Assembly: GCA_041690035.1 (NCBI GenBank)
Contig: JBDNFC010000016.1
Location: 113,092 to 177,091, forward strand
Reading direction: 5' to 3'
DNA: 64,000 nt
Origin: Bacteroidia bacterium
GTDB lineage: Bacteria; Bacteroidota; Bacteroidia; NS11-12g; UBA955
Position 1 is the first letter of the stretch, and every line of letters begins with the position of its first letter. The notes under the pieces are model-generated. The model had not been told where the DNA came from. It ran no database searches and was given only the letters and a program-made list of their open reading frames with translations. Made by a program: the position numbers and the translations under genes. Below, in pieces: positions 1 through 64,000 of this stretch.

Positions 1-1
1 G

Positions 2-1129
2 ATGCTAAGCTTTATAGTTTATGGAGGCAAAAGCCTTTCTAGTTATCCTGAATTTAATAAAGTATCAGTAGCTAATAATTTGTATAAAGTAGAAAAAAGA
101 AAAGTGGCTATGCAACACAGAATGTCAATTGGCACAATAGAAAGTGATGCTGCAATTTCTGTTAAAATGCTTAATGGAAAATACCTTGGTAATATGGAAG
201 AATATTTTATAAGTAAATTAAAGGTAGGTGATCCATTTGTCTTTTCTGGAAAGATTTTAGAGTTTGTTAAAATGGCTGACAATGCTGCAATTGTAAAAAA
301 TAGCGTAAAAAAAAATGCCATAGTACCTGCTTGGGCTGGAGGTCGTATGAGTTTTAGCAATCAAATAAGCTATTGGCTAAGCCATTTATTAAATAATCTA
401 CAGGCCTATAATTATGCAGAATTAGATTTGTTAACTCCCTTATTAGATTTGCAACAAATGCGCAGTGAATTGCCCACAAGGCGTGGATTATTAATTGAAA
501 AAATGGAGTCAAAAGAGGGGTATCATTTATTTGCTTATCCAATGGCAGGGCGCACCTTGCATGAGGGAATAGCAATGCTAATGGCATATAGGCTTTCTAA
601 ACAAGGCAATGCAAGCTATAGCATAGCAATGAATGATTATGGATTTGAGCTCTTATCAGATACCCCAATACCTATAGAAGAAGCCATTGAAAAATATGAC
701 TTATTTAGTCCAGATAATTTGTATGACGATATGTGCAATGCCAATAATTATAGTCAAATGGCTAGCAAAAAATTTAGTAACATTGCAAATGTAGCAGGTA
801 TTATTTTTAAAGGAACACCAAACAAGCCAATAAAGAACAAGCACTTACGGGCAAATTCTAATCTTTTTTATAAAGTTTTTAGACAATATGATGCAGATAA
901 TTTATTGCTTCGTCAGGCAGACGAGGAGGTAATTCATCAACATTTAGAGCATCATAGGGTAGTGGCTATATTTGAGCAAATAGCTGAAGGTAAAATTTTT
1001 ATAACTAATATTGATGGCATTACTCCATTTTGTTTTCCAATTATGGTGGATCGATTTAGAGAACAATTAAGCACAGAGCAGCTTGCTGATAGAATAAAAA
1101 AAATGATTGACCAAGCGGAGTTTAAATAA
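2..1129 (+). CDS. Lhr-like ligase-associated DNA damage response DEXH-box helicase, C-terminal part (5' truncated by window edge)
   Basis: Open frame from the window edge to TAA at 1127-1129. The segments HLFAYPMAGRTLHEG, MNDYGFELLSD and TPFCFPIMVDRFREQLS are typical of the C-terminus of this helicase family. Confidence 0.85.
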   Translation: MLSFIVYGGKSLSSYPEFNKVSVANNLYKVEKRKVAMQHRMSIGTIESDAAISVKMLNGKYLGNMEEYFISKLKVGDPFVFSGKILEFVKMADNAAIVKNSVKKNAIVPAWAGGRMSFSNQISYWLSHLLNNLQAYNYAELDLLTPLLDLQQMRSELPTRRGLLIEKMESKEGYHLFAYPMAGRTLHEGIAMLMAYRLSKQGNASYSIAMNDYGFELLSDTPIPIEEAIEKYDLFSPDNLYDDMCNANNYSQMASKKFSNIANVAGIIFKGTPNKPIKNKHLRANSNLFYKVFRQYDADNLLLRQADEEVIHQHLEHHRVVAIFEQIAEGKIFITNIDGITPFCFPIMVDRFREQLSTEQLADRIKKMIDQAEFK

Positions 1130-1212
1130 ATAATTCTATAAATGAAACTTAATTATCGATAAAAAACTCTGGAAACTTTTAAAACTGTAATAGTTTTTTA
1201 ATTTTATTAATG

Positions 1213-1220
1213 TAGTTTTG
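1213..1220 (+). promoter_or_regulatory. Bacteroidota sigma-A -7 box (TAGTTTTG) for the tetR-efflux operon
   Basis: Matches TAnnTTTG, 24 nt upstream of the TTG start. Confidence 0.65.
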
Positions 1221-1244
1221 CCCCAAAATTTATAGGTTAAAGAT

Positions 1245-1856
1245 TTGTCATTAAAATCAAAAATATTATCGGCTGCCGAGCAAATGTATCTTCGTTTTGG
1301 TTTACGCAGTGTTACTATGGATGACATTGCCTCTGAACTTGCCATGTCTAAAAAAACAATTTATCAATATATAAAGGATAAAAAGGAATTAGTGCAATTG
1401 GCGATGGATAAAAACATGTGTGATCATGAAAAAGAAAGCAATGCTATTTTTAAAGAAATTTTGCATCCAATAGACCAAATGGTTGCCATTTTTGATATGG
1501 TGCATCGCAGAACAAAATCTATGCATCCTTCTCTTTTATTCGAACTAAAGCGAATTTATCCAGAGTTATTTAAAAAAATTAATGGATTTAGGGAGGAATT
1601 TGTTTTTAAAAAAATTTTACTCAATATTAAAAAAGGGGTAGAAATGGGGCTATATAGAAATGATTTTGATATAGCACTTATAGCAAGATTTTACATAATA
1701 TGTATTGAAGAAACATTGCAGCAAAAAAAGGGCGAGGAAACTCAAATACCCCATAAACAATACGAATTGATGAATTATCATTTACGCGGAATAGTAACAG
1801 AAATGGGTTTAAATTATCTTACCAAACATCCTATAAATAATGGAAATAAAATATAA
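1245..1856 (+). CDS. TetR/AcrR family transcriptional regulator
   Basis: N-terminal HTH (GLRSVTMDDIASELAMSKKTIYQY); TTG start; first gene of the efflux operon. Confidence 0.93.
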   Translation: MSLKSKILSAAEQMYLRFGLRSVTMDDIASELAMSKKTIYQYIKDKKELVQLAMDKNMCDHEKESNAIFKEILHPIDQMVAIFDMVHRRTKSMHPSLLFELKRIYPELFKKINGFREEFVFKKILLNIKKGVEMGLYRNDFDIALIARFYIICIEETLQQKKGEETQIPHKQYELMNYHLRGIVTEMGLNYLTKHPINNGNKI

Positions 1857-3240
1857 AAAATTAGTTAGCTTTGTCTTAGGCATTTGCTTTACAATTGGTT
1901 TGTCGGCTCAAGACAGCACTTATAGCTTTAGTATGCAGCAGTGCATAGATTATGCAAAAGTAAATCATCCACAGATAAAAATGGGAAATGCCGATGTAAT
2001 TATTGCAAAAGCAGATGTGAAAGATGTAATGGCAATGGGTTTACCTCAAGTAAATATTGGTGCCAATTTTAACCATAATCTAAAAATTGCAACTCAGGTT
2101 TTACCAGATTTTATTTCGCCAAGCGTATATGGTGTGTTGTATGGCGAAAGGGTATTAAATCCTGCCACAAATCCACCACCTAATTTTGGTGCAACCCCAG
2201 TTCAGTTTGGCGTGCCATACTCTGTTACAGCAAATGCTACACTTAGTCAATTAATATTTGACGGCACCTATTTTTTAGGACTAAAGGCCGCAAATCAGTA
2301 TGTAAATATGAGCAAATTGCAAGCAGAGAAAAGTGCGATTGATATTGTTGAAAATGTTTCTAAAAGTTATTTGTTAATTTTAACCACCCAAGAAAATAAA
2401 AAATTAGTAGAAGATAACCTTATTGTTATTAATGCCACAATTAAAGAAATGAAAGCACTATTAGCCAATGGATTTGCAGAAAAACTTGATGTTGAGCGGT
2501 TAGAACTTTCTCAATCATCTTTGGAAATAAGGGCAAAAAGTATTTCTCAGCAAGTAGTTATATTACAGCAAAGTCTCAAGTTTAATATGGGTATGCCTGT
2601 AAATTATACATTAAACCTTACGGATTCAATAAAGGGAATTATGGCACAAAGTAATTTAATGACTGCTGCCAATTTTGATATTAGCCAAATACAAGACTAT
2701 AAAATATTGAGTCAAAATCAAGTTTTACAAGAAATGAATAAGGATAGAAATATTGTTGGCCGATACCCTACAGTGCGGCTGAATGCAAACTATGGGCAAC
2801 AAAGTTTTGCAACAAAAAATGATTTTAACAGTCTTGGGAGCGAGTGGTTTCCTTTATCTAGCTATACAGTGGCAGTTAATGTGCCAATTTGGGATGGCAA
2901 TGCTAGGCGTGCCAAAATTATCAAAGCTGAGCAAAACATCACGAAAAATGAATTAATGATGCAAAATTTAGCCAATGCAGCTACCCTGCAATTTAATTCT
3001 GCTCAGGTGCGATATAGTACTTCATTAGAACTAATGGATTTGCAACAAAAAAATCTGCAAATCGCTTCCGAAATTTATAAGAAAGCAGCTATAAAACTTA
3101 AGGAAGGATTAGGGAGTAGCTTAGAACTGGTGCAAGCAGAAACCGATTATAAAGCGGCTCAAATTAGTTACTTAAATAGCATTTACGATGTTTTGTTGGC
3201 AAATGTTGAGCTAAAAAAATCTTTAGGACAATTAAAATAA
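1840..3240 (+). CDS. TolC family outer membrane efflux protein
   Basis: Signal peptide, OEP-like helical repeats and C-terminal LELVQAETDY...Y motif; overlaps tetR by 17 nt. Confidence 0.92.
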   Translation: MEIKYKKLVSFVLGICFTIGLSAQDSTYSFSMQQCIDYAKVNHPQIKMGNADVIIAKADVKDVMAMGLPQVNIGANFNHNLKIATQVLPDFISPSVYGVLYGERVLNPATNPPPNFGATPVQFGVPYSVTANATLSQLIFDGTYFLGLKAANQYVNMSKLQAEKSAIDIVENVSKSYLLILTTQENKKLVEDNLIVINATIKEMKALLANGFAEKLDVERLELSQSSLEIRAKSISQQVVILQQSLKFNMGMPVNYTLNLTDSIKGIMAQSNLMTAANFDISQIQDYKILSQNQVLQEMNKDRNIVGRYPTVRLNANYGQQSFATKNDFNSLGSEWFPLSSYTVAVNVPIWDGNARRAKIIKAEQNITKNELMMQNLANAATLQFNSAQVRYSTSLELMDLQQKNLQIASEIYKKAAIKLKEGLGSSLELVQAETDYKAAQISYLNSIYDVLLANVELKKSLGQLK

Positions 3241-3245
3241 AAAAA

Positions 3246-4406
3246 ATGAATTTAAACAATAAAATCAAATCATTGGCCTTTTTTTGTATTTCAATCGGTA
3301 TCATTTTCTTTGCTAGCTGCGGAAAAAATAAAGATACTCTGCTTGCTGAAAAGCGAGCAGGTTTAGATAAATTGCAAAAAGAAATAGCTAAACTAAGTTT
3401 GGATGCAGACAAATTAAAAAGTGAAATAGCAAGTCTAGATAGCACAGGAAATGCATATTATGTAGATGTGAATGTAGATACGGTTTCAGCTGTTACATTT
3501 ACAAATAAGGTTGAACTTCAAGGAATTGTGGAATCAAAAAACACTGTAGATGTTACTGCAGAAGCCGGTGGGTTGATAACCAGCATTTTGGTAAAACAAG
3601 GCAGTAGCGTGCGTGCTGGACAAGTAATTGCTACATTAGATAATAGCACTTATAGCAGTCAAATAGCTGAGTTGAAAAATGCACTAAGCTTAGCAGTAAT
3701 TACTTACGATAGGCAATCAAACTTGTTTAAACAAAATATAGGTACAGAAATGCAACTATTGCAAGCCAAAAATAGGGTAGATGATTTGAAACAAAAAATA
3801 TATACCACACAATCTATGTCTGCTAAATATGTTGTAAAAGCACCTTATAGTGGTATTATAGATGAAGTTTTTTTGGCCAAAGGAGAAATGGCAGGTCCAG
3901 GTATGCCACTAGCTAGATTGGTAAATCAAGGAGATAATGTTATAAAAATTCAGGCCTCAGAAAAGTTTATCGGATCATTTAAAAAAGGCGAAAAAGTTAT
4001 TGTAAACTATCCAGTTTTAAATCTAAAGGCAGAAGAGAAAATAGAAACTGTAGGGCAAAATATAGACCCTGAAAATCGATCTTTTTATATCTATATCAAA
4101 CCTACCAAATACCTTAATTTGATAAAACCAAACTTGCTTTCTGTAATAGAAATTAATGATTTTGAAGCTTCTGGAGCAATTACTATACCTACAAAAATAA
4201 TTTATAAACTAAACAACGAACGCTATATTTACATCGCTATTAAAAATGATAAAGGCCAATTTGTTGCCAAAAGGCAGTCAATCGAAATAGCGCGTTCTTT
4301 TATTGATAAAACTATAATTAGCAATGGGTTAAAAGCAAATGATTTGGTTATAAGTACTGGTTTTCAGAATGTATCAGAAGGCGATTTATTAAATATTGTA
4401 GAATAA
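3246..4406 (+). CDS. RND efflux periplasmic adaptor (MFP) lipoprotein
   Basis: Lipobox FFASC; lipoyl/hairpin motifs (V.QGSSVRAGQVIATLD, VKAPYSGII); lies between TolC and the RND permease. Confidence 0.92.
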   Translation: MNLNNKIKSLAFFCISIGIIFFASCGKNKDTLLAEKRAGLDKLQKEIAKLSLDADKLKSEIASLDSTGNAYYVDVNVDTVSAVTFTNKVELQGIVESKNTVDVTAEAGGLITSILVKQGSSVRAGQVIATLDNSTYSSQIAELKNALSLAVITYDRQSNLFKQNIGTEMQLLQAKNRVDDLKQKIYTTQSMSAKYVVKAPYSGIIDEVFLAKGEMAGPGMPLARLVNQGDNVIKIQASEKFIGSFKKGEKVIVNYPVLNLKAEEKIETVGQNIDPENRSFYIYIKPTKYLNLIKPNLLSVIEINDFEASGAITIPTKIIYKLNNERYIYIAIKNDKGQFVAKRQSIEIARSFIDKTIISNGLKANDLVISTGFQNVSEGDLLNIVE

Positions 4407-4407
4407 T

Positions 4408-7400
4408 ATGACAGCAAAAAAGAAAAATGTCATTAAATCCTTTGGTTTATCCAACATAGCTTTAAAGAATAGTATAAGCGTTTATGTTATTATCATTATC
4501 ATAGCTATAGCTGGGGTAAATGCCTATACAAGTATGCCTAAGGAGAGTTTTCCTGAAATTAAGCAATCCACCATCTTTATCAATACTGCTTATCCTGGAA
4601 ATTCACCTGTGGATATTGAAAATTTAATCACAAGACCGCTAGAAAAAGAGATAAACACCATTACTGGCATCAAAAAGTTGAAATCGCAAAGCATTCAAGA
4701 TTTTTCTATTATTATTGTGGAATTTAATGTGGATGTGCCTGTAGAAGAAGCATTGTCTGATGTAAAAGACGCAGTCGATAAAGCTAAAAGTGAATTGCCA
4801 AATGATTTGCCAAAGGAGCCTTCAGTTGTTGAACTAGATTTTAGTGAAATACCAGTAATGAACCTTAATATTTATGGAAATTTACCATACGAAGATTTAA
4901 AAATTCACGCAGAATATTTAGAGGATAAAATTGAAGATATACCAGAAATATCAAGTGTTGATATAGCTGGCTTGCAAGAAAAAGAAGTGAAAGTATCTGT
5001 AAATTTGCCACAAATAGAAAGTGTTCAGTTAAGCTTAAATGACATTGTGCGTGCTATTCAGGCTGAAAATACTACAATATCTGGAGGAGATATTAAAATG
5101 ATTGATGGCAACAACAATGTTAGCAGGAGAACCATAAGGGTAGATGGGGAATATAATGATTACTCAAAAATTGGTAATATTGTCGTAAAAAACGAAAATC
5201 AAAAGGTAGTTTATCTGCGAGATATTGCTACAATTACTTTTGATGAGGTAGAGCCAACATCATTTGCAAGGCTGGGCGGTAAACCAGTGTTAACCTTAGA
5301 TATTAAAAAGAAATCTGGGGCCAATCTGATTGTGGCAGCTGCATCAATTCAAAAAATATTACTCGATGCCAAAACCAACCGTTTTCCGAATGAACTTAAA
5401 ACAGTAATCACCAATGATCAATCTAAGCAAACTTTAAATATGGTATCTAACCTAGAAAGCAGTATTTATATGGGTATCATTTTGGTTGTACTTGTGCTTC
5501 TTTTTTTTATGGGGCTACGAAGTGCTATTTTTGTAGGTATTGCTATTCCTTTAAGTATGTTGTTAGGTTTTATCTTTTTGAATTTAGGAGGAAATACACT
5601 TAACTTTATGGTACTTTTTTCACTTATCTTGGCCTTGGGTATGCTAGTAGATAATGGCATTGTGGTGGTAGAAAATATATACAGATTGCTTAATGAAGGA
5701 TACAGTAAATCTGAAGCGGCAAAACTGGGTGTGGGAGAAGTAGCAGTGCCTATTATTGCCTCTACAGCCACAACGGTAGCTGCATTTTTTCCGCTTTTAT
5801 TTTGGAAATCACTGGTGGGCGAGTTTATGAAATTTTTGCCTATAACAGTAATTATTGTGCTTTCTGCATCTCTGTTTGTGGGGCTGGTGGTTAATCCTGT
5901 TATCACACGAGCATTTATTAAAACAAGCGAAGAAGAAAAAGCTAAAAAACAACATTTTTGGCGCAATTTAATTATCGTTTTTATAGCTGCTTTAATATTT
6001 TTCTTTATATTTCCATCGGCAAGAGTTTTTGGCGGGTTGTTATTTGCAATTGGAATTTTTATGGTATTGCATAAATTTGTTTTAGAACCGGCTTCAAAGA
6101 AATTTATGAATAATTTTTTACCAAAATTAGAAAATAAATATGCCATTTTATTATCCTATCTTTTAAATCATAGAATTAAAATATTGCTTAGCACTGTTTT
6201 TTTGATGTTTTTTAGTATAATAGGGTTTTTTTTTATATCGAGTCCAAAAGTGCTATTTTTTCCAGACAATGAACCTAAAATGGCAATGGTATTTATTGAA
6301 GCACCCTTAGGTACTGATATAGAAACTACCAATAAACTAACAAAAGAATTAGAAAAAAAAGTAAATGCAGCAATTGCTCCAAATAGAAATGTGGTAGAGG
6401 CTGTTTTAGCACAAGTTGGTGAGCGCACAGGCGATCCTAGAGAAGGACCACAGGTAGGTAATTCTCCTCATAAAGCAAAAATAACTGTTTCATTTTTGGA
6501 GTATCAAGATAGGCAAGCCATTAGTGATATTTCTACTTCTAAAATTTTAGAGGATATAAGAATTGCAGTAAATAATTTTCCTCAGGCAAATATAACTGTT
6601 GCTAAAGATCAGAATGGGCCACCCGTGGGCAAACCAATTAATGTTGAGGTAAAGGGTGATGATTATTTGAAATTGATTAGTTATACAGAAAAGTTAAAAA
6701 AAATAATGGAAGATGCCAACATTCCTGGTGTGGACAAACTTAAATTTGACTTAGAAACAGGTAAACCTGAATTAATTTTTTCTGTCAATAGAGATGCAGC
6801 AGGAAGATTTGGGGTAAGCACTCAGCAAATGGCCATGGCAATTAGAGATGCTCTTTTTGGCAGAGAAGCGAGTAAGTATAAAGAGGGCGAGGATGATTAT
6901 AAAATTCAAGTGCGCCTTGCTGACGTGTATAGGTATAATATTAGTGCAATAGAAAATATGAAAGTAACCTTTAGAAACAATAAGGGTAGAATTGTACAAG
7001 TGCCCATATCATCTATTGCCACAATGGAGTTTAGCAGCACTTATGGTGCAGTAAAACGACAAGATATGGAAAAGGTATTAAGTATTTTTAGCAACGTAAA
7101 CGAAGGCAGCAACCCTACCGAAATTGTAAACAAATTTAAAGATCTTTTGGCAAAGGAGGCTCCAAAAGTTGAAGGCATCACTTGGAAGTTTGCAGGCGAA
7201 CAAGAAGAGCAAGATCAATCTTCGGCATTTTTAGGCAATGCTATGCTCATGGCTTTATTTGTTGTTTTCTTGATTATTGTAACCCAATTTAATAGTATTT
7301 TAAATCCTTTGATAATTATGATAAGCATATTATTTAGCACCATTGGAGTGTTTTTAGGATTATGGATATTTAATATGCCATTTGTAATATTGATGTGTGG

Positions 7401-7833
7401 TATTGGTATAATATCACTTGCCGGGGTAGTGGTTAATAATGCCATTGTGTTAATAGATTATATCAATCAGTTGAGGGCAAGAAAAAGAGCCGAATTGGGC
7501 ATGAAAGAAGGCGAAGTGCTAAGTAATGAAGAAGTAACAGAAATGATTATAAAAGGGGGGGCTACCAGGCTTAGACCAGTTTTGTTAACTGCTATCACCA
7601 CAGTACTTGGTTTAATTCCATTGGCTACTGGTTTAAATTTTGATTTTAATGGATTATTTACAAAGCTAAATCCTAATATTTATTGGGGAGGAGACAATGC
7701 TAGTTTTTGGGGGCCATTGAGTTGGACAATTATTTTCGGACTCACTTTTGCTACTTTTCTCACACTTATTGTAGTGCCTATAATGTATTCGCTAACGGAA
7801 CAATTAAGCAGATGGTTAAATAGAAATAAATAA
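4408..7833 (+). CDS. RND efflux permease subunit (AcrB family)
   Basis: 1141 aa with GMLVDNGIVVVENI, GVVVNNAIVLID and RLRPVLLTAITT motifs. Confidence 0.96.
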   Translation: MTAKKKNVIKSFGLSNIALKNSISVYVIIIIIAIAGVNAYTSMPKESFPEIKQSTIFINTAYPGNSPVDIENLITRPLEKEINTITGIKKLKSQSIQDFSIIIVEFNVDVPVEEALSDVKDAVDKAKSELPNDLPKEPSVVELDFSEIPVMNLNIYGNLPYEDLKIHAEYLEDKIEDIPEISSVDIAGLQEKEVKVSVNLPQIESVQLSLNDIVRAIQAENTTISGGDIKMIDGNNNVSRRTIRVDGEYNDYSKIGNIVVKNENQKVVYLRDIATITFDEVEPTSFARLGGKPVLTLDIKKKSGANLIVAAASIQKILLDAKTNRFPNELKTVITNDQSKQTLNMVSNLESSIYMGIILVVLVLLFFMGLRSAIFVGIAIPLSMLLGFIFLNLGGNTLNFMVLFSLILALGMLVDNGIVVVENIYRLLNEGYSKSEAAKLGVGEVAVPIIASTATTVAAFFPLLFWKSLVGEFMKFLPITVIIVLSASLFVGLVVNPVITRAFIKTSEEEKAKKQHFWRNLIIVFIAALIFFFIFPSARVFGGLLFAIGIFMVLHKFVLEPASKKFMNNFLPKLENKYAILLSYLLNHRIKILLSTVFLMFFSIIGFFFISSPKVLFFPDNEPKMAMVFIEAPLGTDIETTNKLTKELEKKVNAAIAPNRNVVEAVLAQVGERTGDPREGPQVGNSPHKAKITVSFLEYQDRQAISDISTSKILEDIRIAVNNFPQANITVAKDQNGPPVGKPINVEVKGDDYLKLISYTEKLKKIMEDANIPGVDKLKFDLETGKPELIFSVNRDAAGRFGVSTQQMAMAIRDALFGREASKYKEGEDDYKIQVRLADVYRYNISAIENMKVTFRNNKGRIVQVPISSIATMEFSSTYGAVKRQDMEKVLSIFSNVNEGSNPTEIVNKFKDLLAKEAPKVEGITWKFAGEQEEQDQSSAFLGNAMLMALFVVFLIIVTQFNSILNPLIIMISILFSTIGVFLGLWIFNMPFVILMCGIGIISLAGVVVNNAIVLIDYINQLRARKRAELGMKEGEVLSNEEVTEMIIKGGATRLRPVLLTAITTVLGLIPLATGLNFDFNGLFTKLNPNIYWGGDNASFWGPLSWTIIFGLTFATFLTLIVVPIMYSLTEQLSRWLNRNK

Positions 7834-7876
7834 TGGGTTTATATTTAAATGATATAAATTTTGAATTTGCAAGGGT

Positions 7877-8887
7877 TTAATTTAGCAATTTTAAACCTAT
7901 ATTAGCTAAAGAGTCTTTAGGATTTATTTCTAAAACTTTTTTGTAATTGCTTTTTGCCATTGCCTTGTCATTCATTTTTTCATAAGTAAAAGCCCTAAGG
8001 TTCATTGCATTTGTATAATTTGGGTCTAATAAAATTATTTTATCCAAAGTAGAAAGTGCCTTTTCATAATTCTCGAATTTTACATCTATAAATGCACTTG
8101 AATAGGCTGCAAATCTATGCCCAGGGTTTAAAGTTAATGCCTGCTTATAAAATTGATATGCATCTTTATATTGATTTTGTTGTTGATTTATCATACCAAG
8201 AGCATAATTGGCTTCGTCACTATCAGGATTTATTCTTATGGCGTTGTTGTAAAAACCTCGCGCCAGTTTAGGGTCTTTTTTTTCATAAATAATGCCCAAT
8301 TGCATATATGCATCATAATAGTTATTGTCTATTTCTTTTGATTTAAAAAACATTTCTTCTGCCTTGTCTAAAAAATTATTTTCTTTAAAAGCCAACCCTT
8401 TGTAAAAGTGTGCTTTTGCATTATTTGGGTCTATTAGTATAAGTTCATCAAATTTTGCTAAAGCACTTTCATACTCTTGTCTTGCTAATTTTATTTTTCC
8501 TAATAAAAATATTGCATCTTCAAAATTAGGAGCAGTTTTTATTGCTTTTTCAAGTAACTCTGCCGCAGATTGTATATCAACCGAGTCTTTTGCCATCATC
8601 AAATCTGCTTTTTTATACATATATACCGCATTTTCTTTATCTAATATTAGCGCAGCAGAAATGTCTATCATGGCCTCTTCATTTCGATTACTTTTTGTCC
8701 ATTCATTTGCCCTTAAGTAATAATATTCGTGATTTTTTGGTTCTTTTTTTATTTTTTCTGATAAATTTAAAATTTGTTTGCTTAAAGTGGAGTCGCTATA
8801 GTTAATTATTACACCATTTATAGTACCTTGTTTACAGCTATTTAGGCCAAAAAATATAGCAATTGAAATTAAAATAAAGTTTCTCAT
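7877..8887 (-). CDS. Tetratricopeptide repeat lipoprotein
   Basis: Lipobox LNSC; tandem TPR patterns (A.F.KGLA, AY.QLG.IY, ANYALG, NPGHRFA); ATG verified at 8887-8885. Confidence 0.85.
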   Translation of the reverse strand: MRNFILISIAIFFGLNSCKQGTINGVIINYSDSTLSKQILNLSEKIKKEPKNHEYYYLRANEWTKSNRNEEAMIDISAALILDKENAVYMYKKADLMMAKDSVDIQSAAELLEKAIKTAPNFEDAIFLLGKIKLARQEYESALAKFDELILIDPNNAKAHFYKGLAFKENNFLDKAEEMFFKSKEIDNNYYDAYMQLGIIYEKKDPKLARGFYNNAIRINPDSDEANYALGMINQQQNQYKDAYQFYKQALTLNPGHRFAAYSSAFIDVKFENYEKALSTLDKIILLDPNYTNAMNLRAFTYEKMNDKAMAKSNYKKVLEINPKDSLANIGLKLLN

Positions 8888-8909
8888 AGAATTTTATGCA
8901 AATTACCCT

Positions 8910-8917
8910 TATTTTTG
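8910..8917 (+). promoter_or_regulatory. -7 box (TATTTTTG) for hmgA
   Basis: Consensus match 20 nt upstream of ATG 8938, which argues against the longer start at 8896. Confidence 0.6.
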
Positions 8918-8937
8918 ACAAAAAAAAAGAAATACTT

Positions 8938-10095
8938 ATGTCATTTTACCATCGGTTAGGAAATATTCCAAAAAAACGCCACACTCAGTTCAGAAAAACA
9001 GACGGTACACTATATTCGGAAGAATTAGTAAGCACAGAAGGTTTTAGCAGTGATTATTCGCTTGTTTATCATTGCCACCCGCCTACTTTAGTTAAAGAAA
9101 TAGGCAAACATTATAGTGTAGCGCCCAATATTGCCATAAATGTAAATATGCAAGCCCGCAGTTTTATGACATTTAATACACCTCCTCATGATGATTATCT
9201 TAAAAGCAGAGTTCCATTGTTAGTAAACAGCGATTTACATATAGTTAGTGCAGCGCCTAGAAAAAGTATGGAAGATTATTTTTTTAAAAATTCAGATGCT
9301 GATGAAGTTATTTTTGTACACCAAGGCAAAGGAACGCTAAAAAGTATTTATGGAGAAATTAGTTTTGAATATGGGGATTACTTGGTTATTCCTAGAGGCA
9401 CAATATATCAAATTAAATTTGAAGATGAAAACAATCGGTTGTTAATCACAGAGTCTTTTAGTCCTATCACAATGCCGAAGCGCTATCAAAATAAGCAAGG
9501 TCAATTAATGGAACATTCTCCTTTTTGCGAGCGCGATATAAAATTACCAACCTATGTTGAACCTATTGACCAAAAAGGTGATTTTAAAGTGATGATAAAA
9601 AAACAAGGACATATATTTCCGTATATTTATGCCGCACATCCATTTGATGCGGTGGGGTGGGATGGGCATGTTTATGTCTATGCTTTTTCTATCCATGATT
9701 TTGAACCTATCACAGGTAGGGTGCATCAACCTCCTCCAATACATCAAACATTTGAAGGCCGTAATTTTGTAATCTGCAGTTTTGTGCCTCGTTTATATGA
9801 TTATCATCCATTATCAATACCTGCCCCCTACAATCATAGCAATGTAGATAGTGATGAAATATTGTATTATGTAGATGGAGATTTTATGAGCAGAAAACAT
9901 GTAGAAAAAGGCATGATTACATTACACCCAAAGGGTATCCCTCATGGGCCGCACCCTGGCACCGTAGAAAAAAGTATTGGAAAAAAAGAAACCTCAGAAC
10001 TTGCAGTGATGATAGATCCGTTTTATCCATTGCAAATTACCAAAGAAGCATTGTCCATGGAAGACCCCAATTATTACAAATCTTGGCTAGTGTAG
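8938..10095 (+). CDS. hmgA: Homogentisate 1,2-dioxygenase
   Basis: Motifs YHRLGNIPKKRHTQFR, VHQPPPIHQTF, PAPYNHSNVDSDE and TLHPKGIPHGPHPG. Start moved to ATG 8938. Confidence 0.93.
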   Translation: MSFYHRLGNIPKKRHTQFRKTDGTLYSEELVSTEGFSSDYSLVYHCHPPTLVKEIGKHYSVAPNIAINVNMQARSFMTFNTPPHDDYLKSRVPLLVNSDLHIVSAAPRKSMEDYFFKNSDADEVIFVHQGKGTLKSIYGEISFEYGDYLVIPRGTIYQIKFEDENNRLLITESFSPITMPKRYQNKQGQLMEHSPFCERDIKLPTYVEPIDQKGDFKVMIKKQGHIFPYIYAAHPFDAVGWDGHVYVYAFSIHDFEPITGRVHQPPPIHQTFEGRNFVICSFVPRLYDYHPLSIPAPYNHSNVDSDEILYYVDGDFMSRKHVEKGMITLHPKGIPHGPHPGTVEKSIGKKETSELAVMIDPFYPLQITKEALSMEDPNYYKSWLV

Positions 10096-10119
10096 GCTGT
10101 TTTTAAATTCAGACTTTTT

Positions 10120-11352
10120 TTAAATAAAAACACCATCAATCATCACTTTTTTTGCGTGAATTTCACCAAAACTATAAGGATAGTAGGAGAGGTGTTCTTG
10201 TTTTTTCGTAAAGATAAAGTTAGCGTATTTACCTACACTTATGCTGCCCATTTTGTCTGAAAGTTCTACTGCAGCAGCAGCATTTATTGTTAAGGCATTA
10301 AAAGCTGCTTGGGGAGTTAGCCCCATTTGAGTGCAAGCCAAACTCCAAGCAAACCATAAATTACCACTTGGTGAGCTACCAGGATTATAGTCTGAAGCAA
10401 TTGCTATTGCTAAATTATTTTTTAACATTTCTAAAGCAGGTGCATATTGCATTTTAAGGAAATAAGAACATTGCGGTAATATCACTGCTAGCGTATCTTT
10501 AGTTTTTAATTCATCCATTTCTTCTTGGTTTAAATACTCTAAATGGTCTACACTTAAAATATTATTTTTTGCAGCTAGCAGTGCGCCCCCGCTGTTTCCT
10601 AATTGATTGCCATGTAGCTTTGTTTTTATTCCATATTTTAGCCCTGCATCAATAATATTTTGAGTATCAGCAATAGAAAAAAAGCCTTTTTCACAAAAAG
10701 CGTCTATATAATCAATATTACAAAGTTTATTTAACTTTGGTAACCATTTATTAATAACTTCATTTACATAAGATGCGCTATCTCCATTGAAATTTTTTGG
10801 CAATGCATGTGCCGCCAAATAAGTTGTTTTTATTGAAATAGGCAATTCCTTTTTTAATCTATTAATCACATTTAGCATTTTTAATTCGTTTGCAAAATCT
10901 AATCCATACCCACTTTTTATCTCTAATGCTCCTGTGCCCATTTTTATCAATTTCCACGCGCGTGCTAGTGATATTTCAAATAATTCATCCTCAGTTATAG
11001 CTTTAATGGTCGCAGCAGAGCTTAAAATGCCTCCACCAGCGGCTGCAATTTCAGCATAAGTTTTACCAGCTATTTTTAATTCAAATTCTTTTTCTCTACT
11101 TTTTGCATATACAATATGGGTGTGCGAATCTATAAAACATGGCATAACTTCTGCACCATCTGCATCAATAATTTCCTCTATATGTGTTGGCTTTTCTAGC
11201 GTATGCCCAAAGGATGTAATTAGTCCATTTTCAACTAAAAGATAAGCGTTTTCAATACTTTCCACTTCATTCATTTGCGCTCCTTTTAGCACTTTTATGT
11301 CTGATGCTAAAATTCCCGTTAATTTTCCTATATTTTGGATTAATATTTGCAT
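10120..11352 (-). CDS. hutI: Imidazolonepropionase
   Basis: DSHTH, EIKSGYGL, SVDHLE and ASDYNPGSSP motifs. The sequence shows CAT at 11350-11352 and TTA at 10120-10122, so the gene is on the minus strand; the track's + label is wrong. Confidence 0.95.
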   Translation of the reverse strand: MQILIQNIGKLTGILASDIKVLKGAQMNEVESIENAYLLVENGLITSFGHTLEKPTHIEEIIDADGAEVMPCFIDSHTHIVYAKSREKEFELKIAGKTYAEIAAAGGGILSSAATIKAITEDELFEISLARAWKLIKMGTGALEIKSGYGLDFANELKMLNVINRLKKELPISIKTTYLAAHALPKNFNGDSASYVNEVINKWLPKLNKLCNIDYIDAFCEKGFFSIADTQNIIDAGLKYGIKTKLHGNQLGNSGGALLAAKNNILSVDHLEYLNQEEMDELKTKDTLAVILPQCSYFLKMQYAPALEMLKNNLAIAIASDYNPGSSPSGNLWFAWSLACTQMGLTPQAAFNALTINAAAAVELSDKMGSISVGKYANFIFTKKQEHLSYYPYSFGEIHAKKVMIDGVFI

Positions 11353-11371
11353 AATTTATTAAAATAATTTA

Positions 11372-11878
11372 ATGCCAAATATAAAAAATAATTTCAATAT
11401 TCACAAGAGTGTTTTTGTGGCACCAAACGCTACACTTATTGGCAATTGCAATATAGGCGAGGATAGTTCTATTTGGTTTGGAGCTGTTTTAAGAGGAGAT
11501 AATGATTTGATAACTATAGGAAAATACTCAAACATTCAAGATTTATGTGTGATTCATGTAGATCCTAAAAAGCCAGTTATTATTGGCAATCATTGCACTA
11601 TAGGCCATCGGGCTATTGTGCATGGTTGCGTAATTGGAAATAATGTGCTTGTGGGCATGGGAGCCATATTGATGAATAATTGTGTTATTGGAGATAATTG
11701 TATCATAGGTGCAGGAGCATTGGTAACAGAGCATACAATTATCCCAGCAAATAGTATGGTTATAGGTATGCCGGCCAAGGTAAAAAGAGCTTTAACAGAA
11801 AATGAAGTAAAAGCTATTGAAAATAACGCTGCAGTTTATTGCGTACAAGCAAAAAAATATATTTTCAATGAAAAGTAA
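11372..11878 (+). CDS. Gamma carbonic anhydrase family (hexapeptide repeat) protein
   Basis: IWFGAVLRGD, SNIQD.CVIH, IGH.AIVHGC and VGMGAILM motifs. Confidence 0.93.
   Translation: MPNIKNNFNIHKSVFVAPNATLIGNCNIGEDSSIWFGAVLRGDNDLITIGKYSNIQDLCVIHVDPKKPVIIGNHCTIGHRAIVHGCVIGNNVLVGMGAILMNNCVIGDNCIIGAGALVTEHTIIPANSMVIGMPAKVKRALTENEVKAIENNAAVYCVQAKKYIFNEK
11376..11406 (-). promoter_or_regulatory. Full sigma-A promoter for hutI (TTG-N20-TATATTTG) embedded in the gamma-CA coding start
   Basis: Reverse complement of 11404-11406 is TTG and of 11376-11383 is TATATTTG, with a 20-nt spacer. Confidence 0.7.
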
Positions 11879-11926
11879 TCGTTGCTTAAATCATTTTATA
11901 AACATGAATATTGGATTTTAAAACAG

Positions 11927-11934
11927 TATTTTTG
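11927..11934 (+). promoter_or_regulatory. -7 box (TATTTTTG) for the lptF/G operon
   Basis: Consensus match 11 nt upstream of ATG 11946. Confidence 0.6.
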
Positions 11935-11945
11935 CAAACCATAAA

Positions 11946-13376
11946 ATGATAAAAAAAATTCACTTGCGTTTAATTAAAGCGCTAATTGGGCCTTTTATTG
12001 CAAGTTTTGCTATTACTATGTTTCTCTTTCTAATGCATTTTTTATGGTTATACATTGATGAAATTATAGGAAAAGGTTTAAGTAGCTGGGTTTTTATAAA
12101 ACTATTAATGCTAACTACTGCTTCTTTGGTACCAATGGCCTTGCCACTTGCGGTTTTGCTTAGTGCCTTAATGGCTTATGGTGACCTTGCAGAACATTTT
12201 GAAATTGTAGCAATCAAATCTAGCGGAATATCTTTGCTCAAAACCTTATTGCCAAATTTTATATTTATAACTTTTATAGCTATTGGTGCTTTCTTTTTTG
12301 TAAATTATGTAATTCCTAGAGCCAATTTGGAGTCTAAAAGTTTGCTTTGGGATGTAAGAAATAAAAAACCAGCTTTTAATATTGAAGAGGGTGTTTTTTA
12401 TGATGATATTGAGGGTTACAGCATTAAAGTCGGTAAAAAATTAGCCGATGATGAAAGTATAGAAGATATTATAATATATGAACAAAAATATACCTCAGAG
12501 CAAATAAATGTGATTAAGGCAAAAAGTGGTAGAATGTATTTGTCTGCAAATAAAAAATTATTATACTTTACCCTCAATAATGGCATTAGGTATGAAGAAA
12601 TGACTGACCAAGCCAATTATTCAACCAATAATCAATCTAATACTACCTCTTTTGAAAAGCAAGAGATGGTTTTTGATTTATCTGCATTAGATCTTAAAAA
12701 AACAGAAAAAGAATTGTTTAAAGGTGACTATAGAATGCAGGGCCTAAATGATTTGAATGCCAATATTGATAGCACAGAAAAGGATATTGAAGAACGAAAT
12801 AATTTTCAGAAAGACTACATGAAATCATATTACCGAGTTTTTGACACTGCTGTAACATTTGTGACTATACCAGATTCAATGACAATTATAAAAGATACTG
12901 GTTTTTTGTCAAGAATACCTGTTTCAGTTCACGCTCAAGTGATTATGGCAGTGCAAAATAGCTTGCGTATGCAGCGAGATATTTGTGAAAATACTATAAA
13001 TGCAAATAAAGAAAATGAGGCCAATAGAATTTTATACCTGAGTGAGCGACATAAAAAAGTGACACTCTCAGTGCTTATTTTAATACTCTTTTTAATTGCT
13101 GCTCCTTTGGGAACTATTATAAGAAAAGGAGGCTTAGGTATGCCTTTGGTAATATCTGTAGTCATGTTTATCATTTATTATGTTGTAAATTTAATTGGAG
13201 AGAAGATGGCAAAAGAGGGGGTTTGGAACCTCACATTTGGAATGTGGTTTGCAATAGTTGTTTTTGCCCCAATTGCAATATTTATTTATTATAAAGCCGC
13301 TATAGATTCTGCTTTATTTGATGCAGATGTTTATAAAAAGTTTTTTAGAAAATTGAAATTAAAAATTGGGAAATAA
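11946..13376 (+). CDS. LptF/LptG family LPS export permease
   Basis: Three N-terminal and three C-terminal TM segments; ALPLAVLLS.LM.YG.L.E..E..AIKSSGISL and IAAPLGTIIRKGGLG motifs. Confidence 0.9.
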   Translation: MIKKIHLRLIKALIGPFIASFAITMFLFLMHFLWLYIDEIIGKGLSSWVFIKLLMLTTASLVPMALPLAVLLSALMAYGDLAEHFEIVAIKSSGISLLKTLLPNFIFITFIAIGAFFFVNYVIPRANLESKSLLWDVRNKKPAFNIEEGVFYDDIEGYSIKVGKKLADDESIEDIIIYEQKYTSEQINVIKAKSGRMYLSANKKLLYFTLNNGIRYEEMTDQANYSTNNQSNTTSFEKQEMVFDLSALDLKKTEKELFKGDYRMQGLNDLNANIDSTEKDIEERNNFQKDYMKSYYRVFDTAVTFVTIPDSMTIIKDTGFLSRIPVSVHAQVIMAVQNSLRMQRDICENTINANKENEANRILYLSERHKKVTLSVLILILFLIAAPLGTIIRKGGLGMPLVISVVMFIIYYVVNLIGEKMAKEGVWNLTFGMWFAIVVFAPIAIFIYYKAAIDSALFDADVYKKFFRKLKLKIGK

Positions 13377-14589
13377 AAAAATTTTATTGCTAAACAATAG
13401 GGTGCCGTATCCACTAAAAGATGGGGGTGCAGCAGCTACTTTTTCACTAATAAAAAATTTAGAAAAACTAGGCTATGAAGTAGATTTATTCTTTTTAAAT
13501 ACTAAAAAGCATTTTGTGAATGAAACAATTGTAAATAAGGTTTTTGGACAAAATGTAACCTTAGCAAACATTGATACAAGCCTAAGTATTTGGGGAGGTA
13601 TAAAAGCATTAATACAACAAAGGTCTTATAATCTATCGCGGTTTTATAAATATCAAATCGCACAGAAACTTATATCAATAGTAAAAAATAAGCATTACGA
13701 TATTATTCATTTTGAGAATTTATTTATGGCACCATATTTAGCAGATATTTCACGTCATAGTAATGCTAATTTTGTTCTGAGAATGCATAATGTTGAGCAT
13801 CAAATATGGGAAAAACTTGCTTTTTTTGAAAAAAATATATTAAAAAAATTATACCTTGCATATTTGTCACAGGTACTAAAAAAAGAAGAAATTATACTGA
13901 TAAATCATTTTGACGCATTGCTTCCAATAAGTTTAGAAGACCAAAATTGGGTCAAAGAATTTTCTAAATCACCTTCATATTATCTTCCTATGGGTTTTGA
14001 TTTTAATCATTCTCCATTACCCGAATTTGGCATGCGTTTTTTTCATATTGGTTCTATGGAATGGCTGCCCAATAAGAATGCAATAAATTGGTTAATAGAA
14101 GAAGTTTGGCCAATTGTTCATCAAAAAATTCCTTCAGCCTCTCTTCATCTTGCAGGCAAAGGTATGCAAAATGATTATGACAAATACGTGCATAGCAAAG
14201 AAAACAACAGTCAAATTTATATACACGGTGAGGTAGAAAATGCGCAAAATTTTATGCAAAAAAATGATATTTTATGCATTCCATTGCAGGCTGCAAGCGG
14301 ATTGAGAATTAAAGCATTAGAAGCAATGATTATTGGAAAACCTATCGTTTCTTCAGCAATAGGCATGAGTGGTTTAAAAGCAAAAGATGGGTTTAACTGC
14401 CTTATAGCTAATAATGCGCATGAATTTGCTGAAAAAATGATTTTATTAGCAACAAAAAAAGAACTGTATTTAAAAATTGCAAATAATGCTTTTGAATGGG
14501 TGGAAGAAAATTATAATAATCAAAAAATATATCAAGGTCTTTTTCGTTTTAATAATCAAATACCAAAAAATTATGCAAAAACACAATAA
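13366..14589 (+). CDS. Glycosyltransferase family 4 protein
   Basis: VPYPLKDGG N-terminus; HIGSMEWLPN and GLRIKALEAMIIGKPIVSS (EX7E-like) motifs; TTG start overlapping the lptF/G stop. Confidence 0.9.
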   Translation: MGNKKILLLNNRVPYPLKDGGAAATFSLIKNLEKLGYEVDLFFLNTKKHFVNETIVNKVFGQNVTLANIDTSLSIWGGIKALIQQRSYNLSRFYKYQIAQKLISIVKNKHYDIIHFENLFMAPYLADISRHSNANFVLRMHNVEHQIWEKLAFFEKNILKKLYLAYLSQVLKKEEIILINHFDALLPISLEDQNWVKEFSKSPSYYLPMGFDFNHSPLPEFGMRFFHIGSMEWLPNKNAINWLIEEVWPIVHQKIPSASLHLAGKGMQNDYDKYVHSKENNSQIYIHGEVENAQNFMQKNDILCIPLQAASGLRIKALEAMIIGKPIVSSAIGMSGLKAKDGFNCLIANNAHEFAEKMILLATKKELYLKIANNAFEWVEENYNNQKIYQGLFRFNNQIPKNYAKTQ

Positions 14590-16051
14590 CTCTTTTCCCT
14601 TGTTTCTTTTTAGCTTAGCAATTCTAGCAGGTTGTGGCCAAAAAGCTGGAGAAGTTAAAACATTAACTAACATTAAGATGCGTTCTGCTTATTTTAAAAA
14701 TGTACAATTTAATGTAAATGGATATTTACCTCAAGGTTTTAATCCTTTAGATACATCGATTGTAAAAAAAACAGATTGTTTTAAAATTACATATAACCAA
14801 GATAATAGCATTGTTGCTGTATCATTTGTTATCAAAAATACTATAGAAAATAGCTATCTATATGGTTTTGCTGAACGCAAATACGATTATACAGATTCTA
14901 GCATAATAATAGCTAACTATGATAAATTTGGTAAAATCATTTCGCAAGGAAAGTCAAAAGAGGGAATTAAATTAGCCTATAAAAAAATTGCAATGCAAAA
15001 TAATATGCCCATTTCAGAATTGATGTTAAACATAAATAAAACACCAGTTTTAGATGTTCCTTTACGAAAATTTGAAACCAATAAGCAAGGGCAAATAATT
15101 TGGGAAAGCAGAGTAGATGCTTATCAAAAAGTATTAGACATGTCGGGTGGGGCAAATGTTTATTTTAGAAAAACCAGTTATACCGCTAAAGGCTTGCTAG
15201 AGCTAGTGTCTTTTTATAAAGATAAGCAAACACCCATATCTGTGGATGAAATTCACGCTACAAAATATACCTACAATACAATGGGAAATATTGTAGAAAA
15301 TAGTTTTTTAAATGAAAACATGCAAGTAGAGGCAGATAAACAATCGGGCATGGCTTATCGAAAAATGGAATATGATAAATATGGATGCATGACATCTCAA
15401 ATTTTGCTTGATATATTTTTGAAACCAATTAATAATATTGATGGCTATGCAATACAGCAAAATAAGTTTGATGGAAATACAAATAATATAGAACGCCTAT
15501 TTTTTGATGCAAATAATAAACCATCTTTTAATAAAAAAATTGGTGCATTTGGCGAGAAATATGAATATACTGAAAATGGTGATATGAAAACTAAATATTT
15601 TGTCGATAATAAAGGAAACATACAGAATTCTGCTTTAAATCTATATGCTAAAACAAGCATGCTTTATGATGAAGCGGGTAACTTATTAGAAGAGTCTTTT
15701 TTTGATGCAAATGATAAGCCTGTGGTGCCAGAAGATAATTTAGCACACCTAAAAAAAATGGAGTATAGTTCACAAGGGTTATTATTAAAAAACAGTTATT
15801 TTGATATCAACAAAAAGCCTCTTTTGCTCAAAAAATGTGCTTGTGTTAGTGTGCAGTTTGAATATGACAGCATGGGCAACAATACCAAAGAAATTTACCT
15901 GAATTTGCAAAATACACCTACAAAACAAGGGAGAGAAGGTATAGCTTGGAGGACATTTAAGTACGATATTTTTGGTGAAAACACCTTGACTCAATTTTTT
16001 GATTTTAATGGCAAAGAAATTACAATAAATGGCAGTGCTCCTCTGCAGTAA
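14573..16051 (+). CDS. Lipoprotein with about 9-10 tandem ~32-aa YD-like repeats, function unknown
   Basis: Start moved to ATG 14573, which gives a signal peptide and lipobox LAGC. Repeats Y-x3-G-x6-F-x-D-x3-KP...G-x-A run from about 15179 to the C-terminus. Confidence 0.75.
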   Translation: MQKHNNSFPLFLFSLAILAGCGQKAGEVKTLTNIKMRSAYFKNVQFNVNGYLPQGFNPLDTSIVKKTDCFKITYNQDNSIVAVSFVIKNTIENSYLYGFAERKYDYTDSSIIIANYDKFGKIISQGKSKEGIKLAYKKIAMQNNMPISELMLNINKTPVLDVPLRKFETNKQGQIIWESRVDAYQKVLDMSGGANVYFRKTSYTAKGLLELVSFYKDKQTPISVDEIHATKYTYNTMGNIVENSFLNENMQVEADKQSGMAYRKMEYDKYGCMTSQILLDIFLKPINNIDGYAIQQNKFDGNTNNIERLFFDANNKPSFNKKIGAFGEKYEYTENGDMKTKYFVDNKGNIQNSALNLYAKTSMLYDEAGNLLEESFFDANDKPVVPEDNLAHLKKMEYSSQGLLLKNSYFDINKKPLLLKKCACVSVQFEYDSMGNNTKEIYLNLQNTPTKQGREGIAWRTFKYDIFGENTLTQFFDFNGKEITINGSAPLQ

Positions 16052-16057
16052 TTAGTA

Positions 16058-18388
16058 CTAAAATGGATAATCTAATCCAAAATTAAGGCAAGTTTGTTTT
16101 GTAAAAAAATTGGGGGTTGCAATATCTTTTATAATCCACCTTTCATTTATTGGCAAAGCAGGATTGTGCATTCTAATTCCCCAATCAAGTCTGATCATAA
16201 AAAACTGAAAATTTAACCTTAAACCTAATCCAGTGTTTAAAGCAGTGCTGTTAAACATATTATTGAAGCTAAATTTCTCAACTCCCTTAGTTCCTTGAGT
16301 TATATCCCAAACATTGCCTGCATCCATAAAAATTGCAAGTTCAGCTTTGTTGTCTATAAGATCAAAACGATATTCAATATTGCAAACAAACAATAATTCA
16401 CCTGTTCTTACTAAAGAAATGGTATTACTACTGTCATTATAATTTCCTGGACCCATTGCTCTGGGATTCCAACCTCTTAAACTATTTGCTCCACCTATAA
16501 AATAGCGTTTATCTATTGGCAACACTTTTCTATTAATATAGGGCAGAGCAATTCCTGTATTTATTCTATAAACAAAGGTATTGTTTTCATCAATTTTTTT
16601 AGTTAGCCTGATGTCAATATCGCTCTTTATAAATTGCGAAAAAGGCACTCCCAGCAGATTGTATGCTCCTTCAGCATCTTTTTTAAAATTAAATATTCTT
16701 GCTAAAGCAAATAGGCTGTTGCCGCCAAGTTCTAGTACATTGGCCTTAATAAACCATGTTCTTTTCTCGCTCCTCAAAGATGGTCTAAGGGTGAAATAAG
16801 ATATGTGAGATGATGCCAATAAGTTTCTGTTAAATAATAAATCGATAAACTTTTGTTGATCTGGATTTAAGCCATTATAATAACTGCGGCCAACAATAGA
16901 TCGATTGAAATTGATATCGATTGGGCAAATTTGCCAATTATTTCTCTTTGTCTTATTAATTAAATAGGTAAGGGTTAGAGGTAAAATATTTCTATTAAAA
17001 TCAGGATTGTCTTGATAAATATATGAAACACCAATTTGGGTGCTCACATTTAGTATTTTGGGATTTTTATCGATGTTTTTTAACAATCTGCTTGCAGGCA
17101 ATTTTAACCGCGCATTTACAGATTGCTCTACAAAAGTATTTGTACTTCCTCCAAATTGAGCTTGAAAACTTGTTACTGCAGATAAATCGAGTTGTTCTGC
17201 CTTCCCAAATGTATTTCTGTTAATGTATGTAAATGCATTTCCAACACCAAAATTGCCGTTATTGCTCGTTTGTCCAAGTGTAGGTATATCGTATGATATT
17301 ATGCCTTGTGGTTCTATGGTATAAGCTTGTTTTGCATGAGGAATCAAATTGATGTATAAATCTATTGTGCCCAACGTGTCCAATATATTTTGTTTAAATG
17401 AGATGTCTACAATTCTAAAAAGCCCAATTTCTGTTAGTCTAACATAAATCCTGTCTATTTCTGCTTGAGAAAAATAATTTCCTTTGGTGATTGTAATTCT
17501 TTTTTGCAATATTTCGGGATCTAATGGATAGCCATGTAACTCGTAAGAGGCATTGTTTTTTTCAATAATTTCTATCAGGTTTCTTGCGTAAGTTTCCATC
17601 AGGGGAATAGAAACATACGTTTTTCCATACACCACTCTTTGATGCGATTTATCATTTTCTGGATTTAAGATAATGGCTTCTACATTAACTTTTTTAGCCA
17701 TTGTATCTATATCAAACTCAATATACTCTTTGCCAAAATAATAATAACCAGAGTTTCTAAGCAGGTTATTTATGTTGGTTCGCTCTTTAATTAATTCATC
17801 AAAATCTATCTGATTTCCAAGGGTGATTACTTTTTTTAGATTATCTTTATGGTTAAGAATAGAATCTATATCATAGCTGCTTGAGTTTATTTGATACTTT
17901 TGAATTGTAAAAACCTCTTTTGGTGATATAAAATAAGTAACAAATGCTCTTTTTCTTCTTATGCCCTTATATTTAACACTATAACTAACCTTATTATTAA
18001 AATAACCTTTATTAAAAAAGAGCTGATTAATATTTTTAGTAGATCTTTCTATCAAATTTGTGTCTAACAATACGGGAGCCTCTCCTACCTTGTTTCTTAA
18101 AAACTTGCGCACTTTTTTTTGCTCGTTTTTATATGTTTTTCTTCTTCTAGTGCCCAAGCTATATGCCCTGACATGAAAACGGTAAATCCCCAAAATCTTT
18201 CTGTTTGGTTTTATTCTTATTTGGGCTTCAATTTCTTCAATTTGAGGTTTCTTTATTGGTTTTTCTAGCTTAATTTTGCTCCCTTTTAAAAGATACTGTC
18301 CTTTTGGGACAGCTTTATAAGGAGAACAGCCATAAAAAATAGATACAATAAATAAAATTAAAGCATGCAGGATACCATTACTCAGCAC
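16058..18388 (-). CDS. tamL: BamA/TamA (Omp85) family outer membrane protein, TamL-like lipoprotein
   Basis: POTRA-like region, YFIGGANSLRGW and C-terminal ..MIRLDWG...LNFGLDYPF. Lipobox FYGC lies 21 aa after GTG 18388 (alternative TTG 18391). The track start at 18526 is probably too long. Confidence 0.85.
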   Translation of the reverse strand: MLSNGILHALILFIVSIFYGCSPYKAVPKGQYLLKGSKIKLEKPIKKPQIEEIEAQIRIKPNRKILGIYRFHVRAYSLGTRRRKTYKNEQKKVRKFLRNKVGEAPVLLDTNLIERSTKNINQLFFNKGYFNNKVSYSVKYKGIRRKRAFVTYFISPKEVFTIQKYQINSSSYDIDSILNHKDNLKKVITLGNQIDFDELIKERTNINNLLRNSGYYYFGKEYIEFDIDTMAKKVNVEAIILNPENDKSHQRVVYGKTYVSIPLMETYARNLIEIIEKNNASYELHGYPLDPEILQKRITITKGNYFSQAEIDRIYVRLTEIGLFRIVDISFKQNILDTLGTIDLYINLIPHAKQAYTIEPQGIISYDIPTLGQTSNNGNFGVGNAFTYINRNTFGKAEQLDLSAVTSFQAQFGGSTNTFVEQSVNARLKLPASRLLKNIDKNPKILNVSTQIGVSYIYQDNPDFNRNILPLTLTYLINKTKRNNWQICPIDINFNRSIVGRSYYNGLNPDQQKFIDLLFNRNLLASSHISYFTLRPSLRSEKRTWFIKANVLELGGNSLFALARIFNFKKDAEGAYNLLGVPFSQFIKSDIDIRLTKKIDENNTFVYRINTGIALPYINRKVLPIDKRYFIGGANSLRGWNPRAMGPGNYNDSSNTISLVRTGELLFVCNIEYRFDLIDNKAELAIFMDAGNVWDITQGTKGVEKFSFNNMFNSTALNTGLGLRLNFQFFMIRLDWGIRMHNPALPINERWIIKDIATPNFFTKQTCLNFGLDYPF

Positions 18389-19111
18389 CAAATTAAATAT
18401 CTTAAAAATCTTCACCTTAAAAAATATCGTCAAAAATACTCCCAATTTTTGATTGAAGGCCATAAAATTATTAACGAGTTTAAAAAAAATGGATATTTTA
18501 TTCCAGAAATTTACTGTACTCATCAAAATTACAACCTTTACGAAAGTTTTTTAGACTCAGATTTGTTTACGACAAATGTAAATACTTTAGAGCGGTTTAG
18601 TGCGTTTAAATCAAGAGAGGATGTTATTGCCTTAGTTGATTTTAAACAAGATTTACCCGTGTTTAATTCAAAAACAAATAGTATTTGGTTAGATAATATA
18701 AGTGATCCAGGAAACTTGGGAGCAATTATGCGCATTGCAGCATGGTATGGCATAAAACAATTGGTGCTTTCACCCAATACCGTTGATGAATTTAATCCAA
18801 AAGTAATTGCAGCATCTATGGGCGCAGTGAGTAGCTTATCAATTATCAGGCAAGATTTAATTGAAATTGCTGAAAAATGCGATCAATGCATTTATGCCTG
18901 TGTGCTTGATGGCAGTAGTGTTTATGAAATTAAAGAAAAAAAAGCAGTTGTAAAACATATTGTCATTGGTAGCGAGAGTCATGGTATTAATGCTCAATTA
19001 CTTGAAAGAAATAATGTCAAAAAAATTGCGATTCCAAAACGTGGTGATTTTGATTCTTTGAATGCTGCAGTAGCTTCAGGCATTATTATTGATAGATTAT
19101 TAACTTCGTGA
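18365..19111 (+). CDS. TrmH/SpoU family RNA methyltransferase
   Basis: LDNISDPGNLGAIMRIAAWYG, IVIGSESHGI and DSLNAAVASGI SPOUT motifs. Confidence 0.93.
   Translation: MQDTITQHQIKYLKNLHLKKYRQKYSQFLIEGHKIINEFKKNGYFIPEIYCTHQNYNLYESFLDSDLFTTNVNTLERFSAFKSREDVIALVDFKQDLPVFNSKTNSIWLDNISDPGNLGAIMRIAAWYGIKQLVLSPNTVDEFNPKVIAASMGAVSSLSIIRQDLIEIAEKCDQCIYACVLDGSSVYEIKEKKAVVKHIVIGSESHGINAQLLERNNVKKIAIPKRGDFDSLNAAVASGIIIDRLLTS
18431..18438 (-). promoter_or_regulatory. Candidate -7 box (TATTTTTG) for tamL inside the trmH coding region
   Basis: Reverse complement of CAAAAATA, about 40 nt upstream of the GTG/TTG start; no -33 box found. Confidence 0.4.
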
Positions 19112-20070
19112 AAATAGCAATAATAGGAGCAGGCATATCAGGAACAACCCTTTATCACACCGCAAAGCAACTTGGTTTCACGGCCACTATATTTGATATC
19201 CAAAAACAAAATACAGCAAGTAAAATAGCTGCTGGAATTATTAACCCAATTGCGATTAGCAGAAAAAAGGTACTTTGGCGTGGTGAAGATTTTGCTGATT
19301 TTGCTTGGAATTTCTATAAGGAGCATAATAGTAAAGCAATTAGGCCGCAAAGAATGACCTTTAAAGTAAGCAATCAAAAAGAAGCCAATGATTGGGATTT
19401 TAGCGATGCAATGGAGCGGGGTTTTTTAGAATGCCAAAAAATAGAAAACGAATACTTGTATACAATACTCAAATCGGGGTGGATAGAAACTAAAGATTAT
19501 TTGAATTTAGAGCCAATTAGAGCTCATATAGCGCATAATGAGATAATTAATAATTTTAGCAATCAATTTGATGCAATTATTTTAGCAACAGGTAATGATT
19601 TAATACATGATTTTTTAGCCGAAAATTATCGAAAAGATATTTTAATGCCATTGCTTGGAGATATTTTAACTTTAGCTATTCCTAACCAAATAAATTTTTT
19701 ACACACTGAGGGGGTGTTTTTATTGCCTACTGAAAATGGTGTCAATAAACTTGGCAGCACCTATATAAAAGATGCTGCAAGCGATACACCGCAAGAAGAG
19801 CATAAAAACTTGTTGCTTGATAAATTTGCAAAGTTTGGTTTAAATTACACAAAATTAATTGCGCACCAATCAGCATTCAGGCCTAGTACCTTTGATAGAA
19901 ATGCCATCATTGGTTTAATAAAGGGGTATAAAAATGTGTATTCATTTACTGGTATGGGTTCTCGTGCTTATTTATATTCACCATTATTGGCCCTTCAATT
20001 GCTTCAGAATATTAATACTGGCAAAGCATTATGGCCCGAAGTGGACATAAAACGGGGAATTAAAAAATAG
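19108..20070 (+). CDS. FAD-dependent oxidoreductase (DAO/glycine oxidase family)
   Basis: IAIIGAGISG Rossmann motif, ASKIAAGIINP, RPSTFDR..IIG and GMGSR; GTGA overlap with trmH. Confidence 0.85.
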   Translation: MKIAIIGAGISGTTLYHTAKQLGFTATIFDIQKQNTASKIAAGIINPIAISRKKVLWRGEDFADFAWNFYKEHNSKAIRPQRMTFKVSNQKEANDWDFSDAMERGFLECQKIENEYLYTILKSGWIETKDYLNLEPIRAHIAHNEIINNFSNQFDAIILATGNDLIHDFLAENYRKDILMPLLGDILTLAIPNQINFLHTEGVFLLPTENGVNKLGSTYIKDAASDTPQEEHKNLLLDKFAKFGLNYTKLIAHQSAFRPSTFDRNAIIGLIKGYKNVYSFTGMGSRAYLYSPLLALQLLQNINTGKALWPEVDIKRGIKK

Positions 20071-20090
20071 CAGATTTTTTTTATTAATGA

Positions 20091-20121
20091 TTTGTAAAAT
20101 TAATAAAATTAATTACCTTTG
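20091..20121 (+). promoter_or_regulatory. sigma-A promoter for rplU-rpmA (TTTG-N19-TACCTTTG)
   Basis: Both boxes present at canonical spacing. Confidence 0.75.
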
Positions 20122-20138
20122 CACCTCATTTAGAAATT

Positions 20139-20450
20139 ATGTACGCGGTAGTTAATATACAAGGCATTCAGTTTAAGGTTAGCAAAGATCAAAAAATCTA
20201 TGTTAATAGAATGGATGCAAAAGAAGGAGACAAAGTTAGTTTTGATGATGTTTTATTGATAGATAATGAGGGTAAAATCTCCATTGGTGCTCCAACAGTT
20301 GCTGGCGCAAGTGTTAGTGCCACAGTCATAAAACACCTAAAAGGCGATAAAATAACAGTTTTTAAGAAAAAACGAAGAAAAGGATACCAAAAGTCTAATG
20401 GACACAGGCAATATCTTTCACAATTATTAATAGAATCGATTAAAGGATAA
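20139..20450 (+). CDS. rplU: 50S ribosomal protein L21
   Basis: MYAVV...QFKV and [16 protein letters not shown] motifs. Confidence 0.98.
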
Positions 20451-20454
20451 TATA

Positions 20455-20712
20455 ATGGCACACAAAAAAGGAGCAGGTAGTTCAAAAAACGGAAGAGAAT
20501 CACATAGTAAAAGACTTGGTGTTAAAATATTTGGTGGGCAATCCGCTATTTCAGGAAACATCATTGTTAGACAAAGGGGAACAAAACACCACCCAGGCAG
20601 CAATGTTGGTATAGGGAAAGACCACACTCTGTTCGCACTTTCTGATGGTTTAGTAGAATTTAAAAAAGGAAAAAACGGCAGGTCTTTTGTCTCAATTGTA
20701 GGAAAAGCTTAA
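20455..20712 (+). CDS. rpmA: 50S ribosomal protein L27
   Basis: [25 protein letters not shown]-terminus. Confidence 0.98.
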
Positions 20713-20730
20713 TTTTTTTCAATATCTAAG

Positions 20731-20759
20731 AAACTCCATAATTTATGGAGTTTTTTTTT
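20731..20759 (+). terminator. Intrinsic terminator after rpmA
   Basis: AAACTCCATA-att-TATGGAGTTT 10-bp stem followed by a T run. Confidence 0.85.
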
Positions 20760-20931
20760 GCATGATAGTTTTTATAATTTTATTATCCTTGTAATCGAGA
20801 ATTTATTTGGTTTTAAATTAAAGTTGGCTGTTTTGAAAGCCTAGTGATGATTTTCGCAATTTCTTTATTTTATAATCATAAAATGAGATTTGATTGACAA
20901 TAAGTTATTTATTTGCATTTAAGTTTGCATA

Positions 20932-21765
20932 ATGAAAAGCAACATATATTTTACACTGCTAGGTCTAGGTTTCGCTTTTTTTTTATTTTCATGTAAAAAA
21001 GATAAAAACAATACATCCCCAAAAATTGAAACACCAGAAAAAATTGCATCAGCTCCAGAATTGGGCAATTTAAGTTATGATTTTGTGTACAGGCCAGTTT
21101 TATTTGATTTTACCAGCACAGGATGCCCGGGCTGCGGCAGTTGGGGCAAACCAACATTTAAAAATTTAATTGCACAATATGATAATTTAATAGTTCCTAT
21201 TGCGGTTCATATAAAATATGGAGATCCTATGATTACCAATATTTCAGAAGCAATTGCAGATAATAGGTATGAAAGCTTTTATACACCACAGCTTTGGGTG
21301 TCAGATTCTATTGCAATGGTTTTGGTTAATAATAATATTAATAGCGCTGCAAGCATAGATAGAGCGAATCTTTTAATAAACCGGCCCAGTAAAACAACAG
21401 GTGCATCTATAGCGGCAAAGATGACTATAAAAGAAAATAAAGCATTTATAAAATATGGAATTTCATTGAATGCAGAATTCGAAGCAGGCAACTATTTTTT
21501 ATCAGCATATTTGATGGAAAATGGATTAAGTTTTAATCAGGCATCATCATCTTCTAATCCTACCATCCATGACAATGTGATCAAAGCTGCCGCAGATGGC
21601 ACTTGGGGTAAATCTATCATCAAAAAAGAAAATGAATCTTTGACAAAAGAGTTTTTGCATACTTTTGAGAAAAGCATAAACTCAAATCAGTACATCACTA
21701 TTTTATTATGGAAGGAGTCAGGAAATAGGTATCAAGTCATTAATGCAATAAGTGCAAAAAACTAG
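20932..21765 (+). CDS. Omp28-related outer membrane lipoprotein
   Basis: Lipobox LFSC; FTSTGCPGC thioredoxin-like CxxC; HDNVIKAA C-terminal motif. Confidence 0.8.
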   Translation: MKSNIYFTLLGLGFAFFLFSCKKDKNNTSPKIETPEKIASAPELGNLSYDFVYRPVLFDFTSTGCPGCGSWGKPTFKNLIAQYDNLIVPIAVHIKYGDPMITNISEAIADNRYESFYTPQLWVSDSIAMVLVNNNINSAASIDRANLLINRPSKTTGASIAAKMTIKENKAFIKYGISLNAEFEAGNYFLSAYLMENGLSFNQASSSSNPTIHDNVIKAAADGTWGKSIIKKENESLTKEFLHTFEKSINSNQYITILLWKESGNRYQVINAISAKN

Positions 21766-22985
21766 TAAATTTGATTTTTTAAAATATCATCTATTGTTTC
21801 TCGCTTTCTAATAAGGATAGCTTTTCCATCTTTTACTAAAACTTCCGCTGGTTTAAATCGACTGTTATAGTTGCTGCTCATTGCAAAGCCATAAGCCCCA
21901 GCATTTTTAATAGCAAGAATATCGCCCTCTCTAACCTCATTTAATTGCCTATCCCAACCAAAAGTGTCGTTTTCGCAAATATATCCAACAACAGAGTATA
22001 TTCTATTTTCTCCACTGGGGTTAGACAAGTTTATGATTTGGTGGTAAGCATCGTACAATTTTGGCCTTATCAAATGGTTTTGCCCACTATCTACGCCTAC
22101 AAATACTGTGCTAGTGGTTTGTTTTATAACATTGGTTTTAACTAAAAAATAGCCTGCTTCGCTTATTAAGTATTTGCCGGGCTCAAACCATAACTCTAGT
22201 GGTTTTCCATATTCAATACAAAATTCTTTAAATCGCTTTGTTATTTTTTTTCCTATACTATTTATATCTATTTTAATATCATCTTCTTTGTAGGCTACTT
22301 TAAATCCAGAGCCAAAATCCATAAACTCCAAATCTTTAAAGTTTTCTGCTGCCTCAAATAATAATTCTGCACCTCTTAAAAAAACATCAGCGTCTAATAT
22401 GTCACTTCCAGTATGCATGTGCAATCCATTCACATTAAGATTATAATTGTTGCAAATTCTTAAAAGATGGCGCATTTGATAAATACTTATTCCAAACTTG
22501 CTGTCTATATGCCCCACCGAAATATGGCTGTTTCCGCCTGCCATAATATGCGGATTAAGCCTTATACAAACTGGTACTTTGTTGCCATACCGATTGCCAA
22601 ATTGTTCTAAAATAGATAAATTGTCAATGTTTATTCTTACTCCTTCTTTTATCGCTAAATCTATTTCTTCAATAGATACACAATTTGGGGTAAATAAAAT
22701 CTCGCTTGCTGCAAAGCCAGCCTCTAATCCTAGCCAAACCTCTTGAATAGAAACAGCATCTAAACCTGCACCTAAATCTTTAATTTCGCGCATGATGCGC
22801 ACATTGCTGCATGCCTTACAAGCATAGTTTAATTTTAACTTTACTCCTTCGAATGCTTTAAAAAGCATTTCGTAATTTTTTTTTATCGTGTCAAAGTCAT
22901 ATAAATATAAGGGTGCGTCAAATTCTTTAACAATTTCTAAAGCATTTAGGCCACCAATAGTATAGAGTTTTTTTTGAAGTATCAT
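21762..22985 (-). CDS. lysA: Diaminopimelate decarboxylase
   Basis: YACKA (PLP lysine), SKFGIS, HMHTGS, EPGKY, GYICEND and GAYGFAMSSNYN motifs. Start set at ATG 22985. Its stop overlaps the omp28 stop in CTAG (21762-21765). Confidence 0.95.
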   Translation of the reverse strand: MILQKKLYTIGGLNALEIVKEFDAPLYLYDFDTIKKNYEMLFKAFEGVKLKLNYACKACSNVRIMREIKDLGAGLDAVSIQEVWLGLEAGFAASEILFTPNCVSIEEIDLAIKEGVRINIDNLSILEQFGNRYGNKVPVCIRLNPHIMAGGNSHISVGHIDSKFGISIYQMRHLLRICNNYNLNVNGLHMHTGSDILDADVFLRGAELLFEAAENFKDLEFMDFGSGFKVAYKEDDIKIDINSIGKKITKRFKEFCIEYGKPLELWFEPGKYLISEAGYFLVKTNVIKQTTSTVFVGVDSGQNHLIRPKLYDAYHQIINLSNPSGENRIYSVVGYICENDTFGWDRQLNEVREGDILAIKNAGAYGFAMSSNYNSRFKPAEVLVKDGKAILIRKRETIDDILKNQIY

Positions 22986-23134
22986 CTTGTGAGTTTTATG
23001 CTGCAAAAGTCAATATTTTTAATCATAATAAAAAATGAGCTTAAAAATTTTATGTATTAAAATTTATTTCAATTATTTGAATCTAATAAATTAAAAAAGG
23101 CATATAAAAATTTTCAACCCAATAAAAAAAACTT

Positions 23135-23142
23135 TACTTTTG
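23135..23142 (+). promoter_or_regulatory. -7 box (TACTTTTG) for uvrD/pcrA
   Basis: Consensus match 19 nt upstream of the ATG. Confidence 0.65.
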
Positions 23143-23161
23143 CAATTTAGATATAAAAAAA

Positions 23162-25429
23162 ATGGAAAACCCCCCTTATCTCAATGGATTAAACCCAGAA
23201 CAACTAAAAGCCGTACTTCAAACAGAAGGGCCTGTAATGATAATTGCAGGAGCAGGGTCTGGAAAAACCAGGGTGCTCACATATAGAATAGCACACCTTA
23301 TTAGGCAAGAAATACCAGCTTTTAATATTTTGGCATTAACATTCACTAATAAAGCCGCCAAAGAAATGCAGCAGCGTATTTATACAATCTGTGGTGCAGA
23401 GGCTAAAAACTTATGGATGGGTACATTTCATGCCGTGTTTGCTAAAATACTGCGTTTTGAAGCTGATAGACTCAACTATCCTAGTGCTTTTACCATTTAT
23501 GATACAGATGATAGTAAAAGTTTGATCAAAACAATTATAAAAGAATTGAATTTAGATGCAGATAAAGTGTATAAGCCTTCTGTAATATACAGTAGAATTT
23601 CAAATTGTAAGAATAACCTTATTAATCCAGCAGCTTATATTGCATCGCCAGAATTAATGGATTATGATTTTAAGGCAGGAAGAGGTAAATTTTATCAAAT
23701 ATATCAGGCTTATGTGGACAGATGTTTCAAAGCAGGCGCTATGGATTTTGACGATTTATTGCTCAATACTGACAAATTATTTCGGTTGCACCCCGATGTT
23801 TTATTAAAATACCAGCACAAGTTTAAATACATCATGGTAGATGAGTATCAGGATACCAATGTTTGCCAATATTCCATCATAAAAAGATTAGCCGCAGCCC
23901 ATGAAAATATTTGTGTTGTGGGCGATGATGCACAGAGTATTTATAGCTTTAGGGGTGCAACGATAAAAAATATACTAAGTTTTCAAAAAGATTATTATGA
24001 TGCCAAAGTTTTTAAACTAGAACAAAATTATAGAAGTACAAAAAATATCGTTTTAGCTGCTGGCCATATTATTGCTAATAATAAGGAACAATTAGAAAAA
24101 ACTGTTTGGACAGATAATGATAGTGGTGAAAAAATTAGTGTTGTTAGAGCAGTAACAGATAATGAAGAAGGTAGAATAGTAGCCCAATCTATTTTTGAGC
24201 AAAAAATGCAAAACCAAATGGCAAACAGCGATTTTGCCATTTTGTATAGAACCAATTCTCAATCTAGAAGCTTTGAAGAAGCATTGCGAAAACTATCAGT
24301 GCCATACAGAATATATGGAGGAACAAGCTTTTATCAGCGTAAAGAGATTAAAGATATGATAGCCTATTTGCGGCTAATTGTTAATCCTAATGATGAGGAA
24401 GCGCTTAAAAGAATTATAAATTATCCCTCTAGAAAAATAGGGGCAAGCACAATAGATAGGTTGATTCTTATAGCCAATCAAACAAATCAATCCATTTTTG
24501 ATGTTGTATGCACTGCTACACGACATTCAATTTTGGGTAAAACATCGGCCACAGTTTACGGATTTGGTTTAATGATACAAAGTTTTAGAACCATGTTAGA
24601 AAGTCATAATGCACACGACCTTGCATATCATGTAGCAAAACAAGTGGGCTTATTAACTACATTGCATACTGATAAAACCGTTGAAGGCATTAGTAGATAC
24701 GAAAATTTAATAGAATTGTTAAACGGTATAAAAGAGTTTGTAGAAGACGATACTTCAGAACTTGATAAAGATTTACCAACCTTTTTACAAGATATAGCCT
24801 TGCTTACAGATGCAGATAAAAAAACTGATGAGGACAAGGATAAAGTATCGTTAATGACAATTCACGCAAGCAAAGGGCTCGAATTTCCGTCTGTTTTTGT
24901 TGTTGGCTTAGAAGAAAATTTATTTCCTTCACAGATGTCATTAGGTAGCAGGCAAGATTTAGAAGAAGAGCGTAGATTATTTTATGTTGCAATTACAAGG
25001 GCCGAAAAAAAACTTTCGTTGAGTTTTGCAACCTCTAGATTTAGATTTGGTAGCCTATTAAGTTGCGAGCCAAGTAGATTTATCGAAGAAATAGATAAAA
25101 AGTATATTGAAATGGCAACTTTTAAAGGCATTTCTCCACTAATTGGTTTGAAAAAAGAACTGCCCACAAATACTACAGCACAATTAATATCAAGTTTAAA
25201 AAGAAATATGGGTGGTAAAACTTTATCCCCAAAACTATCTTCATCATTTATACCCGAAGACTTGCAAGAACTTGCAATAGGCGATAAGGTGGAACACAAT
25301 CGTTTTGGTTATGGAGAAGTAATTCTGATAGAAGGGGAGGGAGGACAGAAAAGGGCAAGTATTAATTTTGATGATTTTGGAGCTAAAGTTTTGGTGCTTA
25401 GTTTTGCTAAATTAAGAATCATAAAATAA
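23162..25429 (+). CDS. pcrA: ATP-dependent DNA helicase UvrD/PcrA
   Basis: AGAGSGKT, VDEYQDTN, GDDAQSIYSFRGA, TIHASKGLEF and EERRLFYVAITRA motifs; C-terminal Tudor-like HNRFGYG domain. Confidence 0.95.
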   Translation: MENPPYLNGLNPEQLKAVLQTEGPVMIIAGAGSGKTRVLTYRIAHLIRQEIPAFNILALTFTNKAAKEMQQRIYTICGAEAKNLWMGTFHAVFAKILRFEADRLNYPSAFTIYDTDDSKSLIKTIIKELNLDADKVYKPSVIYSRISNCKNNLINPAAYIASPELMDYDFKAGRGKFYQIYQAYVDRCFKAGAMDFDDLLLNTDKLFRLHPDVLLKYQHKFKYIMVDEYQDTNVCQYSIIKRLAAAHENICVVGDDAQSIYSFRGATIKNILSFQKDYYDAKVFKLEQNYRSTKNIVLAAGHIIANNKEQLEKTVWTDNDSGEKISVVRAVTDNEEGRIVAQSIFEQKMQNQMANSDFAILYRTNSQSRSFEEALRKLSVPYRIYGGTSFYQRKEIKDMIAYLRLIVNPNDEEALKRIINYPSRKIGASTIDRLILIANQTNQSIFDVVCTATRHSILGKTSATVYGFGLMIQSFRTMLESHNAHDLAYHVAKQVGLLTTLHTDKTVEGISRYENLIELLNGIKEFVEDDTSELDKDLPTFLQDIALLTDADKKTDEDKDKVSLMTIHASKGLEFPSVFVVGLEENLFPSQMSLGSRQDLEEERRLFYVAITRAEKKLSLSFATSRFRFGSLLSCEPSRFIEEIDKKYIEMATFKGISPLIGLKKELPTNTTAQLISSLKRNMGGKTLSPKLSSSFIPEDLQELAIGDKVEHNRFGYGEVILIEGEGGQKRASINFDDFGAKVLVLSFAKLRIIK

Positions 25430-25454
25430 TTGATTGGTATTTTATGAAAATTAA

Positions 25455-25487
25455 TTTGTTATTGTAATCAAAAATCTTTTATCTTTG
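25455..25487 (+). promoter_or_regulatory. sigma-A promoter (TTTG-N21-TATCTTTG)
   Basis: Both boxes present; 23 nt upstream of ATG 25511. Confidence 0.7.
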
Positions 25488-25510
25488 TCCAAAATTTATA
25501 AGTAAAAGTA

Positions 25511-26200
25511 ATGAACAAAATAATTTATTCAGTTTTAGCCATTTCAATTGTGTTTTCATCATGTAAATATGAAGAAGGCCCTGGAATCAGTCTAAGGACA
25601 AAAAGAGACCGCGTATCTAATGAGTGGAAGATAAGCAAATATGAATACACTGCAAAAAAAGTAGGTACAGAAGATGATAGCACTGCAGTTGATTTAACCG
25701 CAAATTACAACATAAAAAACGCTAATTTCTATACTTATTTTTCTAAACCAAATCCTTTAGACACTACCCAACAAATAGTTGACAGTTCATTATCTGTTAA
25801 GAATTTCAGCTATGTATTTGTATTAACAAGAACTGGATCGTATAGTTTAGAGTTGGTAGATGGAGATAATAAAGGAGTTGACCCTAGAATTATGGCACAG
25901 TACGTAGGTGAGCAAACAAGAGGAGCTGCTGCAAAAACTTTAGACCCATTAAATTTATTTAAAATAGGAAGGCGTGGTGAATGGTCTTTTATTTCTAAAA
26001 GTAGTAGATTGCAGTTAAAACCAGACAATAGCGGAAGCAATTTTACTGGTTCTGATATGAAAAATGGCTTAATGGTTCCAGTAGTTTTTGATATCGATAA
26101 ATTGTTCAACGACAAAATGACACTTATTGCTTTTGATGCAAACAAAGGAAAGCACGTTTATGAGTTAGCTTCTTTTAACCCTGATAAATTATTAAAGTAA
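25511..26200 (+). CDS. Lipocalin-like lipoprotein (Bacteroidota KYEEGP family)
   Basis: Lipobox FSSC followed by KYEEGPGISLRTKRDRVSNEWK; GEWSF motif. Confidence 0.7.
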   Translation: MNKIIYSVLAISIVFSSCKYEEGPGISLRTKRDRVSNEWKISKYEYTAKKVGTEDDSTAVDLTANYNIKNANFYTYFSKPNPLDTTQQIVDSSLSVKNFSYVFVLTRTGSYSLELVDGDNKGVDPRIMAQYVGEQTRGAAAKTLDPLNLFKIGRRGEWSFISKSSRLQLKPDNSGSNFTGSDMKNGLMVPVVFDIDKLFNDKMTLIAFDANKGKHVYELASFNPDKLLK

Positions 26201-26220
26201 TCTGATTCAATAAAATCTTT

Positions 26221-26256
26221 AAAAATCCTATCAATAATTTGGTAGGATTTTTTTTT
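26221..26256 (+). terminator. Intrinsic terminator
   Basis: AAAAATCCTATCAA-taat-TTGGTAGGATTTTT stem with one G-U pair, followed by a T run. Confidence 0.85.
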
Positions 26257-26284
26257 GTTTTAAACCATTAAAAAACTAAATTTG
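26254..26284 (+). promoter_or_regulatory. sigma-A promoter (TTTG-N19-TAAATTTG) for DUF4290-murA
   Basis: Both boxes present; only 8 nt from the -7 box to the ATG. Confidence 0.7.
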
Positions 26285-26292
26285 CATAATTA

Positions 26293-26943
26293 ATGCACCA
26301 TATAGATTATAACACCCAACAGCCACATATTATTATAAATGAATTTGGCAGAAATATTCAAGGTTTCATTCAACATATCTTAGAAGACCCTGATAAACAA
26401 AAGAGAACAAGAAAAGCATATTGTTTAGTAGCAGCTATGATTAGTTTAAACCCTCAGCTCAAGGAACTTGAAGATTGTGAAAATATAGTATGGGATTATA
26501 TTCATATTATAGCAGATTACAAACTTGATGTAGATACACCTTATCCAAAACCCGATCCTGCGCTAAAAATGAACAAGCCTGCTCCATTAAGTTACCCAAC
26601 ACAATCTATTAAATATCGTTATTACGGTGCAAATTTGCAGATGATGATAGATAAGGTTGCTGATATTGAAAATCCAGAATTTAAACAAATGTATTTAGAT
26701 ATGTTGGGGTCATTTATGAAAAATTCAGGTAAAAATTGGAATGATGAAGCAATTACAACCGAACAGATTGTGGCGCATCTAAATACGCTATCAAATGGTA
26801 AAATAAATATTTCTGTAGATGATATCAATGCAGATATAGAGTTAAGGCAAAGAACTTCTAATAACTTTCATCGTAAAAAAGGTAAGAGTAATAATCGTTT
26901 CACAAAACATAATAATTCAAATAGTTATAAAAAAAGAAGATAA
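26293..26943 (+). CDS. DUF4290 domain protein
   Basis: YNT..PHIIINEFGRNIQ, WDYIHIIADYKLDVDTPYP and KYRYYG motifs; typical position upstream of murA in Bacteroidota. Confidence 0.85.
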   Translation: MHHIDYNTQQPHIIINEFGRNIQGFIQHILEDPDKQKRTRKAYCLVAAMISLNPQLKELEDCENIVWDYIHIIADYKLDVDTPYPKPDPALKMNKPAPLSYPTQSIKYRYYGANLQMMIDKVADIENPEFKQMYLDMLGSFMKNSGKNWNDEAITTEQIVAHLNTLSNGKINISVDDINADIELRQRTSNNFHRKKGKSNNRFTKHNNSNSYKKRR

Positions 26944-28250
26944 TGGCTTATTTTAAAGTAGAAGGAGGGCATCAGTTAAAAGGAGAATTGCAGCCTCAAG
27001 GAGCAAAAAATGAAGCACTACAAATTATTTCTGCAGTTTTATTAACCCAAGAAAAGGTAACAATCAATAACATTCCTCAAATCAGAGATGTACTCAAATT
27101 GATTGATTTGCTTGCATCTTTGGGCGTGGAAATACATAAATTAAGCAATAGTAGCTATACTTTTTGTGCAAAAAATATTCAACAAGAGTATTTGCTCTCA
27201 GATGATTTTAAAAAGCAAGGTGCTTCTTTGCGTGGTTCAATTATGATAGTTGGGCCGATGCTAGCCAGATTTGGTGTCGCCTATATTCCAGAACCCGGTG
27301 GCGATAAAATTGGTCGTAGGCATTTAGATACACATTTTAGAGGGTTCGAAGCATTAGGTGCAAAATTTGATTACAATAGTGAAGAACAATTCTACCATGT
27401 AGATGCCTCTCAATTAACAGGTACCTATATGCTATTAGAAGAAGCATCTGTTACTGGCACAGCAAACATTTTAATGGCTGCGGTATTGGCAAAAGGTGAA
27501 ACAATTATTTATAATGCAGCTTGTGAACCTTATTTACAGCAACTTTGTAAAATGCTTCAATCTATGGGTGCACAAATTTCTGGAGTTGGGTCTAATTTAT
27601 TAACTATTCAAGGCGTAAGCTCATTAAAAGGTTGCACACATACTATATTGCCTGATATGATTGAGATCGGCAGTTTTATTGGCTTAGCCGCCACCACAAA
27701 TTCAGAAATTACCATCAAGAATTGTGCAATAAATGAGCTTGGAATTATTCCTAAAACTTTTCAGAAAATGGGTATAGCGATGGAGTATAGGGGTGATGAT
27801 ATTTATATACCTCAACAAGATAGTTATTCCATACAGAAATTAATAAACGGTTCTATGCTAACAATCAGAGATGGAATTTGGCCTGCTTTTACACCCGATT
27901 TGATTTCTATTGCACTCATAACTGCCACACAAGCAAAGGGTAGTTTACTAATTCATCAATGGATGTTTGAAAGTAGGCTCTTTTTTGTAGATAATTTGAT
28001 AGATATGGGAGCCAGAATTATACTTTGTGATCCCCATAGAGCAGTAGTTATTGGGAGCAACAGAGAAACTAAATTACGAGGTATAACAATGTCTTCGCCA
28101 GATATTAGGGCTGGAGTTTCTATGCTTATTGCAGCATTAGCTGCCGAAGGCACAAGCACAATAAATAATATAACCCAAATAGACAGGGGTTACCAATTTA
28201 TAGATGAAAGACTCAGAAAAATTGGCGCAGTTATTGAAAGGTTTGAATAA
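26943..28250 (+). CDS. murA: UDP-N-acetylglucosamine 1-carboxyvinyltransferase
   Basis: GAKNEAL, PGGDKIGRR, ASVTGTANI and IDRGY motifs; TAATG coupling to the DUF4290 gene. Confidence 0.97.
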   Translation: MAYFKVEGGHQLKGELQPQGAKNEALQIISAVLLTQEKVTINNIPQIRDVLKLIDLLASLGVEIHKLSNSSYTFCAKNIQQEYLLSDDFKKQGASLRGSIMIVGPMLARFGVAYIPEPGGDKIGRRHLDTHFRGFEALGAKFDYNSEEQFYHVDASQLTGTYMLLEEASVTGTANILMAAVLAKGETIIYNAACEPYLQQLCKMLQSMGAQISGVGSNLLTIQGVSSLKGCTHTILPDMIEIGSFIGLAATTNSEITIKNCAINELGIIPKTFQKMGIAMEYRGDDIYIPQQDSYSIQKLINGSMLTIRDGIWPAFTPDLISIALITATQAKGSLLIHQWMFESRLFFVDNLIDMGARIILCDPHRAVVIGSNRETKLRGITMSSPDIRAGVSMLIAALAAEGTSTINNITQIDRGYQFIDERLRKIGAVIERFE

Positions 28251-28266
28251 ATAATTAATATAAAAA

Positions 28267-28785
28267 ATGAATAACATTAAATTTTTAAAAGTCATTATAT
28301 TTGTAATTTTGCCTGTTGCTGCATTGGGTTTTATGGCAGTTATAAAGTCAGATAATGCAATTGATAAAGTAGCTCCTGATTTTTCACTTGCTGATACAGC
28401 CAACAAGCAGGTAAGTTTATCCTCATTTAAAGGCAAGTATGTATTAATTGATTTTTGGGCATCTTGGTGCAAGGATTGCAGAATAGAGAATAAAAACCTT
28501 GTAAAAGCCTATAAAAGGTTTAAAAATCCTGAATTTGATATTCTATCTGTATCTTTAGATGTTGATAGAGATAATTGGATAAAAACTATTGGAACAGATA
28601 ATTTGGCATGGCCACACCATGTATCTGATATGCAAAAATGGCAGTCGCCCGTGGTAAAGCTTTATAATGTGCGCGAGATTCCTCAAACATTTTTAATTGA
28701 TAAGGAAGGAAAAATTATTGCTGAAGGTTTGATGGGTTTAGCTTTAGAAAAGAAATTGGCTGAATTGTTTCCAACCATTAAGTGA
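28267..28785 (+). CDS. TlpA/ResA-like thiol-disulfide oxidoreductase
   Basis: N-terminal TM/signal segment; LIDFWASWCKDC; IPQTFLIDKEG. Confidence 0.9.
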   Translation: MNNIKFLKVIIFVILPVAALGFMAVIKSDNAIDKVAPDFSLADTANKQVSLSSFKGKYVLIDFWASWCKDCRIENKNLVKAYKRFKNPEFDILSVSLDVDRDNWIKTIGTDNLAWPHHVSDMQKWQSPVVKLYNVREIPQTFLIDKEGKIIAEGLMGLALEKKLAELFPTIK

Positions 28786-28822
28786 CAATCTGTCATTTTT
28801 GTATACTTGGTAAGGTAATTGA
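28783..28822 (+). promoter_or_regulatory. Candidate heat-shock regulatory element upstream of grpE: TGACA-N3-TGTCA palindrome plus a -24/-12-like element
   Basis: Perfect palindrome at 28783-28795; TTGGTAAGGTAATTGAA at 28807-28823 with GG...GA 12 nt apart; no TAnnTTTG box before grpE. Confidence 0.5.
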
Positions 28823-28865
28823 ATGAGCCAATACAAAAATTGACTTATTTAATCGTTGAATTATC

Positions 28866-29387
28866 ATGGCAAAAATCACAAAAAAATCCAAAATAGAAGA
28901 AGAACAAATTGAGTTTAATCAAAACCAAGGTGAAGATAGCATTGTAAATGAACAAGAGCTATTGGAAAATCAAATAGCTATTTCTAAAGATAAATATACC
29001 CGTCTTTTTGCAGAGTTCGATAATTATAAAAAACGCACAGCAAAAGAGCGCTTAGAGCTAATTACCTCTGCGGGCAAGGAGGTTATTGTTAGCATGATAC
29101 CTGTATTAGATGATTTTGAAAGGGGTTTAAATTCTGTTGAAAATGAAGATGATAAAGCAGGCTTATTTTTGGTTTTAAATAAGTTAAAAAATAATTTGGA
29201 GCAAAAAGGTCTAAAGGTAATGAAAACAAGTATAAATGACGATTTTGATGTTGATTTACATGAAGCGATAACAACTATACCTGCCCAAGATGAGAATATG
29301 AAAGGAAAGATAGTAGATATTATTGAAAAAGGATACCTTCTTGGAGATAAGGTGATACGCTATGCAAAAGTAGTGATAGGAGAATAG
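28866..29387 (+). CDS. grpE: Nucleotide exchange factor GrpE
   Basis: RLFAEFDNYKKRT, IPVLDDFER, HEAI and KGYLLGDKVIRYAKVVI motifs. Confidence 0.96.
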   Translation: MAKITKKSKIEEEQIEFNQNQGEDSIVNEQELLENQIAISKDKYTRLFAEFDNYKKRTAKERLELITSAGKEVIVSMIPVLDDFERGLNSVENEDDKAGLFLVLNKLKNNLEQKGLKVMKTSINDDFDVDLHEAITTIPAQDENMKGKIVDIIEKGYLLGDKVIRYAKVVIGE

Positions 29388-29397
29388 AAAATAGTAA

Positions 29398-30531
29398 ATG
29401 GCAAAAAGAGATTATTATGATGTGCTAGGACTTGCAAAGAATGCAAGTGCAGAAGAGATAAAAAAAGCATATAGAAAATTGGCAATAAAGTATCATCCTG
29501 ATAAAAATCCGGATAATGCAGCTGCCGAAGAAAAATTTAAAGAAGCTGCTGAAGCCTATGAAGTGCTTAGCAACGGAGAGAAAAAACAGCGTTATGATCA
29601 GTTTGGTCATGCAGGAATGGGTGGGGCATCTGGCGGAGGATTTAGCGGTAGTGGTATGTCTATGGATGATATTTTTAGTCAATTTGGCGATGTTTTTGGT
29701 GGTGGTGGCAGTCCATTCGAATCCTTTTTTGGAGGCAGAGGTGGCGGAGGTGGCAGACGGACTGCTGTTGGAACAAATATTAGAATAAAATTATCGCTTA
29801 GTTTAGAAGATATTAAACACGGTGTTGAAAAAAAAATAAAATATAAAAAATTAATTGCCGCTCCGGGTCTTAAAACCAGCACTTGTAGCACCTGTCAAGG
29901 CAAAGGTTCTGTGCGCAAGGTAACCAATACATTTTTAGGACAGATGGCTACGACTGCTACTTGCCCTACTTGCCATGGCTCTGGTGTTAGTGTTAGTCAT
30001 AGGCCAAGTGGTTCTAATCCTGATGGTTTAATTTATGCAGAACATGAAGTTAGTTTAAATATTCCAGCAGGTGTTGCTGATGGCATGCAATTATCCATGC
30101 AAGGGCAAGGCAACGCTGCAGCAGGTGGTCAAGGTGTAAATGGAGATTTAATAATTCTTGTGGAAGAAAAACATCATGACTTTTTTGTAAGGGATGGAAA
30201 AAATGTGCTCTATAACCTAAACATTAGTTTTTCCGATGCTGCTTTGGGGAATAGTTTAGAGATTCCAACTTTGGATGGATTAGTTAAAATAAAAATAGAT
30301 AGTGGAACACAGCCAGGTAAGATTTTGCGTTTAAAAGGAAAAGGGTTTAATGATCTTAGCGGCTATGGAACTGGTGATCAATTGGTCTATTTAAGTGTCT
30401 ATGTGCCTGAAAAGCTAAGTAGCGATGAAAAGAAAATAATAGAAGAAATTGCTATGTTAGAGAATTTTAAAGCTAGAAATGTTAAAATGGATCGCACATT
30501 TTTTGATAGGCTTAGAAGTTTTTTTGAGTGA
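29398..30531 (+). CDS. dnaJ: Chaperone DnaJ
   Basis: J domain with HPD, G/F-rich region, two CxxCxGxG repeats and C-terminal IPAG/GDL/GKG motifs. Confidence 0.97.
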
Positions 30532-30639
30532 TAAGTATTCAGGTTTTAGAAAAAAAAATAGCTGTTTGGAATTAATTTAGTGTTTTTTTTTCTGCTTTAG
30601 CCAAAGTGAAATAATTAATTGAAATCCCTTAAAAAATAA

Positions 30640-32229
<1,590 letters not shown>

Positions 32230-32238
32230 TTAAATTTT

Positions 32239-32472
32239 ATGCAGTTAGAGATTTTAACACCTGATGCCATTATTTATAATGGAGAGGTGATTTCTGTTAG
32301 TTTGCCTGGTTTGAATGGTAGATTTCAAGTTTTAAACAATCACGCGCCTATAATAAGCACGCTTACAAGTGGCGAAATTTTAATTGAAACGGCCGACAAG
32401 AATATAGAAAAATTTGGAATTAAAGGTGGTATTCTTGAGATTTTAAAAAATAAAGTTATTGTTTTAGCCTAA
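32239..32472 (+). CDS. atpC: F1F0 ATP synthase epsilon subunit (short form)
   Basis: LEILTPD, LPG.NG.FQVLNNHAPIIS and GGILE motifs; lacks the C-terminal helices. Confidence 0.93.
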   Translation: MQLEILTPDAIIYNGEVISVSLPGLNGRFQVLNNHAPIISTLTSGEILIETADKNIEKFGIKGGILEILKNKVIVLA

Positions 32473-32487
32473 TATTTTATTTCTATC

Positions 32488-32526
32488 AACTAATATATTA
32501 TTGCAGTCTGTATTAGTTATAACACA
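32488..32526 (+). repeat. Inverted, degenerate copy of the ABC/GntR operon promoter-operator (partner at 35239-35278)
   Basis: 32488-32507 matches the reverse complement of 35259-35278 at 17/20 positions, and similarity continues into the operator half-sites. Confidence 0.7.
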
Positions 32527-32580
32527 ATTTGTAAATAATTGAAATTGTAGTTTATGAATATTGTCTTTTAATCTCTGCCC

Positions 32581-33315
32581 TTAGATTTTATTTATTTTTG
32601 CAGCCGATGTTGCAGCGCAGTCAGCTTCTTTAGGTTTTCCAGCATAATTAATAATACTGGAGGTGGATGCATTAGCCTTTAGGCTTTTCTTTACATTTAC
32701 CGTTACAACTGCAGCACTTGATGTTTCTATTTCGGCAATTTCTAAAATTAAATTGGAGGCATGGACTGTGCCAGAAGTTGACACATTAAATTTTCCAATT
32801 CGTGCATTTCCATTTAAAGTACAAGTGCCAGATGAATTGGTTTCCAATTCTATTAAATTGAAATTTCCAGTTAAATCTAATTCTGAGCTAGTTGATGTTT
32901 TAATATTTATTTTTTCGGCATTAATGGTTGCTTTGCAATGCATACTGTTGCTCAATGATAATTCATTAATTTTTGGACAATAAATCCTTAATAGCGGTTT
33001 CTTTTTATAACGATAGGTTCCGTTTGAAATTTTTAACATAAGCGTATTTTCAATAACTATAGGTTTAAAGTATTTTGCCAAGTTTTTATCAAAATTTAGT
33101 TCTGTATAAAAACTATCTGATGGAATAATTTCACAATCAATCATTGACATAGAAATAGCATCAAAAGCTCCCGTTTCAATTCTGGTCCAAACCATATTAT
33201 GATCACCTTTTATATTTGCCGTTTCTTCTGCATACTTGCTGTATAGCATAAAAGAAATAATTAGAAGTAGAATTGAGGCTGCTCCTGTTAGCAGTATTTT
33301 GTTACTTGTTTTCAT
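32581..33315 (-). CDS. DUF2807 / head GIN domain protein
   Basis: MKTSNKILL N-terminal anchor; repeated (S/T)SS-x6-G beta-helix pattern; LKANASTSSIINYAGKP C-terminus. Confidence 0.8.
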   Translation of the reverse strand: MKTSNKILLTGAASILLLIISFMLYSKYAEETANIKGDHNMVWTRIETGAFDAISMSMIDCEIIPSDSFYTELNFDKNLAKYFKPIVIENTLMLKISNGTYRYKKKPLLRIYCPKINELSLSNSMHCKATINAEKINIKTSTSSELDLTGNFNLIELETNSSGTCTLNGNARIGKFNVSTSGTVHASNLILEIAEIETSSAAVVTVNVKKSLKANASTSSIINYAGKPKEADCAATSAAKINKI

Positions 33316-33664
33316 AGTTTTGTAGTTTATTGATTAGTTCTGAAACACTAATATCTAGCTGTTTCAATGATTTTAATATTTCGGGAATAACATTTTCTAA
33401 AAAAGCAGTTTTTCTAAGTTTGATTAGGTTTTGTTTGGCATCAGGCATTAAAAAATAACCTATGCCTCGCTTGTTTTCTATTAAATTATTTTCTTGCAAT
33501 AGGTTGTAAGAGCGCATTACAGTATTGGGATTTACCTTAAACAGTACAGCAGTATCGCGCACAGATGGTATCCGTTCTTCATGATTCCATTCATCTTGCA
33601 AGATTTTATCTTCCATGGCCTCTGATATTTGAATGAAAATGGGTTTTTCTTTGTTAAAGTCCAT
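33302..33664 (-). CDS. GntR family regulator (YtrA subfamily)
   Basis: KPIFIQI, IPSVRDTAVLFKVNPNTVMRSY and KRGIGYF motifs; 120 aa. Confidence 0.95.
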   Translation of the reverse strand: MDFNKEKPIFIQISEAMEDKILQDEWNHEERIPSVRDTAVLFKVNPNTVMRSYNLLQENNLIENKRGIGYFLMPDAKQNLIKLRKTAFLENVIPEILKSLKQLDISVSELINKLQNYENK

Positions 33665-34407
33665 TATATGCTGCGTTCTTTAAGTTTGTAAAATGCCACC
33701 AGCATAAAGAAACCTGTTAACAGAGCAACTAGGAGCATACTATCTGCACTGTTTGAAATAGTAAATCTTGTAATATTGTCATTAATACTTAACATTGTTC
33801 CAGCATCCGTAAATGATGAAACCATACCGGATGGTTTAATAAAATAAAATATTATTCCCAAAGAACCAATAAATAAAATGGAAACGATTGTAGAAAAAAC
33901 CATATTCATAACTACAGGGTTTTTCTTAAACCAGGATGCTCCCATAAGGCAAAAGGCATTAGTAAGAAAATAGATTTGTATCATTTCATTGGGCATAAAA
34001 CTGTAGGAAATAGCTTTAGAATTTACACCCATCTTCTTCAAAATTTCAAAAATAATTAAGCCAAAATAATAGTACATAGCAAAGAGTAACCCATATAAAA
34101 TTGATGAAATAAACCAAGCACTAAAAAGTTTATCGGCTATGGATACAGGCAATATTGCAAATTGATACCCTTTGCTGCTTTCTGATGTTTCAAAAAACAT
34201 AAGACTTGCAAGTATGGGGCCACCAATAATGAGCAGCATAGTCATGGCGGTATAATAAAAATCAAGATCAATTGCGGATACAGCTTGGTCTTTTAGCGAA
34301 TTGATAATGATAATGAGCAACCAAATAGAGGTCATCCCAATGATTACATTAAATCCGTCTTTTAGAAAGTATCTTCTTATCAGAAGTTTGATATTATTAA
34401 AATTCAT
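33664..34407 (-). CDS. ABC-2 type permease-like membrane protein
   Basis: About six TM segments; ILPVSIADKLFSAW motif. Start moved to ATG 34407. Confidence 0.75.
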   Translation of the reverse strand: MNFNNIKLLIRRYFLKDGFNVIIGMTSIWLLIIIINSLKDQAVSAIDLDFYYTAMTMLLIIGGPILASLMFFETSESSKGYQFAILPVSIADKLFSAWFISSILYGLLFAMYYYFGLIIFEILKKMGVNSKAISYSFMPNEMIQIYFLTNAFCLMGASWFKKNPVVMNMVFSTIVSILFIGSLGIIFYFIKPSGMVSSFTDAGTMLSINDNITRFTISNSADSMLLVALLTGFFMLVAFYKLKERSI

Positions 34408-34411
34408 GTGT

Positions 34412-35233
34412 TTATTTATAAAGGTTGATGGATGGGTTAATAGCAGCATTAAACAATAGGGCAAGGTTTATTGTGCCAGGTATTTTTAAAACGTTTTTTT
34501 GAAGGGTGTTAAAAGACATTCCTTGTTTTTCATGGTACAATAAATGGTCTTCTTTTAGGATATTAGTGGTTTCAAAAAGAAATTTATTTTCAATTTCCTC
34601 TAAACTATAATTAAATACAATTTTTTGATTGTCCAAAATCAACACTTGGTCTATCAAATTTTCAATATCTTGAATTTGATGAGTTGAAATAATGACGCCT
34701 TGATCTGCGTTAAAAAACTCTGATAATATTGTTTGAAATTGTTGTTTTGAAGGGATATCTAGCCCGTTAGTTGGTTCGTCCAATAAAAGCCAAGGAGTTT
34801 TTGCAGCAAGGCCAAATGCTATAGCAGTTTTCTTTTGTTGTCCTTGCGATAAATTGGATAGTTTACCTGACACGGGTATATGAAACTGTTCGAGCATTTT
34901 ATGAAAATTTGAATAATTAAAATTGGGGTAAAATGGTGCATTCATTTTTAAAAATACGCTACAATTTACATTGGGCAGCAGCACCATTTCTGGTACGAGT
35001 GTAATTTTTTTAAAAGTTTCAGCATTTCTTGTTGCCATATTTTGATGTTCAACATTTATTGCGCCACCAGTAGGGTTTAGTCCGCCACACATCATTTTGA
35101 GAAGTGATGTTTTTCCTTCACCATTTTTTCCAAAAAGTCCGTAATAGTGTCCTTTTGCAAGATTTAGGCTGACATTGCTCAATACTGGGTTTGCTTTTCT
35201 GTAATATAATGAAGCATTATTTATTTCAATCAT
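34412..35233 (-). CDS. ABC transporter ATP-binding protein
   Basis: GKNGEGKT, LSQGQ, LLLDEPTNGLD and STH motifs. Confidence 0.95.
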   Translation of the reverse strand: MIEINNASLYYRKANPVLSNVSLNLAKGHYYGLFGKNGEGKTSLLKMMCGGLNPTGGAINVEHQNMATRNAETFKKITLVPEMVLLPNVNCSVFLKMNAPFYPNFNYSNFHKMLEQFHIPVSGKLSNLSQGQQKKTAIAFGLAAKTPWLLLDEPTNGLDIPSKQQFQTILSEFFNADQGVIISTHQIQDIENLIDQVLILDNQKIVFNYSLEEIENKFLFETTNILKEDHLLYHEKQGMSFNTLQKNVLKIPGTINLALLFNAAINPSINLYK

Positions 35234-35237
35234 AATT

Positions 35238-35261
35238 AGTGTATTAGTTAATTAATACACT
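35238..35261. promoter_or_regulatory. YtrA/GntR-type operator AGTGTATTA-N6-TAATACACT
   Basis: Perfect 9-bp inverted repeat 4 nt upstream of the ABC ATPase start; fits the GTnnTA-N6-TAnnAC YtrA pattern. Confidence 0.85.
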
Positions 35262-35262
35262 G

Positions 35263-35292
35263 CAATAGTATGTTAATTTTTTCAATTACAAA
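35263..35292 (-). promoter_or_regulatory. Promoter for the ABC-GntR operon (TTTG-N18-TACTATTG)
   Basis: Near-consensus -7 box directly upstream of the operator, so the operator covers the expected TSS. Confidence 0.6.
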
Positions 35293-35366
35293 AATTTATT
35301 TATTTTTTTTTTAAATCCTCATTGCCTGCAAGAATATAGATAGTGTAGTAGAAAAAAAATATTGAG

Positions 35367-35699
35367 TTATTTAACTTGTAGATATGGAACATGTTTATTT
35401 TTCATTAATTTGGTTAATGGATTGCTGTAGATTATAAAATTTTTGTAAGTAGAATCTCTAATGCATAATCTGGGACTATATTCAATTAAAAATTCAAAAA
35501 TCGCATTTGAGGATGGAAAATTATTATAGTCGGATTTAACGGTAAATTCTTTGTAATCTCCAGAGCCACAAGTTATGTTAGACTTGGTGTATGTCGTAAA
35601 AGTTGGAATAATTACAGTTTGAGACCACCCAAATTTTGTAATTCCACTTATTATGATTAGCGAAACTGCCATCATTGCTGTTTTTAATTTTGTTTTCAT
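35367..35699 (-). CDS. Small secreted hypothetical protein (possibly truncated)
   Basis: Signal peptide (MKTKLK...GWSQ), A-rich leader, TAGGTTTG -7 box at 35735-35728; no recognisable family. Confidence 0.55.
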   Translation of the reverse strand: MKTKLKTAMMAVSLIIISGITKFGWSQTVIIPTFTTYTKSNITCGSGDYKEFTVKSDYNNFPSSNAIFEFLIEYSPRLCIRDSTYKNFIIYSNPLTKLMKNKHVPYLQVK

Positions 35700-35770
35700 A
35701 TTGTTTATTTTTTAAATTGATTTACAGCAAACCTAAAGCAATTAATACGACCAAATACCAAATTGAATTC

Positions 35771-35789
35771 TTATATCAATTTGATATAA
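35771..35789. promoter_or_regulatory. Candidate XRE operator TTATATCAA-T-TTGATATAA
   Basis: Perfect 9-bp inverted repeat between the divergent XRE gene and the small secreted-protein gene. Confidence 0.6.
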
Positions 35790-35866
35790 TGCTATTTATT
35801 AAAAAAAACTGTTTTAAATTATCAAATAATGTTCGTTTCTTTGTAAAAAATAAATTAGTGACCATT

Positions 35867-36208
35867 ATGGAACGCAACGATAAAATTTTTAATAAAGTTG
35901 CTTTCATAGCCGCCCAATTAAAAAAATGGCGGAGGGAAAAAGGTATTACTCAACCAATAATTGCAGATTTTTTAAATATCCAACAGCCTAATTACCATAG
36001 ACTAGAAAAAGGTAAGAGTTATTTGGATATAACTTTAGCTTTTAGGATTTGTCAATACTATAATAAGAGCGGAGTTGAACTACATTATCTTCATGCACAA
36101 GGAGATTGTACGCCAGAAATAGCTTTGTTAAATTCTGTTTTAACCTCTTCAATAAATCATTCAATTAAAGGTGAGATAAGCAATCTAAAGAAAAATAAAA
36201 CATGTTAG
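35867..36208 (+). CDS. XRE family HTH transcriptional regulator
   Basis: LKKWRREKGITQPIIADFLNIQQPNYHRLEKG motif. Start moved to ATG 35867. Confidence 0.85.
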   Translation: MERNDKIFNKVAFIAAQLKKWRREKGITQPIIADFLNIQQPNYHRLEKGKSYLDITLAFRICQYYNKSGVELHYLHAQGDCTPEIALLNSVLTSSINHSIKGEISNLKKNKTC

Positions 36209-36394
36209 AAGAACAATTAAAACGCGATACTCAACTATATTCCGATTTATTGCAAAACCAAACACTGATTGATAAGAAAGAAAAAACTAAACACTGAAAG
36301 TGCCACTAAACCTCTCTAATGCTATCAAAACTAATACTATCATCTATTTAATTACATTAAACTAATAAATCAAAATTTAAACTAAAACAATTAT

Positions 36395-37942
36395 ATGAAA
36401 ATAACCGTCATCACATTCATGCTTTTTGCATTTTGCTTAACACAAATTTCTTTGTCTGCTCAAGAGTATGATTTAAACAAGTATAAATATCGTTATCAAA
36501 ACAACAGAGGTTTTACAACAAGTTTTGATATAAGAGGGGATGGAGAATTATCCACTGTTAAATATAAAGATAACGATACCATTGCCGAAAGCGTAAATAT
36601 AAATGATATAAATAACAGGGCTTTTAATTATAGGCTTGGTCTTTTTTATTTTTCTAATACAAACACAGATAGGCTACAAAGGGAAACGAGTCTTTTTTTG
36701 AATAGCAGGGCAAATTTTAATCAAAATGGTTCAGGTCGTAAACTAAATGATAGCCTAGTATCTAGCCAAGCAAATAATGCTTCAAACTATGATAACAGCG
36801 TAATTTATAACCAATTAAATAGATTTTATAAACCCAATAATTCTTTTACGTATTTATCTTATGGAGGAAGTGGAAGCATTAATGGATCTAATTTTTTTAA
36901 TAGCAGATCCACATCAGGCGATTTTAATCAAAAAATAAATAGGAATAGACTACAAGCCAATTTAAGTATTGGAAAAGGAAAAGGTAGGATTGAAAATGTG
37001 TCAGACGCGGTTTCTGCCATGTTTATCATCAAAGATTTACAGGAAAAGGGTGGATTGGGGCAGCTTTCAGACGTGCAAACAGAGCTTATAGCCCAAGGAA
37101 TTACTACTGCTAGAAATAGGCGTTTTATTGATTTCAGGTTCAGAATTATTGACCAAATAGCCCTTTTGGATAGTTTTTTTACACTTGCAGGAGCAAAACC
37201 AGACAATGACTTAATTTATTACACTACCTTGTATGACAACTGGTTTTATGCAACTAATTTTTTTAGAGGTAGTGGAAAGCGATTTACTTATTCCTTATCT
37301 AATTCTGCATCTTATGATAAATTTACTAACACCCTAGAAGAGTCTATTGGTAGGGATTATACTTATATAAACACTATTAATACAGACCTTTACAATGCGC
37401 TAAATTTAGAATATACAAGTAGTAAACAACTGAGTTTATACCATGAAAGAAGCTTTATTATTTCTGCTCAATCTGGATTAAGGCATCAAACTGACTTGGC
37501 AGAGCGTAAAGACAGCTTTCAAATCTCCCTTCCATATTCAGAACGGAGTTCAAAATTCAAAAATGGGGATGCCGTAATTTCTACCATTGATTTAACCTAT
37601 TCTCAACTTTATCAACCCAATACCCGTACTTATCTTAGATGGAGTGCATCTGCAAATTATTTGCAGCAAAATAGTTTGCTAGGTTTAAGAGTATCTAACC
37701 CTGCCAAAGAAAATAACGTGCTTCAAACTTTGGGTGCAAATTTTAATCTTAATTTCTTTCATTTTTTCTCTCCTAGGTTATCTATTTATGCTAATGCAAA
37801 TATTCGTGCCAATGCACTCCTTAGTTCACGACAAAGAGAAATTATTTATGCCCCCAATAACTTATTGAATTTTGAATCCAATAATAGAGCGATTGGCGGA
37901 GGTGTTGGCTTTTCTGCAGGATTGGTTTACGCCTTGTTTTAA
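36395..37942 (+). CDS. Hypothetical outer-membrane beta-barrel protein with a central helical insertion
   Basis: Signal peptide; amphipathic beta-strand pattern rich in N/S/Y; terminal ..GLVYALF BAM-type signal. Confidence 0.7.
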   Translation: MKITVITFMLFAFCLTQISLSAQEYDLNKYKYRYQNNRGFTTSFDIRGDGELSTVKYKDNDTIAESVNINDINNRAFNYRLGLFYFSNTNTDRLQRETSLFLNSRANFNQNGSGRKLNDSLVSSQANNASNYDNSVIYNQLNRFYKPNNSFTYLSYGGSGSINGSNFFNSRSTSGDFNQKINRNRLQANLSIGKGKGRIENVSDAVSAMFIIKDLQEKGGLGQLSDVQTELIAQGITTARNRRFIDFRFRIIDQIALLDSFFTLAGAKPDNDLIYYTTLYDNWFYATNFFRGSGKRFTYSLSNSASYDKFTNTLEESIGRDYTYINTINTDLYNALNLEYTSSKQLSLYHERSFIISAQSGLRHQTDLAERKDSFQISLPYSERSSKFKNGDAVISTIDLTYSQLYQPNTRTYLRWSASANYLQQNSLLGLRVSNPAKENNVLQTLGANFNLNFFHFFSPRLSIYANANIRANALLSSRQREIIYAPNNLLNFESNNRAIGGGVGFSAGLVYALF

Positions 37943-38312
37943 AACTTTTATCAAACCAGCGTTTTTTTTGATTAAAACTATTGTGAAAGTGTACTTCGTT
38001 TTAGAATATTTCTTATACAAAGGGCTTAAAATTTATCAAAAAACTATCTAAGAGAAAAAAAATGCAAATTAGTTTTAACACCCGTTGTGATAGCTAACGT
38101 AACGAAGTTTACAATTTTGGTCACTTTAGTGTAAATAAAAAAACTAATTTTTTTAATATTGTATAGGAAAGGATAAAATACTTACATCGAAAGAAAGCTG
38201 CTAATATAGCTAAAGTTCTAATTCTTAATATGGGGTAAATGATTTATGCCTATTTTTCTAATATTTAGCATGATTTGTGGCACTAAATTGCAATAAAACA
38301 AATCTTTTATTA

Positions 38313-38320
38313 TATCTTTG
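38313..38320 (+). promoter_or_regulatory. -7 box (TATCTTTG) for the PKD/T9SS cargo gene
   Basis: Lies inside the track's 5' extension, which supports ATG 38328 as the true start. Confidence 0.65.
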
Positions 38321-38327
38321 CACTATA

Positions 38328-40451
38328 ATGTATTTACTTGTTGCATTAAGGAAATTTTTTTCCATAATATTGTTTCTTTACTGCAGCCTAGCTTTTGGAG
38401 CAGAGCCTACAGTGCAGCCTAGCAATATTGTGGTAAGCAATATTAATTGTGGGTCTGCGCTATTGCAGTGGACCAGTGGAAATGGAGATAGAAGAATCGT
38501 TATCATGCGCGAAACGCTTGCCACCAATAGACTTCCCGTAGATGCTGCTAATTATTCTGCCAATAGTTTTTTTGAAAATGGACAAAATTTAGGAAGTGCC
38601 AATTATGTTGTTTTTATTGGCGCAGTTAATTTAGTAAATATTACCAACCTAAAACCCAATACCGTCTATCATTTAGCAGTTTTTGAATATTTTAATAATG
38701 CAGGAGTGCCAAATTATCTTACCAGCAATCCCGCCATTACCAGTTTTACCACCTTGGGGGTCAATCTTAATTTTAGCATTAGTGTATTGGATTCATGTTG
38801 GTATAAAAATCAATTTAACTTTAGCAACAATAGCACAAGTAATTTTCCTACTACTACCTATAAATGGGGTTTTGGAGATTTTACCAACGCAACATCAGTC
38901 TCTCCCTCAAAAACTTATGTAAATGGTGGATCTTACAAAGTTTTTTTAACAGTATTTCCAAATTTTGGTTGCAAAGATACCATTTTTAAAGATGTAATAG
39001 TTATCCCAAAGCCAACCATTAGTATTAGGGTAAATGATAGCTCTCAGTGTTTGGCGGGCAATAGATTTGACGTAACTAATCTTACTGTTTTTCCACCTTT
39101 GAATAGTTTAGGCTTAGTGCGCACATGGGATTTTGACGATAATACCACCGACAATATTTTTCAGCCTCGAAAAATATACATAAATTCTGGGATATATCTT
39201 ATAAAAAATTATATAGAAATGACCTTTAACAATACACCTACGGGATGTAGAGATACGGGCTATATTCCTATAGAGGTTTTTCCAAATCCATCTGGCGATT
39301 TATTAATTTCTGATACGATTAATTGCATTGGCAGAAATACCATTAGTTTTGAGAATATAACCCCCAATACTATCAGCTATGATTGGGATTTTGGTGATGG
39401 AAACAGTGCAAGTGGAAAATTAGTTTCGCATAATTATGCAAATAATGGAGACTTTAAAGTAATACATACCGCTAGTTCTGCTCAAGGATGTGTTTCTAAA
39501 GATACCATCCTTATACGCGCAAGAATAGCTAAAAATGCAAATTTTGCAGGAATATCTTCTCCAATTTGTTTTTCCAAAAATCCCATAGCCTTAATGCCTA
39601 TCAATACCGCTGGAATATTTAGAGGTAATGGCATCTTAGTTAATAATTATGTGCCCAATCTTTTGGGATTTGATACCATCATTCACATTGTTTCAGATCA
39701 ATTTTGCCCAGATACTTTTAGGTTTCCTATTGAAGTATTGGCGGGGCCGAAGCCAAATTTAGGCGCTGATATTAACTTATGTAATCAAGCAAACTACTTA
39801 TTATCAGAAACCATTTTAGGCACTTATACTTGGAACGGTGGCAGCAATTCAAAAAGCCTTTTAGTTACAAGCTCGGGTAATTATTGGTTAGCTGTTGATG
39901 ACGGACAATGCAAAGGCAGTGATAGTATTAATATTTACTTTGGAGTGCCACCAGTATTACCAACCATACAAGATACTTTTTTATGTAAAAATTCTGCTAT
40001 TAAATTCAATTTTATTAATTTTGATACCCGTTATTTATGGAATGATGGCACAAGAGATTCATTTAAAACCATTACCAATGCTGGTATTTATACTGTTAGT
40101 GCAAGTAATCCTTGTGGCAATGCTTCTGCTACATTTAGAATTACAAAACTAGACGAAGATTGCAATGTAATTATGCCTAATTGTTTTACCCCAAATGGTG
40201 ATAGTAGAAATGATGTGTATAAACCATTTTTGTTATCAGATGATATTGTGATAGATCAATTTACAATTTTTAATGGTAGTGGTGAGATTGTTTTTAAAGG
40301 AAAAGGGAAAAATATAACTTGGGATGGCACGTATCAAGGCAAGCCAGTGCCAGCAAACCAAAATTATTTTTACCTTTTATACTACACATTACCTATAAAA
40401 GATAACAATCAAAAAGCAGAGCTAAAAGGCAGTATTTTTGTGTTGAAATAA
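38328..40451 (+). CDS. Secreted Fn3/PKD-domain protein with gliding-motility-associated (T9SS type B) C-terminal domain
   Basis: Signal peptide; Fn3-like NLKPNT.YH; PKD motifs WGFGD, WDFDD and WDFGDG; C-terminal MPNCFTPNGD..ND...WDG..QG.PVP...Y motif. Confidence 0.88.
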   Translation: MYLLVALRKFFSIILFLYCSLAFGAEPTVQPSNIVVSNINCGSALLQWTSGNGDRRIVIMRETLATNRLPVDAANYSANSFFENGQNLGSANYVVFIGAVNLVNITNLKPNTVYHLAVFEYFNNAGVPNYLTSNPAITSFTTLGVNLNFSISVLDSCWYKNQFNFSNNSTSNFPTTTYKWGFGDFTNATSVSPSKTYVNGGSYKVFLTVFPNFGCKDTIFKDVIVIPKPTISIRVNDSSQCLAGNRFDVTNLTVFPPLNSLGLVRTWDFDDNTTDNIFQPRKIYINSGIYLIKNYIEMTFNNTPTGCRDTGYIPIEVFPNPSGDLLISDTINCIGRNTISFENITPNTISYDWDFGDGNSASGKLVSHNYANNGDFKVIHTASSAQGCVSKDTILIRARIAKNANFAGISSPICFSKNPIALMPINTAGIFRGNGILVNNYVPNLLGFDTIIHIVSDQFCPDTFRFPIEVLAGPKPNLGADINLCNQANYLLSETILGTYTWNGGSNSKSLLVTSSGNYWLAVDDGQCKGSDSINIYFGVPPVLPTIQDTFLCKNSAIKFNFINFDTRYLWNDGTRDSFKTITNAGIYTVSASNPCGNASATFRITKLDEDCNVIMPNCFTPNGDSRNDVYKPFLLSDDIVIDQFTIFNGSGEIVFKGKGKNITWDGTYQGKPVPANQNYFYLLYYTLPIKDNNQKAELKGSIFVLK

Positions 40452-40461
40452 AAACTCTTTT

Positions 40462-41514
40462 GTGAGTAGAAAAAATCGAAGAAGAAGGCGCTCTTTATTG
40501 GGTTTGAATAATGAAGCAGGCCCTGCGAGTGAATTTTTACAGTCTTGTGTTTTTTTTAAATATCAAGCTTTAAAGCATGAACAAATCATCCTAAAACAAG
40601 TTCAAGATATTAAGTTAGGCATAGATGATGGCAATGTATATTGGCTCAATAGCATTGGTAAGCAATTTTTCCAGTTTCACAAAGAGCTTATTTTAAATAA
40701 TAAACTAGACGACTTTTTAAATATTTTATTGGATATTACTTCCCAAAGAAATAAGTCGGTAGAATTAGATAATTGCATCTATTTAACCACACAGTCTATT
40801 TACAGTGTGATAAAATGTAAAATAACTTTAGAAACCATTTCTTTTGTGTTTTCTAGCAATTATATTTGGAGCATTCAAGATGATGCAATAGACCCTTTTG
40901 ATAATATTAGAATAAGAATTGCAGAAAATCAAGGAATTATAAGACAAAAAGGGGTTGATTATTTGCTTTTTAGTATGTTTGAGGCCATTATTGATAATTA
41001 TTTTATAGCATTTAAAGAGTTGTCTCAAGAACTTGCAACTTTTATAGAAGGAGAGCTTATTGGTCGACAAAATCAGCAGCTTATTAACCTAGAAGAGTTG
41101 CGTAAAACATTTTATGAATTAAAAAAAGCAGCTATTGGATTAAGGGAGAGTATTTCACAATTTAGCGCCTTTGATAATCCGATGCTTGAAAAATTTAACG
41201 CCAAATATTTTTATGAACTCAAAGAGCAAATTATTTCTTTAACTGATGAAATAGATTCAGAATTGCATCGCATAGAAAGTGCTACAAATTTATATTTTAG
41301 CATGCAAAATAGAAGGTTGAATGAAGTAATGAAAACACTCACAGTAATAACGGTGTTGTTTATCCCCCTTAACTTTATCACCGGTTTATTTGGGATGAAT
41401 TTTGAATTTATTCCTGGATTAAAATCGCCTAATGGTTTTTACTTTTCTCTGGCCCTAATGATTTTTTTAATCATTAGTATTTTATATTACTTTAAGCGCA
41501 AAAAATGGTTTTAA
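40462..41514 (+). CDS. corA: CorA family Mg2+/Co2+ transporter
   Basis: LNEVMKTLTVIT...PLNFITGLFGMNF (GMN motif); GTG start. Confidence 0.9.
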   Translation: MSRKNRRRRRSLLGLNNEAGPASEFLQSCVFFKYQALKHEQIILKQVQDIKLGIDDGNVYWLNSIGKQFFQFHKELILNNKLDDFLNILLDITSQRNKSVELDNCIYLTTQSIYSVIKCKITLETISFVFSSNYIWSIQDDAIDPFDNIRIRIAENQGIIRQKGVDYLLFSMFEAIIDNYFIAFKELSQELATFIEGELIGRQNQQLINLEELRKTFYELKKAAIGLRESISQFSAFDNPMLEKFNAKYFYELKEQIISLTDEIDSELHRIESATNLYFSMQNRRLNEVMKTLTVITVLFIPLNFITGLFGMNFEFIPGLKSPNGFYFSLALMIFLIISILYYFKRKKWF

Positions 41515-41521
41515 TAGAAAA

Positions 41522-42688
41522 TTATTTTGCCAAATTATTTAAACGCAAAGTTTCTTTATTCTTCGAGGCTGCTAATACTTTTATATAGTAATTTTCATAC
41601 ATTGGCATTATTTTTTCTAATGAATATTGCTTTGCGTGCTCCAAGCATTGTTTTTTAAACGATGCTAATTTTTCTGGATTTTCTAGCAAAGATATGGCCA
41701 TCTCCGCCATTTTTTCAACATCTCCAACATTGCAAGTATAGCCTGTAAATCCATCAATATTCACTTCGGGCAATCCTCCGGCATTAGATGATATTACAGG
41801 TACTTCGCATGCCATTGCCTCTAGTGCAGCTAATCCAAAACTTTCTGTTTGTGATGGCAATAAAAATAAATCTCCTATGCTTAAAACCTCCTCAATAGCT
41901 TCTTGCTTTCCTAAAAATATAACCTTATCACAAACACTGTGTTCTCTGCACATTTTTTCAATACTTGCGCGCTCTGGCCCATCGCCAACCAACAATAATT
42001 TTGAAGCTATTTTTTTATTTACTAATGCAAATATTTTCACCACGTCTTCTACTCTTTTTACTTTTCTAAAATTAGAAGTATGAATAATTATTTTTTCACC
42101 CAATTGGGCAATCGCGGTTTTAAAGTGGTTTTTTTGTTGCTTGTGAAATCTTTTAAAATCTATAAAATTTGGAATGACCTCAATTTCCTTTCTAATATCA
42201 AAATTCTTAAAAGTATCTTCTTTTAAACTGTTTGATACGGCAGTAATACCATCAGAATGATTTATACTGTAAGCAACTACAGGCTCATAGGTGGGGTCTT
42301 TGCCCACAAGGGTAATATCTGTTCCATGCAATGTGGTTACCACTGGACAGTATTTTCCTTTTTCTATAAGTATAGATTTGGCCATAATTGCTGCGCTGGC
42401 ATGAGGTATTGCGTAATGCACATGCAGTAGGTCTAAATCATGAGCAAGCACAATATCTACAAATTTACTTGCAAGAATTGTTTCATAAGGTAGGTAGTCA
42501 AAAAGAGGGTATGAGTTAATGTTTACCTCATGGTAAAATATGTTTTCATTAAATGCATCTAATCTTGCAGGTTGATTATAAGATATAAAATGAACTTGGT
42601 GCTGATTATTTGCCAATGCTTTGCCCAGTTCTGTAGCTACTACGCCAGAGCCTCCATAAGTAGGGTAGCATGCGATACCTATTTTCAT
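41522..42688 (-). CDS. bshA: N-acetyl-alpha-D-glucosaminyl L-malate synthase
   Basis: MKIGIACYPTYGGSGVVATELG, HVHYAIPHA, TTLHGTDIT and ESFGLAALEAM motifs. Confidence 0.95.
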   Translation of the reverse strand: MKIGIACYPTYGGSGVVATELGKALANNQHQVHFISYNQPARLDAFNENIFYHEVNINSYPLFDYLPYETILASKFVDIVLAHDLDLLHVHYAIPHASAAIMAKSILIEKGKYCPVVTTLHGTDITLVGKDPTYEPVVAYSINHSDGITAVSNSLKEDTFKNFDIRKEIEVIPNFIDFKRFHKQQKNHFKTAIAQLGEKIIIHTSNFRKVKRVEDVVKIFALVNKKIASKLLLVGDGPERASIEKMCREHSVCDKVIFLGKQEAIEEVLSIGDLFLLPSQTESFGLAALEAMACEVPVISSNAGGLPEVNIDGFTGYTCNVGDVEKMAEMAISLLENPEKLASFKKQCLEHAKQYSLEKIMPMYENYYIKVLAASKNKETLRLNNLAK

Positions 42689-42748
42689 TTTTTTATTAAA
42701 AGGTGAGTAGTTTAAACAATTGTTAATTAAAATAGATTTTAGTAATCG

Positions 42749-43672
42749 TTATTTTCTATCGGCCAATAAGTATAAAACAGCCATTCTTGTAGCCACTCCA
42801 TTTTCTACCTGCTCTAGTATCACAGCTTGGTCAGAGTCGGCAATGTCGCTGCTTATTTCTACCCCTCTGTTTATAGGGCCTGGATGCATAATTACAATTT
42901 CTTTTTTTATTCTGGTTAACCTTTCAAGTGTCAATCCATATTGCAATTGATAATCTTTTAAACTAGGAAAATAAGTAATTTCTTGCCTTTCTAGCTGAAT
43001 ACGTAGCATATTGGCTACATCGCACCATTTCAATGTTTCATCTAAATTATGCGAAACTTCTACCCCAAGGGCACTGTAATGACGTGGGATTAATGTTTTT
43101 GGCCCACAAACCATAACTTCTGCACCTAATTTTTTAAGGCAAAAAATATTTGACAATGCTACCCTGCTGTGCATTATATCACCAATAATTGCAACTTTTT
43201 TACCCTTTACCGTACCAAGTTTTTCTCTTATAGTGTAGGCATCTAGCAATGCTTGTGTTGGGTGCTCATGGGTGCCATCTCCAGCATTGATAATTTGTGC
43301 ATCTACATTTTGGGATAAAAATTTGGCTGCACCTGGAGCGGGGTGGCGCATCACTACCATATCCACCTTCATTGCCAAAATATTATTTACAGTGTCTATT
43401 AAGGTTTCGCCTTTACTCACTGAGCTGCTTGATGAAGAAAAATTTAATACATCTGCGCTCAATCTTTTCTCTGCCAATTCAAAAGATATTCTTGTACGGG
43501 TTGAGTTTTCAAAAAAAGCATTTACAATGGTTATATCTCTAAGTGAGGGCACTTTTTTGATATTTCTATTTAATACTTCTTTAAAATTATCTGCTGTTGT
43601 AAATATGCTCTCTATATCTTTTACAGTTAGCTCTTTGATACCAAGGAGGTGTTTTGTGCTAATTAAACTCAT
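42749..43672 (-). CDS. pyrB: Aspartate carbamoyltransferase catalytic subunit
   Basis: ENSTRT, NAGDG.HEHPTQALLD, HSRV and MHPGPINRG motifs. Confidence 0.97.
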   Translation of the reverse strand: MSLISTKHLLGIKELTVKDIESIFTTADNFKEVLNRNIKKVPSLRDITIVNAFFENSTRTRISFELAEKRLSADVLNFSSSSSSVSKGETLIDTVNNILAMKVDMVVMRHPAPGAAKFLSQNVDAQIINAGDGTHEHPTQALLDAYTIREKLGTVKGKKVAIIGDIMHSRVALSNIFCLKKLGAEVMVCGPKTLIPRHYSALGVEVSHNLDETLKWCDVANMLRIQLERQEITYFPSLKDYQLQYGLTLERLTRIKKEIVIMHPGPINRGVEISSDIADSDQAVILEQVENGVATRMAVLYLLADRK

Positions 43673-44217
43673 TTTTTATCTTCTATTAACCAAACTTGAG
43701 GATTATTTTCATTCCAATCTACTTTTACTTTTTGTCCGCTCCCCCTAGTATCTATACTGTGCCCTACAAAATTTGCTTCAATGGGCAATTCTCTATTAAA
43801 GCGCCTATCTATGAGGGTCATAAGTGCTACATTGGCAGGCCTACCAAAGTCTGCAAGCGCATCCAATGCCGCTCTTATGCTTCTGCCTGTGTAGAGCACG
43901 TCATCTATCAGCAGTATGTTTTTATTTTCAATATCAAAGTTTATGTCTAATTTGTTTGGCACTAGCATTTGCTCTCCGCGTCTAAAATCGTCTCTGTAAA
44001 AAGTAATATCTAGCTCTCCATAGGTAAGGTTTTCTGTTTTTAGCTGCTTTTTTAGTAAAATCAACATTTTTCTACTGAGTAAAACACCCCGAGGTTGCAA
44101 GCCAATGATTGCAAGATTTGAGAGGTCTTTATAGTTTTCTATAATTTCAAACATTAACCTATTGAGCGTTAATTCTAATTTTGTTTTATCTAAAATAATT
44201 TTTACTTCTGCTGTCAT
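43669..44217 (-). CDS. pyrR: Bifunctional pyrimidine regulator / uracil phosphoribosyltransferase PyrR
   Basis: LDITFYRDD, LIDDVLYTGRSIRAALD and DRR..RELPI motifs. Confidence 0.95.
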   Translation of the reverse strand: MTAEVKIILDKTKLELTLNRLMFEIIENYKDLSNLAIIGLQPRGVLLSRKMLILLKKQLKTENLTYGELDITFYRDDFRRGEQMLVPNKLDINFDIENKNILLIDDVLYTGRSIRAALDALADFGRPANVALMTLIDRRFNRELPIEANFVGHSIDTRGSGQKVKVDWNENNPQVWLIEDKK

Positions 44218-44220
44218 TGC

Positions 44221-44628
44221 TTATTTCTTGCTCATTTTAAAAATTATTTCAAACTCTTCGGGTTTTAATGCCACCACACTTAGCCTGCTTTGTTTTATAA
44301 TACCTATCATGGCTAATTCTGGATTTGCTTTTATTGCTGCTAGAGTAACTGGTTTATCTAATGTTTTTATTGGAGCAATATCTACCGAAACCCAATTTGG
44401 ATCTAATGTGCTAGGGTCTTGATATGAGGCTTTGATGACTTCTGCAATACCCATAATTGCTTTATCTTCATTGCTATGGTAAAAAAAACATTGATCGCCT
44501 ATTTCCATAGCCCGCAGATTGTTTCTGGCTTGATAATTTCTTACTCCATCCCAAAAGGTAGATTTATCTTTCAATAATTGAACCCAAGGGTATTTGTAGG
44601 GCTCAGATTTCATTAACCAAAAATTCAT
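44221..44628 (-). CDS. EVE domain protein
   Basis: WLMKSEP, WDGVRNYQARN, FFYHS and SRLSV motifs. Confidence 0.95.
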   Translation of the reverse strand: MNFWLMKSEPYKYPWVQLLKDKSTFWDGVRNYQARNNLRAMEIGDQCFFYHSNEDKAIMGIAEVIKASYQDPSTLDPNWVSVDIAPIKTLDKPVTLAAIKANPELAMIGIIKQSRLSVVALKPEEFEIIFKMSKK

Positions 44629-44636
44629 TTCATCGG

Positions 44637-44644
44637 CAAAATTA
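44637..44644 (-). promoter_or_regulatory. -7 box (TAATTTTG) for EVE-pyrR-pyrB
   Basis: Consensus match 8 nt upstream of the EVE ATG. Confidence 0.6.
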
Positions 44645-44784
44645 ACCTAAAAATTAGATTTTTTTACTTTTTCCGTTCCTTAATCAAAACACCCCGTTTA
44701 CAAAGCTAATTATATTACTTATGATTTTTAATTTGATGGTTTGTGCAAAATAATATTACCTTAGTGCAAAATTTTAGCCCGTTT

Positions 44785-45381
44785 ATGGAAAACGCTTTAC
44801 TTGCAAAAAATACTTTGATGACCCTAAAAGCATACATGGCATCGCATGCCACTTTTAATGCGCTAACCACTATTCAAAACTTGATAGCCGATGACAGTAA
44901 AAGAGCGGCTTTAAAATCTTTGTCAGTTTTTGCCAATTTTATTAGAAAAGCCGTTGATCAAATAGAAGATGTGGAGCGCAAAAGCGAACTCGAAATGGCG
45001 ATGCTTCAATATTATTGCACTATGGAACAGTGGCGTTTCGAGGAAAAACTAATTATTGAATTAGTTGCGGATAATAATCAGTTACCCTCAATGATACCTA
45101 GTTTTATTATTGTTCCATTTGCAGAGTTTTGTATCAGAACTGTATTGGCAGTAAATCAAAAAGCAAAGTTAAATTTCAGATCTTTTAATAATTCAACTCA
45201 TTTCGGTATTATTGCTTTAAGTTCTGTTTATTTTGATGATAAAAATCTAGCAATAAAAAACAATGAGCAGGAAAACAGATATCAATTAATGCAAGAAAGG
45301 ATATTACTTTATAAAAATATATATAACATCGAAATTCAATTTCATTCAAGGCAAATTCAACTAAATTTTCAAAAAATATAA
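44785..45381 (+). CDS. Stand-alone degenerate LytS-type histidine kinase domain (probable pseudokinase)
   Basis: H-box-like LKAYMASHATFNAL aligns with LRTQMNPHFIFNTL of the neighbouring kinase. The N-box (EN..HG to EF..TV) and the DNG box are lost. No TM or sensor domain. Alternative GTG start at 44743. Confidence 0.75.
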   Translation: MENALLAKNTLMTLKAYMASHATFNALTTIQNLIADDSKRAALKSLSVFANFIRKAVDQIEDVERKSELEMAMLQYYCTMEQWRFEEKLIIELVADNNQLPSMIPSFIIVPFAEFCIRTVLAVNQKAKLNFRSFNNSTHFGIIALSSVYFDDKNLAIKNNEQENRYQLMQERILLYKNIYNIEIQFHSRQIQLNFQKI

Positions 45382-45385
45382 AAAT

Positions 45386-46129
45386 ATGTTACAAGCAATA
45401 ATTATTGATGACGAAAACAATAGTCGGCAAGCGCTAAATAATTTAATTACAAAGTTTGCAAATGGGGTAGAAATCGTGGCAGAGGCTAGTAATTTTGAAG
45501 ACGGCTTATTGGCAATCGAAAAATATAAACCGGGTCTAGTATTTTTAGACTTAGAAATGCCTGACGCCAATGGTTTAGAACTGTTTACACGGCTTAAAAA
45601 AATAGATTTTGAGGTCATTATTACCACAGGGCATCAAGATTATGCAGTAAAGGCATTTAAAACAGCAGCGTTAGATTATCTGTTAAAACCTATAGATATA
45701 GACGAGCTAGAGGCAGCAATAGACAATGTTTTTGAAAAAAGAAAAGAAGTCCGAAAACACAATAATTTTGATGTCTTTATTCAAAATTGGAAAAATAATA
45801 CAGATCAACAAATAGCCCTTTCATCCTCAGACGGGCTCACTTTCTTAAAAGTGAGAGATATAGTTTATTGCAAGGGGGATGGAGCTTACACTTATTTTTT
45901 TACTGAGGATGGAAATAAGCTTGTAGTATCTAAAAATCTTAAAGAATTTGAAGAATTACTTAAGGACAAGGGTTTTTTTAGGGTTCATAAAAGTAGCTTG
46001 ATTAACTTAAATCATTTAAAAAAATATGTCAGGGGAGAAGGTGGACATGTATTGCTTACCAACGGGCATAATGTGATAGTGAGTAAAAGGCGCAAAGAAG
46101 GATTTTTATTGCAATTAGCTAAAGTTTAA
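45386..46129 (+). CDS. LytTR family DNA-binding response regulator (canonical)
   Basis: IIIDDE, FLDLEMP and YLLKP receiver motifs; FFRVHKSSLINL and VSKRRK LytTR motifs. Confidence 0.95.
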   Translation: MLQAIIIDDENNSRQALNNLITKFANGVEIVAEASNFEDGLLAIEKYKPGLVFLDLEMPDANGLELFTRLKKIDFEVIITTGHQDYAVKAFKTAALDYLLKPIDIDELEAAIDNVFEKRKEVRKHNNFDVFIQNWKNNTDQQIALSSSDGLTFLKVRDIVYCKGDGAYTYFFTEDGNKLVVSKNLKEFEELLKDKGFFRVHKSSLINLNHLKKYVRGEGGHVLLTNGHNVIVSKRRKEGFLLQLAKV

Positions 46130-46156
46130 TATATTTATGGATTAAATAAAAGGCCA

Positions 46157-46164
46157 TATTTTTG
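46157..46164 (+). promoter_or_regulatory. Internal -7 box (TATTTTTG) for the sensor kinase
   Basis: Consensus match 6 nt upstream of ATG 46171. Confidence 0.55.
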
Positions 46165-46170
46165 TAAGTA

Positions 46171-49100
46171 ATGTTTAATATCAAATTTTTAATACCTGTT
46201 TTAAGAAAAATTATAGCCAGTATAGCTTTGCTTATATGGGTAAAAATGGCATTTGCACAACCCATAGAGCGCAGGTTTATAAACTATACATTAGAAGATG
46301 GTTTATCCCAATCTACAATTATGGATATTAAGCAATCGGCAAATGGCAATATTTTTATGGCCACTGCTGATGGAGTTAATGTGTTTGATGGCAAAAGTTT
46401 CGAAATTTATAAAAACAATCCTGCCGATACCCAAACCCTTGGAAATAATTTAATTTATTGTGTTACTCCCATTTCTACACATATAGTTTGGGCATTAGAT
46501 CAAGATCAAATATTAAATCAAATAGATACTAGAACCAAGAAAGTTGTTAGATTAAATTACATTACCAAGTTAGGCATAGATAACATTGTAATAAAACAAG
46601 TGCTTTTAGCCGCCAATGGTGAAGTTTGGTTTGCTACTTATGAGCATGGTATAATTGTAATCAACACGTTTGGCAAAAAATTAGCAAGTTTTAATATTGA
46701 AAATAAGACACTAAAAAGCAATTCTATATTGCATTTATATTCAAAAGATGATCAAATATGGGCTAGCACTAGCGCTGGCTTGGCAAAAATAAATATAGAA
46801 TCGAAAACCGTTGTAAATTATTTTATAAATAGAGCTATAAATTGCGCTCATATCAATAAAAATAAGTTGTATGTGAGTTTTAATGATAAAAAATTAGGGG
46901 TGATTATTGCAAATAAAGAAAACCCCAACATGCTTTATGACTCCATTTTGCAGAATGAGTCTGTGGTGGCGATAGAAAGTCAAAAATCAGGTATTATTTG
47001 GTTTGGGTCATCTATCAATGGAGTTTACGAGTTTGATAATCATCAATTAGTACATCATTTTAATAAGCCACAGGACAAATGGTCATTAATAGACAATAAT
47101 ATTTGGACTATTTTTAAAGATGTAAATGACGATATTTATATTGGCACTAATAATGGACTTACGATTTTTAAAAACGCATATAATATATTTAAACTTTACC
47201 GACACAATCCACTTTTTGCCAATAGCCTGTCATCCAATAGAATATATAACATTGTAGAGGATTCTAAAAATGCTATTTGGTTTATTACATATGATGGAGA
47301 GGTAAATAGGTTGCAAAACGGTAAATTTACAATTTATGATAAAAATAATTGTACAGGCCTGAACACAACTCATTTAAGAACACTGTTTGAAACTAATGAT
47401 GGACAATATTTTGTTGGCTCATATGACGATGGCTTTTATAAATTTGACCCAAAGCGCAAAAAATTTACCAATATTAGACAAAAGGGGCAGAATATTTCGG
47501 AGGTTCGCATTATAAAACAGATAAACGAATCTACACTACTGATAGGACATGCTGAGGGATTGATATATTATAATTATTTGCAAAACACTTTTAAAAATAT
47601 AGATTTAGGTTTTTCATTCAAAGTTTATGACCTTTTTTTAGATGGTGATTATTGCTATATCGCCACCTTTGGTGCAGGATTAATAAAGTGGAGTATGAAA
47701 GACAACAGTACTAAAACCTTTAGACATATAAACGAAAAAAATAGCCTTAGCAACAATAATGTAATGTCTATTGTGGCAGTAAGTAAAGATACGCTAGCTT
47801 TGGGAACTTATGGGGGAGGGGTTTCGCTTTTTCATAAAATAAATCATTCGTTTTTAAATTTTTCAGAATCTAATGGCTTAAGCAATAACTCAGTTTATGG
47901 CATATTACTAGATAATAAAAACAACCTTTGGCTGAGCACCAATAAGGGTATAGTAAAATGGTTTGCAGATAGAAAAACAATAAAAAACTTTAATCTTTCA
48001 TCACAATTGCAGAGTTTAGAGTTTAATGAAGGCGCATTTTTGGCAGCTAAAAATGGAATGTTTTACTTTGGCGGGGTAAATGGAGTTAATTTTTTTAACC
48101 CCAGTCAATTGATGTTCAATAATAGAACGCCCAATGCTATCATACTCAACATTATCATAAATGGAAAAAATATAGATTGGCAAGACATTGCTCAAAAAAA
48201 AGCTGTTAATTTAAGGGCAAATCAAAACACAATAAAAATAATTTTTAAAGCATTGCATTATGGATTGGCAGAAAAAACACTTTTCTATTATAAGCTCGAA
48301 GGCATAGAAACAAGTTGGACGCTTCTCAATAATAAAGACAATAGCATTACTTTTAATAATCTTCCTTCGGGCAATTATCAGTTTTTGCTAAAAGCTTGTA
48401 ATGAAGATGATTTGTGCGATGAGGTGCCAAAAAAATTTAGTTTTGTGATTAATGCCCCCTTGTATAAAACGCCAATTTTTATTTTTATAAGCGGCATGCT
48501 GCTGCTGCTATTATTCTACGCAATATATGCTACAAGAACAAGAAACCTGCGCAGAAGCTATGCCGCCAAAATGACAGATGCAGAACTTAGGGCATTGCGA
48601 ACCCAAATGAATCCCCATTTTATTTTTAATACATTAAATAGTATCCAGTATTATGTGCTAAATGCTGATGCCAAAACTGCCTATAAATACCTAACAAAAT
48701 TTTCTTCGCTAATGCGCAGAATTTTACAACATAGCAAAGAAAATTTTTTGCCTCTAGAGGAAGAACTTACTTCACTGAAACTTTACTGTGAGTTAGAAAA
48801 TATAAGGTTGGAAAATGGTTTGGAGGTAAAATTTGATATTGACGCAAAAATTGACCAAAAAAGAACACTAATTCCAACACTCTTTTTGCAACCTTTTGTA
48901 GAAAATGCAATCATTCATGGATTATTGCCTAAGCAAGGGGATAAAAAAATATCAATTATCGTTAAAAAAAGTGAAAAAGGAGTGATTTGCATTATTCAAG
49001 ATAATGGCATTGGCAGAGAAAAATCTAGGATACTGAATAAACAAAGGTCTAGGAGCCATCAGTCTACCGCAATTAATGCCATTGAGCATAGAATTGACAT

Positions 49101-49191
49101 CTTAAATGAGAGCACAAAAATGAAATTGAAAATGGAGATTGAAGATTTGAATGACGGTACGCGAGTTTCGCTAATTATTGAACAACTATGA
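46171..49191 (+). CDS. LytS-type sensor histidine kinase with periplasmic beta-propeller (Reg_prop) and Y_Y_Y domains
   Basis: EDGLSQS and LSSN/LSNN propeller repeats; F.YKLEG...W and NLPSGNY.F..KA Y_Y_Y domain; TM segment; LRTQMNPHFIFN, QPFVENAIIHG and DNGIG. Confidence 0.93.
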   Translation: MFNIKFLIPVLRKIIASIALLIWVKMAFAQPIERRFINYTLEDGLSQSTIMDIKQSANGNIFMATADGVNVFDGKSFEIYKNNPADTQTLGNNLIYCVTPISTHIVWALDQDQILNQIDTRTKKVVRLNYITKLGIDNIVIKQVLLAANGEVWFATYEHGIIVINTFGKKLASFNIENKTLKSNSILHLYSKDDQIWASTSAGLAKINIESKTVVNYFINRAINCAHINKNKLYVSFNDKKLGVIIANKENPNMLYDSILQNESVVAIESQKSGIIWFGSSINGVYEFDNHQLVHHFNKPQDKWSLIDNNIWTIFKDVNDDIYIGTNNGLTIFKNAYNIFKLYRHNPLFANSLSSNRIYNIVEDSKNAIWFITYDGEVNRLQNGKFTIYDKNNCTGLNTTHLRTLFETNDGQYFVGSYDDGFYKFDPKRKKFTNIRQKGQNISEVRIIKQINESTLLIGHAEGLIYYNYLQNTFKNIDLGFSFKVYDLFLDGDYCYIATFGAGLIKWSMKDNSTKTFRHINEKNSLSNNNVMSIVAVSKDTLALGTYGGGVSLFHKINHSFLNFSESNGLSNNSVYGILLDNKNNLWLSTNKGIVKWFADRKTIKNFNLSSQLQSLEFNEGAFLAAKNGMFYFGGVNGVNFFNPSQLMFNNRTPNAIILNIIINGKNIDWQDIAQKKAVNLRANQNTIKIIFKALHYGLAEKTLFYYKLEGIETSWTLLNNKDNSITFNNLPSGNYQFLLKACNEDDLCDEVPKKFSFVINAPLYKTPIFIFISGMLLLLLFYAIYATRTRNLRRSYAAKMTDAELRALRTQMNPHFIFNTLNSIQYYVLNADAKTAYKYLTKFSSLMRRILQHSKENFLPLEEELTSLKLYCELENIRLENGLEVKFDIDAKIDQKRTLIPTLFLQPFVENAIIHGLLPKQGDKKISIIVKKSEKGVICIIQDNGIGREKSRILNKQRSRSHQSTAINAIEHRIDILNESTKMKLKMEIEDLNDGTRVSLIIEQL

Positions 49192-49949
49192 GGGCAATTA
49201 TAATAGATGATGAGCTGAAAAGTAGGGAGGTTTTAGGGAAACTAATTCACCAATTTTTTGAAGGAATAGATGTAATTGCTGGCAGTGGAGATATACAAGG
49301 TGCAATTACAGTTATTCAGCACTTAAAACCCGATCTTGTTTTTTTAGATATTAGCTTGCAGGATGGCGACTCTTTTAGTATTCTAAATAAATTGCCAGAA
49401 ATTGATTTTAAAATTATTTTTATTACTGCTTTTGATGAATATGCAACCCAAGCGATACTTTTTACCCAAATTCCATGCCTTCATAAGCCTTTAGATATTG
49501 ATGAGCTGGGCCAGGCACTATTAAAAGTAAAAAATCAAAATATACTCTCGGTGCGCGAAGATGTTAGCATTATATTAAATATACTTAATTCTACCTTTAG
49601 TATTATTCCTATTATGGATATTTTTAAAGTTACTTTTGTAGATGCATCTATTATCTGTATGATTAAAAAAGAAAATGGAGAATCATTATTTATTGATAAA
49701 AAATATACTGTAACAAAATCATGGTGCAGTTTTGATAAATATATTCGATTATTAAAAGGGCATGATTTTGCCCAACCAAATGAGAATATTTTATTGAATC
49801 TAAGTAATTTAAGATTTTATCCAAATGCCAAAGATGATTTTTTGACAGTTAATTTTGAGAATAAAGCTCAAAAACTTGAAGTCGCTTTTAGCCAAGATTA
49901 TAAAGTAGATTTTTTAAAACGCTATGCTAAACATTACCAGAAACAATAA
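49188..49949 (+). CDS. Response regulator with intact receiver and degenerate LytTR domain
   Basis: IIIDDE, FLDISL, TAFDEYA and HKP receiver motifs; the LytTR signature is replaced by FAQPNENILLN; ATGA overlap with the kinase. Confidence 0.8.
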   Translation: MRAIIIDDELKSREVLGKLIHQFFEGIDVIAGSGDIQGAITVIQHLKPDLVFLDISLQDGDSFSILNKLPEIDFKIIFITAFDEYATQAILFTQIPCLHKPLDIDELGQALLKVKNQNILSVREDVSIILNILNSTFSIIPIMDIFKVTFVDASIICMIKKENGESLFIDKKYTVTKSWCSFDKYIRLLKGHDFAQPNENILLNLSNLRFYPNAKDDFLTVNFENKAQKLEVAFSQDYKVDFLKRYAKHYQKQ

Positions 49950-49963
49950 CTTTTATAATGCTT

Positions 49964-49971
49964 TATATTTG
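49964..49971 (+). promoter_or_regulatory. -7 box (TATATTTG)
   Basis: Consensus match 17 nt upstream of ATG 49989. Confidence 0.65.
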
Positions 49972-49988
49972 CACAATTATTTAAAAAC

Positions 49989-51014
49989 ATGATGTCTAAA
50001 AAAAACCTAATCCTTATTGTTGTTTTATGCTCAATAATAGGAGCATATTTTCTTTTTCGAAAAGATATAAACAATAGCACGAGTCTGCGTAAAGATTTTT
50101 TTGCTATAAAAGAAATTAATGATATTGACAAAATATTTATTTCTAGTAATCAAGATAAAAGCTATGTAATACTCAGCAGAAATAAGCAAAATGTGTGGTA
50201 TGTAAATGATAAATGGATACTTAACGCAAGCAGATTAAAAATACTTTTAGAAACTGCCAAAGATATGGAGGTCAAATATCAAGTAAATGATAATGACAAA
50301 AAAGAGATTATGGCACATATTGCTACAATAGGATTTAAAGCAATGTATTATAAAAATAACAGATTAATGAAAAGCTATTTTATTGGTAGCAACACCCTGG
50401 ACCTGATGGGCACATTTATAGTAGCAGAAGGGAGTAACAATCCAGCAGTGGTGCATATACCCGGGTTTAATGGATTCTTAACCACCCGTTTTTTTACAGA
50501 TAGTATAGAGTGGCGTGATAAAAATATTTTCAATATTCCAGCATCTCAAATTAAGAATTTATCAGTAGTTTGGAATAATCAGCCTGAGCAATCTTTTAGT
50601 ATTAATCAACAAGATAAAACAATAGAATTTTCGCCATTAATAAAAGTTGCTGCTCCCAATTTTAATGAATTAAAGGTTAAATCTTTTTTAAACATCTTTT
50701 CAGTTTATGAGAAGAATAACTTGGCTTGTGAAGGTTTTCATAAAAAATTTACTAAAAGGCAAGTGGATAGTATTATGAACAGTCAATGGTTTTATAAAAT
50801 AGAAATAACTAAGCAAAATGGCGAAAAAACAAGTTTAAAATTATATAGAAAACCCATCCAAATAAATACCTATGAAGCATACGACACTCAGGGAAATCCA
50901 TTAGAATATGAAATTGATAAATATTGGGGTGTAAAAGATGATGAGCCTATGATTTTAGAAATACAAGATTTGGTTTTTGATAAAATACTAAAAGGTGTAA
51001 AAGATTTTAATTAA
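49989..51014 (+). CDS. DUF4340-like membrane-anchored protein
   Basis: N-terminal TM; FAIK..NDIDKIFI, HIPGFNGFLTTRF and WRDK.IF motifs. Confidence 0.7.
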   Translation: MMSKKNLILIVVLCSIIGAYFLFRKDINNSTSLRKDFFAIKEINDIDKIFISSNQDKSYVILSRNKQNVWYVNDKWILNASRLKILLETAKDMEVKYQVNDNDKKEIMAHIATIGFKAMYYKNNRLMKSYFIGSNTLDLMGTFIVAEGSNNPAVVHIPGFNGFLTTRFFTDSIEWRDKNIFNIPASQIKNLSVVWNNQPEQSFSINQQDKTIEFSPLIKVAAPNFNELKVKSFLNIFSVYEKNNLACEGFHKKFTKRQVDSIMNSQWFYKIEITKQNGEKTSLKLYRKPIQINTYEAYDTQGNPLEYEIDKYWGVKDDEPMILEIQDLVFDKILKGVKDFN

Positions 51015-51565
51015 TGATAGGTAGCTCCATTTTATATATTGTTGCAGGTACATTTGTGATGTATTTACTTTTTAAATTTGCTAAAAATTTATTTTATAAA
51101 GTTTTGATAATCCTCTTGCTTTTTTGCACTGCCATCTATGGGTTATATTATTTTAAAGTAGGGCCATTTATTGAAAATGTAGCACATATTGATGTAATTA
51201 GAGAAAGAGAATGCTTTAAAAAAAATACAGATATTACATGCGAATGCATTGTGAAATTATTGGAAAAAGACATTAGCAGTAGGTTTAATAAATCAGAAAT
51301 TGAAAAAATGAAAGATGATAGATCGCAAAGTGCGTATGTTTTCCAAAAAAGCATGTCAGCAATAAGCAATCAGGCAAAAGAGTGTCTTAAAAATAAAGGG
51401 CAAGAAAATCTTTGGAGGGCATTTATAAAATCTACATTACAATTAGATAACAGCCTAGTAAATGGAATAGAAAATTTGATAGAAAAGGGTAAAACAAATT
51501 TTGACGAAAAGCTAAATCACACTCAATGTGTAAAAGATAACATTGACAATAAATATAGTCGATAA
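51014..51565 (+). CDS. Hypothetical membrane protein (2 TM plus a Cys-containing soluble domain)
   Basis: TAATG coupling; hydrophobic N-terminus; C..CEC..C..C pattern. Confidence 0.65.
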   Translation: MIGSSILYIVAGTFVMYLLFKFAKNLFYKVLIILLLFCTAIYGLYYFKVGPFIENVAHIDVIRERECFKKNTDITCECIVKLLEKDISSRFNKSEIEKMKDDRSQSAYVFQKSMSAISNQAKECLKNKGQENLWRAFIKSTLQLDNSLVNGIENLIEKGKTNFDEKLNHTQCVKDNIDNKYSR

Positions 51566-51656
51566 CATTTTCACCAAAATTGCTGGTATAAAATTGCTCC
51601 AAAAAAAAATAAAAGTTTCAGAATACCACTTAGCAGCATTTTGAAATAGTTAAAAA

Positions 51657-53474
51657 TTAAATATTTACCACATTAGCGCTATTTTTGTAGCGTTTGCGGT
51701 CTGTTTCTTTTAAATATATCTTTCTAAGTCTAATGCTTTCTGGAGTAACCTCTACAAATTCATCAGCCATTATATATTCTAATGCCTCTTCTAAACTAAA
51801 TTCTTTTGCAGGTATAATGCGCACTTTATCATCTGTTCCACTGCTGCGCATATTGGTTAGTTTTTTAGTTTTAGTTACATTTATTACCAAATCACCTTCT
51901 CTGTTATTTTCGCCTATCACTTGACCTTCGTAAATATCTATGTTGGGTAGAATAAAAAATCTACCTCTGTCTTGCAATGCATTGATACTATATGGTATTG
52001 CATTTCCATTTTCCATACTAATTAGTGAACCATTTATTCTCCCTGGTATTACACCTTTATGAGCTTGATACTCTAAAAACCTATGAGACATTACTGCCTC
52101 ACCTTGCGAAGAAGTGAGTATATAATCTCTTAACCCTATAATGCCTCTAGAAGGCATTTGAAAAATAAGAAGCATTCTGTCATTTTTTGGAGTCATGCTT
52201 ACCATATTTCCTTTACGTTGAGTAATGGCATCTATTGCTTTGCCAGCAAATTCTTCTGGAATATCAATATTAAGTTCTTCAATTGGTTCACATTTTTGAC
52301 CATCAATTTCTTTTACAATTACTTGTGGTTGCCCTATTTGAAGTTCATACCCCTCTCTTCTCATAGTTTCTATTAATACCGCCAAATGCAGCACACCTCT
52401 GCCAAACACCATAAAAGAGTCAGCACTATTTGTAGGCTCTACCCTTAAAGCAAGATTTTTTTCTAATTCTTTATATAACCTGTCTTTTAAATGGCGAGAG
52501 GTAACAAATTTTCCTTCACGGCCAAAAAATGGCGAGTCATTAATGGTAAATAACATGCTCATCGTAGGTTCATCTATCGCCATTGGGGTTAATCCTTCTG
52601 GGTTTTCTATATCTGCAATTGTGTCGCCTATTTCAAAGCCTTCAATACCTGTAATAGCGCATATTTCACCTGCTTTTACAAAATCAACTTTTACTTTATT
52701 TAATCCTTCAAAAACTAAAAGCTCTTTTACCTTAGTTTTGACAACAGATCCGTCTCTTTTTACCAAAGATACAGGCATGTTAATTTTTAATTCTCCTCTA
52801 ATCAATCTTCCAATTGCTATTCTACCAATATAGGTGCTATAATCTAGCGATGTAATCTGCATTTGCACTGTCCCTTCGGCAGTTTTTGGTGCAGGAATAT
52901 ATTTTATAATATAATCTAATAAAACATTAATGTCTTCAGTAGGTTTTTTATAATCAACACTCATCCAACCTTGCTTTGCAGAGCCAAAAACAACGGGAAA
53001 ATCTAATTGGTCTTCAGTACCACCAAGATTAAACATGAGGTCAAATACCATATCATGTACTTCGTCTGGCTTGCAGTTTTGCTTATCTACTTTATTTATC
53101 ACAACGATAGGTTTAAGACCTAATTGCAATGCTTTCTCTAACACAAATCTAGTTTGTGGCATAGGTCCTTCAAAAGCATCTACTAGCAATAAAACACCGT
53201 CCGCCATATTTAATACGCGCTCCACTTCTCCACCAAAATCACTGTGGCCAGGAGTGTCTATAATATTTATTTTAGTTTCTTTGTAAATTACTGAAACGTT
53301 TTTTGCAAGAATGGTTATTCCTCTTTCTCGCTCTAAATCATTACTGTCCATAATTAATTCACCTGGTTTTTCATGGTCTTTAAATAATTTTCCTACTAGT
53401 ATCATTTTGTCTACTAGGGTTGTTTTCCCGTGATCTACGTGAGCAATGATGGCAATATTTCTGATGTTCTGCAT
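51657..53474 (-). CDS. typA: Translational GTPase TypA/BipA
   Basis: AHVDHGKTTLVD, DTPGHSDFGGEVER, NKVD and GRG.LHL motifs. CAT at 53472-53474 and TTA at 51657-51659 place it on the minus strand; the track's + label is wrong. Confidence 0.97.
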   Translation of the reverse strand: MQNIRNIAIIAHVDHGKTTLVDKMILVGKLFKDHEKPGELIMDSNDLERERGITILAKNVSVIYKETKINIIDTPGHSDFGGEVERVLNMADGVLLLVDAFEGPMPQTRFVLEKALQLGLKPIVVINKVDKQNCKPDEVHDMVFDLMFNLGGTEDQLDFPVVFGSAKQGWMSVDYKKPTEDINVLLDYIIKYIPAPKTAEGTVQMQITSLDYSTYIGRIAIGRLIRGELKINMPVSLVKRDGSVVKTKVKELLVFEGLNKVKVDFVKAGEICAITGIEGFEIGDTIADIENPEGLTPMAIDEPTMSMLFTINDSPFFGREGKFVTSRHLKDRLYKELEKNLALRVEPTNSADSFMVFGRGVLHLAVLIETMRREGYELQIGQPQVIVKEIDGQKCEPIEELNIDIPEEFAGKAIDAITQRKGNMVSMTPKNDRMLLIFQMPSRGIIGLRDYILTSSQGEAVMSHRFLEYQAHKGVIPGRINGSLISMENGNAIPYSINALQDRGRFFILPNIDIYEGQVIGENNREGDLVINVTKTKKLTNMRSSGTDDKVRIIPAKEFSLEEALEYIMADEFVEVTPESIRLRKIYLKETDRKRYKNSANVVNI

Positions 53475-53482
53475 AAAGGGTG

Positions 53483-53490
53483 CAAAAGTA
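53483..53490 (-). promoter_or_regulatory. -7 box (TACTTTTG) for typA
   Basis: Consensus match 8 nt upstream of the ATG; independently supports the minus strand. Confidence 0.7.
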
Positions 53491-53613
53491 GGTTGAAAAA
53501 CCCACTATTTTGGCATTGTTTTAAAACATTTCTGTTTTTTTTCTGTTATTTTTTTTAATTTACTAAGAAATTGATATAAAAGATATTAGTTTCGCAAAAT
53601 ATTTTAGAAAATC

Positions 53614-54903
53614 ATGTCAAACAAAGCCATCATAAAAATCGGAGACCAGGAAAATGAATTTCCTATCATTGTAGGATCAGAGAACGAACCAGCCATTGAT
53701 ATTAGTAATTTAAGGTCAGTTACAGGACACATTACCATCGATGTAGGATTTAAAAATACCGGTTCTACAACTAGTTCAATTACTTACCTTGATGGCGAAA
53801 AGGGAATATTAAGACACCGTGGTTACAGTATTGAAGATTTAGCAAGCAAAGCATCTTTTGTAGAAGTAATGTATTTACTTGTCAATGGCAAATTACCTAA
53901 TAAAGTAGAGCTAGATTCGTTTGATTCAGATATTAGAATGCATACCTTAGTAAATATGGATATGGAAAATATTTTCAGGTCATTTCCAACGGGTTCTCAT
54001 CCAATGGGGCAATTGATGTGTTTGGTTTCTTCACTTTCTGCATTTTATCCAGAATCCTTGGATACTCATCCTACACCTGAAAAAATGCAAAAAACCATTA
54101 CCAGGTTATTGGCAAAAATGCCAACCATCTGTGCGATGATTTATAAGAAAAAGTGGGGGCATCCTTTGGTTTATCCAAATAATAGCCTGGATTATGTTAG
54201 TAATTTTTTAAACATGACATTTGGACAGGTTACCATGAATTATGAGGTGGATCCAATTGTTGCTGATGCAATGAATAAGTTATTGATATTGCATGCAGAC
54301 CATGAGCAAAATTGCAGTGCCTCTACGGTAAGGCTCGTGGGCAGTTCGCAGGCAAATTTATATTCCTCTATTGCTGCAGGTGTTGCTGCACTTTGGGGGC
54401 CTTTGCATGGTGGTGCTAATCAGCAGGTTATAGAAATGTTAGAATCTATAAAAGCAGATGGAGGCAACGTTCAAAAATTTATTGACAAAGCAAAAGATAA
54501 GAATGACTCATTTAGATTAATGGGTTTTGGACACAGGGTTTACAAAAACTTTGACCCAAGAGCGCGCATCATTAAAAAATCTTGTGACGAAGTCCTTGCA
54601 AAATTAGGCGTGCATGATCCTGTGCTTGATATTGCCAAAAAACTCGAAGAAGCTGCGCTAAATGACCCCTATTTTGCTGAAAGAAAATTATACCCAAATG
54701 TAGATTTTTATTCAGGAATAATTTATAGAGCCTTAGGTTTTCCAACAGAAATGTTTACAGTATTATTTGCTTTAGGTAGATTGCCAGGTTGGATAGCTCA
54801 GTGGAAAGAAATGAGAAACGAAAATCAGCCTATTGGCCGACCAAGACAAATTTATACGGGTGAGCCTGTAAGAGAATTTGTATCCATTGTTGCCAGAGAT
54901 TAA
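53614..54903 (+). CDS. gltA: Citrate synthase
   Basis: ILHADHEQN.S, GPLHGGAN, MGFGHRVYKNFDPR and PNVDFYSG motifs. Confidence 0.97.
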   Translation: MSNKAIIKIGDQENEFPIIVGSENEPAIDISNLRSVTGHITIDVGFKNTGSTTSSITYLDGEKGILRHRGYSIEDLASKASFVEVMYLLVNGKLPNKVELDSFDSDIRMHTLVNMDMENIFRSFPTGSHPMGQLMCLVSSLSAFYPESLDTHPTPEKMQKTITRLLAKMPTICAMIYKKKWGHPLVYPNNSLDYVSNFLNMTFGQVTMNYEVDPIVADAMNKLLILHADHEQNCSASTVRLVGSSQANLYSSIAAGVAALWGPLHGGANQQVIEMLESIKADGGNVQKFIDKAKDKNDSFRLMGFGHRVYKNFDPRARIIKKSCDEVLAKLGVHDPVLDIAKKLEEAALNDPYFAERKLYPNVDFYSGIIYRALGFPTEMFTVLFALGRLPGWIAQWKEMRNENQPIGRPRQIYTGEPVREFVSIVARD

Positions 54904-55044
54904 TTTTTTATATCTTTCTTGTTGTCCCTCAATTTGGCTTAATAAAAGAATTTTTAGCTCAACATTATTTTCTATCTTATCATATTTGTAAAAACTCTTT
55001 TTAAGTATTTTATTATAAGCTAACGTTTAATAAATTGAGTTAAT

Positions 55045-55052
55045 TATATTTG
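55045..55052 (+). promoter_or_regulatory. -7 box (TATATTTG) for the cysS operon
   Basis: The track's TTG start lies inside this box; ATG 55062 follows 9 nt later. Confidence 0.65.
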
Positions 55053-55061
55053 CGGTCAATT

Positions 55062-56534
55062 ATGGCAAATCTTAAGCTCTACAATTCTATTTCTCGGCAG
55101 ATTGAAGTATTTAAAACTTTAACACCTCATTTTGCTGGTATTTATATTTGTGGTCCCACAGTTTATGCCGAGCCACATTTGGGACATGTTAGAGGGCCAG
55201 TGGTTTTTGATTTGTTGCACCGCCTGTTAAAATACGAAGGATATAAAGTAAGGTTTGTTAGAAATATCACAGATGTAGGGCATTTATTAAATGATGCTGA
55301 TGATGGAGATGATAAAATTGCTTTAAAAGCAAGGCTAGAAAACCTAGAACCGATGGAGATAGCTCATCTATACACTGAGAGTTATCAAGATATGCTCCGT
55401 AATTTGTATGTTTTACCCGCAAGTATTGAGCCTCGGGCAAGTGGTCATATTATAGAGCAAATAGAAATGATAAGCCAATTATTGGATTTAAAGATGGCTT
55501 ATGAAATTAATGGTAGTGTATATTTTGATGTAAAAAATTATGCTAAAGACAATGATTATGGAGTGCTTTCTGGAAGAGTATTAGATGACTTGATAGCTGG
55601 GGCAGGCAATGAGGCCCGTCAATTAAACAGTCAGGAGGATAAAAGAAACGCAGCAGATTTTGCTTTATGGAAAAAGGCAAGCAAAGAACATATTATGCAA
55701 TGGTCTAGCCCATGGGGAAAGGGGTTTCCTGGCTGGCATATAGAGTGTTCTGCCATGAGCCATAAGTATCTGGGAGCACAATTTGATATCCACGGTGGTG
55801 GGTTAGATTTATTGTTTCCTCACCACGAATGTGAGATAGCGCAATCTACCTCTTGTTTTGGTACCAATCCTGCAAAGTATTGGTTGCATCACAATATGGT
55901 AACTATCAATGGCCAAAAAATGGCTAAAAGTTTAAATAACGGAATAACAGTTAAAGCCCTTTTTTCTGGCATACACCCTCTGTTAGAAAAGGCTTATCAA
56001 GGAGATGTTTTGCGGTTTTTTATTCTTCAAGCGCATTATCGCAGTACCTTAGATTTCAGTAATGACGCGCTTCAAGCCGCTGAAAAGGGGCTAAAAAGAT
56101 TATACACAACCATTGATTCTATTGCAAATTTGCCCATTTCTGACGCAGATACTGCAAATTTTCAATCCTCATACAGTGATTTTTATAATGCCATTTTTGA
56201 TGACATGAATACCCCAATTGCTATTGCGGCATTGTTTGATATTGTTAAAAAAATAAATTTAGTAAAGGAAGGCACATTATTGATAACAAAGAATAGCCAA
56301 GACGAATTGGCAAAAGCAGTAATTGTGATGTTAAATGATATTTTAGGTCTATACAGAAGCAAAAATGAAAATTCAGATAATGAAAGTGAATTAATGAATG
56401 TAATTTTGGGATTAAGAGAATCTGTGAGATCTCAAAAAAATTATGCATTAAGCGATGAAATAAGAGATAGTTTAAAAAATATAGGTTATGAAATTAAAGA
56501 TGGAAAAAATGGGGCTGAAATTATTAAGATTTAA
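55062..56534 (+). CDS. cysS: Cysteine--tRNA ligase
   Basis: CGPTVY..PHLGH, PGWHIECSAM, DIHGGG.DL.FPHHECE and KMAKS motifs. Confidence 0.97.
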   Translation: MANLKLYNSISRQIEVFKTLTPHFAGIYICGPTVYAEPHLGHVRGPVVFDLLHRLLKYEGYKVRFVRNITDVGHLLNDADDGDDKIALKARLENLEPMEIAHLYTESYQDMLRNLYVLPASIEPRASGHIIEQIEMISQLLDLKMAYEINGSVYFDVKNYAKDNDYGVLSGRVLDDLIAGAGNEARQLNSQEDKRNAADFALWKKASKEHIMQWSSPWGKGFPGWHIECSAMSHKYLGAQFDIHGGGLDLLFPHHECEIAQSTSCFGTNPAKYWLHHNMVTINGQKMAKSLNNGITVKALFSGIHPLLEKAYQGDVLRFFILQAHYRSTLDFSNDALQAAEKGLKRLYTTIDSIANLPISDADTANFQSSYSDFYNAIFDDMNTPIAIAALFDIVKKINLVKEGTLLITKNSQDELAKAVIVMLNDILGLYRSKNENSDNESELMNVILGLRESVRSQKNYALSDEIRDSLKNIGYEIKDGKNGAEIIKI

Positions 56535-57477
56535 ATGGATAATACTCTTGTTTTTGTTTTCAGCATGCAATAATGATGATACAAAAGTGCAAGACGAGCA
56601 GCCCGTAATGGAGCCTGTTTATTATCCCACATTTAATGCCGACAGCGCATATACGTTTGTAGCTAATCAAGTAGACTTTGGACCACGTTATCCTGGTAGC
56701 AAAGGGCATTACAATGCTTTTCTATATTTAAGAAAAATGCTGACAAATTTCTGTGATACTGTCTACATTCAATCTACAAGAGGGCTAACTTTTGACAAAA
56801 AAGATATTCCTATTTATAATTTGGTAGGGGTATTTAATCCTAAGGCAGAAAAGCGAATAATACTTGCCGCTCATTGGGATACTAGGCCTTTTGCAGATGA
56901 GGATGACTCTGCTGCAACTGCTCCTATTTTAGGTGCCAATGATGGAGGGAGTGGAGTGGGTGTGTTGTTAGAAATTGCAAGATTATTAAAAGAATCGCCA
57001 CTAACAAATATTGGCATTGATATCATTTTTTTTGATGCTGAAGACTGGGGAAAAGGCGAAGTAGAAAATTCTTTTTGTTTAGGTTCACAATATTGGGCTA
57101 AAAACCCTCATATTACTTCTTATACTGCCAGTTATGGAATCTTATTAGACATGGTAGGTGCTAAAAATGCTGTTTTTGCACACGAATCATACAGCACACA
57201 GGTGGCTCCAGATGTGGTAAAAAAAGTATGGGATGCTGCTGGTAGTCTAGGATATACTGGAACATTTATGTCTTATGATAGGGGGTTTGTTATTGATGAT
57301 CATTACTATGTAAATCGGCAAACCAATATACCCATGATAGATATTATTCAACATGACCCCACTCATGGTTTTGGAGAGTTTTGGCATACCCACGATGATA
57401 ATATGTCTGTAATTGATAAGCAAACATTAGAAAAGGTAGGCAAAACATTGATAAAAGTGTTATATGATGAAAGATAA
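56509..57477 (+). CDS. M28 family peptidase / glutaminyl cyclase-like lipoprotein
   Basis: Lipobox FSAC; AHWDTRP, GANDGGSGVGVLLE, DAED and DDH..WHT motifs. Start uncertain (56488, 56500 or 56509). Confidence 0.88.
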   Translation: MGLKLLRFKWIILLFLFSACNNDDTKVQDEQPVMEPVYYPTFNADSAYTFVANQVDFGPRYPGSKGHYNAFLYLRKMLTNFCDTVYIQSTRGLTFDKKDIPIYNLVGVFNPKAEKRIILAAHWDTRPFADEDDSAATAPILGANDGGSGVGVLLEIARLLKESPLTNIGIDIIFFDAEDWGKGEVENSFCLGSQYWAKNPHITSYTASYGILLDMVGAKNAVFAHESYSTQVAPDVVKKVWDAAGSLGYTGTFMSYDRGFVIDDHYYVNRQTNIPMIDIIQHDPTHGFGEFWHTHDDNMSVIDKQTLEKVGKTLIKVLYDER

Positions 57478-58372
57478 AAAAAGGATATTGGTTACTGGCA
57501 GCAATGGCTTGCTCGGTCAAAAATTAACGGATTTATTGCAGTATGATGAAAATTATTTATTGCTTGCCACAGCCACTGGGCCAAATAGGTATCCGGACAA
57601 AGAAATTGCATATCAAACATTAGACATTACAAATGCAGAAGAAATAGAAAAAATAGTTTTAGCATTTATGCCGCACATTATAATTAATACTGCTGCCATG
57701 ACTAATGTAGATGCATGCGAAACTGAAAAAGAAAAGTGTGATATATTAAATATTTCGGCTTTAAAATATTTAGCCAATGCCGCCAATATTTGTGGTGCAA
57801 AATTGATTCATATTAGTACCGATTTTATATTTGATGGTAAAAATGGTCCTTATTTAGAAACGGATGTTGCAAATCCGCTTTCATACTATGGATTAAGCAA
57901 GTTAAAAGGAGAGCAAATTGTAATGCAAGATGCAAAAAATTGGGCAATTATAAGAACAGTTCTAGTTTATGGAACAGTAAACGATTTGAGCAGAAGTAAT
58001 ATTGTGCTGTGGGCAATTGCTTCTTTAAAAGAAAATAAACAATTAAATATTGTAGATGACCAATTTAGAACACCCACCTTTGCCGAAGATTTGGCAATGG
58101 GTTGCAAATTAATTGCAGATAGTAATGCTAAGGGTGTTTATAATATTTCAGGAAAAGATTTTATGTCTATTTTTGAATTGGTAAATAGGGTGGCAGTATT
58201 CTTTAATTATAACAGCAATAATGTGCTCAAGTCTGACAGTAAAAATTTGAATCAAGCTGCCAAGCGACCACCCGTTACTGGTTTTATATTAGATAAAGCA
58301 ATCAAAGAATTAGATTATAGGCCCCATAGTCTTGAAGAAGCACTTGCAATAATCAATAAACAGTTGAATTAG
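57464..58372 (+). CDS. dTDP-4-dehydrorhamnose reductase-like SDR oxidoreductase
   Basis: TGSNGLLG, AAMT.VD.CE, HISTDFIFDG, YG.SK and DQFRTPT motifs. Confidence 0.88.
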   Translation: MMKDKKRILVTGSNGLLGQKLTDLLQYDENYLLLATATGPNRYPDKEIAYQTLDITNAEEIEKIVLAFMPHIIINTAAMTNVDACETEKEKCDILNISALKYLANAANICGAKLIHISTDFIFDGKNGPYLETDVANPLSYYGLSKLKGEQIVMQDAKNWAIIRTVLVYGTVNDLSRSNIVLWAIASLKENKQLNIVDDQFRTPTFAEDLAMGCKLIADSNAKGVYNISGKDFMSIFELVNRVAVFFNYNSNNVLKSDSKNLNQAAKRPPVTGFILDKAIKELDYRPHSLEEALAIINKQLN

Positions 58373-58580
58373 TGAAAAATTAGCTTAAATAACTTTTAAT
58401 GTTATTTACTGCATGCTTATATTTGCTTCAAAAGAAATTTTGTTTTATATGCATTGAAATAGCATTTTGGTAAAAAAAAATTGTGCAAATTATATTTTAG
58501 AAGAAAATTTATAGCATATCAATATTTTTATAAAAAGAGCCACAAGCTTATGTGTATTTAAAGTTAAAAATCAATAAGTT

Positions 58581-59081
58581 TTAGGCCATCTTATAATTAC
58601 TCATCAAACGAATTACATAATTTTGTTTTAGTAAAATATTTTTTATTTCATCATAGCCTTGTTTAGTTTCAATTTTATTAAGCGCTATATTTTCATTAAT
58701 GGATAGTATTTTTTGCCAATAAGATTTTTTAATCTCTGATACTTCTTCAAATATTAAGTTTCTTTTATTTTGATCTTCTTCATCCATTAAGATTTCATTG
58801 AACTCCATCATTTCCATTAAAAAATCTTGTGAAAGTGTTGCATTATTTGCCTCTAAAGAAACTCCATGAAGTGATAAGAGATAAATTAATCTTTTATGCT
58901 CGTTTTTTAATATTTTATAAGCCTCGTTTAGCATGGCAGTGCTATTTTCACTTGCTAAATCTCCGTTGTTTAAGTCGGGATGCTGTTCTTTTATTTTTGC
59001 TTTATAATTATGTGTTAAAGTAATTAAATCAATATTAAAAGCAGTCTCTAATCCTAAAACCTCAAAATAATTATCAGCCAT
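58581..59081 (-). CDS. hscB: Fe-S assembly co-chaperone HscB (J domain)
   Basis: NYFEVLGL..AFNID, HPD, LNEAYKILK..RL.YLL and DFLMEMMEFNE motifs. Confidence 0.85.
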   Translation of the reverse strand: MADNYFEVLGLETAFNIDLITLTHNYKAKIKEQHPDLNNGDLASENSTAMLNEAYKILKNEHKRLIYLLSLHGVSLEANNATLSQDFLMEMMEFNEILMDEEDQNKRNLIFEEVSEIKKSYWQKILSINENIALNKIETKQGYDEIKNILLKQNYVIRLMSNYKMA

Positions 59082-60412
59082 TATTTAAAGAAAAGATCGC
59101 TGGCAAATGCTACTACCATTAAACTCATTAGAATATAGAAACCAATCATCTGAGCATTCATCATCACCTTGTCACTAAATGGTTTTCCACGAATCATTTC
59201 TATTGTTAAAAAAATAACATGCCCGCCATCTAGGGCAGGAATAGGTAATAAATTCATAATTGCAAGAACAAAAGAAATCATACCTGTAAAATACCAAAAA
59301 TTTTCCCATATCAATTCTGCACCGTATGCTTTTGCAATTCCAATAGGGCTGCTTACAGACTTTAAGAAGTTTAATTTTCCTGTTATTAATTTTATAATGG
59401 CTTGCATTTGAATACTTATCGCCTCATTGCCATCTCTAATCCCCACAGAAACACTTTCTGCGATATTATGCTTTATAGTCGTTTTAAACTGATCTATGTC
59501 ATCTATTTTGGGGCCAACTCCAATTGTTCCTTGAGGCGTAATTGCTGCATTAAGAAGCAAAGTATCTTGCCCTCTTTGTACTTTTAAGGTAATATCTTTT
59601 GAGTTGTTTTTAGCTATTACACTTGCAAATTGTTGCCAAAATTTTATCGGTTCATCATTTATTGCAATTACCCGATCTCCCTTTCGCATATTTGCTTTTT
59701 CAGCCGGACTTTTAGGCAATATTGTATCTATAGAAAAAGGTGTTCCAAGTTCTATTAATCCTCCTTTTTTTTGGTTGCCATTTGTTAAAATAGCCATCAC
59801 ATTTTTCGGGGTAGTAAATTCTATTTCTTTATTGTCTCTAATTATTTTTACTTGCGATTCATCTTTTGTTATTATTTCTTTAACTACAGTGCTAAAATAA
59901 ACCACCTCTTTACCGTTTACAGAAACAATTTTATCTCCCGTATTAAAACCTATTTTTTTTCCAACTTCACCTACGTAGATTCCACCATGATTATTTGCAT
60001 AACTATTTAATGGCACAGTTTCTCCAAAAAATGATACTTTACCTACAAAAATAATGTAACCTAATATTACATTAAAAAATACACCACCAAGCATCACAAT
60101 TAGTCTTTGCCATGCTGGTTTAGACCTAAACTCCCACGGCTGAGCGGGCTGTGCAATTTGATCTTTATCCATGCTTTCGTCTACCATGCCTGCTATTTTT
60201 ACATAACCTCCCAATGGTAGCCATCCAATACCGTATTCTGTATCACCTTTTTTAAAGGAAAATAGTTTTTTGCCATAAGCATCAAAAAACAAGTAAAATT
60301 TTTCTACCCTCATTCCAAAAGCCCTTGCAGCAATAAAATGACCAAACTCATGAACAATTACCAAAATAGATAATCCCCCAATAAGTTGCAATACCATAAT
60401 TAATGTACCCAT
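59081..60412 (-). CDS. rseP: RIP metalloprotease RseP
   Basis: HEFGH, PLGGYVKIAGM, two PDZ-like segments and NLLPIPALDGG. Confidence 0.96.
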   Translation of the reverse strand: MGTLIMVLQLIGGLSILVIVHEFGHFIAARAFGMRVEKFYLFFDAYGKKLFSFKKGDTEYGIGWLPLGGYVKIAGMVDESMDKDQIAQPAQPWEFRSKPAWQRLIVMLGGVFFNVILGYIIFVGKVSFFGETVPLNSYANNHGGIYVGEVGKKIGFNTGDKIVSVNGKEVVYFSTVVKEIITKDESQVKIIRDNKEIEFTTPKNVMAILTNGNQKKGGLIELGTPFSIDTILPKSPAEKANMRKGDRVIAINDEPIKFWQQFASVIAKNNSKDITLKVQRGQDTLLLNAAITPQGTIGVGPKIDDIDQFKTTIKHNIAESVSVGIRDGNEAISIQMQAIIKLITGKLNFLKSVSSPIGIAKAYGAELIWENFWYFTGMISFVLAIMNLLPIPALDGGHVIFLTIEMIRGKPFSDKVMMNAQMIGFYILMSLMVVAFASDLFFK

Positions 60413-60432
60413 ATTTTTATTTTTAAAGGGCG

Positions 60433-60440
60433 CAAAAATA
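60433..60440 (-). promoter_or_regulatory. -7 box (TATTTTTG) for rseP-hscB
   Basis: Consensus match 20 nt upstream of the ATG. Confidence 0.65.
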
Positions 60441-60491
60441 AGTATTTTTAAGCTGAATGATGAATGAATTTATAATATTTTCGTTTAGGGC

Positions 60492-60567
60492 ATCATATTT
60501 AACTTTTAAACAAAAAAATTAAATCATATTTTTAATAAGAAATAGTTCAATAAATCATATTTTTAAT
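60492..60567. repeat. Three direct repeats of ATCATATTT at an exact 31-bp period
   Basis: Copies start at 60492, 60523 and 60554; copies 2 and 3 share 17 identical bp (TAAATCATATTTTTAAT). Confidence 0.85.
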
Positions 60568-60601
60568 CTTGTATTTTTTGCCGATATTTGCAAATTAAAA
60601 T

Positions 60602-62998
60602 ATGAAAAAAAGGAGTCTTTTTTTGTTTTTTGGAATACTGTTTTTCGGAATAACAAATTTGCAATCACAAAATATAGTTTCTGGCATTGTGAGCTCAAAA
60701 GAAACAGGTGAAGCGGTGGTAGGAGCTAATGTAAAGGTGATTGAAACTGGACAAAATACAGTTAGTAATAATTATGGGTTTTACAGCTTATCGCTTGGCA
60801 AAGGTTTTTTTACCATTGTGCACAGTTACACTGGTTTTGCAAATGATACTAATGTTATTGTAATAGGAAAAAGAGACGAAAATGGAGAATTGATAAATAA
60901 ACAAAGCTTAGATATCAAGCTTATGCCAATTGATTTAAGTGCTATTATAATATCAGGAAATAAGAGAGAAGAAAAAAGGCAAGATAATGACGTTGTAGCC
61001 ATAGATATTCCTGTTAAATTTAATAAAAAAATGCCATTGTTGCTGGGTGAGGTAGATATAATAAAATCGGCTCAACTACTACCAGGTGTAAAAGGAGGTA
61101 CTGATGGCAGCAGTGGTTTTTATGTAAGAGGAGGTGGGGCAGATCAAAATTTGATATTGCTAGATGGAGTTCCCATTTATAGTCAAAATCATTTATTTGG
61201 TTTTTTTAGTGTATTTAATGACGATGCTATTAATAGCGTACAATTATACAAAGGAAATTTTCCTGCTAGATATGGCAGCAGGCTTGCATCTGTGCTAGAT
61301 GTAACATTAAAAGAGGGCAATAATAATAGGTTGCATGGCACTGCATCTTTAGGGGCGGCAATTGGTAGATTTAATCTCAATGGCCCTATTGGTCCAAGCA
61401 AAAAAACCACATTTTCGCTATCTGCACGTAGATCATACATAGGAGCTGTTGTTGGCAGTTTGGCAAATTTGATTAGCGATGATACCCAGAAAATTAAAAC
61501 TACGCTTTATTTCTATGATATTAATGCAAAGTTGGCGCACAAAATAAACTATCGAAAAAATATTTATTTTTCTTTCTATAGAGGAAAAGATAAATATGGA
61601 GTAGGTTATGAAAATGAAACTAAATTGCCAACAGGGGCTTTATTAAACTCAGATATAAAAACTTTTGCTAAATGGAGCAATACTATGGCTTGTCTAAGAT
61701 ATACAGATTTAATGAACAATGGTATATTTGCAAATTATACTTTGTCTTATAGTAATTATAAAAACGAGCGATTAGTGGATTTAAGGTTAAAATTAACCAC
61801 CGATACCAGTTTATCGCAAGCAAGCATTTATGATCAGTTTTTGACTGGGCTAAATGATATTAATGCGAGAGCAGATTATGATTATAAGCCATCTGCAAAC
61901 CATCATTTAAGGTTTGGTATTGGAGCACTGATGCATAGTTTTAATCCAGGAAGAAACAAGTTGCGTATAGATTTTGGTGGTTTTCAGGAGGATACCACTT
62001 TTAGTACTGGTAAAAATATCCTTACTTTAGAAAATACGGCCTACATAGATGATGTAATTACAATAAATGCAAATACCAAAGCAAACATAGGATTGCGCTT
62101 AGTTAATTATGCTACCTTAGGAAAAAATTATTTTTTTGCAGAACCGCGTATCGCATTAAATGAGCAATTAGACAGTGCTTGGATTTTTAGATTAAGTTAT
62201 GCACTCAATAATCAACCCATACATTTATTGCCAAATAGCAATGTAGGATTGCCTTTAGATGTTTGGGTTCCTGCTACAAAAGATATAAAGCCACAGGTGG
62301 GCCATCAGTTTTCGGCAGGCACTATTACCAATATGAGGGGCGGATTGCAGCTAACAATAGATGCATATTACAGGTGGCTGAGAAACACAATAGAAAATTT
62401 GCCTGGTTTTGATATTACAGACGTAAACCCAAATTGGCAACAAAATATTTTGCAAGGTATTGGTGATAACTATGGTTTAGAAGTGTTTTTGCAAAAGCAA
62501 CATGGCAAGTTTACAGGCTGGGCAAGCTATACCCTATCATACGCAAATAGAAAAACACCTGGAATAAACAATGGCAATACTTATGCTTTTAGGTATGATC
62601 AAAGGCATAACTTTTCTAGCACATTTAATTATAATATAAATAAACGCAATAGCATGGGTTATACCCTAGTTTTTGGAACAGGTTTTCCTCTTACAGTGCC
62701 AATTGGTCAGTATGCAGATATTGACGGACAATTGATTTATGAGTATGGGGGAAAAAATAATTATAGAATGGAGAATACATTTAGAATAGATTTAAACTAT
62801 GTTCACTTTTTTAGAGTAAAGGCTAAAAGTTGGTTTAAACAAGCATGGGTAAATGCCTCTATCTATAATGTAACTGCTCGACCCAATCCGTTTTTATACC
62901 GCATAGAGCCTAGCCAAAATGGTGGAAATGCCATTACGCTAACACGGGTGTCTTATTTGCAGTTTTTTCCAAGTGTGAGTTTAAATGTTAGTTTTTAA
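60602..62998 (+). CDS. TonB-dependent receptor with carboxypeptidase-like N-terminal domain
   Basis: GIVSSKETGE.VVGA..SNNYGFYSL; plug LLPGV..G..GSSGFYVRGG.ADQNLILLDG; terminal PSVSLNVSF. Confidence 0.93.
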   Translation: MKKRSLFLFFGILFFGITNLQSQNIVSGIVSSKETGEAVVGANVKVIETGQNTVSNNYGFYSLSLGKGFFTIVHSYTGFANDTNVIVIGKRDENGELINKQSLDIKLMPIDLSAIIISGNKREEKRQDNDVVAIDIPVKFNKKMPLLLGEVDIIKSAQLLPGVKGGTDGSSGFYVRGGGADQNLILLDGVPIYSQNHLFGFFSVFNDDAINSVQLYKGNFPARYGSRLASVLDVTLKEGNNNRLHGTASLGAAIGRFNLNGPIGPSKKTTFSLSARRSYIGAVVGSLANLISDDTQKIKTTLYFYDINAKLAHKINYRKNIYFSFYRGKDKYGVGYENETKLPTGALLNSDIKTFAKWSNTMACLRYTDLMNNGIFANYTLSYSNYKNERLVDLRLKLTTDTSLSQASIYDQFLTGLNDINARADYDYKPSANHHLRFGIGALMHSFNPGRNKLRIDFGGFQEDTTFSTGKNILTLENTAYIDDVITINANTKANIGLRLVNYATLGKNYFFAEPRIALNEQLDSAWIFRLSYALNNQPIHLLPNSNVGLPLDVWVPATKDIKPQVGHQFSAGTITNMRGGLQLTIDAYYRWLRNTIENLPGFDITDVNPNWQQNILQGIGDNYGLEVFLQKQHGKFTGWASYTLSYANRKTPGINNGNTYAFRYDQRHNFSSTFNYNINKRNSMGYTLVFGTGFPLTVPIGQYADIDGQLIYEYGGKNNYRMENTFRIDLNYVHFFRVKAKSWFKQAWVNASIYNVTARPNPFLYRIEPSQNGGNAITLTRVSYLQFFPSVSLNVSF

Positions 62999-63011
62999 AA
63001 AAAAGTAGTCA

Positions 63012-63887
63012 ATGAAAATAAAAATGTTGAGAAAAGTAAATTTAATCCTATTGATTTTAGGTGCATTATTGCTTACTAATTGCTCAAAAGAAATACCGAT
63101 AAATTTGCCCCCATATATCGAAAAAATAGTTGTCAATGGTTTGATGAGTGATTTAGAAGGCAGTTTAGTAAAGATATCAAAAAGTAAATCTAGCACAGAT
63201 ACAAATAATATAAATGCAATCACAAATGCAAGTGTGCAGCTTTATACAGAAAATAATCAATTGTTTGAAGTGCTTACATACAATAGCTTTGAAAGCGGAT
63301 ACAAGGGGTCTAAACTGGCATTGCCAGGTAGCAGTTATACTATAAAAGTGCTGTATCAAAATTTTGAAGCCACTGCCACTACCAAAATTGGCACAAAAAC
63401 TAATTTAAGTAATAGCATTTATATAGATTCTATTGGTATTGACTCTAGCGGTTTTCCATTGGGTGAGCTTAGTTTTTCTTTTTCAGATTTAGGTACTGAA
63501 GATAATTATTACAGACTTAACGTATCATATTGGGACAATAGTTTAAAAATATTTGCAATACTAAACTTAGACGATAATTTTTTTATCAATACCCAAAGTG
63601 AAAAAACTAAAAATGGCTATGTCTTTTCAGACAGAACATTTAGCGGGGTAACACAAACATTAAAATTTACTGTACCCTTTGGTTTTGTAGCAATAGGTGG
63701 AGATTATAAATTCTTGATTTCATTGCAAACTCTAAACAATGATTTTACTAAGTATGAAAGAAGCAGGGAATTGTATAATAATGCTATTAACAGCCCATTT
63801 GCAGAACCAGTTTTTATATACAGTAATATAAAAGGAGGATTAGGAATTTTTGGAGGGTCTAGTTTAAGCAGAGATACTCTAAAATAG
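63012..63887 (+). CDS. DUF4249 family lipoprotein
   Basis: Lipobox LTNC; KIVVNG, FSD...GTEDNYY and EPV.IYSNIKGGLGIFGG motifs; follows the TonB receptor. Confidence 0.85.
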   Translation: MKIKMLRKVNLILLILGALLLTNCSKEIPINLPPYIEKIVVNGLMSDLEGSLVKISKSKSSTDTNNINAITNASVQLYTENNQLFEVLTYNSFESGYKGSKLALPGSSYTIKVLYQNFEATATTKIGTKTNLSNSIYIDSIGIDSSGFPLGELSFSFSDLGTEDNYYRLNVSYWDNSLKIFAILNLDDNFFINTQSEKTKNGYVFSDRTFSGVTQTLKFTVPFGFVAIGGDYKFLISLQTLNNDFTKYERSRELYNNAINSPFAEPVFIYSNIKGGLGIFGGSSLSRDTLK

Positions 63888-63892
63888 CTTTA

Positions 63893-64000
63893 TTGAAATT
63901 TACACTTTTAAAAAATGATTCTGCTACTGAGGCAAGAGCAGGCACAATAGAAACTGCTCATGGCACAATAGAAACTCCTATTTTTATGCCTGTGGGCACT
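63893..64000 (+). CDS. tgt: Queuine tRNA-ribosyltransferase, N-terminus (3' truncated; missing from the ORF track)
   Basis: TTG 63893 translates to MKFTLLKNDSATEARAGTIETAHGTIETPIFMPVGT, which contains the RAG..T.HG.I.TP.FMPVGT signature. Confidence 0.93.
   Translation, partial: MKFTLLKNDSATEARAGTIETAHGTIETPIFMPVGT

Follow-up and report, generated by a model that had tools for sequence, protein, structure and literature searches.

We identified a cassette of four genes that may encode a His-Asp-His-Asp phosphorelay, in which phosphate would pass from gene 3 to gene 4 to gene 1 to gene 2 and expression would be autoregulated through a direct repeat at 44673–44698; we advance this reading tentatively, as the best of those considered and plausible but short of probable. 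The cassette lies in a 64-kb stretch of DNA, referred to here as the window, whose gene content points to an uncultured member of Bacteroidota, and gene 1 of the cassette represents a distinct, conserved and unannotated protein family. Multi-step phosphorelays add control points, and the well-studied ones employ Hpt domains, Spo0B or ChpT. If the relay is real, kinase cores became phosphotransferases on at least three separate occasions, relays could be built by the LytS/LytTR family too, which is regarded as simple and one-step, and the cassette would be a clean natural case of duplication and complementary degeneration yielding a longer pathway. The cassette also offers a compact, testable set of four proteins with a candidate operator.

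Architecture of the cassette

An ORF survey of the window shows genes 1 to 4 to be co-oriented, with gaps of 4, 41 and −4 nt (Table 1); the start of gene 4 overlaps the stop of gene 3 by 4 nt (ATGA). This confirms the four co-oriented, tightly packed genes described in the initial annotation, all of whose coordinates for the cassette check out. On the 5′ side, 156 nt of intergenic DNA separate gene 1 from a divergent EVE-domain gene. A scan for sigma-70 promoters and terminators was uninformative, returning 43 promoter-like sites against 44.5 expected.

Directly 3′ of gene 4 lies a DUF4340-like gene, with orthologues (51–54% identity) in the same place in four other loci (L089, L090, L093 and L097); it is co-inherited with genes 3 and 4 in part of the clade. 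The 183-residue protein encoded next has orthologues of 51–54% identity at the same position in these four loci, and it has no Pfam or NCBIfam match and belongs to no known family.

Table 1. Positions of the cassette genes, the motifs discussed and the neighboring genes in the window.
Feature	Coordinates	Strand	Basis or remark
Direct repeat CCGTT-N16-CCGTT, 21-bp period	44673..44698	+	112 nt upstream of gene 1 ATG
Gene 1, 198-residue cytoplasmic sensor-less LytS-type kinase core, candidate histidine phosphotransferase	44785..45381	+	Pfam, hhalign, AF2, Foldseek
His21 codon in gene 1 H-box SHATFN, putative phospho-accepting His	44845..44847	+	Invariant in family; coordinate checked
Degenerate N-box helix of gene 1, VPFAEFCIRTVL	45112..45147	+	Glu kept, Mg-ATP Asn replaced
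Gene 2, canonical REC-LytTR response regulator, presumed terminal DNA-binding output	45386..46129	+	Pfam
Gene 3, 1006-residue sensor kinase	46171..49191	+	Pfam, sequence motifs
Gene 4, REC plus LytTR-fold domain, candidate intermediate receiver	49188..49949	+	Pfam, alignment, AF2
DUF4340-like membrane-anchored protein, 341 residues	49989..51014	+	Weak Pfam DUF4340 match; orthologues of 51–54% identity
183-residue protein, two N-terminal hydrophobic helices	51014..51565	+	Co-inherited with DUF4340-like gene

A sensor kinase, a canonical regulator and a candidate operator

Genes 3 and 2 are, as first described, a beta-propeller LytS-type kinase and a canonical LytTR regulator. Gene 3 comprises, in order, a signal/transmembrane segment, a Reg_prop beta-propeller, Y_Y_Y, a transmembrane segment, a PF06580 DHp and a CA domain; a receiver domain is missing. 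Its HATPase_c match is weak (17 bits), yet the N box (ENAIIHG) and the G1 box (DNGIG) are intact, and the putative phospho-acceptor of the DHp is His816 (codon 48616–48618). Gene 2 matches both Response_reg (83.5 bits) and LytTR (65.2 bits) in Pfam and carries D55, a Tyr switch residue and FFRVHKSSLIN at 45974. Its conservation (74–76% identity) exceeds that of the other three genes, the net charge of its C-terminal domain is +4 to +7, and gene 2 alone among the four proteins has a canonical, basic LytTR domain.

The direct repeat upstream of gene 1 is the single match to its pattern in the window on both strands, against 0.27 expected. When gene-1-bearing loci were searched with the pattern, nine of 11 had an equivalent repeat 63–150 nt upstream of gene 1, and these nine account for all but one of the ten pattern matches in 257 kb. 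LytTR domains of the ComE type bind a pair of direct repeats (PMC12482169), and the upstream repeat, with its period of about 21 bp, matches the geometry of a LytTR site. We regard the repeat as a candidate binding site for gene 2 or autoregulatory operator. A near variant of it can be seen by eye in L091.

Gene 1 retains its histidine without the ATP motifs

Gene 1 consists of a DHp and a degenerate CA domain from which the ATP motifs are gone. Pfam reports PF06580 alone (36.7 bits; cut-off 25.2): HATPase_c gives no match even at E ≤ 1, and neither do the Spo0B and ChpT families. Alignment with hhalign to kinase cores covers 181 columns (99.8% probability, E 2e-28), and gene 1 and the core of gene 3 are paralogues with 28% identity. 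The protein has no sensor or transmembrane input region, only 20 residues preceding the His. We take the ATG at 44785 as the likely start, since orthologues keep the 17 residues that precede MASH. An origin of gene 1 as the surviving 3′ end of a disrupted full-length kinase was considered and rejected: the start is conserved and there is no coding remnant upstream.

Alignment to the gene 3 core locates the losses. Specifically, the N box reads VPFAEFCIRTVL in gene 1 versus QPFVENAIIHGL in gene 3, DNGIG is missing, and a six-residue deletion takes out SHQSTA, the G2/lid. Together with Pfam, this bears out the initial description of gene 1 as having kept its H-box His and lost the N box and DNG box. 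The losses extend through the whole of a small family, whose proteins have about 200 residues and form about 20 clusters at 50% identity: 19 of 19 members lack the N-box Asn as well as the G1 box and G2/lid, the Asn position being occupied by F, M, Q, H, L or K and in no member by Asn. S20, H21, A22 and N25 are invariant in the same 19 members, which are 23–47% identical to the gene 1 of the window, and the H+4 Asn (SHAxFN) is thereby kept beside the His. Judged by these motifs, gene 1 cannot plausibly bind ATP, and family members that pipelines label 'histidine kinase' are predicted not to be kinases. A His retained in a protein with no way to autophosphorylate from ATP implies that some other molecule donates the phosphate. 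A palindrome over the His codon (44837–44851) was also considered as a regulatory hairpin and rejected, its nucleotides not being conserved in orthologues.

The AF2 model of gene 1 (pLDDT 90.6) has a helical hairpin (helices spanning residues 2–57) and, after it, an alpha/beta domain. Its Foldseek matches are led by the kinase cores of GanS and DesK, ChpT structures (4qpj, 4qpk, 4fmt and 4fpp; E about 5e-6 to 8e-5) take ranks 4th to 11th, RetS kinase-region structures appear at ranks 24 and 32, and DivL is also matched. By sequence, the sole PDB match was a marginal one to GanS (E 0.35). Scanning GTDB species genomes with the gene 1 patterns YCTMEQW and LKAYMASH found no relative; this negative tells little of the wider family because the patterns are narrow.

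Gene 4 joins a complete receiver to an altered LytTR fold

In Pfam, gene 4 matches Response_reg (PF00072) alone, at 49.3 bits. Its receiver residues D7, D8, D54, T80 and K100 are invariant, and the aromatic switch position is Cys97 (Thr in L094, from a sister clade). Spo0F likewise lacks an aromatic switch residue, having His101 there. PF04397 gives no match in the gene 4 of the window at E ≤ 1, whereas two orthologues exceed the cut-off of 22.6 bits (L090, 31 bits; L093, 22.9 bits).

The initial annotation held that gene 4 keeps its receiver residues and that its LytTR signature is erased. The receiver residues are indeed kept and the LytTR DNA-contact motifs are lost, but the C-terminus is not erased: gene 4 aligns to gene 2 with 31% identity over 221 residues, its AF2 model (pLDDT 94.1) has full-length ComE (4cbv) as best Foldseek match, and the model matches the LytTR domain 3d6w with a TMt of 0.73. 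The motifs FxRxH(R/K)S and the C-terminal basic S(K/R)R are missing; at 49767 gene 4 has FAQPNENILLN versus FFRVHKSSLIN in gene 2. All orthologues carry FAQ(P/A/T/S)(N/D/S)(K/E/G) and (E/D)(E/D)Y(K/Q)xDF in their place. In AgrA, N201 and R233 contact DNA (PMC12482169). By our own alignment to AgrA, these residues would correspond to the two lost motifs. As modelled, the C-terminal domain of gene 4 is a conserved LytTR fold with the signature SWYPFxKYxxLLKxHxFAQ and DYKxDFIKR. When GTDB was scanned with gene 4 patterns, ordinary LytTR regulators alone came back (26–47% identity); used as a negative control, the scan yielded 80 ordinary Bacteroidota LytTR loci, none of which has a short gene-1-like protein.

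Compared by eye, the receivers of genes 2 and 4 present similar alpha1 faces, xSR(E/Q)(V/A)L, so partner choice is not separable and gene 3 could phosphorylate both directly. This bears on a comparison with RedCDEF of Myxococcus xanthus, in which one operon combines two response regulators with a kinase and a kinase-like partner incapable of autophosphorylation (PMC2755868). There, transfer from a receiver to the His of the kinase-like protein was shown in vitro, and RedE acts as a phosphatase and not in a forward relay (PMC2755868). A branched circuit of this type would have gene 3 phosphorylate gene 2, the output, and gene 4, the branch; gene 4~P would donate to His21 of gene 1, and gene 1 would be a gated phosphatase or drain on gene 2~P that sets response duration or threshold. 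The part list fits, with the loss of autophosphorylation by gene 1 read from its motifs, as do the alpha1 helices, with which both regulators could dock on gene 3, the H+4 Asn beside the gene 1 His, and a tight coupling of genes 1 and 2 that survives splitting of the cassette. However, the domain layouts differ (RedD has two receivers, RedF is a single-domain receiver and RedCDEF has no LytTR output), the kinase family is PF06580 and not HisKA, and the direct step from gene 3 to gene 2 has no support; in addition, the bare-receiver gene 4 of the sister clade described next fits the relay at least equally well. We consider such a branched circuit unlikely, if by no means far-fetched.

The cassette is conserved as a block and made of two modules

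We searched metagenomes for relatives with the subfamily alignment as query. The order of genes 1 to 4 is kept in ten sequence-distinct loci with differing flanks (the window, L001, L003, L007, L089, L091, L097, L094, L099 and L101/L102), the four gene trees are mutually congruent, and across contiguous loci the identity of gene 1 falls to 23–28%. In a deep sister clade (L094, L099, L101 and L102) the gene order is the same and gene 4 has only 177–199 residues, a receiver plus a stub, like Spo0F; therefore the receiver, and not the DNA-binding domain, is common to all gene 4 proteins.

In one lineage the cassette is split, with genes 1 and 2 in L100 and genes 3 and 4 in L090 and L093, where a module of gene 3, gene 4, a DUF4340 gene and a gene for a 178-residue protein stands without adjacent genes 1 and 2. 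From tree position and a shared sample, we infer that the missing pair lies elsewhere in the L090/L093 genome. The gap between genes 1 and 2 is 2–13 nt, tight even where the cassette is split. The natural modules are thus genes 1 and 2 on the one hand and genes 3 and 4 on the other, which occur apart in this one lineage; the division into a functional pair and a spare pair that was first suggested does not hold.

Separable modules, each in the usual kinase-then-regulator arrangement, would also suit two independent neighboring systems, in which genes 3 and 4 are a normal pair and gene 2 is an orphan regulator, served by another kinase or acetyl phosphate, with gene 1 as its dedicated phosphatase. 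Against this stand the contiguity in ten loci despite changing flanks and the divergence of gene 1, intergenic gaps of 6–74 nt that are consistent with one operon, and the 0 of 80 ordinary LytTR loci with a gene-1-like protein; we find two independent systems very unlikely. The lone genes 3 and 4 of L090 and L093, whose gene 4 proteins pass the LytTR threshold, could also be read in the manner of RetS and GacS. Here gene 1 would heterodimerize with the DHp of gene 3, either to accept phosphate in trans from the CA domain of gene 3 and serve gene 2 or to act as a dominant-negative block or siphon of gene 3, and gene 3 would have gene 4 as its ordinary cognate regulator, one whose LytTR output is non-canonical. 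The paralogy of gene 1 with the gene 3 core, the RetS structures among the Foldseek matches and the strong conservation of the gene 4 C-terminal domain agree with this. Yet an invariant His and H-box in members only 23–47% identical to the gene 1 of the window would be superfluous in a pure inhibitor, the DHp alpha1 helices of genes 1 and 3 differ at positions +7, +8, +11 and +12, gene 1 goes with gene 2 and never with gene 3 when the cassette splits, and the sister-clade gene 4 lacks any output domain. We therefore judge a RetS-like role improbable.

Substitution patterns bear on whether genes 1 and 4 are kept at all. The dN/dS estimates are about 0.09–0.15 for gene 1 and 0.01–0.04 for gene 4; within gene 1 the DHp half (0.007–0.04) is under tighter constraint than any other segment of the cassette and the CA-like half has values of 0.14–0.19, and the gene 4 C-terminal domain lies at about 0.02–0.03 in most of the clade, all of these being rough because dS is saturated in all pairs (YN00 gave no value for most). 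That both genes lack the hallmark motifs of their families might suggest functionless, decaying remnants of a tandem duplication. However, both are full length with lengths conserved in all lineages, both have high-confidence AF2 models and dN/dS well below 1, and the motif losses must be ancient and fixed because they are common to every family member; given the comparative data, decay is effectively refuted. The initial annotation was right that both genes are maintained, as gene order and congruent trees also indicate. Its terms 'disabled twin' and 'pseudo' understate them: gene 1 forms a family of its own with the most constrained DHp half, and gene 4 has a conserved LytTR fold.

A proposed relay

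Direct results of the analysis are domain content and folds, loss of the ATP motifs alongside an invariant His, purifying selection and conserved linkage; among the roles proposed at the outset a His relay fits best, with a dominant-negative partner, a phosphate sink and a rheostat as further candidates. In the relay, the beta-propeller sensor kinase encoded by gene 3 would autophosphorylate on His816 and pass phosphate to Asp54 of gene 4, its translationally coupled partner, in which the receiver would be the conserved, essential part. Gene 4~P would donate to His21 of gene 1, a putative dimeric kinase-derived protein predicted to be unable to use ATP, which would be a functional analogue of Spo0B and ChpT with an independent origin from a PF06580 kinase. 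Gene 1~P would then phosphorylate Asp55 of gene 2, the sole member with a canonical LytTR DNA-binding domain, and gene 2 may act on direct repeats such as that at 44673–44698 and so autoregulate the operon. We infer every one of these transfers, their direction and the DNA binding. Such a relay would be built entirely of LytS/LytTR-family parts, which we suggest with some reserve. On this reading, a kinase-regulator pair was probably duplicated in tandem, and the copies then underwent complementary losses, of ATP binding in one kinase and of DNA binding in the other regulator.

Several lines of evidence support the relay: the invariant gene 1 His without ATP motifs, the ChpT-like model, the constrained DHp half, the bare-receiver gene 4 of the sister clade, Cys97, the sole canonical LytTR domain in gene 2, an intact block amid changing flanks, with congruent trees and with genes 1 and 2, like genes 3 and 4, keeping together on splitting, the conserved upstream repeat, and the absence of gene-1-like proteins from the 80 ordinary LytTR loci. 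Against it count the likeness of the alpha1 faces, the lone genes 3 and 4 of L090 and L093, the lack of a gene 1 sequence match to the Spo0B and ChpT families, and the conserved LytTR fold of gene 4. A pure intermediate would not need such a fold, and gene 4 may therefore have an output of its own.

Comparison with known systems

Established relays include CckA-ChpT-CtrA/CpdR in Caulobacter and KinA-Spo0F-Spo0B-Spo0A in Bacillus sporulation. Like ChpT and Spo0B, gene 1 has, by its model and motifs, a hairpin with a conserved His followed by a Bergerat-type domain that has lost ATP binding, and it is likewise encoded beside a kinase, a receiver-type protein and a terminal DNA-binding regulator. 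ChpT itself, which does not bind ATP and uses His33 as its phosphate shuttle, joins a His hairpin to an alpha/beta domain of Bergerat type (PMC3433190). Despite these similarities, gene 1 falls outside both families and derives from a LytS-type kinase, so its origin would be independent; the upstream gene 3 is not a hybrid kinase, and the gene 4 intermediate bears a LytTR-fold appendage in most lineages. With Spo0B and ChpT as the first two, gene 1 could define a third class of dimeric histidine phosphotransferase to have evolved independently from a kinase, here a LytS/PF06580 kinase. The cassette would then be the first phosphorelay of the His-Asp-His-Asp kind for both the LytS/LytTR family and Bacteroidota; we rate this as plausible but short of probable.

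Canonical LytS/LytTR systems (LytSR, BtsSR/YehUT, AgrCA and ComDE) share with genes 2 and 3 the PF06580 DHp, CA, REC and LytTR domains, and likely a direct-repeat operator with the cassette, but they consist of two proteins and one step. We know of no canonical system with an ATP-blind kinase paralogue and a second receiver protein, and neither a full-text literature search nor recent reviews of two-component systems and phosphorelays yielded a LytS/LytTR phosphorelay. DivL and RetS resemble gene 1 as kinase-core folds reused for protein-protein signalling. DivL has a Tyr instead of the His and keeps its CA domain, and RetS is large and hybrid in architecture. By comparison, gene 1 is minimal, keeps the His and has lost the ATP site.

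Organization of the cassette

Genes 1 to 4 of the LytS/LytTR cassette are separated by 4, 41 and −4 nt (genes 1/2, 2/3 and 3/4, respectively), and ATG 44785 is backed as the start of gene 1 by the 17 residues preceding MASH, which are conserved in orthologues. The Pfam search found no receiver domain in gene 3. The surroundings are those of an ordinary Bacteroidota chromosome: 5′ of the cassette, on the opposite strand, are pyrB, pyrR and an EVE-domain gene; 3′ of it are typA, citrate synthase and cysS; other parts of the window contain T9SS CHU_C and TonB-receptor genes. We checked every coordinate and motif quoted in the initial annotation, and all were right.

Features of the cassette and its surroundings (window coordinates)
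Feature	Position	Orientation	Description
Candidate operator	44673-44698		Direct repeat CCGTT-N16-CCGTT, 112 nt upstream of gene 1
Gene 1	44785-45381	Co-oriented with genes 2-4	ORF; Pfam PF06580 His_kinase only, 36.7 bits
Palindrome	44837-44851		Perfect palindrome within gene 1
Gene 2	45386-46129	Co-oriented with genes 1, 3, 4	Pfam Response_reg and LytTR
Gene 3	46171-49191	Co-oriented	Pfam Reg_prop, Y_Y_Y, His_kinase; HATPase_c sub-threshold (17 bits)
Gene 3 kinase core	48514-49188		Contains G2/lid
Gene 4	49188-49949	Co-oriented	Pfam Response_reg only
First gene after gene 4	within 49989-51565		DUF4340-like membrane-anchored protein, 341 residues
Second gene after gene 4	within 49989-51565		183-residue protein, no known family, two N-terminal hydrophobic helices

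Gene 1 resembles a kinase core without an ATP site

From H-box to C-terminus, gene 1 aligns to the final 225 residues of gene 3, and profile-profile comparison matches its family to true kinase cores over 181 columns spanning DHp and CA (99.8% probability, E 2e-28). This alignment to gene 3 agrees with the earlier reading that gene 1 keeps the H-box His (SHATFN, versus PHFIFN in gene 3) and is without the N-box Asn and the G1 box. Specifically, the Asn is substituted, DNGIG is absent, and the SHQSTA lid segment has been lost through a 6-residue deletion. As judged from these alignments, gene 1 appears to span the whole kinase core and yet to be blind to ATP.

In an exhaustive HMM search covering 1.84 billion representative proteins, the 16 best matches were short proteins of 129-208 residues, each matched along its whole length, with scores between 334 and 89 bits. 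Below them, at 75 bits or less, come ordinary kinases (including some short fragments), interspersed with a few further short members. The 19 family members that we aligned are 23-47% identical to the window's gene 1, with S20, H21, A22, N25, L27, Q31, Y77, E81, R84, F85, R165 and L168 invariant, and the histidine is the family's best-kept feature. The ATP motifs are absent from every one of the 19, so their loss is ancient and fixed.

The AlphaFold2 model of gene 1, built from an input of 16 sequences, is confident (pLDDT 90.6, pTM 0.88) and places an alpha/beta domain after a helical hairpin, an architecture it has in common with ChpT (PMC3433190). The PDB structures that match it best are the kinase domain of GanS, DesK and, with four entries at ranks 4-11, the phosphotransferase ChpT, which shuttles phosphate on His33 and does not bind nucleotide (PMC3433190). 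On structural and genomic grounds, gene 1 may work like Spo0B and ChpT. These proteins differ from it in sequence family; gene 1 lies outside the Spo0B and ChpT families because only PF06580 was matched. RetS and DivL are lower-ranked structural matches. A role for gene 1 in a RetS-like heterodimer or in trans-phosphorylation seems quite improbable.

The perfect palindrome TGGCATCGCATGCCA lies over the Met-Ala-Ser-His-Ala codons of gene 1 and was flagged on both strands by a terminator scan. It is probably due to chance, because its nucleotides are not conserved in orthologues.

Gene 4 combines a receiver with a remodelled LytTR fold

The receiver residues of gene 4 (D7, D8, D54, T80 and K100) are invariant. 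The LytTR signature of gene 4 had been described as erased, and this holds for its motifs, which are replaced in all orthologues (FFRVHKSxLINL by FAQ(P/A/T/S)(N/D/S)(K/E/G)xxL, and VSKR(R/K)KE by (E/D)(E/D)Y(K/Q)xDF), although the C-terminal half is still modelled as a LytTR fold. Gene 4 aligns to gene 2 with 31% identity over 221 residues, reaching into this C-terminal half, and the best matches of its model (pLDDT 94) are full-length ComE (4cbv) and the LytTR domain 3d6w. The replaced segments hold what we take, from our own alignment to AgrA, to be the positions equivalent to N201 and R233. In AgrA, both residues have been reported as DNA contacts (PMC12482169). The C-terminal domain of gene 4 is close to neutral, with a net charge of 0 to +1 (+4 in the window copy), and that of gene 2 carries +4 to +7. 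At the aromatic switch position, three residues ahead of the conserved Lys, gene 4 has Cys97 (its L094 copy, from the deep sister clade, has Thr) and gene 2 has Tyr. From the model, we predict that gene 4 joins a receiver to a LytTR fold that has been remodelled; strong conservation of this domain hints at a separate output for gene 4. Gene 4 proteins of the sister clade have only 177-199 residues and consist of a receiver and a stub, with REC as their only Pfam match.

The cassette is conserved as a unit and under purifying constraint

The same four-gene order recurs in other loci carrying cassette genes (L001, L003-L006, L007/L008, L089, L091 and L097) and in the deep sister clade (L094, L099, L101 and L102), in which gene 1 is about 23-28% identical to the window copy in global alignment. 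Flanking genes vary by lineage, so the block itself is the conserved unit. No short gene-1-like protein was found in 80 ordinary LytTR loci from GTDB genomes.

Throughout, dN is far below dS in all four genes, although the ratios are rough because dS is saturated in all usable pairs. In the comparison of L003 with L007, genes 1, 2 and 3 have omega values of 0.09, 0.036 and 0.025, respectively; gene 4 has 0.01 by YN00 and is not computable by NG86, where dS is saturated. With the same saturation, omega is roughly 0.007-0.04 in the DHp half of gene 1 and 0.14-0.19 in its CA-like half, and roughly 0.04-0.05 in the receiver and 0.02-0.03 in the C-terminal domain of gene 4. The initial annotation had proposed that genes 1 and 4 are maintained, and the recurring gene order and the low dN bear this out: neither gene is decaying. 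Decay of the two genes, against which the low dN argues even with dS saturated, is scarcely credible.

Two loci (L090 and L093) carry only genes 3 and 4 with the two downstream genes, and one (L100) carries only genes 1 and 2. Neighbour-joining trees built for each of the four genes agree with one another, and the place of L100 on the gene 1 and gene 2 trees is exactly that of L090 and L093 on the gene 3 and gene 4 trees; L093 and L100 come from a common sample (SRR23272326) and have GC contents of 32.8% and 36.2%. The simplest reading of these unbinned contigs is that the cassette was split into two loci, not that genes were lost. That genes 1-2 and 3-4 are two independent systems and merely neighbours is highly unlikely.

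In L089, L091 and L097, S41 peptidase, Lactamase_B-rhodanese and CNNM/CorC genes precede gene 1; in the split loci of the same subclade (L090 and L093), the region upstream of gene 3 is without both CNNM and genes 1-2, so a single segment of three genes was relocated or lost as a unit. In L098 (1993-2871), gene 1 is followed by a gene 2 truncated at 143 residues that runs into unrelated opposite-strand genes, which suggests that the contig was rearranged or is a chimeric assembly.

Orthologues of both genes downstream of gene 4 (51-54% identity) directly follow it in L089, L090, L093 and L097, often overlapping it; they were not found after the cassette in L003, L007 or the sister clade. Both may serve the gene 3-gene 4 module as accessory genes or be its targets.

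A candidate operator upstream of gene 1

The direct repeat upstream of gene 1 is the sole match to its pattern within the window (0.27 expected). Of the 11 gene-1-bearing loci searched, 9 have this repeat at a distance of 63-150 nt upstream of gene 1, accounting for 9 of 10 pattern matches in 257 kb; a near variant in L091 was spotted by eye. Where the cassette is split, the repeat accompanies genes 1 and 2. LytTR binding sites usually consist of two direct repeats spaced by about two turns of the helix; because the repeat shares this layout, gene 2 probably autoregulates the operon through it.

A putative phosphorelay

Because gene 1 has an invariant His and no ATP site, it would need another phosphodonor, and two are encoded beside it: gene 3 as a kinase and gene 4 as a receiver. 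In the best-supported model, which we hold tentatively, phosphate would pass from gene 3 to gene 4, from gene 4 to gene 1, and from gene 1 to gene 2, the only member with a canonical DNA-binding domain. We favour it because the sister clade has gene 4 pared down to a bare receiver, the aromatic switch residue is missing from gene 4, and the canonical DNA-binding domain is confined to gene 2. A main caveat to this model is that the LytTR-fold domain of gene 4 is strongly conserved. A branched circuit like RedCDEF (compare PMC2755868), in which gene 1 would mainly drain phosphate from phosphorylated gene 2, is rather unlikely. The proposed relay is analogous to KinA-Spo0F-Spo0B-Spo0A but would be built from LytS/LytTR parts. 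We found no description of a LytS/LytTR phosphorelay or of the gene 1 family in the literature searched, an incomplete coverage that included recent two-component and phosphorelay reviews.

The two kinase-then-regulator pairs suggest a tandem duplication followed by complementary loss, in which the sensor and ATP site would have disappeared from one kinase copy and the DNA contacts from the other copy of the regulator.

The gene 3 lid and a divided orthologue

Across 12 of 12 orthologues, the G2/lid in the kinase core of gene 3 has the sequence H(Q/K/E)STA, and related Bacteroidota kinases have Gly at the position of its Ala (HKSxG, HQSMG); this substitution may partly explain the weak HATPase_c score of gene 3. 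In L005 (10535-13574), the gene 3 orthologue was called as two ORFs of 88 and 935 residues, reflecting either a frameshift or an assembly error; sister contigs encoding the same gene 1 protein have an intact gene 3 of 1004 residues.
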